Part shown: in pieces, positions 1 through 37,800 of the stretch
Layout of the letters: each line of letters begins with the position of its first letter
Position numbering within the stretch: position 1 is the first letter of the stretch
Assembly (NCBI GenBank): GCA_963825865.1
Contig: CAWGVG010000024.1
Coordinates: forward strand, 1 to 37,800
From: an uncultured Nitrososphaeraceae archaeon
GTDB taxonomy: Archaea; Thermoproteota; Nitrososphaeria; Nitrososphaerales; Nitrososphaeraceae
Length of the DNA: 37,800 nt
Reading direction: 5' to 3'
Notes under the pieces: model-generated
Databases searched by the model: none
Told to the model about the DNA's origin: nothing
The model's input: the letters and a program-made list of their open reading frames with translations, nothing else
Made by a program: the position numbers and the translations under genes

Positions 1-192
1 TAATGCCTTACCTAAGTCTCTCCCAGCGTTGTAGGCTAGATTATGCTGTCGCAGGGAGTTGTACCTATATCCAACCTTCATAATAATATGGTTTTTTAAA
101 TATTTATTACTTTAGGTTTTTAGAACTATAAATTTTATGCGGAATAGGTTTCATATCTCAAGAAAAAAATCTCGCTCCACAAAGGGTTATAG

Positions 193-366
193 TTAGCAGT
201 GGCAGTATTGGGCGTTACTTTGACTTTGATTAATCGCTAACGCTTGATGTGGATCTAACATTCCTATCACTGTTCCAATAACCATTGTAATGGCTAAGCC
301 AATTCCAAATGTGAATACTTTTGGATGTGATGCTGTGGTGTTTAATATTTTCTGCTTTATTGACAT
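193..366 (-). CDS. Small exported/leader-type peptide (57 aa): hydrophobic leader ending MLDPHQALA, short Cys-containing tail INQSQSNAQYCHC
   Basis: ORF track (likely start is the MSIKQ ATG at 366); basic N-terminus, hydrophobic stretch, A-x-A site; paralogous remnant at 5671-5755. Confidence 0.65.
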   Translation of the reverse strand: MSIKQKILNTTASHPKVFTFGIGLAITMVIGTVIGMLDPHQALAINQSQSNAQYCHC

Positions 367-1053
367 TGATATATATATACATAACATACTATATATGATG
401 ATAGTAATCAAGTAAAACCGACTGGAGAAACATAGATGTGCTGAATAAAAATGGTAGATAAAACAACGAAAGTTGATACTACAAACGCATCAACTTCAAC
501 AACAACAACAACAACACCCACCACCCACCACCCCATTCAACCAATCATTAGATTTAACTAAGTGTATAATGGACTGAGTTTGCATATCATCTTTTTTTAG
601 ACCATATTCAGATGCCGGACAGTAGTAGTAGAATAAACAGCCAGAATCGATATGGTTATGACAAATAATGAGACAATCAAGAAAAACTTTGTAAGTTTAT
701 CAAAATGAGGTGTTAGATTATTGTGAGATGTGGTTTTTGATAATCTCATACCTAAAACATTTTATATAAAAAAAATATGAAAACATAACAGTATATAGGC
801 TGTTCGGCTATCTTAAGTAGGTTAATTCCTTTAATCCCTCCAAATTGTTCTTCTTCCTTTTGAACCAGAGTGCAAGTTACACTTACATCAACATTTGAGG
901 TGAAATATCCCATTATTGTTGTACTTTCCTGTTCGGAGTAATAATATGTAATACTGTCCAATAAAAGAAACTTATGAGTAAAGTTGTTATAGTTATGCCA
1001 ACTTGCATTAGTTATGTTCAGAAATAAGGAATTTGATTTGACTTTAACTGTAA

Positions 1054-2552
1054 ATGGGGAGGGTTAGTGCAATAATGACTCAAGAGTTGATTGTACCGAA
1101 AAAACAAAGGGCATTAATTTTCCAAGGTGGAGGATCACTTGGCGCATATGAAGCTGGTGTCTTTCAAGCACTCTATGAAAATATAACAAGAGAAGATGAG
1201 AAAAAAGGAGAAGAAGAAAAAGGCAGGCCATTATTTGACATTGTTGCTGGTACTTCTATAGGTGCGATAAATGCAGGCTGTCTTGGTAAGTTATGTTGCA
1301 GAAAATGGAACTTGGAGAGGATCAACACAGAAGCTTAATGAGTTTTGGGATTATGTGTCAACTGAGTCTTATGCAGATGTAGCTCCTGGATTTACCTCCT
1401 GGTGGGACTACTGGCATAATACTGGCGGTAGTATTGCGTCAGGAGAGGCTGCCAGAAGATATTATTCGGCAAAACAATTCGGACTTTCTGGTGTACCAAA
1501 TGTGTTTTCGCCACTACCTCCATCTATTGACGACAAGTTCTTAGATGCCCAAAATATGTGGTATCGTTATGATAACTATCCGTTAAAGACAACTATTGAA
1601 AAGTTTGCAAAATTTCCTATAGCAACAAGTCATGATGAAAATAGCCAACAACCAAGACTGCTTTTAGTAAGTGTTGATGTACAAGATGGCGCAACAGTAA
1701 CATTTGATAGCTATCTGAACGAAGATAATCAAAGAAAATCTGAATATGGAAAGTATGGACCTGAATTCAGCAGTAATGGAAAGAAAGGAGGATATGAACA
1801 TGTAATAATCTATAATGAAGGCATAAAGTCAGACTACGTTATTGCAAGTGCGTCTGTACCAATAAACTTTAACTATACGACCATTCAGGCAGAGAAGAAG
1901 AATAGTTTTAAAAACACTACGGTGGGAAACAACAGCAATAACAGCAATAACAACAATTCTAAACAAGAGCGCTACTTTTGGGATGGTGGTCTACTAAGTA
2001 ATACACCATTAAGGGAAGTATTGGAAGCACATAGAAACTATTGGTTCAAAGCGAAAAAGCACGGAACAATTAATTCAAAGAATTCTGTTCCAGATTTAGA
2101 AGTATATGTAGTGGATTTACATCCAACAAAACAAGATTTTGTACCTATCGATCACGATGGAGTTGTTAATAGAAATAATGACATAACATTCCATGACAGA
2201 ACTACGTATGATAAGAAAGTGGCACTACTTGTAGCAGATTATATTAATTTCGCAAACGATTTAATTAAAGTTGCAAAGGATAATGGCGTTTCAGAAGGTG
2301 CTATTGATAAAGTCTTAAAGAAAGGGGCAAAGAGCAAACACCGTACAGGAGAAATTAGAATATACCAAGATTTATTGGAAGGACGATTTAACATAGACAA
2401 AATAGTGACGTATAGAACGCAAAAATGATGCTAACACCATTTCAAATAAAATATTTGACTTTTCAAGCGGTACAGTAAGGCAGTTGAGAGAAAATGGATA
2501 TAGAGATACTATTGATAAACTAAACCTACTACTAAATGTGCATCAGAGTTAG
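1054..2552 (+). CDS. Patatin-like phospholipase (frameshifted near 1275 and 2410)
   Basis: QGGGSLG glycine loop, GTSIG (GxSxG) nucleophile, WDGG catalytic Asp; after 2410 another frame gives IERKNDANTISNKIFDFSSGTVRQLRENGY to a TAG at 2550-2552. Confidence 0.9.
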
Positions 2553-2557
2553 GAGCA

Positions 2558-5556
2558 TTGTCAGAAAATATGCTGTATCCTAAAGATGCATTTACACACG
2601 AACATCTAGAATATACAGAGGAACTTTATCGCAGTGGGGTGTTTCTTTACGCATTAGGCAAATACGCCGATGCTATTAGAAATTTTGATAAGGCTATAGA
2701 ATATTGTGAAAAAGTTAATGATGAAAGAAATCTTGCTTCTTTACAAAATAACAAGGGTACCACACTTGATTCATTAGGCAGATATCAAGAGGCTATAGAA
2801 TGTTTTAACAAAGCTATAGAATATTGTGAAAAAGTTAATGATGAAAGAAATCTTGCTTTGTCATTGTATAATAAAGGCTACTCTCTTGGTAATTTGGAAG
2901 AGTATGAAAAATCTAGAAATTGTTTTAATGAAGCTATAGAGCGCTATTATAAGATTAAAGAGAGTGATAATCATTATTTTTTCGATATTGCAAATGCATG
3001 GCGTAATAAAGGCTATGCGATTGCAATGAGCGACGATAAAGATAGTCATAAAGACGCTGATGACTGCCTTAACAGGGCCATAATGGAAGATAACGAATTT
3101 GCTTATGCATGGAATACTAGAGGCTATATTCATAACTACTTTGAGGAATACCATAGAGCAATAGAGTGCTTTGACAAGGCCACCCATCTAGATCCTGAAT
3201 CTTACTTTAGCATGGTATAACAAAGGCTATGCCTATTATTGCATTGGAAAAGATAACATACAATTCAAAAAGGATTGCTTAAACAAAGCCAAGCAATGCG
3301 TCAATAAATCTATAGAGATAGACAAGAACAGTTACTATGCATGGCTTTACAGAGGATATATCCCATTTGAAATAGGTCAATATGAGAAAGCTATAGAAAA
3401 TTTTGACAAGGCAATAGAGATATCTCCTAGAATTGGCGATGCATATTATAGAAAGGGTACTGCTCTTGATTCATTAGGAAGATATCAAGAATCTATAGAT
3501 TGCTTTGATGAGGCTATAGAATGTTTTGATGAAACCTCAGAGAAAGCCAAGAACATGAATTTAAAAGAGAGGAAAATAGTACCATATATAAGAAAATTGT
3601 TTATGCTTGGAATAGTAAAGGAACATCATTTGACTCTCTGGGAAGATATGAAAAAGCAATAGAGTGCTTTGACAAGGCAATAGAATATTTTCAAGTTACT
3701 GTAGAGAAAGATTGTGAATTTGCTTTTGCATGGTATAACAAAGGTTATTCATTTGGTAATGCAGGAAGATATGAAAAAGCAATAGAGTGCTTTGACAAGG
3801 CAATAGAATATTTTCAAGATACTGTAGTTAACAATAAGAATGCGATAGAAAAAAGTAAATTCAAAAGAGACCTTGCAAATGTATGGCGGAATAAAGGTTT
3901 TTCATATGCTAGACTAATGAACCATGAGGTGGCTATAGAATGTTTTAACAAGGCCGTAGATATAGATCCAAGTTTTGCTCTGGCTTGGAATAGCAAAGGC
4001 TATGTTACTATTTATTATTTAGAAAATTTGCAAATGACTATTGAAAATTTTAATAGAGATGAAGTATTAAAAGAGGCTATAGAATGTTTTAACAAGGCCG
4101 TAGATTGCTTTAATAATGATACAGATGAAAAAAGAAGATATAACGATGATAACGTACAAATAGACAAGAATGCATCTTTTGCATGGTATAACAAAGGTTA
4201 TGCTCTTTATTGTTTAAACGAATATGAAAAAGCAATAGAGTGCTTTGACAAGGCTATCGAGATAAATCATAGATATGCAGATGCACATTATAGTAAAGGT
4301 GTATCTCTTTATAGATCAGCAGGATATAATGAAGCAGCATATGACTTTAATAGAAAGACCCTTACACATCTCTACTCATCAAAATTATACCAGATCATAG
4401 ATTGCTTTGATGAGGCTATAGAATGTTTTAGGCAAAATAAAAAAAACAATTTTAAAGACGCAGGAGATGAAGAGGAAAATAAGAATTTTGCTTATGCATG
4501 GTATAACAAAGGCATTATTCTTCATTCATTGGGAAGGTACGAAGAGGCTATAGAATGTTTTGACGAGACATTAAAGATATATTTTAAACTTGATGAAGCT
4601 TGTACAGAAAAGGCATTATTCTTCATTCATTGGGAAGGTACGAAGAGGCTATAGAATGTTTTAATAAAGCTATAGAAAATTTTGATAAGCACAAAGGAAG
4701 AAAAGGCTTGAGACATGAATTGGACTTGTTTGACCTCTATTTTATGAGAGGTCAATGCAAATATAATACTAACTTTCCACGAGCTTTAGATGATTTCAGT
4801 TATATAGATGATCAAAAAATAATTGATAATCGTAAAAAGAGTTTAAAATACAACAATATAGGATTATGCTTTTATCAGCTAGAATTGCAAGAAAAAGCTG
4901 TAGAATGTTTTAACAAGGCCATAGACTATGACCCGCAGTCAGTTTACGCACACTATAACATTGCTGTACCATATAATAACAAAAATGAAAAAGACAAGAC
5001 TAGAGAATCATTAGATAAATGCTTAAACATTGATGGAAACTTCTTTGATGCGAAAGACGCCAAAAAGAAGTTGGAAAGGCCAGAACATGTAGACTGGTAT
5101 AAGTGGTGGTTTGATAAGGGAAGAGGAAAAAAAGTACTTGGTGTAGCAATAATAGTTGCATTGATAACTTTTATAGCAATTCCATTATTAATAACCGAAC
5201 GATTAGTTGAGAGGCCATATTTTGAAGGGAATTCTACCGAACTGACTAATTTGGTTAGTAAAGGTATCAATAATCAAATCATGGCCTGGTTGGTACTGAC
5301 GGTAGGTGTGTTGATTGCAATGTTGCTGTTACCAAATTTACAAAAATTCAAGATGGGAACTGTTGAATTGCAAACAATTCCTATTGATGCTAAAACTGAA
5401 TTTAGTATGAAACCGCATTTAGCTTCTATTGATCCTCCTCCACTTGCTAGTATGCCATTAAAGTATCATGCACAATCTTTTCGTATGCCACTTGCTTATC
5501 AGAGACAACATTTCTTCATGCCAACAGATCCTGTTAGAATGCCAAAGAAATTATGA
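2558..5556 (+). CDS. Long TPR-repeat protein with two C-terminal transmembrane helices (several frameshifts)
   Basis: Recurrent AW(Y/N)NKG...EAIECF(D/N)KAI TPR units across ORFs 2558-3220, 3917-4654, 4600-5556 and the frames between; TM segments VLGVAIIVALITFIAIPLLI and IMAWLVLTVGVLIAMLLLP. Confidence 0.88.
2692..2857 (+). repeat. Intragenic direct repeat of TPR-coding DNA, 120-bp period
   Basis: gctatagaatattgtgaaaaagttaatgatgaaagaaatcttgct occurs at ~2693 and ~2813. Confidence 0.85.
4508..4663 (+). repeat. Intragenic direct repeat of TPR-coding DNA, ~100-bp period
   Basis: aaaggcattattcttcattcattgggaaggtacgaagaggctatagaatgtttt occurs twice (~4508 and ~4609). Confidence 0.85.
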
Positions 5557-5670
5557 ATCCTATTACTACCGCCAATCTTTTTGGCAGTGGTGCTTCTCCA
5601 GCACTACTAGCCCGCGTACTTCTTTAATTTTTGCAGAATTTTTAAAATCTAGGAGTGTCTTTAATGTTTA

Positions 5671-5755
5671 TCAACTACTGTCTTTAGAAGAAGCAAATGC
5701 TTGAGTATGGTCTAACATTCCCATTGCTGTTCCGATAGCGAACGTGATTACTAAG
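5671..5755 (-). pseudogene. 5'-truncated paralog of the 193-366 leader peptide gene
   Basis: LVITFAIGTAMGMLDHTQAFASSKDSS aligns with LAITMVIGTVIGMLDPHQALA; N-terminus replaced by IS5 sequence. Confidence 0.65.
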
Positions 5756-5757
5756 TT

Positions 5758-6160
5758 GGTGTTGTCATCACAGCTGCGAATACTCATGATATGAAGGCTA
5801 CAGCAGAGACGCTTGACTGTATTGTAACAAAAAGAAGGCCTCCTCCTACAAAGAAAAAGAAACAACAACAACAGAATCTATGTCTTGATAAAGGATACAA
5901 CTATCCAGAGATAGAACAGGAAGTAGTCAAGAGAGGATATGTACCGCATATCCGTCAGAGAGGTGAAGGGAAAAAATCAGTTAAGAAAAGAAGACATCAT
6001 CCATCAAGAAGATGGGTTATAGAAAGAACAAATTCATGGCACAACAGATTCAGAAAACTACTGGTTAGATATGAAAAGAAAGCAGAGAATTATCTTGGAC
6101 TAGTACATCTGGCCTGCTGCATAATTGTATACCGTAGGATAATTTTGGGATAGGCTCTAA
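5758..6160 (+). mobile_element. IS5-family (IS427-like) transposase, C-terminal part and right end
   Basis: VVITAANTHDM, LCLDKGY, RWVIERTNSWHNRFRKLLVRYEK motifs; ends ttttgggataggctcta; N-terminal half missing. Confidence 0.88.
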
Positions 6161-6225
6161 GCCTATAACGAATGTTACAAGTTTTGACTGTGCAGTTATA
6201 ATATTCATGATTGATTTGATTATCT

Positions 6226-6410
6226 AGAGCTAATATCTTCATTCCATATACAATAGGCATAGTGATATTACCTCCAAATACTGGAATATATCCTCCTCCT
6301 AGAGCCAGTACTGGCATTGTAAGCTTAGTCTTTGAATAATTCATATTTTGAATTGCGTCCTGAGGAATAGCTCTGTAATACTCAAACCCAGCACGCATCC
6401 CTCCTGAAGC
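6226..6410 (-). pseudogene. Alpha/beta hydrolase (epoxide hydrolase-like) internal fragment
   Basis: GGMRAGFEYYRA...KLTMPVLALGG motif; no N-terminus or catalytic His region. Confidence 0.7.
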
Positions 6411-6415
6411 ACGGC

Positions 6416-7111
6416 TCGCCATCATTTGAAAGAGAGTACAATTTAAAATACCTGGGCCTTATTGGAAATGTCTTTCATACAAGAGATATTGAAGCAGCGA
6501 TACAGAAAGGCATGGGGGACAGTCCATCTGAGATAAACGACTACTCCCAGAAATCTATGGGAATAGACCCAGCCTTTGGCTCATCTGCCTTTGGAATTGT
6601 GATAACGCAGCGGGCTGACAACCAGATACAGATAATGCACGCTGAAGAATACCAGAGGCCTGACTTTAACGAGATGCTGTCTGTTGTGTGGGATCTCTTC
6701 AGGAGGTTTGGCAAGATAAACAAGATATACATCGATGGCTCAAACCCGTCATTCATTAGAGCTCTGAAGATACAGATAGGAGAAGATGAAGAATACGAGG
6801 AGATAATAAAGGAAGCAAAGAGCAGAAAGAGAAACTACGAGTTTAGCATGGATGTAGTTCCCGTAAGTTTTGGAGCTGAACACAAATCGATGCTGGGAAA
6901 CTGCAAAATGTTCCTGGAAAGAGAAGGAGGATATATCGCAATAAATCCAAAGTTTGACAAGCTGATAACATCACTGAGAACGGCAGTAGAAGATGATGGT
7001 ATATTAGATAAAGAAGCCACATCATACGACGATATATTTGACGCTTTCAGGCTGGCAATGTGCTACTATAGGTTTACCGAGTCCAGGCGTAGATCGTTGT
7101 TGTCTATATAA
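6416..7111 (+). pseudogene. Terminase large-subunit-like C-terminal RNase H-fold nuclease domain, 5'-truncated
   Basis: Frame open upstream of the 6512 ATG: SPSFEREYNLKYLGLIGNVF; motifs MGIDPAFG, IYIDGSNP, YDDIFDAFRLA; ATPase domain absent. Confidence 0.7.
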
Positions 7112-7503
7112 TCTTATATAGAGTCTGTTTGAGTTTAATGCGTAAATTTCTAGCAATAATAGGTGTTAGTGACAGCACACTCTTGTTATTGTTGTTGTTG
7201 TGGTAGATGGTTTATAGTTTTACTTTACATATCACATTGATATTAAGGTGATAGAGATAAAGTACTTGGTTGACTGTTAGATTTATGGTTAGTCATTAGG
7301 TTAGTATCTGAAGATTGTCGCTGCTGATGTGGTGTTAGTGACGACGCTGGTGACGATGATAATGATTGATGCCTTTGTTCAGTTGGATTTCAAACTATTG
7401 TCTGGCCTTTTAGGTCAATGTTTGGTATAATCTACCTCATCATATCGTCTATGCTACGATTTTGACTACTTGGGGACAGAGCAGAAGAAGAACATCCAGG
7501 GTG

Positions 7504-7587
7504 GACGGCATGCTTGGTTGCTGCCGCGTAAGTGCTAGCGTAAGGGATACCGTTGAGGCCTGCGATGGAAGCGAGATTCACGATGGC
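7504..7587 (-). pseudogene. Short-chain dehydrogenase/reductase fragment 1
   Basis: Manual translation AIVNLASIAGLNGIPYASTYAAATKHAV. Confidence 0.75.
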
Positions 7588-7887
7588 TCTGCTCTCTTGG
7601 AGTCATAGATAAAGCGGTTTACAACCTACTAATATCACTTAATAATTATATCTTTGAATACCGCCTAAGAAACCCTACCTGATCCCTAACATGATCTTAT
7701 CCAGAAAAATTCGATTAATGAATAGTTACCAAATCTTCTTCTGTGAAGTTTGCTGTCTTTCGTTCTTCTTTTGGCTCTCACATCTTGCGAGTCTCACATT
7801 GTGAAAATGCTTGTATTTTTGTTTCTGAATGATGAGCATCAATCATCCTGGTAATTTTCAGAAATACTCATGTGATATTATTCTTTT

Positions 7888-8534
7888 TCATTCTTCGATA
7901 CCAATTGCACGTATAGGTGAACCTGAAGCGCCAACAAGTTTCAGTGGAGTGATTAAGAGCGTAAATTTTTCATTGTTGAATCTGCATAAATTACATAAAT
8001 TTTCTATTACTAGAATTTGATTTGATAGGAGCGTTTTATGAGCTATGAATCCGCTATCAGTACCTATATCAATGCTCGGACAATCTATTGCTACGGCATT
8101 AATTTTTTTCTCGACCAAATATTCTGCGGCGTCCTTTGATAAACCTGGATTATTTTTCATATAGTTATCTTTTTCCTTAATTTGCTTTTCCCATCCTGTT
8201 GAAAAGACAACATGTCTTTTTCTTTTATTTCATATTTACTGTTACATATTATATCATGGCTAGTAATCATTTGATTGGAATTTTTCTGTATTTTTATGAG
8301 TATGGTATTATTACAAATGTATCTATAGACTTCAACTTGATCTATGGTTGGGCCATTTGGATTGAAATGAAACGGAGCATCCATGTGTGTTCCTGTATGA
8401 GTGCTCAAGAACACAACTTCTGAAACATATCCTTGAGTCTCAAATTTTGACCATTTTATGAAAGTAGGCACTGGATATCCAGGGAAGGTTATCATATCCG
8501 GGGTGATTTCAAGTGTAAGGTCAACTATTTTCAT
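7888..8534 (-). CDS. Cyclase-family metal-dependent hydrolase (kynurenine formamidase-like), frameshift near 8205
   Basis: DLT start, HTGTHMDAPFHF motif, AIDCPSID, H...LVIENL, PLKLVGASGSPIRA. Confidence 0.88.
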
Positions 8535-8578
8535 ATTTTATTACGACATTTTACTACTATTATTATTTTCATTCGTCA

Positions 8579-8842
8579 TTACCTATCTGAATAAGCTCCA
8601 ATCAACGGAAGTGAAATCAATCCAGCGAGTGAGCGAAAATTTACAATTCTTCCTCCTCCTCCTCCATTTCTTTGTATCATCATTAATGGCAATACTTTCT
8701 TTGTGAATCTCACAAGACTAAAGAAATTTGTTTCAAGTTGTTTTCTTAGGTTATCCATCGTTATATCTTCAATTGCTCCAGGCTCTACATAGCCTGCATT
8801 ATTTACAAGGTCATATATTGTATTTTCTTTTACTTTTTGAGA
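8579..8842 (-). pseudogene. Short-chain dehydrogenase/reductase fragment 2 (no start codon)
   Basis: Manual translation LVNNAGYVEPGAIEDITMDNLRKQLETNFFSLVRFTKKVLPLMM...GRIVNFRSLAGLISLPLIGAYSDR*. Confidence 0.8.
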
Positions 8843-9017
8843 TTATGTCACACTCCAGAAGGCCACAGTATCAGAATATTTGGACAAGCGATTTGGAAGA
8901 TAGAATAACGACAGATGCTATGACACTTGACTTATGATGGTAGGGTTTAGAACTGTATGTAGTAATATTTGACTATTATGACTTGAAGTTCTAGTTTAAT
9001 ATTCATGTGAAGAACAT

Positions 9018-9515
9018 TTGCTATTATTGGATATTTCAGAATCTGTACTAAAGGAATACCTCATACCTAAAGATTACGAGAAGCCAAGAATAGAAATTGG
9101 TAATTACTTTCTAAAATGGGATGATAATAATAAATCCTATGGAATACATCCAAGAGAAATAGCAGAACTCAAAGGATTTCTAACGAAAGCCATTTCTTTC
9201 CTTGATACAAGTTATGAATTGCTGAGTAAATTAGAAAGGCCCAAGCACAAGGGTAAATATCCTTTGCATACAGGACTATCTCCGCTAATATTCTTTTCAT
9301 ATAGAAATAAAGATCGTATAGTCAGCTATGAATTGTATATGGGATCAGACGGCTCTACATTTGTTGACAGAGTAGAAAGGATTGAAGTATCTAATAATAA
9401 TAATAATAATACTATCCTAGCATATAAAGGAAAACTACCACAACGACATGATGTTAAACCTAGGCTTTATTTGAAATGGAGTCTTGGAGAATTGCTATTT
9501 AACAGACAGGCATGA
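9018..9515 (+). CDS. Hypothetical protein
   Basis: 165-aa ORF with plausible composition; no motif recognised. Confidence 0.5.
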   Translation: MLLLDISESVLKEYLIPKDYEKPRIEIGNYFLKWDDNNKSYGIHPREIAELKGFLTKAISFLDTSYELLSKLERPKHKGKYPLHTGLSPLIFFSYRNKDRIVSYELYMGSDGSTFVDRVERIEVSNNNNNNTILAYKGKLPQRHDVKPRLYLKWSLGELLFNRQA

Positions 9516-9595
9516 AGCATTTTCAAAGAAAAGAATGTACGATAGTAATAATTATAAATGCAGATCTGTTTCCTACATCGTAGTATAAAGACAGA

Positions 9596-9727
9596 TTGAA
9601 AAAGTGTATCTGCGGAAGGAACACTATGATAGTTGAGGCGTGTACTCCTTTGGGATGCAATAAATTTAATGTATGCATAGGATGTCAGAAGCCAAACGAA
9701 ACTTGTAGGTGCAACAAACTGAAGTGA
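9596..9727 (+). CDS. Cys-rich microprotein (43 aa, 8 Cys), putative metal-binding
   Basis: Manual translation from TTG: MKKCICGRNTMIVEACTPLGCNKFNVCIGCQKPNETCRCNKLK*; ttataaa box at ~9552. Confidence 0.6.
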   Translation: MKKCICGRNTMIVEACTPLGCNKFNVCIGCQKPNETCRCNKLK

Positions 9728-9849
9728 CAGCGGACAAAGCTAATTGATTACGCCTTGAAATGAACAGTTGATGTTGTTTTATAGCAAGTTAATGGGAAGA
9801 TACGACAACTAATCCTAATCGAACCAGAAAATAAGTCAATAGATAATAG

Positions 9850-10060
9850 ATCTATGACACCTGGCAAAAGGTCTGCCGATGCAGATTTAGATGTTGTCAA
9901 TCAGGCCTTAATAACTAACCTGTTTGGACCCTGGAGGCTATCTCAGGTATGTATACCCATGATGAAGACAAGTACGGTCGCATTGTAAATGTGTCCAGTG
10001 CAGCAGGATCTCGACATTACATGGGCGCCGGTACGCTGGCATATAGCATCTCCAAAGGCA
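9850..10060 (+). pseudogene. Short-chain dehydrogenase/reductase fragment 3 (carbonyl reductase-like)
   Basis: ADADLDVVNQALITNLFGPWRLSQVCIPMM / YGRIVNVSSAAGS...AYSISK across a frameshift. Confidence 0.8.
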
Positions 10061-10139
10061 GACTGGTCCATACATATAATTCTGGCCGTTGTGGCTGCTA
10101 TAATCTGTTATCGAAGGAGACATGTTATAAAAAAATGAC

Positions 10140-10715
10140 CTATATCTTTCCGGGATTATTTCTTATTGATTCAGTTATAGACAAAAGGGCACACCTTAGG
10201 AACATTTTTACATTTGACAAACCGCCGAGCACCTCTTCTCCAACATTTGTTATGACTTTGAGATATTCTTCATTACTATCCTGAAAGTCATTTACAAGTG
10301 CTTCTAGTTTCACTTTTTTTGGTGTAGCTCAACCATCTGCCTTTTTTCTTGTTCACAGGATAAACGACAGGAGTCGGATGTATTGCGTAAATCTGATATC
10401 AGGTCGCTTAATTCCTCCAAAATCATAGCTGAATTCTGATTACCAGCTTTTAGGGATGCTTCTTCTCTTTTGAGCTTTTCACATCTATATTCCACCGATG
10501 GCAGATCATCATTAGTAATTGTAAGAAGTCTGACCACCTGTTGTGTATCCATACGTGCTACCTTAGAGAGAAATGTACAAATTCACAAAAGGGGTAAATG
10601 TCATCCTTAATTTGATCATAAATCCGACAAAGGCTGTCAAGTTGGGTTATCTTGCAGTACTCCATGTAGAATTTGGTTACTTCAGGCTCTCTCAGGTTCA
10701 ATGCAATAGCCGAAT
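10140..10715 (-). pseudogene. Middle/C-terminal part of a multicopy HTH-coiled-coil protein family, frameshifted
   Basis: AIALNLREPEVTKFYMEYCKI matches AVALNLKESEITRFYKEYIKL at 26670-26725; followed by coiled-coil segments in ORFs 10310-10552 and 10558-10755. Confidence 0.65.
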
Positions 10716-10782
10716 TTATTGTAGATGAAACACTACTTAAGAGGCAGGTCATCATTATGCTTGGCTATGGGGTTGCTACAGT

Positions 10783-11116
10783 TTCTTGGTATTCGTATTT
10801 CCTTTGAAAGAAAGAAATATTATGTTAATCGCTGAACAATTCCTAAAAAGCCTGAAATAAAAATCGCTTTCTACAGATGGTGGAACTTGGTATCCTCAAG
10901 CTTGTAACTTTTTGAAAAAAATAACGCACCATTCTTGCATTCAGTACATGAGAAAAGTATCATCAGAAAGAACAATTCAGTACAACATTGAGGATAGAAG
11001 AACTGAAAGTTTTGATGACTATTTTCCTTGTAGAAAACATAACTGTAAATTAATGCATATAACCAATTGGTTGAAATTATTTGTAGATATGTATAATCAG
11101 AGAAACTAAACAGGGC
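10783..11116 (+). mobile_element. IS6-like DDE transposase C-terminal remnant with terminal sequence
   Basis: MLIAEQFLKSL, STDGGTWYPQAC, ERTIQY...RTESFDDYFPC; followed by aactaaacagggc. Confidence 0.75.
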
Positions 11117-11139
11117 AAGAGAGATAGCGCTGTTTAGTT
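11104..11139. repeat. 13-bp inverted repeat (12/13 match) with 10-nt spacer
   Basis: aactaaacagggc-aagagagata-gcgctgtttagtt. Confidence 0.85.
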
Positions 11140-11148
11140 GGATGAGTG

Positions 11149-12371
11149 TCAGTCTTCAATGTGGTCGAAAGTAACCATCAGATGCCGAGGACCGCGCAGT
11201 GATGCGTTCTCACGGTAGGGTGGTGGGTCGATGACCAGGCGTGGGGCTACGAGGCGTCGAGTAAGCGTGCTTAACGCGACCAGAGTTTCGAGGCGGGCAA
11301 GGGGGGCTCCAACACAATAGTGAATGCCTCCGCCAAAGCCAAGATGTTGATTGTCAGTACGGTCTGGGTTAAAGTGGTCAGGCTCTACGAAGCGCGCCGG
11401 GTCGCGGCTGCCAGAGGCAAACAGAAGGACCACAGTCGCACCCTTTGGGATAGTAACACCGGCTATATTGATATCAGTGAGGGTCGTGCGGATGCGAAAG
11501 TGCACCGGAGGATCAAAGCGTAGCACCTCTTCGATCGTGCGGATGACGCTATTGGGATCGCGGCGCAACCGTGCCAACGCGTCGGGATAGCGCAGCAGAG
11601 TAAGCATGCTATTAGAAATCAAGTTAACGGTAGTCTCGTAGCCGGCGCCGAGCAGCAGAAACACGGTGGCTAGAAGGTCCTGGTCGTTCATCTGCAAAGC
11701 GGGGTCATGACTGGTCGCCATAGTCGCTAGGCCTGATATCAAATCATCAGCTGGTCTGGCGCGACGTTCGGCGATAAGGCCGACTAGGTATTCCCTCATC
11801 TCAGTGGCGGCTTGTGCCGGCCCGCTCTACCTCAGTCTCACTCACAGCCTGTGCAGGTTCGAGTCTACGGACTAGCACCGGCACCCAAGCTTCGAAGCGT
11901 GGCCTGTCCTCAGGCGGTACACCTAGCATTTCGGAAACAACATCTACTGGCAGTGGGTGAGCAAAGTCATCAACAATATCGAGCTGGCCACGATCACGCT
12001 GAGCATCGAGCAATCGATTCACGAGCTGAGTCACACGGTCATGCATACCTTCGACTCTTTCAGGAGTGAACTCGCGCATTACCAGGCGACGGAGGCGATC
12101 GTGATCGGGTGGATCAAGGAAGATGAAGGGCTGATGTGCTCCCAGATTCGATCTTCTTGGCCAGTTCACCAGGGCCGCGAGTACTCTTGCGTTCATCAGA
12201 ACTGATGCGCGGATCGTGCAACAGTGCTACGATTTCACGATAAGTGCTAACTACATATGTACCATCTTCCTGCTTAGAGACTGGAGTCGCACGCAGTTGA
12301 GAGTAGAGCGGATAGGGATTTGGGCGGTTGGCCGGTTTGAGGATCTGCTCGAACAGGTTCCCCTGATTCAT
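11149..12371 (-). CDS. Cytochrome P450 (bacterial type), frameshifts near 12190 and 11810
   Basis: NPYPLY N-terminus, FLDPPDHDRLRR, GAGYETT I-helix, EEVLR (ExxR), FGGGIHYCVGA heme ligand. Confidence 0.95.
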
Positions 12372-12395
12372 GATCAAATACACCTACCTAGTTCC

Positions 12396-13833
12396 TCATA
12401 AGGGTGGTGGACCTATTGGTACACGCGGATCCTTCATCGTAGCAGCCTCTCCTTTGGCCGAAGGCTCAGGTGTGCTTGGGCCAGGACCTGTTGGTGCTGC
12501 ACCAGGACTGTGGGTAGCATGACCCTGAGGCGGGAATCCAGCAGGGATAGGCCGCAGCTTGACTGGTCCATCGGCAGCGTGCAGCTCAGGAGGAAACGGT
12601 GCCCTCGCTTCAATCAGTGCCTGATAGGCTGGTAACCAGAGAGGTGCATTGACTGCTACTGCGGCCACTATCCGGCCATTCTGACCATAGGCGGCCACTA
12701 AGCGGCGTTCTTCGACCGTTCCCTGTGTGAGTACAACCTCGTCGGCTATGGTCGGTAGGCCAACCGATTTGATGTTGACACCAAACTGATTGGACCAGAA
12801 TGCAGGAAGAGACTTGTGGGGGCGACGATCGGATGGAGCACACACCATGTTGTGGGCTGCAGTCTTTGCCTGCTCTACAGCGTTTCCCCAATGTTCAACT
12901 GAGAGTAGCATGCCATCGTAGAAAGTGTTAGGCCAGCGTGCTACATCACCTGCTACAAAAATGTCGTCAGTCACCATACCGTCCTCGTCAAAGACGCGAC
13001 AGGACGCATCACAGACTACACCACGGGCATCAGCTGCCAACTTCGCGCCATGCAACCACTCTACATTGCGAACAGCGCCCAGCGCAACCACTGCTACGTC
13101 AATGTCAAGCACATCGCCATCAGAGAGTCGAGCACGTCGTAACCGTCCATCCGTATCACCCTCAAGCGCCATGACCGTGACGTTGCAGCGCAAATCAACG
13201 CCATACTGACGCTGCCACATAGGCAGCAACGGCACCGGCTGCCTGACCAAGCGCACCTGCGAGCGGAGCAGGACCGCGCTCAGCGAGAGTCACCTGTAGA
13301 CCGAGCTCACGACAGACAGAGGCCACCTCAGAACCGGTAAACCCACCACCGATGACAAGCACACGCTTCGGACCTGAAGCTAGGCGGGTGCGGAGACGAC
13401 TGCTGTCCTCGCGGGTCCGTAAAGTGAACACTCCATCAAGGGCTGCCTGCTCCCGGTTCACCCAGGGGCGAGCACGCGTGCCGGTGGCGATCAGTAGGCG
13501 ATCAAAATCAACCAATCGCCCATCAGCTAGATGCACCTGATGCTTCTGCCGGTCCAGCCCAGTAGCTGCCACACCCAGAATCCACTCGGCCTGGATATCA
13601 CGCAGTTGCGGCAGAGTCGTGTGGTCTATCGGCAACCATCCAGTTAGGACTGACTTGGATAAAGGTGGTCGATCATACGGCTCCCACGGCTCATCGCCAA
13701 TCAGCGTCAGGTGACCAGTGAAGCCCTCATTGCGCAGTGCTTCTGCAGCCCTCAAACCAGCCAGGGAGGCACCAACGATTACCACCCGATCGATGGGTAC
13801 GAAGCTTGTGGTAACAGATTTACTGTCCGTTAT
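12396..13833 (-). CDS. FAD/NAD(P)H-dependent ferredoxin reductase, frameshift near 13205
   Basis: VIVGASLAG, YDRPPLSK, LIATG, IGGGFTGSEVA, VAGDVA, FWSNQFG; frame open back to an ATA at 13833. Confidence 0.93.
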
Positions 13834-14072
13834 AATCCATCTCCTTGGGTGTCGCTGCGCTTATCTGTCTTTGGTTGTTCGTCAGCATCGCCAATACTTA
13901 TGGCCTGAACTGGGCATGCAGCCGCTGCCCGCTCGACCTGACCACGTAATTCGTCGTCAGGGTTGTAGTCGTATTCGAGCGATTGCTCCCCATGAAAACG
14001 GAACACTTTCGGTGCGGCAAAGACACATTGTCCATAGCTCTGACACCGGTTCAAATCGACGACGATCTTCAT
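13830..14072 (-). CDS. Ferredoxin, [3Fe-4S] P450-partner type
   Basis: VDLNRCQSYGQC...CPVQAI: CxxYxxC(x)nCP motif. Confidence 0.93.
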   Translation of the reverse strand: MKIVVDLNRCQSYGQCVFAAPKVFRFHGEQSLEYDYNPDDELRGQVERAAAACPVQAISIGDADEQPKTDKRSDTQGDGL

Positions 14073-14445
14073 GTGAAACCCCTTCCTGGTTCCTTGGAAA
14101 TAGGCCTTCCGTATGCAGGTTTTCTGTTTGTTATCATATTACATAGACAACAATTCATATTTAACAAACTAACACTGTATGTTTAAAGATTATGTTCCAA
14201 GGAAAGTGCGCTTAAATGGGCAATCTGTAAACACTGCAATTTTCAAGGGTCCCGGTCAAAGGTCCTATAATGCTACGAAAGCTAGATAACTATAGCTTTC
14301 CCCCGCGAGATGAAGTCGGGGCAGCATATGTTTCACTAATTCCTAACTACAGATGGCAATACATTTCTCAGTTAACATAGTTACCCTAAGTTAATAGTGG
14401 TTATTGTTTATCCTATCTAATAGCAATAAGAAATTGCATTAAGAA

Positions 14446-14631
14446 ATGACTTGTAAAGGAATATGCATACATCATAAAACACTAGGTCGTTATAATAGTG
14501 AACGTAAACGTTGTCAACAATGTGAAATATTCATAAAATGGAGTGGAATACGCTGTCCATGTTGTAGGTATAAATTGAGAACCAGACCAAGGAATTTTAG
14601 TAACACAAAGTCAAGAGAAGGAAGAAAATAG
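14446..14631 (+). CDS. Small Cys-rich zinc-finger-like protein
   Basis: MTCKGIC...KRCQQCEIFIKW..RCPCC..LRTRP pattern, which I recognise from small thaumarchaeal proteins. Confidence 0.75.
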   Translation: MTCKGICIHHKTLGRYNSERKRCQQCEIFIKWSGIRCPCCRYKLRTRPRNFSNTKSREGRK

Positions 14632-14800
14632 TCGGAGATAACTAATCAGTAATTAGAATATATAGCAGATTGAAATTATGGAGGGAAATCCTCGCTGTTG
14701 TGGTTTTCGTCTTTCTATTTCATTTGGAAGGACAGTTATTCAGATGCATTGATAAACGTGTAAAATGCATTAAATATCATCATTAGTGCGCTTCTGCTTC

Positions 14801-15106
14801 TCAATCTTGTATTTCCATAGATGTTGGCAGTCTATTTGTTAACTGTACTAAGGTATCCATATTTGTAAAGAGTCTAATCATATCTGTATCTTCGTTTTTC
14901 AGATTGCCTCTTAGAAGGATTTGATTTCCAGACTCCGTATAAAATGAAATCGATTTTTGACCTGGATTCTGGTTCAAACCAGCGGGCATAATTAAAGCAG
15001 TATCAGGCCATCCTTGTTGAATGTTAATTTTATAAGACGAAGATTCAGTAGTAGCGTCACCGTATAGGTAACCGTCTCCAAGATTTAAATTAAGATTGAG
15101 TTTCAT
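14801..15106 (-). CDS. Hypothetical protein
   Basis: 101-aa ATG ORF directly downstream of the 15123 ORF. Confidence 0.5.
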   Translation of the reverse strand: MKLNLNLNLGDGYLYGDATTESSSYKINIQQGWPDTALIMPAGLNQNPGQKSISFYTESGNQILLRGNLKNEDTDMIRLFTNMDTLVQLTNRLPTSMEIQD

Positions 15107-15122
15107 ATCCTTATCATTATAA

Positions 15123-15446
15123 TCAGCTTTTAGCTACATATAACGTATCATAGGCCCTGGCAATGTTTCGATGGTCGTCATACAGGTTTACATATACAGT
15201 ATAATATCCATCTTCCTTTGGTTTTAGCTTTGCCTTGTATGCTGTCTCATCTCCTCTAGACATTTTCCTTGTTTTCATATCAGCTAGCTCTTCAAACTTG
15301 CCTGATGGTGTCTCAGCCCAAAATGCAAGTCCTAGTCCGTTGCTATCACCCAAACCTTTGACTACTGCTTCTACCTCTAGTTCTCCATCAATATTGCTGT
15401 AAGGGCTTGAAACAAATACACGTTCAATCTCTGGTAATTCACCATC
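15123..15446 (-). pseudogene. C-terminal beta-rich domain of a 5'-truncated hypothetical protein
   Basis: Frame extends upstream of 15353 (GELPEIERVFVSSPYSNIDGELEVEAVVKG) without a start codon. Confidence 0.4.
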
Positions 15447-16133
15447 CTAGTGAAAGAGAAGATAGCATTACAAGAGATCAAAACTGTCCTACATGTAGTC
15501 AATTAAATAAAATTATCTGGGATAAAGACCATAATCTGTCATTTAATAGAGTCTGAAGATCGCCTCTCAAACTACCTAATCATGATTTATTTCTTTTGTT
15601 CATACAAGTTAGCTTGTACAATACCTTTTTTTTACACATTCCGCAGTATTTCATTCTTGTTTGGTTCGATTAATAGACATGAATACTTCAATAGAAACAA
15701 AACTTTATTTGAAATAGTCTAGACTTCCTCTAACAAAAAGAATTAGGATTGCATTTTATTTATTTCATTCTTCTCTTTATGTGTTTGTGCCATGCTATTA
15801 CACTAAATTGAAATAGCATACTGTGTGCTATTGCAACCAGCATCGTATTTGAATTCTACCTGCTTATTCTGTTATCATTTAAAAGAAATATCTATAGATA
15901 GAGCAGGCATCTATTACGGTGTTTGGGGAATGGTTTTTGTTTAAGAAAAAAAGACGAGAGATAAAATAATCTGTACAGTCTGAAATATTAATAAGACATA
16001 TCATTGAACCCCTTTACATGAAGGGACCTAACCCCCTTGGGCCCACTTTAAAGTTGTTTCAAAGTTCTAAAATGGAAAAAGCTAAAGCTGGTAGTTAATA
16101 CACTACTGTACATGTCATATAGGAGAATCACAC

Positions 16134-17341
16134 ATGTTCCGAGGCAAGGTATTTGAGCCAAAGTTAACAGCTATTCCTTACCATATATTTATAGAAGGCC
16201 TAAAATCTGCTGTAACCAAAGCTGCATACACTTTTGCTCTTCAAAAATACATGAAATATCTTAAAATAGATAATCCTAATGATTTATTAAAATATCAAGA
16301 TAACCCTAAATTTATTCAGAACCAGATAATCGATTATTTGATATCCTTGAAAAATCCGCCTGTTTCATTAAGATATGCTACGAGAAGCCAGTATCTGGCA
16401 GCAATTATGACATTCTATGACCTAAATGAAGTCATATTAAACAAGAAAAAGATCTACAGATATCTTGGTGAAGAAGAAAGACCAATTGAGAATAGAGGCT
16501 ATACAACAGAAGAAATAACAAAGATGCTAGAAGTTTGTGATGAAAGAGTTAAAGCATTAATTTTGTTTTTGGCTTCCACAGGTGTAAGAATTAGAGCAAT
16601 AGTTGATCTCAAATTACAAGACTTGGTAAGCATCCCTACCTATGATCTATATCAAGTAAAAGTATATTCTGATTCAAAAGAAAGCTATTTTACTTTCAGC
16701 ACTCCTGAAGCGCTAAAGCCATAAACACATACCTGAGCTATAGGGAAAGATATGGTGAAAAATTAACACCTAAATCACCAGTTTTCAGAGACCAATTTGA
16801 TAGAAATGATCCTGTTTCTATTCATAACGTTCAACCATTAATGCTCAGAACAGTAGAAAGGCTAGTATCGAGAACTATAGAAAAATCAGGGATAAGAACA
16901 GTAGAAAGACAGACAGAGCTACATAACGAACATGGAAAGGTTAGAAAGAATGTCAGACTCACAACTGGATTTAGAAAATTTTTTGATACTCAACTAATAT
17001 ATGCAGATGTAAAACCAGCGATTAAAGAGATGTTTATGGGTCATAGTATAGGCCTAGACGATCACTATTTTAAACCAGGAGAAAATGACGTGTTACAAGA
17101 ATATCTTAAGGCAGTTGACTATCTGACAATAAATGAAGAAAACAGATTAAAGATAAAGGTAGGTGAACTAATTGAAAAAAGTAAAAACAATGAATATATC
17201 ATAAATGCAAAGCTGCAAGAAAAAGATGATGAAGTAAGGAACATGAAAGACCAAATTATCGCTTTACAGGAGGCACAAAAAGAAATATTGGAATGTCTCA
17301 AATATCCTGATAAGATGGCGGCAATAGCTCGAGAAAATTAG
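16134..17341 (+). CDS. Tyrosine recombinase/integrase (frameshift near 16710) with C-terminal coiled coil
   Basis: LASTGVRIRA (catalytic R), GFRKFF, FMGH, HYFK (catalytic Y). Confidence 0.9.
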
Positions 17342-17761
17342 TAACCATGATGGTAAATATTTAAAAAACCTGTATAGATTATGGGTAGGCCTTACTGTAT
17401 CCTTACTATATCTTATGCGACTGTCATTATAGGTAAAATAATGAAGGTGTATTAAGTCGTCAAAATTTAATTAGAAAACATATACTATGTGGTATATAAT
17501 CCTCCCATATTGTGAAAAGCATTTGATATGATGATGTATAGATTACTTTTGAGAAAATAAAACAATATCATTTGAATAATATCTCACCTAAATGGACTAA
17601 ATGTTTGATATTAAATCTATTACCGCAATTTTTCCATAGTACAATATAATTAAAATCAGTTTATGTTAAATAAGCGGCTTCATTTATGCCTGTGAAGTAT
17701 TATCTTTTACTTAGGTAATGCTTTTAAAGTAAAATTTTATTTTGTATATTCGAGGTTTAAC

Positions 17762-17989
17762 ATGGGTAAAAAGTTAAAACACATAACAATATCGGAGTCA
17801 AATTATTTGACTTTGAAGACACTCGGAAATGCCGGAGACTCGTTTAATGACGTGGTGACAGGAGTATTGAAAAAGGTAGGTGAGTCGTCGCAGTTCGGTT
17901 CTGGAGTTGGCGCCCCTGGACGAACTGCTACGACAGCGATTGCTTTCCGCCATCCCTTAGCAAAAGGAGGCCACAGCAATAATGAATAG
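17762..17989 (+). CDS. Small DNA-binding protein, antitoxin-like (VapB/DUF217-type RHH)
   Basis: HITISESNYLTLKTLGNAGDSFNDVV pattern; ttttaaa box at ~17722. Confidence 0.6.
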   Translation: MGKKLKHITISESNYLTLKTLGNAGDSFNDVVTGVLKKVGESSQFGSGVGAPGRTATTAIAFRHPLAKGGHSNNE

Positions 17990-18203
17990 TTCTACGAACA
18001 GAAATATAAATAGTAATGCTACTTTTCCAATAAAAAAATGCTGGCTTGTAGGAAATAATATTGTAGTCGTTATTGATAAGGCCATAGTTCAAACACTCGG
18101 CATAAATGAACAAGAAACATTCGTTGAGGAAGTAATAATAGATGACGGTATTTTGTTGAGAATTAGAAGGACTCATGAGGAGCATACAAATGTTGGATGC
18201 TGA
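17982..18203 (+). CDS. AbrB/MazE-like DNA-binding protein
   Basis: WLVGNNIVVVIDKAIVQTLGI...DGILLRI swapped-hairpin pattern. Confidence 0.6.
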   Translation: MNSSTNRNINSNATFPIKKCWLVGNNIVVVIDKAIVQTLGINEQETFVEEVIIDDGILLRIRRTHEEHTNVGC

Positions 18204-20098
18204 TCAGAATTTCCTTGCTGAAAAATTAAAGGAGCTTGGTTTTTCTACTGACTTTACAGTTCCTACAAGTGACAATGGTAGTTTGGTCGTATATTACAAA
18301 AACATAGCAGTGGTATCTCCATTCTATAAGTCTCTAGTAAAGATTACAAGGGAACTAGAACGAAAGCTTAGTAACATTGGTGTAAATCAAAAGGCAGCCC
18401 AACTTTTCATAACATATTTCACCAATGTATACCTCGACACAAAAAAATCTGAGAATTTATCGTCGATAAATCAAAACCAAAACATTGACGGCAAGAAAAA
18501 ACTTGAATACGTGTACAAATATTCAAAAATACACGACAAAAATGATAAGAGGAAAAAGAAAATTTTGCATGAGAGCGTACTGCTGACGACTTCAAATGAT
18601 GGAGAATCAACAGAGCCAGTTTTTCTTTATTATGATAAAGAGCAGGACAAAATACAAGCCGTTCGGTATATTGAGGAAAGTAACAGGATACTCAACCCCG
18701 TAGAGCAAGACGAATACCAGTACATTCCCTATAGCTATGATGCAGACATAGATGAAGCCAATTTAATAAAAGACCAAATAAAAAACACAACTATAGAATC
18801 ATTTTACAAAGACGTCTTGGAATTTGTAAGGTTATTCAATGTACAAGATAAAAATAAACGAGTTCTAATTGCTGCAAATGCAGTATGGTCCTATTTCCAA
18901 GATAAATTTCCAACTTGCCATTATCCAACTATTACAGGTAAGCCAGGTTCAGGAAAAACAAGTGTAGGCCATACTTTCGGGGCACTAGGCTACAGACCTA
19001 TATACCAAGTATATCGAAGTGCCCCAAATATTTTCAGGACTCTTGGAAAAATTGAGGCTGGTCAGTGTACCTTAATCCTAGATGAAGCCGATCGACTTGC
19101 TATGTCAAGTGATTTGATGACTACAATAAAGACAGGCTATGACAAAAAGGGCAAGACACCAAGAATAAATCAATTCACAAACAAGCCCGAATACTTTCAT
19201 TCTTACTGCCTAAAATTCATAATTGCAGAAAGGATACCAAAAGAGTGGAAAACCGATGGGATACTACATCGTATGCTATCCTGGGTTTCACAGCCAGGCA
19301 TATCCGAATTTGACATCAAAGAGGTTCTGAATGAGGAAGCAAGTTATCAAGAGGAGCAAGAACTCTTTGACAGACTCGTTGCGTTCAGAAAGAAAATTTT
19401 GATATATAGACTTGTCCATTTCAACGATCCGTGTTGCCAATATAGATGTTGGCGTTGTCATGAGGGATAAAGAGCTTGTAAAACCAATGCTTCAATTATT
19501 CTACAACCATTGTAGTGAAAATACATTAAACGAAATAACACAATCTTTACAGAATTCTATTGATGAGAAAAATGAGGTAAAAAAGAATTCTATTGATGAG
19601 GTTTTATACTCTATAGTGGTTAACTTAGTTGCAGAATATAACACATATGAGATCCCTGTTGAAATTTTGTGGAAGGCGCTTATTGAGACGCTAGAAGGGC
19701 CACACTCCTATAGGCCTACAAAAGAGAACAGGCAGAATATAGATTATGAATTTTCAGACTATGGTAAGCAGTATAAAACCACGATATCAAAGAACTTGGT
19801 GACAATGTTTTCTGCAGAACATAGACACAGGAATAACGGAAATGTGATTGTATTTTCAAAGCAAAAAATTGACAATTTGACAAAGATGCGCCGTGAAAGG
19901 AGGATTGAAGTGAAGGAAATATTTCCTAATACTGACAATTACAATAATACAGGTGAAGGTAGTGAAGGCAATGAAGGTAGTAGGGAAGGTCCCTGTACAG
20001 CTATAGAGGTCTATCGCGGAATCAATAACAGCAGAATAGAACTGTTAAGCTGCTCTCCTTCAAAAATTATTATACCTATTTTATTATCTAAATTTTAA
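18190..20098 (+). CDS. P-loop NTPase, putative replication helicase of the element (frameshift near 19435)
   Basis: Walker A GKPGSGKT, Walker B LILDEAD, GY motif; C-terminal region could be winged-helix-like. Confidence 0.7.
19952..19990 (+). repeat. Tandem 9-bp repeats (consensus GTGAAGGTA), array A
   Basis: ggtgaaggt-agtgaaggc-aatgaaggt-agtagggaaggt. Confidence 0.8.
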
Positions 20099-20372
20099 AT
20101 ATTACAAAATAAAAGTGATAGAAAAAAGATAACGGTTCACACAGGTTTTCGTCAATTTGTATTATTAGCATGAATATATAATGAAAACCATCTAAAGGTA
20201 GTCAGATAGTTATCAAATGAGTGAATCAAAAGAGAAAGAGGAATTAGAAAAATACATTTCCAAAGAGGGCCTAAGGATAAAAGTTGGAATAGAGATTGAG
20301 AGTAAGAATAAATGGTTAGATTTGTTAAAATATTCAAATATAAATAAAAGATGATGATATTTATAATTACGC

Positions 20373-20627
20373 ATGTCTGAATTATTGAAACCAGAAAATC
20401 AAGAAATGATTAAGAAATCTAATGAAAATTTTCAGTGGTTTGTTAAACACTATGATGAATTGAAAGAAAAATACAAAGGGAAATACATAGCCATAGATGA
20501 TGGAAAAGTTATAGCAGAAAATAGCGACCGTGTACAATTAATTGATTATTTAAGCAAACAATTCAATGATATACGTGCTATATTAATCCAATATATCAAA
20601 GAAAAAGATTATTTAACAATTACTTGA
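20373..20627 (+). CDS. DUF5678-like small protein
   Basis: WFVKHYDELKEKYKGKYIAIDDGKVIA pattern. Confidence 0.75.
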   Translation: MSELLKPENQEMIKKSNENFQWFVKHYDELKEKYKGKYIAIDDGKVIAENSDRVQLIDYLSKQFNDIRAILIQYIKEKDYLTIT

Positions 20628-20639
20628 TAACCGATATTA

Positions 20640-21059
20640 TTGAAAATAACAGGTAATAAAATAGCAAATAGTTATTATCTACCACTTACACTTCTATGTC
20701 CTAGTCCGTTTATTTTGAATACAATTCCTTTTAAAATTGATACAGGATGTGATATTACCACCCTTAGTTTAGATACTGCACTTAACATAAAACTGGATTT
20801 TACGAAACTGGGAAAACCTTTTGATGTCTTGACAGCTAGTGGACTTGTGTCTACTTATCCATTATTTAATTGTACTCTGTCTTTCGATTTCGGTAATTGT
20901 GTATTATCAGAAAGAATGGACCTTATGCATGTTTCACATCCTATTGTCACAAATGAAAATGCTGAGTCGATAAAGGCTATTCCAAGTCTACTTGGCATCG
21001 ACTTTCTACAACGCTATAGTATGAGATTTGATAATTATTTTGTTTATTTAGAAAGATAA
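20640..21059 (+). CDS. Retropepsin-like (clan AA) aspartic protease
   Basis: FKIDTGCDIT catalytic DTG motif; C-terminal LLGIDFL. Confidence 0.85.
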   Translation: MKITGNKIANSYYLPLTLLCPSPFILNTIPFKIDTGCDITTLSLDTALNIKLDFTKLGKPFDVLTASGLVSTYPLFNCTLSFDFGNCVLSERMDLMHVSHPIVTNENAESIKAIPSLLGIDFLQRYSMRFDNYFVYLER

Positions 21060-21313
21060 CATTGTTTAGTTTGTAGCTTAATTCAGAAATATCGTCATTC
21101 AGGTACGATTAAACCCAAAAAGAAACTATTAGATTTATTATATTCTGCTGAAAGGCACAATAGTTGATAGTTTGAAGACTGAATTCGAAATTATGCTACA
21201 AACTAAATATTGTTTTATAATTATTACTACCAACAAGAAATGAACAACAATTTAGAACAACATCAGGTTGAACAGAACCCAAAGATAAGCAAAATGAAAT
21301 AGAAATTCCTAGA

Positions 21314-21598
21314 ATGTTTAGCCGAGATATAGACAAAGACAAAATCATCATCACTTACATTTTACCAACAGACAACGAAACTTTAGATTACTACGAGAAA
21401 GTGGGAAATGATAATTCCACCGTTTTCTTAGCTTTATTAGATTGTCTTATCCATAGTATTCAGAACTGTGGAAGATCTTTTCTAATCCCAGATATTCATT
21501 TTGCATCAAATGGGAAATTACACAAATGGCTGGAAATTGTTGGGAAGGCCAATACCATTACAGCTATCTCTCCGTTAACCTTAAGGACAAATGTTTAG
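21314..21598 (+). CDS. Hypothetical protein, possibly a fragment
   Basis: 94-aa ATG ORF only. Confidence 0.35.
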   Translation: MFSRDIDKDKIIITYILPTDNETLDYYEKVGNDNSTVFLALLDCLIHSIQNCGRSFLIPDIHFASNGKLHKWLEIVGKANTITAISPLTLRTNV

Positions 21599-21788
21599 GA
21601 AACTATAAGCCAACGAATGTTAGAAGCACTATCAAAAGATAAGATAAAGATATTTTAAAACACAAAGAAAACAGCTTAAGAATTGATAGTCAACATAAGA
21701 AATAATATATCTATAGAATATGCAAAATTGGGTATTATTACAAACAAACAAGGACACCAAATGATAATGGTTATGAAAGAGGGTGGGC

Positions 21789-21827
21789 ACCTTCCCAGGA
21801 GCCTTCACTACCTTCACTACCTTCACC
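21789..21827 (-). repeat. Inverted copy of the 9-bp repeat array, array B
   Basis: accttcccagga-gccttcact-accttcact-accttcacc; reverse complement ggtgaaggt-agtgaaggt-agtgaaggc-tcctgggaaggt. Confidence 0.8.
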
Positions 21828-21860
21828 AAACAAACAATCAATGACGTACTATAATTCATA

Positions 21861-21971
21861 CATTCTACTTGTGATTGTCCTGATTTTAGTTTCAGACATA
21901 TAGAATGTAAACATATTCACGCTGTAAAGTTTAGTAAATTACTTAAAATGAAGTGGAACCTTTATTTTTGA
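21861..21971 (+). pseudogene. SWIM zinc-finger remnant, probably from a transposase or other mobile gene
   Basis: Manual translation STCDCPDFSFRHIECKHIHAVKF (CxC...CxH); no start codon. Confidence 0.65.
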
Positions 21972-22136
21972 ACTCGGTGTTAGAGTAAACGAACTTGTAA
22001 TCTAAAATGACAGCACTGAGGTGATATCTAAGGAATTCCTTGACAAGAAAATTTGGAGATAAATGAAATTTTGGTAAAGTATGGATTCAAATGGTTATCT
22101 CTTGGTAGAGATAGTTGTGGATTAAAAAGAATTAGT

Positions 22137-22863
22137 TTATTTCAAATATCCTCCAGTCTCGATTTTCATGATTCTATGATAATACTTTGGATGATTAGTC
22201 GCTAGGTAATTTAGTAAATCTTGACTGAGTCTAAATATATCTGGTGGCTCATTATACCATATCCTATAGACGTAGTTTAATTCATACATAATCAACTCCG
22301 CAAACCATCTGCAATTACGTTCTATTTCTGATGTTATTTCCTCTCCATATATCCAATGAACAAATTTCTGATACAGATCATTATCATTACCAGAGGAAAC
22401 TTTTTGGTGAAATCGATGATATGCTATATCATTATCAACCAAATGAAGCATCCTATCAGAATCAACATGCCCAAAGTGTCCTTTTATACGAGTGATAATG
22501 TTATTATATAAATTGCCTATTATTCTTTCAGCATCTATATTATCTAATTGAATATCTCCAATCTTTTTTATAATTTGCTTACGTATATTCATAATATTAC
22601 AAATATAATATAGCATCAGTACCTGCGTCACGATTTTGATTATCTTTCCCTAACTCATAAGATAAGTTCCATGAATTGTAAAGTGCTATTTGATTGTATA
22701 ATGGTACAACTTTCGTTATAGTTTGTATCTTTATTTTCGACATATCTACTCGTTGTTGCCGCCGTTTGATTAACCAATTTGCAAATAGCGTAAATACCGT
22801 TGTGATAACCCCTCCAGATACTAATATAGTAAATGGATCTTGGGCGGTGGCTTGAATTGACAC
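22137..22863 (-). CDS. Hypothetical protein with N-terminal TM helix (frameshift near 22620)
   Basis: Overlapping ORFs 22597-22863 and 22137-22631; ILVSGGVITTVFTLFANWLI followed by KRR. Confidence 0.55.
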
Positions 22864-23095
22864 TTTCTAATACAAAATTGTAAACCGTATTTAGGCATGT
22901 ATATTTTATACAGAAAACTCAGCTTTAAGTTAAGTGGTGCTCACTATGCAACAAAAACACCCGTCATGCAACGTGGACTGAGAACAGTTCTCCACAGAAC
23001 TAACAGAATTGAAGTTTAAATCTATTGCTAGCTATATATTAGTAATTTTGTTAATGCTCAAAAGAGAAAAAATTTTAATAGCGAGGGGGTAAATA

Positions 23096-24187
23096 TTGTC
23101 ACGCCCTCCTTTCATTAACACTATTGTAGAGGGCCTTGAGTTCATCTTAAGCCATTTTGAAGAACCTATTTGGCCTAGAACCATATCTACACATACTACA
23201 GAAGGAAGGCAGATTTTAGCCTATAATAAAGTGGAAGCAATTGCAAGGTACAAACAAGCCAACCTCCTCGACTGTAGGATAAACGCATATCCAGATTATA
23301 CTGAGTATGGGGGAATTAACAGACAAGCACCTAATTTTTTATTCCTTGATTCAGATAGGTCCACTTTCAGCTCAGAGAAAGCATTTAATGCTGCATTTAA
23401 TAAAACTCTGAGAAACCTCTCCAATGTTTTGGGAGCAAAAAGTCCTGCGATTCTTTGGTCTGGCAATGGTTATCATATCTATCAGCCATTGGGAGCATTT
23501 CCATTAGAACAAGAACAGATGTTCGCGAGTAAATCTGCTGAACCGTCCAAAGAATTCTTGCAGTTTGCCGAACAGTATTTAACAAATTACAATTCAGATC
23601 CATCACATCATCCATCGTTCAAATCGTGTATGCTAAGAATTCCTGGTTCCCATAACTTTAAGCTTGTTCAGAAAAATAATAATGGTGGTGTTACTGATTC
23701 ATCAACTGAAGTAAAAATAAAACAAAGATGGGATGGAATCAGACCCAAGTTTAACCCATTGTTATATCATTTCAATATATGGCTTGCAGATAAAAAAATT
23801 AAGGAGATAAACGAGTCCAGTAAAAGAAGTAAATACAATCATCATAAATACAACGCAACATCAATCAAAAAAGAAATTAAATGGATAGAAATTTTGCTCC
23901 AGACGCCCGTAGAGGATTATAGAAAGAATGCAATATGGCGTATTTTGGCACCATATTTGATTAACATAAAGAACCTAACTTATGAGGAGTCCTATAATAT
24001 AATTAAGGAATGGTTGGACAAATGTAGTTCTCTAAAACCTTTAGATTTTAGTTATAGTTACTACATAAAATATAACCTTAATAGTGCAACAAAAGTTGGA
24101 TACTTTCCTATGAAATTTGATGATTTAAAAGCGGAAAACATCAAGTTGTATAATTTTATGAAGGATAAAATTTCTGATAGAACTTAA
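23096..24187 (+). CDS. Archaeo-eukaryotic primase-like protein with PriX-like C-terminal domain
   Basis: FLFLDSD (DxD), WSGNGYHIY (SGxGxH), LRIPGSHN; C-terminal WIEILLQTPVEDYRK...ILAPYLINIK. Confidence 0.8.
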   Translation: MSRPPFINTIVEGLEFILSHFEEPIWPRTISTHTTEGRQILAYNKVEAIARYKQANLLDCRINAYPDYTEYGGINRQAPNFLFLDSDRSTFSSEKAFNAAFNKTLRNLSNVLGAKSPAILWSGNGYHIYQPLGAFPLEQEQMFASKSAEPSKEFLQFAEQYLTNYNSDPSHHPSFKSCMLRIPGSHNFKLVQKNNNGGVTDSSTEVKIKQRWDGIRPKFNPLLYHFNIWLADKKIKEINESSKRSKYNHHKYNATSIKKEIKWIEILLQTPVEDYRKNAIWRILAPYLINIKNLTYEESYNIIKEWLDKCSSLKPLDFSYSYYIKYNLNSATKVGYFPMKFDDLKAENIKLYNFMKDKISDRT

Positions 24188-24256
24188 TTAGTGAGTGAAT
24201 CGGACTCCTCCAAGGTAATTTCATATAGATAGATTTTCCTTTAATTAATGTAAAAG

Positions 24257-25343
24257 ATGGTAGGAGATAAAGGGGTTGGCCGTGAGATTCATTTAAAGCG
24301 ACGTCCAGTAGGAATGCCTACTGAAAACGACTTTGAGCTTGTTAAAGTAAATGTTCCAGACCCAAAGGAAGGTGAATTCTTGGTACGTAACATATGGATG
24401 TCTGTAGATCCCTATATGCGCGGACGTATGAGAGAAACTAAAAGCTACATACCTTCATTTCAACTAGGAAAACCACTTGAAGGTGGATGTGTAGGCCAAA
24501 TTATAGAATCAAAAGAATAATCAATTTAAAGTAGGGGAATATGTTTTAGGGAACTTTGGTTGGAGAGAATACTGGCTCTCTAATGGTAGTAGTAGTAGTG
24601 GTAGTATTGGTGTTATGAAAATTGATCCAAAGATGGCGCCAATCCAATGGTATTTGGGAATCTTTGGTATGACAGGCCTTACGGCATATGTTGGACTTTT
24701 AAAAGTTGGGGAACTAAAGGATGCTAATAATAACAATGATAATAATAATACTGCCATATTTGTCTCTGCAGCATCAGGAGCAGTAGGTTCTGTAGTATGT
24801 CAGATAGCAAAGATCAAGGGCTGTCGAGTTGTGGGAAGTGCTGGTTCACAAGAAAAGGTAAAGTGGCTACTTGATCAAGCTAGAATAGATTATGCTTTTA
24901 ACTACAAAGAATTAGGAGAGAATAACAACAATATCTCCTCTGAGCTAAGAAAATCTTGTCCTGATGGGATTGATATCTATTTTGATAATGTTGGAGGAGA
25001 ACATTTTGAGGCAGCCATTGACAATATGAAAGTATTTGGTAGAATTGTACTTTGCGGAATGATATCACAGTATAATGCTACCATTATGCCAGCTGGACCT
25101 TCCAATCTCTTTTTAGCTATAACCAACAGGCTGAAGCTTCAAGGATTTATTGTAAGAGATCATTATGATATGCTAAATGAGTTTTACAGCAATATGTCCA
25201 AATGGGTTAGTGAAGGAAAGATAAAATGGCAGGAAACTGTGTTTGAAGGCTTAGAAAATGCACCTAAAGCTTTCTTAGCACTATTTAAAGGAGAAAACAC
25301 GGGCAAAATGCTTGTTAAGATTGGACCTGATTCAGTTGCCTAA
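24257..25343 (+). CDS. NADP-dependent oxidoreductase (prostaglandin reductase/CurA-like MDR), frameshift near 24518
   Basis: MSVDPYMRGRM, GMTGLTAY, VSAASGAVGS, YFDNVGG, CGMISQYN, GENTGK. Confidence 0.93.
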
Positions 25344-26385
25344 CATGTAGAGAGATAAAATAAGAAATTAAGCGACATTGTAGTTACTATCATCAACTAA
25401 TAATATTATTGAAGAAATTCCTTTTCAAAGGTTGCAAGCTTATGCTCAAATGTAGGAATGGGTTTGGAGAGAGTAGCCAAAGAAAATAGAGTGCAAAAAG
25501 TCAATATCTTTCTCCTCATCCTTCGGGTAGTCGTAATCCAATGCGCAGTCCTCATCGTCAAGAGACATATATTGGTGGTAAAATGTGAGCCAATCTTTCC
25601 TGAATTTCCTGGAGTTTGGCAAAAGTTACCATGTATAGTTTGCTCAAAGTTTCTTGATTGTTTTTGGCTAATGATAGTTTTGGCCACTCAAATAGTGCCA
25701 AGCTCTACAACATAGCGATTGACAAGTTGCTTGTAAATTTTTATTAAGTCAGATATTAGTTATATTCTATACTCAATATTTTAGTTTGATAGTCATCATC
25801 TTTATGTACCAATTTTCTTTGAGTCTCAAGTTGGTTTAATTTCTTTTGGGCTTTGTCTATAAAACCAAAAAATACTTGCTTGAAATGTTCAAGTTCTTGA
25901 GTCACTTTAACCACTAATTCATCATCATATTATCGAAATTCTGCTGGTTTTGTGAAACCATATTCTATATAGAGTGATAGTATTATAAATGTTACTAGTA
26001 ATATATATCATACTTAATTTTCTTTAACATGCAGAGACGCCATTGGTTTAACATTCCCTGGGATTGAATTTTCACAAAAATTTGACCTCTATTACAACTA
26101 TAAACAAAATGAACTGATTGTTGAAATTGAGGCTATCAGAGCATGTATACCTAAGAAACAATTTAAAGAAAAAATAGACAACATGGTACAGAAAGACTAA
26201 ACAAATCCCTCTTTAGGGGCATTCTGTATCAACGTATCTAAAAGTAGTTGCTTACTGTTTTTCAAATAAAATGTCATGGTAACAGTTGAAAACAGATGAT
26301 AACAGAGGTAATAAAGTGGTAGCAATGGTAACAAAATTGGTAACAGCTTTAAGCTTCAGGTTGTATAATAGATATAGCAAAAAGA

Positions 26386-26774
26386 ATGATGTCAATAAAT
26401 AGACAGGACAGAGAAAGGGTTGTTTTAGATCTTTATTATAATCAAGGTAAAAACATACGCGAAATAGCACAAGAGGCTAGGATGTCATTTAGAGATATTG
26501 TACCATTTTGAACAAAGTAGATGAAAGGCGAGAGCAAGATAGTAATAACAATGATATCGAGAACAAAAAGCAACAACAAGAACAAGAACAGCATCAGCAG
26601 CAGTTATCTCTATCTACACAAGCTTACAATCTATTTTTTGAAGGCAAGTCTCTAATACAAGTAGCTGTTGCATTAAACCTAAAAGAGTCAGAGATAACCA
26701 GATTCTACAAAGAGTATATCAAGCTAAACCAAATGCACGACGACGTAGTAAAGTTCATTCAACACATCGTGTAA
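26386..26774 (+). pseudogene. N-terminal part of the multicopy HTH-coiled-coil family, 3'-truncated
   Basis: MMSINRQDRERVVLDLYYNQGKNIREIAQEARMSFRDI (HTH), frameshift near 26498, then QAYNLFFEGKSLIQVAVAL. Confidence 0.7.
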
Positions 26775-28017
26775 GATTTCTTTTACATTTTCCTGCTCCA
26801 AACGCTGTTCGTCAAAATGCGACTCACCAGTTCTTTCTAACAATCGTTTCTCTATAGATTTTACATTGTTTTCAAGTTCTTTTTCCATCTGTGAAACTCC
26901 TATGGCCTTTAGAAGCGCCAGCTGGCTAGAAGCGCTTTTGTAAAATTCTTTTCTCAGCTGAGAATCTCGAGATATGTTTTTAGCTGATGTAAAAATCCCA
27001 ACAAAAAGCAGGTACGCTCCTAGCGGTATGAATGCCTGTGTTACAAAACCATAGGGCGGGTAGACGCGATATTGCAATGGCGATATTTCAAAGGTACCAA
27101 AAAGAATAGCCATACCGATTGAGGATAAAAGAAGTGATTTGCGAACTCTATCGTCGTAAACCAGTGAAGAGGCAGTCCAAAAAGCTAGGCTGAATAATAG
27201 CGCTCCAACCTGCTTTGTAGCACTAAAAATAAGAACATATACTATGCTAAACGAAACAGGAGACGACTGCAACAAAGAGAATAATACATCTCCAAAATAA
27301 CTCTGGAAAGGAAAGATATAGTATATCAAGGGAATGCTCATAAGTGAAAAGTACTTTATTCTACCCATCTTGTGTCGATATTGACTTAGAAATATCGCTG
27401 TAGCTATCCACATAAGTAAGAATGAAGATACAGAGAGAGCATCAAATACTGTGGATAGTGATTCAGTAAATGGTAACCCAGCAATGTTTGTTACATATGA
27501 AGTGATGGGATACGGTTTTACATCTGGCAACGCTGAAGTGGAAAAATAGGATTCAAGGTATATGAGGGATACCACAAGATTGACAGAAGCCAGTGCGAAG
27601 GATATGGTATATAGCATAATTGCATAATTTCTCTTTGAAGTCAATAACCAGCCTGCAAACAAAAAAACTAGGAAAGAGAGAAATACCAATGCCGACATAT
27701 GGCTAAGATATGTTTGGATCTGCAACAAAATAAGACTGTATTTATTTAGAGTGAGCATTTGGAAAATAATTATTAGTATGATGGTAACAGTCAAGATTAG
27801 TGTAGCAGTAATTATTCTATGAAAATACCTAAGACCTAGCGATGATGCTGGTTTGTATGCATGCGTTGACATACTCTTTCTCACAGAATTTAGCAATATG
27901 GTACATGCTTGCTACAAATATTATAGAAAAGATGACAAAAATCGTAATGTTTGACCAGGTCTGAAGTCTGACTCCGCTGTATGAAGAGAATTCCACAATA
28001 GTTGAATACAAATACAT
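26724..28017 (-). CDS. Multi-pass membrane protein (frameshift near 27900; ends look truncated)
   Basis: Many hydrophobic helices in ORFs 26724-27896 and 27829-28017; charged cytoplasmic tail. Confidence 0.75.
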
Positions 28018-28019
28018 AT

Positions 28020-28055
28020 GTCTTCATCATCTACTATCATGATTCTATTTTTCAT
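28020..28055 (-). pseudogene. Response-regulator N-terminal stub
   Basis: MKNRIMIVDDED, then abrupt switch to the membrane-protein sequence. Confidence 0.55.
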
Positions 28056-28360
28056 TGTTTTTTGTCACTCTCCTCACTATGTCTAGCCTCTATCCATCTA
28101 GACCAATTACGCTAGACTTTCAAGAAATTGTAGTATCAAAAGTCGTTAAACTACTTTAATAAAAACACCTTATGATTTGTAAAGAGCACTGTTTATAGAT
28201 ACATAATTTTTAACAGACATTCTAGCATATACGCTTAATGTTAAGGCTAAGATAATGACTTCATGATGATGATGATGATGCTTTTTTAGTACTTAGCGAA
28301 ACAATTAACTTATTGTTTTTATTCGTAACTTTTAATAATGCTACTACTATCACTACTACA

Positions 28361-28957
28361 TTAATCCAACTCTGCCGATAATCTTTTAACCAAATATTCT
28401 ATTGAAACTGGTTTTTTGATAAAACATCCTAAACTTACATTTGTATATACCTCTCTTAACGCCTCAATATTTGCTTCTCCTGCAGTAATAAAGCAAACTC
28501 TAACGTTAGCATCTAACTCTAATATCTTTTGACATAACTCAAGGCCATTGATATCAGGCATGTTAATATCAGTTAGCAATAGATCGTAAAAGTTTGGTTT
28601 GAATTCTGATAATGCTAGTAAAGGGTCATTGTAAGTGTCTACTTGAAATCGTATTTTGTTTTCATTGCCGTCCTCATAGCCTTCATAATACCTTTCTAAA
28701 CCTGTTTTGTAGGTAAAAGTGGTATCAGTATTATCATCTACAATAAGGATTCTTTTGTAAAGTGGCTCTTTTGTTGTTTTTATATCGGTAGTATTTGATT
28801 CGTGATTTTGTAGAGGAGGACGAACAGGAGAGGCGGAGAAAGATTGAGAATGATAGTGCTGTTGATTATTATTATTATTATTATGAGAATCATAAAAATT
28901 GTCATTATCTAAAATAGGAAAATAATAACAATCCTTTTCACCTTGTATAGTGGTTAT
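28361..28957 (-). CDS. Stand-alone response regulator receiver with low-complexity N-terminal extension; start uncertain
   Basis: In-frame upstream of 28579: KRILIVDD...YDLLLTDINMPDING...FITA...FIKKP; frame open to an ATA at 28957. Confidence 0.88.
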   Translation of the reverse strand: MTTIQGEKDCYYFPILDNDNFYDSHNNNNNNQQHYHSQSFSASPVRPPLQNHESNTTDIKTTKEPLYKRILIVDDNTDTTFTYKTGLERYYEGYEDGNENKIRFQVDTYNDPLLALSEFKPNFYDLLLTDINMPDINGLELCQKILELDANVRVCFITAGEANIEALREVYTNVSLGCFIKKPVSIEYLVKRLSAELD

Positions 28958-29378
28958 GCATACCTTAGTTAATAATTGCCATCATCCCCATATTATTTTC
29001 TATATTTTACTACTCTACGCCAACATATATCAACTTATGTAAAGTTATAGTGACAAATCAGCAATAATGATTAGATTCTCTAATAATATTCTGAGAAAAT
29101 ATACTTTGAATTATCAACCAGCTTGCTCCATTTATAAAAAACCCAGTGGTAGAGGATTCTATCGAGCCAGATAAAGTAACCAATGTTGAATTCTATCAAA
29201 TATACAAGAGCTATTGCAGACAAAATAAATTAGTAGTGTATGATACGTCTTTTTTGCACTAATACCGCTAAATAGGCATCAGAATAGATCAAAGCCAAGG
29301 GATTTGATAACAATACTATAAATGGTCAAGGTGCAATATGCCTTTTTTTACAAATCCAATTTTCGTGTAGTATAATCC

Positions 29379-29799
29379 TTAGCCCTTCAGAAAACCAAGA
29401 GTAAGGCCTATCGCTGTACTACCAGTTAATGGGATACCAAGGTTTGCCATCGTGGACGTTATAGGTAAGATAGCAGTAGCAGCTGCAGCTCCAGTTGAGT
29501 TATTGCCTAAAATAGCTTGAATTGACCCTACTCCTCCTACCGGTTGTTGACGTTGCATTTGTTGTTGCTGTTGTGGTAATTGTCGATAAAATACTATTTG
29601 ATATTATTTGCAGCTTATCCCAGTTTACATTCACTATATGCTGAGATTCCAAATACAAAAGGGCGGCAAAAAATACTCCTGCTATTACAGCTAGTATTTT
29701 CATTATCCGTTTTAAAGCAAAACCAACCAAGAAACCGGCTATACCACCAAAACCAATAGTACTTACAAATGGCATAATACTACTTTCGATGCCGCTCAT
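29379..29799 (-). CDS. FUN14-family membrane protein (frameshift near 29540)
   Basis: GFGGIAGFLVGFALKR...VNVNWDKL; C-terminus LGIPLTGSTAIGLTLGFLKG* in another frame. Confidence 0.85.
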
Positions 29800-29803
29800 T
29801 TTC

Positions 29804-29995
29804 CTATTTCCTCCTACTTTTTTTGGTTGCTGCTGTCGCTTTGTTGTCGTTGTTGTCTATGTCTTTACTACTATTATTACCAAGGTATCTTTCAATCGCC
29901 CTCCGAATATACCTGCTCCTGGCAATATCGCCACGCCTTTGGTCGATTTTCAGTAGAATTGATTTCGGCAAAGTGATTCCTAGTTTTACAGTCAT
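29804..29995 (-). CDS. Ribbon-helix-helix (CopG-like) regulator
   Basis: GITLPKSILLKIDQRRGDIARSRYIRRAIERYL. Confidence 0.75.
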   Translation of the reverse strand: MTVKLGITLPKSILLKIDQRRGDIARSRYIRRAIERYLGNNSSKDIDNNDNKATAATKKSRRK

Positions 29996-30420
29996 ATCAA
30001 TCGTGCAGCAGCAATAGTACTACTTGTCATACTAGTAGAATGTACTACACACATAGCTAAAAGGTTTTTGATAGCAGATTGTTTAAGATTATTATGGTAT
30101 TATATTGTGTATATTAATTAACTTTTCTTTCTGTATGTATTAATACAATATATATATTAAATTAAAATGCACAATTGCTAATCAGAATCACACATTCAAG
30201 TAGAATACTAGTTTCTAAAATTACATTCTTTATACTTTATTATATAGTAGTAAGAGATTGCCATAGTAGACTAATAATAGTTATGTGAATAATTACAACT
30301 CAATTAATATTCTGATTAGTTATACAAAATAAGTCAGCATTAAATCATATTATATAAGTCGGAATTAATTTCTTGAAGTCAAATATATAGATGACATCGT
30401 AATGCTTGATGACGAGTATT

Positions 30421-30813
30421 ATGAACAATACAAAAACACTTGCAATAGTTGCTGTCTTAACAGCGGCAACATTAGTAGTAGGGGTAACAGTAGCAGCAAC
30501 AACAACACCGTCAGCATTTGCTGGTGGATATAAAGAAAGACAGGACAAGTACATGAAAGGAGGACAAGATGGTTACAAGAAAGAAAAACAAGACTCCCAT
30601 AAGAAAAATATTTACAAGAAAGGAAAACAAACTAATGGAATTTACGGGAACGATAACACAGTTACCATCCAGGCAAGCAAACAAAATGGTCAAGTAAGTG
30701 GACACGATAACACGTTGGAACAAGAAGCACAAAATGTGATATGTACCCATCCAAGCGCGCCTTGTACACAAGAGGGAACTCAAAACACCACCACCACCAC
30801 CACCATAAGATGA
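30421..30813 (+). CDS. Secreted low-complexity protein
   Basis: Signal peptide ending PSAFA; K/D/Q-rich repeats; C-terminal ICTHPSAPC; T-rich tract at 30903-30922. Confidence 0.7.
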   Translation: MNNTKTLAIVAVLTAATLVVGVTVAATTTPSAFAGGYKERQDKYMKGGQDGYKKEKQDSHKKNIYKKGKQTNGIYGNDNTVTIQASKQNGQVSGHDNTLEQEAQNVICTHPSAPCTQEGTQNTTTTTTIR

Positions 30814-31134
30814 CGGCGGAGACGACAAAGATCCACACGACAGCGACAAAAACAAAGACGACCAAACCAGAGACTGGTAGTTCCTTCACTACTGCCACAA
30901 CCTTTTTTCATTTTTTTTGTTTCTGCAAAGATAAAAACATACATTACAATAGCCTTTTGTTGTAATTGAGCTGAAACTTACTGATACTTACCGGAGTTAC
31001 TGAAACTAACTGTTAAATGATATATAATTATGTTATTCTACTTTGGTAACAATAATAGTTATACCAAATATGTATGAGCAAATTACTTTACAGAAATCAG
31101 AACGAGATTATACTAAATACAGCTAGAGGATTGA

Positions 31135-31370
31135 TACAGCAAATAGAAGATGGTATAGAGATGTTAAGAGACATGGCAATTAAACCTGGACAAAAATCCT
31201 GATAAATTTAAAATCATAGTCATAATATCTCCACGCATAGTATCGCATAGCAACAAGGATAGCGATAGAAAAAAGGACGAAGAGCAGACACATTCTCCTT
31301 TTATTGAAACAATAGACGACATCGGAAGAGACTTGCAAATATTAAGGGAAATAGGAGTTGAGCAAGGCAT
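31135..31370 (+). pseudogene. C-terminal remnant resembling an LLM-class (F420/flavin) oxidoreductase
   Basis: Manual translation IEMLRDMA / DKNPDKFKIIVI...PFIETIDDIGRDLQILREIGVEQ; family recognised from memory. Confidence 0.45.
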
Positions 31371-31924
31371 TTACGTAAGATATTCTTGAATATAAAAAAT
31401 AAAGTGTTTAATGAGTTCGCGGACCTTAACTGACATATACTTTTTTTAAGATAGCAGATTACTTTATGAAAGTAATCTGAAAGACGAAGTGAAATTAGAA
31501 GAATCAAGGTTCTATTAATATGCCACATAATGATTGAAGCTAGTTAATAATAGCTTGTCAATGCTTATCATTAGTTTGCTAAGTAATCAGTAGAACATTT
31601 CATAACCTATCATTACATAGCTTAGGATTGAACCCTCTTATATGATGGGTTCAAGCAGATAAGAACCCTTATAATAGCAAGAGTGAATATCAAGAATGAT
31701 TCTGGTGTAGATTATAATGTGGGTAGATATATCATAACTTGGTAATCATTTGAATGATTCTCCAGTTAATCGATTTAGGATTTCTCGGGATTGGTCAGAA
31801 GAAGGCCTTTTTAATATTGCTTGGCCTTTATCTTGTGGTACAAAAGTATATGATATAGAAGCAGGTACCCTAGAAATCTGTCGAGTTTTTTAAATATATC
31901 AAAGTATAATCAATTGGTGATATG

Positions 31925-32236
31925 CTAAAGACCATATTGATTGCAGCGGTTACGTCCTGCGTCAGTTAACGTGACTCTTTGTTCGCCATCCAAAAACTCG
32001 AATGGTTCACTACCTCTGCTTTCGAGTCTATGTTCTCTGAGAAATGGTATGATGTATTCAAGACTGTAAGCACGCAAAACCCGGTGTCTTATTTCTTCTA
32101 CAGTAGCATCGTTCCCGTGCCTATGGCCTGTATTAGACTCGTTGTCGAGCCTGCAAAGTTCTTGCATGAAACTATTGATGATGATGCGCTTGTCATCATT
32201 TGGAGAGTCTGTGTCAACATTCATTATAATGTGCAA
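31925..32236 (-). CDS. Hypothetical protein, possibly winged-helix-like
   Basis: 103-aa ORF ending RVTLTDAGRNRC. Confidence 0.45.
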   Translation of the reverse strand: MHIIMNVDTDSPNDDKRIIINSFMQELCRLDNESNTGHRHGNDATVEEIRHRVLRAYSLEYIIPFLREHRLESRGSEPFEFLDGEQRVTLTDAGRNRCNQYGL

Positions 32237-32879
32237 ATACAGTGAAATTATATTTTTAAGTGTTGTTAACTCTTATGCATGACAGGTATAATGATGGAAA
32301 CGCACAATGCAAGCAACCGTCGTATCACTACGATAGGACCGTCAATGATTGTGTCCATGATTGATTGACTCATTGTTTATCTATAATTTTAAATGAATCA
32401 ATCATTGGAAAGTCATTAGCATTTCATAATAGTTACTTCATGCATGTTGAAGATAAGAAGATGAGAGAATTTGTTGATAGGATGAAAGATTCAGCCGAAT
32501 CTATGCAAGAAGCTATGAAGATTCTGAGTTTAGGTTTGGATTATCGACGATTTACCAAGCTTCGTCTTCTAGCTCCATTACCAACGAAAGCGCTTTCTGG
32601 TCTTATATTAATACTCTTCTTCTTCAAGTAAAAAAAAGTAACAGTAGAAGATTGTCAATTTTGTTACAACTTTGATCAAAAGTGCAGTTCATATTCATGA
32701 CTTTGACTTTGAGATAAAAGGTTAATCCTTATGTAGATATTCATCTTGCATATATTCGCGGTAATGTTATTCCAACTTTCACAAGTCAGTGTTCTATTAT
32801 GAATCAAGCTAGTATTATTTTTTTACCACTATAGTTAGTGCTAAAACTTATTTGATATAAACACCATTGTAAATTGGAT

Positions 32880-33160
32880 ATGTCAGAATATCCTTACGAA
32901 GACAAAATTCACAGTGACGACAGGGTAAACTATAAGATGGTATATTCGGTAGACGGAATAAAAATGGGCAAAGTTGAATGGCATTTTCAGATTCGTTTAT
33001 AGTAAAGCTAGAAAATGAAGAAAAAAACATGGAGATAAAATATGAGATCCCTAGGCTTGAAATATCAAGTCTCGCAGATGACAGAATTACTCTCAAGTTA
33101 AAACGAAATGAAATAGACGAAAAATATGAAACATCATCAATCAAGAAAAGCCCAAAGTAA
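32880..33160 (+). CDS. PRC-barrel-like small protein (frameshift near 32977)
   Basis: MSEYPYEDK...KMVYSVDGIKMGKVE joins MAFSDSFIVK...YEIP. Confidence 0.55.
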
Positions 33161-33214
33161 TGGTTGTAATATATGTATGGAATATATAGACATACACATT
33201 ACTTCATTAGTTTT

Positions 33215-33589
33215 CTATAACATGTAACCGATATCAGACGACTTTGTAGGGTATGAAAATATCATATCTTTAATATCTGTAATATTTAGTCCTAATTTGA
33301 TAGCTAGTGCAAAAATATTGATAATTTCTTCAGCATGTGTGCCCAATAGGTGAGCCCCCAAGATTGGCCATCATTAGGATCATAATCATCATCACTATTA
33401 GTGGCAGTAGCATTCGCTTGTCTTTGTTCTACTAACACTTTGAATCCGGAGTGGCTTTCTCCTATTCTACGAGATGTATACCAACCTGAAGTATTCTTTT
33501 GAAAATTTGTTTTGAAACGTAATCCTTGTTCTTTGGCTACATTTTCTTGTAATCCTACTGAAGCAAGTGGCGGTATGGTAAGACGACTG
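33215..33589 (-). pseudogene. Pyridine nucleotide-disulphide oxidoreductase (glutathione reductase-like) dimerisation-domain remnant
   Basis: TIPPLASVGLQE...WYTSRRIGE...GFKVLV / AHLLGTHAEEIINIFALAI...FSYPTKSSDIGYML*. Confidence 0.85.
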
Positions 33590-33605
33590 AAAGCGCTTGT
33601 ATGCT

Positions 33606-33768
33606 TCAGTTCTCATCTAGGTCATTGAGAACTCTAGTTTGTTGGTGGGTTGATAAACTCTGAATGTGTTTTTTTGAGAAAATAAGTGTCAATGCCATTG
33701 TTCCTACTAATCCAATTGTTTGTGCTATACTCAGCATGTCAGAAAATCCTATTATTCCTTCAACCATT
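33606..33768 (-). pseudogene. N-terminal TM fragment of a hypothetical protein
   Basis: MVEGIIGFSDMLSIAQTIGLVGTMALTLIFSKK..., stops abruptly beside the reductase remnant. Confidence 0.4.
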
Positions 33769-33917
33769 ATGCAGATCGAATAATTCTTTGTAATAAGCAT
33801 TATTTACAGAATAAAAAGACGATACCTAATCAAATCCTCTCTCTTAAAATTTCATTAGTCGTTTTTGTTGATGCTTTTTTCTAGTCTCTACGTCTTGTTC
33901 TTCTTTTTGCTGATACT

Positions 33918-34478
33918 CTACAATTTTAGATTATCTGATTTTTGTAAATATGTTGTAATATAGGTCATACCACCTGATATAACTCCTATGCTAAGTAAGC
34001 CTGCAAATGCAGATATAGGTGGAATAAATTGCACCATGACTCCAACATTTGGTTGTAACTGAGAAACAGAAGAAGCACCAGGTCCGCTTGTAATGACTGA
34101 AAGAATCCCAGAACCTATTAACCCAGCAAATATCATAGTTAGTGTTGTGGCAGCACCTCCTACATTCATTCCAACAAGATGAATCCACGCAAGTACAGAT
34201 TTGAATCCACGAATACTCTTTCTCATATCGATTTCAAGGTGGTGGTAAAAAGTCGCTGTGACTGCTATTGCCACTACCAATATCATATAAAAAATATACC
34301 CAAGAAAGAACCATTTAGCTGGACCTTCAAATGACAAAGAGAGGAACTGGATAATATTGATTTTAGAAGAGAATAGTATTTGAATTGAAACAATTGATAT
34401 AGTGAGTCCTGTAATTATTGCACCCTGAATTATTGCAGATATTATAAACCTGTTACTCCAGACTCCATGGATAGACAT
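33918..34478 (-). CDS. Four-TM membrane protein of unknown function
   Basis: Intact 186-aa ORF with four hydrophobic segments. Confidence 0.75.
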   Translation of the reverse strand: MSIHGVWSNRFIISAIIQGAIITGLTISIVSIQILFSSKINIIQFLSLSFEGPAKWFFLGYIFYMILVVAIAVTATFYHHLEIDMRKSIRGFKSVLAWIHLVGMNVGGAATTLTMIFAGLIGSGILSVITSGPGASSVSQLQPNVGVMVQFIPPISAFAGLLSIGVISGGMTYITTYLQKSDNLKL

Positions 34479-34879
34479 ATGATAACGATCTTGATATAAT
34501 TTACAACATGCAAATAATAGTTTCTATGAAATACTGACTTAGATGATAAAAAAAGAATTTCAGAAGATATAGTAATGTAACTCATTAGTGTTCTATTTCC
34601 ACTCCTACTTTCCTGAGTTGCCCGTTTCGTCTGCGTCATATTCAATAACTTCAATGCGAGTATAGGGGCAGGGATAAAAACAGACGTAGAATCTGTTACG
34701 TTAAAGCTGTAGCTGACTTCGCTAAGTATGTTTTATGAATTATCTTAAAAAATTACACCAAAACCTGTATCTTTCCAACCTAAATTGTCATATCAACTCA
34801 AATTTCTATTGCAGTATAGAAGAAGGTTTGTGAATATGAGCAATAGTAGCTGTCAGCTATAAGCCTTGAATTTTTAAGT

Positions 34880-35260
34880 CGTGATTTAAGAACGTAAGTA
34901 ACCTTTCATATACTAAGGCTGTCTTCTCAACGAATGGTGCGTGACCTGCATCCGGTATTTTTGTGCATTGAGATGCTTGGAACTTTTTTGAAATATATCA
35001 GCATAATCGATTGGTTTTAGTGGTATCAATTTATCTTCTTCACCCCATATGATTAAACAAGGAATATCTTCAATTTTCTTGAATCCTTCTGGTTTAATTT
35101 GTGTAGTTGTACTGTTATCAAAGGCTGATGTGAATGCATGTTTTGCCCCTTGCTGCTCAATTATCGCAATAAAAGTATCGACCACTACTGGAAGCAACCT
35201 TGAACGATCCGCATACAAGTCCTCAAATACGTTTTGGACTTTCTTATATCTTAATATCTT
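34880..35260 (-). pseudogene. Alpha/beta hydrolase C-terminal fragment
   Basis: IPCLIIWGEEDKLIP, then in a shifted frame IPDAGHAPFVEKTA. Confidence 0.75.
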
Positions 35261-35564
35261 CTTCGTTTATACTCGCCATTATAAAATTTTTGATATAAAT
35301 TGCACCATTCGTCATTGCTAAGGGTTAAATTTTCAAGGATATCTTTAATTTTTCCACATGATGAGAACGCACGGCAACCTGAGTTGCTTGTAACATTGTT
35401 GTGATGAAAATCTGATTATGACATAGATTATCTACACTGAAATTCTCAACTACGTTTGGAGGACATAAGGCCTTTCCACAACCAAAACTTTGTGAGATGT
35501 ATTTTTATGAATATAGGTTTGAACCGCAAGACTATCTACCTAGCATCTAGACGGCCTAATGTTT

Positions 35565-37229
35565 CTATTTGGATGTATAAGCTTTGTAAATCTCACCCAT
35601 ATCGGGAGCAACATATTTCCAATCATCACCGAGATTTGATACAAGTTCAAATCGTTCCTGTGTATTGGGATGTAATAACTTATAGACATTCTCCCCTACA
35701 GATATTTTGTTAGGACCAGTTATGGAAGTTATCTTTGCTGTTACGTTCATCGTATAACCAAGTATGTCAATTTGTGAGCTCCTGTCGTATCCATATTGAA
35801 CAACTACATTTTCCCCTTCGTCTATACCAATTTTTAACTTCAAGGCAGGGTAATCATATTTACTTAATATTGGATTAAGTCCAGTAGTTAAAACAGTAAG
35901 TATTGATTCTGCACAACGAACTGCCTTATCACAGGTAAGATATTTGTTAAAACCGGAAGGAAAGAATGCTATGACTGCGTCGCCCACGTACTTCAGTACA
36001 AATCCGTCATAACTTTCCACTACAGAGGACATCTCATGTGAAAAAGCCCTGATAATTGTAACCAGTTTATCCGCCGGCAGTGTCATGCTCATTTTAGTAG
36101 AGCCAACTAGGTCTACAAACATAATAACTAGTGATATCTTGGAACTTACGTGTTTACGAAGAAAATCCTGACCACGAAAAAAAAAGGCGTAGCTGTAACT
36201 GGGACTCACCACCTTGCCATTATCCACAATAAGAAATTCTGCCTCGATAGGAAGTCCTCTCATATAACGGGTAAGACTTCCTTTCACTCCTTCAGCGTAC
36301 CGGCTTTGCGCTTCAAGAGTTGTCCCGGAGTAATGAGGTACCATCGCATGATTAGGCATATGCCGCCAGGGATGATCTTTTGGCGCAGGTTCAGGAAACC
36401 ACACGTCACCCGCATAGCCTGCCAGATGACCTTTCTCCAATGCTTCCACCAAGGCTGAAGTATCAACGATTTTTCCTCGTGCACAATTAACTAAATATGA
36501 TCCATTTTTCATGCTGAAAAGTAGGTCATGGTTAAACAGGCCTTCCGTTTCCGGTGTTAATGGAGTGGTAATACTAATGACATCGGATTGTTCAACTAGT
36601 TGTTGTAATGGTGTATATCGTATACCAAATACAAATTCCTCTGCAGTTGTCAGTCGAGGGAGGTTATAGTATAAAATTTTGACGTCAAATGCCTTCAGTA
36701 GTTCGCACACCCGTTGTCCAATTCTACCTGCCCCTATAATTCCAACAACCTTGTCTTCCAAATCATGAGAGTAAGCCGCAATTTCTGCAATATCCCATCT
36801 ACCATCAAGAACCTGTTTGTATGCGGGCATATAGTTTCGCACAAGTGCCAAAATATGCATTACTATCTGTTCTGCGACACCTACGACGTTGCTTCCAGTA
36901 ATCTCAGCCACAGTTATACCTCGTTCTGCCGCTGCTTGCAAATCGACGTGATCAGAACCAACACCAGCAGTTAGAATGAGTCGTAGCATGGGTGCCTTCG
37001 AGATTCGTTCTTTCGTGATGTAGGCGGGCCAAAAAGGAGTAGTGATCAGTATCTCTGTGGTAGATAGATGTTCATCAAGCTTATGCTCTTTGTCAGTCAA
37101 TACAACGAATTCATGGCCCTGTTTTTCGAGAAAATCTCTCAAGCCCAACGCGTTCTCCGCACAACCTAACAAGCCTGGGTTGTTTTTTGCTATCTCTCCG
37201 CCAGGGTAAAGAATCGCTAAAATTTTCAT
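35565..37229 (-). CDS. fdh: NAD(P)-dependent formate dehydrogenase fused in frame to a class III adenylate/guanylate cyclase domain
   Basis: FDH: LLGCAENALGLR, TPFWPAY, AGVGSDHVDL, GSNVVGVAE, GAGRIG, NCARG, GDVWFPEPAP, PHYSG. Cyclase: FVDLVGST, KYVGDAV, KIGIDEG, DILGYTMNVTAKI. Confidence 0.9.
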   Translation of the reverse strand: MKILAILYPGGEIAKNNPGLLGCAENALGLRDFLEKQGHEFVVLTDKEHKLDEHLSTTEILITTPFWPAYITKERISKAPMLRLILTAGVGSDHVDLQAAAERGITVAEITGSNVVGVAEQIVMHILALVRNYMPAYKQVLDGRWDIAEIAAYSHDLEDKVVGIIGAGRIGQRVCELLKAFDVKILYYNLPRLTTAEEFVFGIRYTPLQQLVEQSDVISITTPLTPETEGLFNHDLLFSMKNGSYLVNCARGKIVDTSALVEALEKGHLAGYAGDVWFPEPAPKDHPWRHMPNHAMVPHYSGTTLEAQSRYAEGVKGSLTRYMRGLPIEAEFLIVDNGKVVSPSYSYAFFFRGQDFLRKHVSSKISLVIMFVDLVGSTKMSMTLPADKLVTIIRAFSHEMSSVVESYDGFVLKYVGDAVIAFFPSGFNKYLTCDKAVRCAESILTVLTTGLNPILSKYDYPALKLKIGIDEGENVVVQYGYDRSSQIDILGYTMNVTAKITSITGPNKISVGENVYKLLHPNTQERFELVSNLGDDWKYVAPDMGEIYKAYTSK

Positions 37230-37800
37230 ATGAAATCAATTCTGAGTAGATTAGTTAAATCTTCCTAGAATGATGATTAAACAAGGAGAAATGACCATAC
37301 TACCTGAATCTCATAAAGTTTGACGGAGTTTTAAGAGTAAAACGTTTGACCAGCCGTTTCTCTTTTATCTTTATTCATTTCGTCATCCGCTCTAATCCCA
37401 TATTGTGTTTTCAACTATAGCAAACTGTGTTTGTCAATTGTCAATAGATGAATGTTCCATCTGCTTGGTAAAAGAAAAAACCTAGAAATGTACAAAATAG
37501 GGGCTCATAATTGAATTGAGACATTCGGAGTAGTGTCAACTAACGATTCTTTGTTTAAACGTGCTCCAATGATCCGGATTAGCTTCAGATAAACCTTCTA
37601 TTCACACCGATATTTTATATTAAAACATCTTGCGACGGGTGGTGTTTAACTTTAAATGCTAACGGTTATATCGAGTACTTTCAAAAAAGCTCCAATTTCA
37701 TTTCAGGCTCATATACATGAAAATATTTAACACGTCTGGGCTTCCATAGTCCGTCGACTCGAACAAATTTGCGTATGGTACCAAGCCCTTCGTCAATTTT

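Follow-up and report, generated by a model that had tools for sequence, protein, structure and literature searches.

The window analysed here, 37,800 nucleotides long, is the entire contig C24 of a 62-contig, 4.98-Mb assembly (genome G000, genus g1) from an uncultured Nitrososphaeraceae archaeon, rated 82% complete. The names attached to its closest proteins place it in the Nitrososphaeraceae, ammonia-oxidising archaea of soil. The window is gene-poor and rich in gene fragments: TPR fragments, a transposase fragment and a terminase-like open reading frame (ORF) lie alongside an ORF with a PriX domain (primase X), a truncated P450 and a split reductase. An Rfam scan of the window returned no match. 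At the end of the contig, on the minus strand, a single open frame of 554 codons runs without interruption from a formate dehydrogenase (FDH) into the catalytic part of a class III nucleotide cyclase. The locus comprises the following elements:

35565..37229, minus strand: the whole chimeric ORF, 554 codons plus stop.
36186..37229, minus strand: the FDH half, residues 1-348, equivalent to a stand-alone FDH minus its last two codons (K-T/G) and stop.
36177..36185, minus strand: the joint, a T9 run on the coding strand read as FFF (residues 349-351), unlike either parent and present as T9 or T8 depending on the copy.
35565..36176, minus strand: the cyclase segment, residues 352-554 plus stop, with 97-99% nucleotide identity to the 3' end of 460-aa cyclase genes.
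About 35643-36131, minus strand: the match to Pfam Guanylate_cyc, within the cyclase segment.
35510..35564, minus strand: 55 nt of donor cyclase 3' flank, co-transferred, recognised by homology to the donor gene.
37230..37272, minus strand: 43 nt of parental FDH 5' flank, recognised by homology to stand-alone FDH loci.
35456..37297, minus strand: a 1,842-nt core, 98-99% identical in the fused metagenome contigs compared (L020, L025, L027).
33998..37800, no strand assigned: 98.1% identical to the opening 3,784 bases of another contig of the assembly, C3, which it overlaps.

Within the parental 5' flank (37230..37272), a TTTAAC box lies 25-30 nt upstream of the ATG, which we infer to be a putative promoter.

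An earlier note on this DNA, made from the letters alone, had described an uninterrupted 554-aa ORF in which a full-length FDH continues into a class III cyclase core, and profile and structure comparisons bear this out. Pfam places 2-Hacid_dh at residues 32-326 and 2-Hacid_dh_C at residues 123-300 (189 bits), and the NCBIfam model NF005750 ('NAD-dependent formate dehydrogenase') matches residues 18-347 over profile positions 47-382 of 386, scoring 472.1 bits against a cut-off of 329. Residues 2-345 align to positions 4-350 (of 351) in the solved plant FDH 3jtm (E 3e-115), a full-length match in which the NAD motif and the catalytic Arg and His are the same. Named entries for these proteins carry simply the label 'formate dehydrogenase'. 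In the second half, Guanylate_cyc (PF00211) is found at residues 367-529 with 53.3 bits, above the gathering threshold of 21.9, and the best solved match is CyaC of Spirulina platensis (PDB 1wc0, 53 bits). A search of the ESM Atlas gave no usable match. A precedent for joining an enzyme fold to a cyclase exists in LipJ / Rv1900c of Mycobacterium (PDB 1ybt, NF058673), where the cyclase follows a hydrolase-like domain; its N-terminal fold is unrelated to FDH, matches to it here are weak, and the chimera is not a member of NF058673 because it scores 21.8 bits, far under the cut-off of 800. We found no description of an FDH-cyclase architecture in the literature searched, in line with the earlier statement that none was known.

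Wherever a fused copy covers a catalytic position, in either half, the residue is intact. The FDH half carries the NAD-binding GxGxxG motif as GAGRIG at residue 166, and R251 and H299, which we take to be Arg284 and His332 of PseFDH, are kept as the catalytic Arg and His in all 16 fused copies. At residue 280, the position of the Gln partner of the catalytic His (Gln313 in PseFDH), every one of the 16 fused copies has Glu, whereas Gln is found in 3jtm and in all six stand-alone loci. This Glu280 is not tied to the fusion, because the unfused FDH fragment P0125 has Glu at the same position. A Gln-to-Glu mutant of PseFDH is reportedly still active, with a shifted pH profile. Passages of PMC9013435 state the importance of the catalytic His332-Gln313 pair of PseFDH, which is also named in a passage of PMC6303947.

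Alignment of the cyclase half to CyaC 1wc0 recovers the residues that had been listed from the sequence (two metal Asp, Lys, Asp and N-x3-K): D373 and D417 at the metal site, K413 and D488 at the adenine site, and N495 are all present. CyaC agrees at both metal Asp, at the Lys and at the Asn, and has Thr at the position of Asp488 and Arg at that of Lys499. Of the class III transition-state pair, the chimera has the Asn (Asn495) and a Lys (Lys499) where CyaC has the Arg. Lys499 is invariant in the 119 homologues aligned (119/119) and is therefore a trait of the whole archaeal family; we know of no assay of a Nitrososphaeraceae class III cyclase with Lys in place of Arg. An AF2 model built from a 47-row alignment folds both halves (mean pLDDT 91, pTM 0.67). 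The only stretch with pLDDT below 50 is residues 348-350 at the joint, so that the relative placement of the FDH and cyclase halves is undefined.

The joint coincides with an A9 run (36177-36185) that encodes FFF. It is the only A/T run of at least nine bases in the window, and the genome holds 102 in 4.98 Mb. A second copy of the gene lies in the same assembly, where the end of C24 and the start of C3 overlap by ~3.8 kb at 98.1% identity. Within the gene the two differ by nine substitutions and one indel: the run is A9 in C24 but A8 in C3, where the gene is split as a result. The simplest reading is that two strain variants of a single locus were assembled together, with a true duplication as the alternative.

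Copies from elsewhere show how the frame fares beyond this assembly. A 90% protein cluster around the chimera has 530 members; among the 15 listed, seven of 554 aa and one of 553 aa are all fused, and the others are four 351-aa stand-alone FDHs, one 360-aa T8 form and two fragments. Eleven metagenome contigs reach the joint, and they are partly non-independent (L025 and L027 are 99.9% identical). Nine have T9, one has TTCTTTTTT, in which a synonymous T>C interrupts the T run and the codons, in frame, still read FFF, and one has T8. Together with C24, C3, the copy in genome G073 and the two copies in genome G085, the frame is kept in 12 of 16 DNA copies and shifted in four. Gapless Logan contigs also cross the joint in two DNA runs, X4 (35922-37297) and X1 (36088-37237), and in an RNA-library run, X16 (36119-37246), the three runs coming from three separate studies. 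The four Logan runs examined gave no reported indel. In a further RNA run, X15, no contig spans 36132-36239, and one contig departs from the window at 36131 into paralogue-like sequence. The X16 contig hints at transcription, but contaminating DNA could also be its source.

Taken together, these data establish the fused ORF as a real gene and not a homopolymer artefact. That a miscalled homopolymer or a chimeric assembly had merely joined two separate genes is scarcely credible: it could appeal to the nine-base run at the joint, to the position of the gene at a contig end and to the eight-base, frame-split copy in C3, but the in-frame joint recurs in 10 of 11 metagenome contigs, in G073 and in the gapless contigs of three runs from three studies, and the copies carry different substitutions, so that they must be separate sequences. 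The concerns raised beforehand are settled in the same way. The 9-A homopolymer at 36177-36185 is present and leaves the frame unbroken in 12 of 16 copies; gapless contigs span the junction in X1, X4 and X16; and the fusion is found in two further species-level genomes, in frame in G073 and frameshifted in G085.

Both parents of the gene survive in a sister genus, at 96-99% nucleotide identity. The FDH parent is a 351-aa stand-alone archaeal FDH (e.g. P0122), 93-98% identical to the FDH half. The cyclase parent is a 460-aa Nitrososphaeraceae class III cyclase of the P0003 cluster (189 members), whose last 203 residues correspond to residues 352-554 of the fusion with 97% protein and 97-99% DNA identity. 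Cyclases of the P0003 type share the fusion's catalytic residues, including the Lys for the usual Arg, as well as the 55 nt of 3' flank. What the fusion lacks is their ~250 N-terminal residues, which comprise two repeated modules, a charged spacer and a helix (...TLSTQRQDRFWDALKERYQYNTSIK). One source labels some members of this cluster 'class 3 adenylate cyclase / YlmC with PRC-barrel domain'; Pfam recognised no PRC-barrel in the N-terminus of the parent cyclase.

The breakpoints can be placed to within a few nucleotides. Homology to the FDH parent spans 37272 to 36184 and then ends, and homology to the donor cyclase spans 36176 to 35510, reaching 55 nt beyond the stop. The FDH piece is 1,089 nt long (43 nt of 5' flank and codons 1-348), and the cyclase piece 667 nt (the last 203 codons and 55 nt of 3' flank). 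Stand-alone FDHs in relatives end in ...SPSYSYAFK(T/G/…) and a stop, and the DNA of the stand-alone form nearly identical to the FDH half finishes GCC TTC AAG ACA TGA. The donor cyclase reads ...RYQYNTSIK up to the breakpoint and RGQDFLRKHVSSK... beyond it (DNA ...ATA AAG, then CGT GGT CAG), and the fusion reads GCC-T9-CGT GGT CAG. Compared with the stand-alone form, the T run and the cyclase thus replace the end of the FDH; the run itself stands in for the last two FDH codons and the stop and is found in neither parent. A simple join at the AAG common to both parents would yield AFKRGQ, whereas a T run is observed. Loss of the stop codon or read-through at the native FDH locus is ruled out, since the fused gene is not surrounded by the flanks of the stand-alone locus, and we conclude that two pieces were joined at a new place. 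A Pfam search of the neighbours of the stand-alone FDH locus found nothing. The maximum-likelihood trees, one per half, both group the fused copies together beside the sampled parents; because the fused copies make up one clade in each, a single fusion event is indicated.

To set the gene in its family, 238 family genomes were tallied, a count that takes in the unpublished genomes G184 and G250. Matches at E<=1e-100 occur in 42 of them, and in 41 of these the match includes the FDH half, sometimes in part. The fusion itself is found in three: G000 (genus g1), G073 (g2) and G085 (g2). The G073 copy is in frame and 94% identical. G085 holds a frameshifted full copy and a second, 5'-truncated copy that starts within the FDH (window position 36647) and also has T8, in contigs of 613 kb and 2.2 Mb. 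All fused sequences belong to one clade with protein identity of at least 94%. Both parents occur together, at 90-98% identity, in genomes of genus g5 (G179, G201, G208 and G206); the unpublished G184 also carries both, and their co-occurrence stands without it. No other FDH was detected in G000, G073 or G085 at E<=1e-100, and G000 is without a close copy of the donor cyclase, its best paralogue being 62% identical. Because G000 is only 82% complete, the missing donor and second FDH in that genome are weak evidence. More widely, the best 150 of 1.84 billion representatives include no match to both halves, and a cyclase domain is absent from the eight long candidates checked; the 150 reach down to about 160 bits, and lower-scoring, distant dehydrogenase-cyclase fusions fall outside that range. 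All three Pfam domains come together in one of the 120 homologues listed.

The fused copies compared have in common a core of ~1.84 kb (35456-37297), outside which they sort by flank into several mosaic groups whose breakpoints are nested. In the three species-level genomes that carry it, which belong to two genera other than that of the parents, the module has mosaic surroundings that differ from one to the next; this spread between genera is deduced from binned genomes. Two of the three carrier genomes have transposase genes within 1-6 kb of the module: G073, and G085 at each of its two copies.

The T run at the joint is the point at which the frame is lost. In T8 copies the FDH frame continues for 12 more codons and the protein stops short of the cyclase. 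Expression of the cyclase as a separate overlapping gene in this form was considered and rejected, the sole start codon in frame being M371, inside the first strand. T8 copies are dispersed in the trees (C3 beside C24, L035 beside G073 and L026, and G085 apart), and because they are so scattered, the run length must have changed independently at least three times.

Selection was assessed from distinct changes relative to the consensus of the fused clade in the 16 fused copies, counted as S or N, expressed as pN/pS and compared with the parents by Fisher test:

FDH half: fused copies S62, N49, pN/pS 0.24; parents S38, N16, pN/pS 0.13; Fisher p=0.09.
Cyclase half: fused copies S37, N63, pN/pS 0.49; parents S25, N9, pN/pS 0.10; Fisher p=0.0003.

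The cyclase half differs from the FDH half in the same contigs (p=0.009), and the excess in the cyclase half is therefore not due to sequencing errors; parent cyclase and parent FDH do not differ (p=0.81). The ratios are the same in T8 and T9 copies, with a pN/pS of 0.26 for the FDH half of the frameshifted copies. An earlier count on 13 copies had given higher values, 0.46 for the FDH and 0.74 for the cyclase. Under the same mutation spectrum without selection, 81.9 N changes would be expected in the FDH half, where 49 were observed (P=4e-11), and 73.8 in the cyclase half, where 63 were observed (P=0.011). Stop codons number zero in both halves, against expectations of 4.9 for the FDH (P=0.007) and 3.4 for the cyclase (P=0.03). 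The FDH half is thus clearly under purifying selection and maintained. Selection on the cyclase half is much weaker and maintains it weakly: its constraint is about five-fold below that of the parent, and the true relaxation is probably smaller than five-fold because young clades inflate pN/pS. The retained constraint and the lack of stops in the cyclase half are as compatible with a domain that is useful, and even regulated, as with one that is tolerated.

The best explanation, which we hold with moderate confidence, is that the gene encodes a recent bifunctional chimera in which the FDH is selected and the cyclase half is weakly maintained. An FDH piece and a cyclase piece were joined once, via the T run, at a new place, with the FDH probably serving as the selected cargo of the module. 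The cyclase domain, without its own N-terminal modules, would be expressed from the FDH promoter as a tail at the C-terminus, and the dimeric FDH would probably bring it into its obligatory dimer. On this account cAMP would be made in step with FDH expression, and not through allosteric sensing of formate/NAD(H). Selection on the cyclase is weak, and slips in the T run remove it again and again. Long U tracts are described in PMC8716108 as favouring transcription termination in archaea, and many transcripts may end at the joint in the T9 form, which would lower the yield of fused protein.

The main rival, which we consider distinctly less probable, is that only the FDH works and that the cyclase tail is an inactive, tolerated passenger on its way to being lost. 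The rise of the cyclase pN/pS from 0.10 to 0.49, next to 0.24 in the FDH half, speaks for such a fate, as do the absence of the cyclase's N-terminal modules and the gene debris that fills the surrounding regions. Moreover, four of the 16 copies are frameshifted at the joint with their FDH half unchanged (pN/pS 0.26). An inert tail is harder to reconcile with N changes that remain below the no-selection expectation (63 vs 73.8, P=0.011) and with zero stops where 3.4 are expected (P=0.03). None of the six catalytic positions is altered, AF2 folds the domain confidently, and in one copy a synonymous change interrupts the T run yet keeps the frame.

The earlier note had suggested a different role, that of a possible formate/NAD(P)H sensor acting as a cAMP source. 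In its developed form, this proposal holds that the protein is an evolved sensor-cyclase in which ligand-driven closure of the FDH dimer alters the pairing of the cyclase domains, so that formate/NAD(H) control cAMP synthesis. We judge an allosteric sensor of this kind improbable. Its attractions are that a very short joint links the cyclase directly to the end of the FDH, that the catalytic residues are all kept, with no stops and some purifying selection left, that the frame is kept in most carriers, and that Glu280, invariant where FDHs have the catalytic Gln, could signal that the FDH has moved from catalysing to binding. However, Glu280 is also present in the unfused fragment P0125, the cyclase half is under five-fold weaker constraint than the parent cyclase, and the frame has been lost at least three separate times. 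CyaC, by comparison, carries its catalytic domain behind sensor domains conserved over long evolutionary distances, unlike the fusion. An architecture kept across diverged lineages would be looked for in a sensor-cyclase; here it is confined to a single young clade, in 3 of 238 family genomes, with no protein having both halves among the best 150 of 1.84 billion representatives. Nor is there a conserved helical linker: the parent helix before the catalytic domain is deleted, only RGQDFLRKHVSSK is left of it, and no transducer-like linker has been gained. The sensor proposal thus found no positive support in one recent clade that has lost the parent N-terminal modules and most of the helix, and it is further weakened by the three low-confidence residues at the joint, the relaxed cyclase and the at least three slips from T9 to T8.

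Less probable again, and in our view quite unlikely, is that the T8/T9 run acts as a switch by which one locus yields either plain FDH or the fusion, tying cAMP output to formate/NAD(H) turnover. Such a switch may operate by DNA slippage, by transcriptional slippage or by a -1 ribosomal shift. The T8 sequence includes U UUU UUC, a classical -1 shift site, and a -1 shift there would bring the cyclase back into frame. PMC1088944 describes transcriptional slippage brought about by long A/T runs. If true, the T8/T9 switch would let an ammonia-oxidising archaeon connect its C1 metabolism to cyclic-nucleotide signalling in a phase-variable way.

The value of this gene lies more in gene birth by fusion than in signalling. 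Because the parents, the breakpoints, both allele types and a truncated copy have all been sampled in nature, selection on a newly fused domain is directly measurable. An expansion of class III cyclases in soil Nitrososphaeraceae, little studied so far, is described in passages of PMC13577086, and the chimera adds to that expansion.

The fused gene has a breakpoint beside it, inside a small divergent gene that starts with ATGACC at window positions 37275-37330 on the plus strand. Roughly the first 25 nt of this small gene are common to most of the fused loci, after which the sequence varies by contig; it continues as a membrane-protein-like ORF in the contigs L020, L025 and L029, and the window has a stub of 17 codons instead. 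A second copy of the fused module, truncated at its 5' end, was found in the genome G085 (contig C1, about 903.8-905 kb). This copy begins at the equivalent of window position 36647 and has the T8 form of the joint. Some 1.1 kb upstream of it there is a DDE transposase gene, and 240 nt downstream an ORF with an IS630/IS481-like helix-turn-helix.

Short pieces of the formate dehydrogenase (FDH) gene are also dispersed over the genome that carries the window, all of them outside long ORFs:

C49:61709-61774, 66 nt, 98.5% match
C31:1493-1550, 58 nt, 93% match (reference, the fused metagenome loci)
C12:56104-56265, about 162 nt, 83% match

Positions 1-35000 of the window have a low coding density with numerous short ORFs, and look like a variable island rich in mobile elements. 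The features recognised in the window were:

2558-5556, TPR fragments
5791-6153, DDE transposase fragment
6512-7111, terminase-like ORF
11149-11799, C-terminal P450 fragment
12396-13256 and 13195-13785, pyridine-nucleotide-disulphide reductase, split over two frames
23096-24187, PriX primase-domain ORF
24615-25343, alcohol dehydrogenase fragment

The P450 and reductase sequences lie within a stretch (11001-14000) with a G+C content of 53-58%, versus 36% for the window, and this stretch looks like a P450 system that was acquired and is decaying. Ribosomal RNA was ruled out as its identity because Rfam gave no match.

In the metagenome contig L024, about 108 nt of the cyclase half (window 35687-35794), spanning the D488/N495/K499 region, are duplicated in tandem and in frame, which gives an ORF of 589 aa; the same contig has its T run interrupted by a synonymous T>C change. 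The duplication could be an assembly artefact. In the RNA-library run X15, one contig carried a Gln variant at the E280 codon (window 36392; depth 14.1 of 30.5), and therefore FDH of the stand-alone type was present in the sample beside the fused type.

To our knowledge, no activity assay exists for any member of the Nitrososphaeria cyclase family. Comparison of 119 homologues of residues 344-554 showed that the position of Asn495 is occupied by Ser in 17 of them, and that replacement of the transition-state Arg by Lys is invariant throughout the family.
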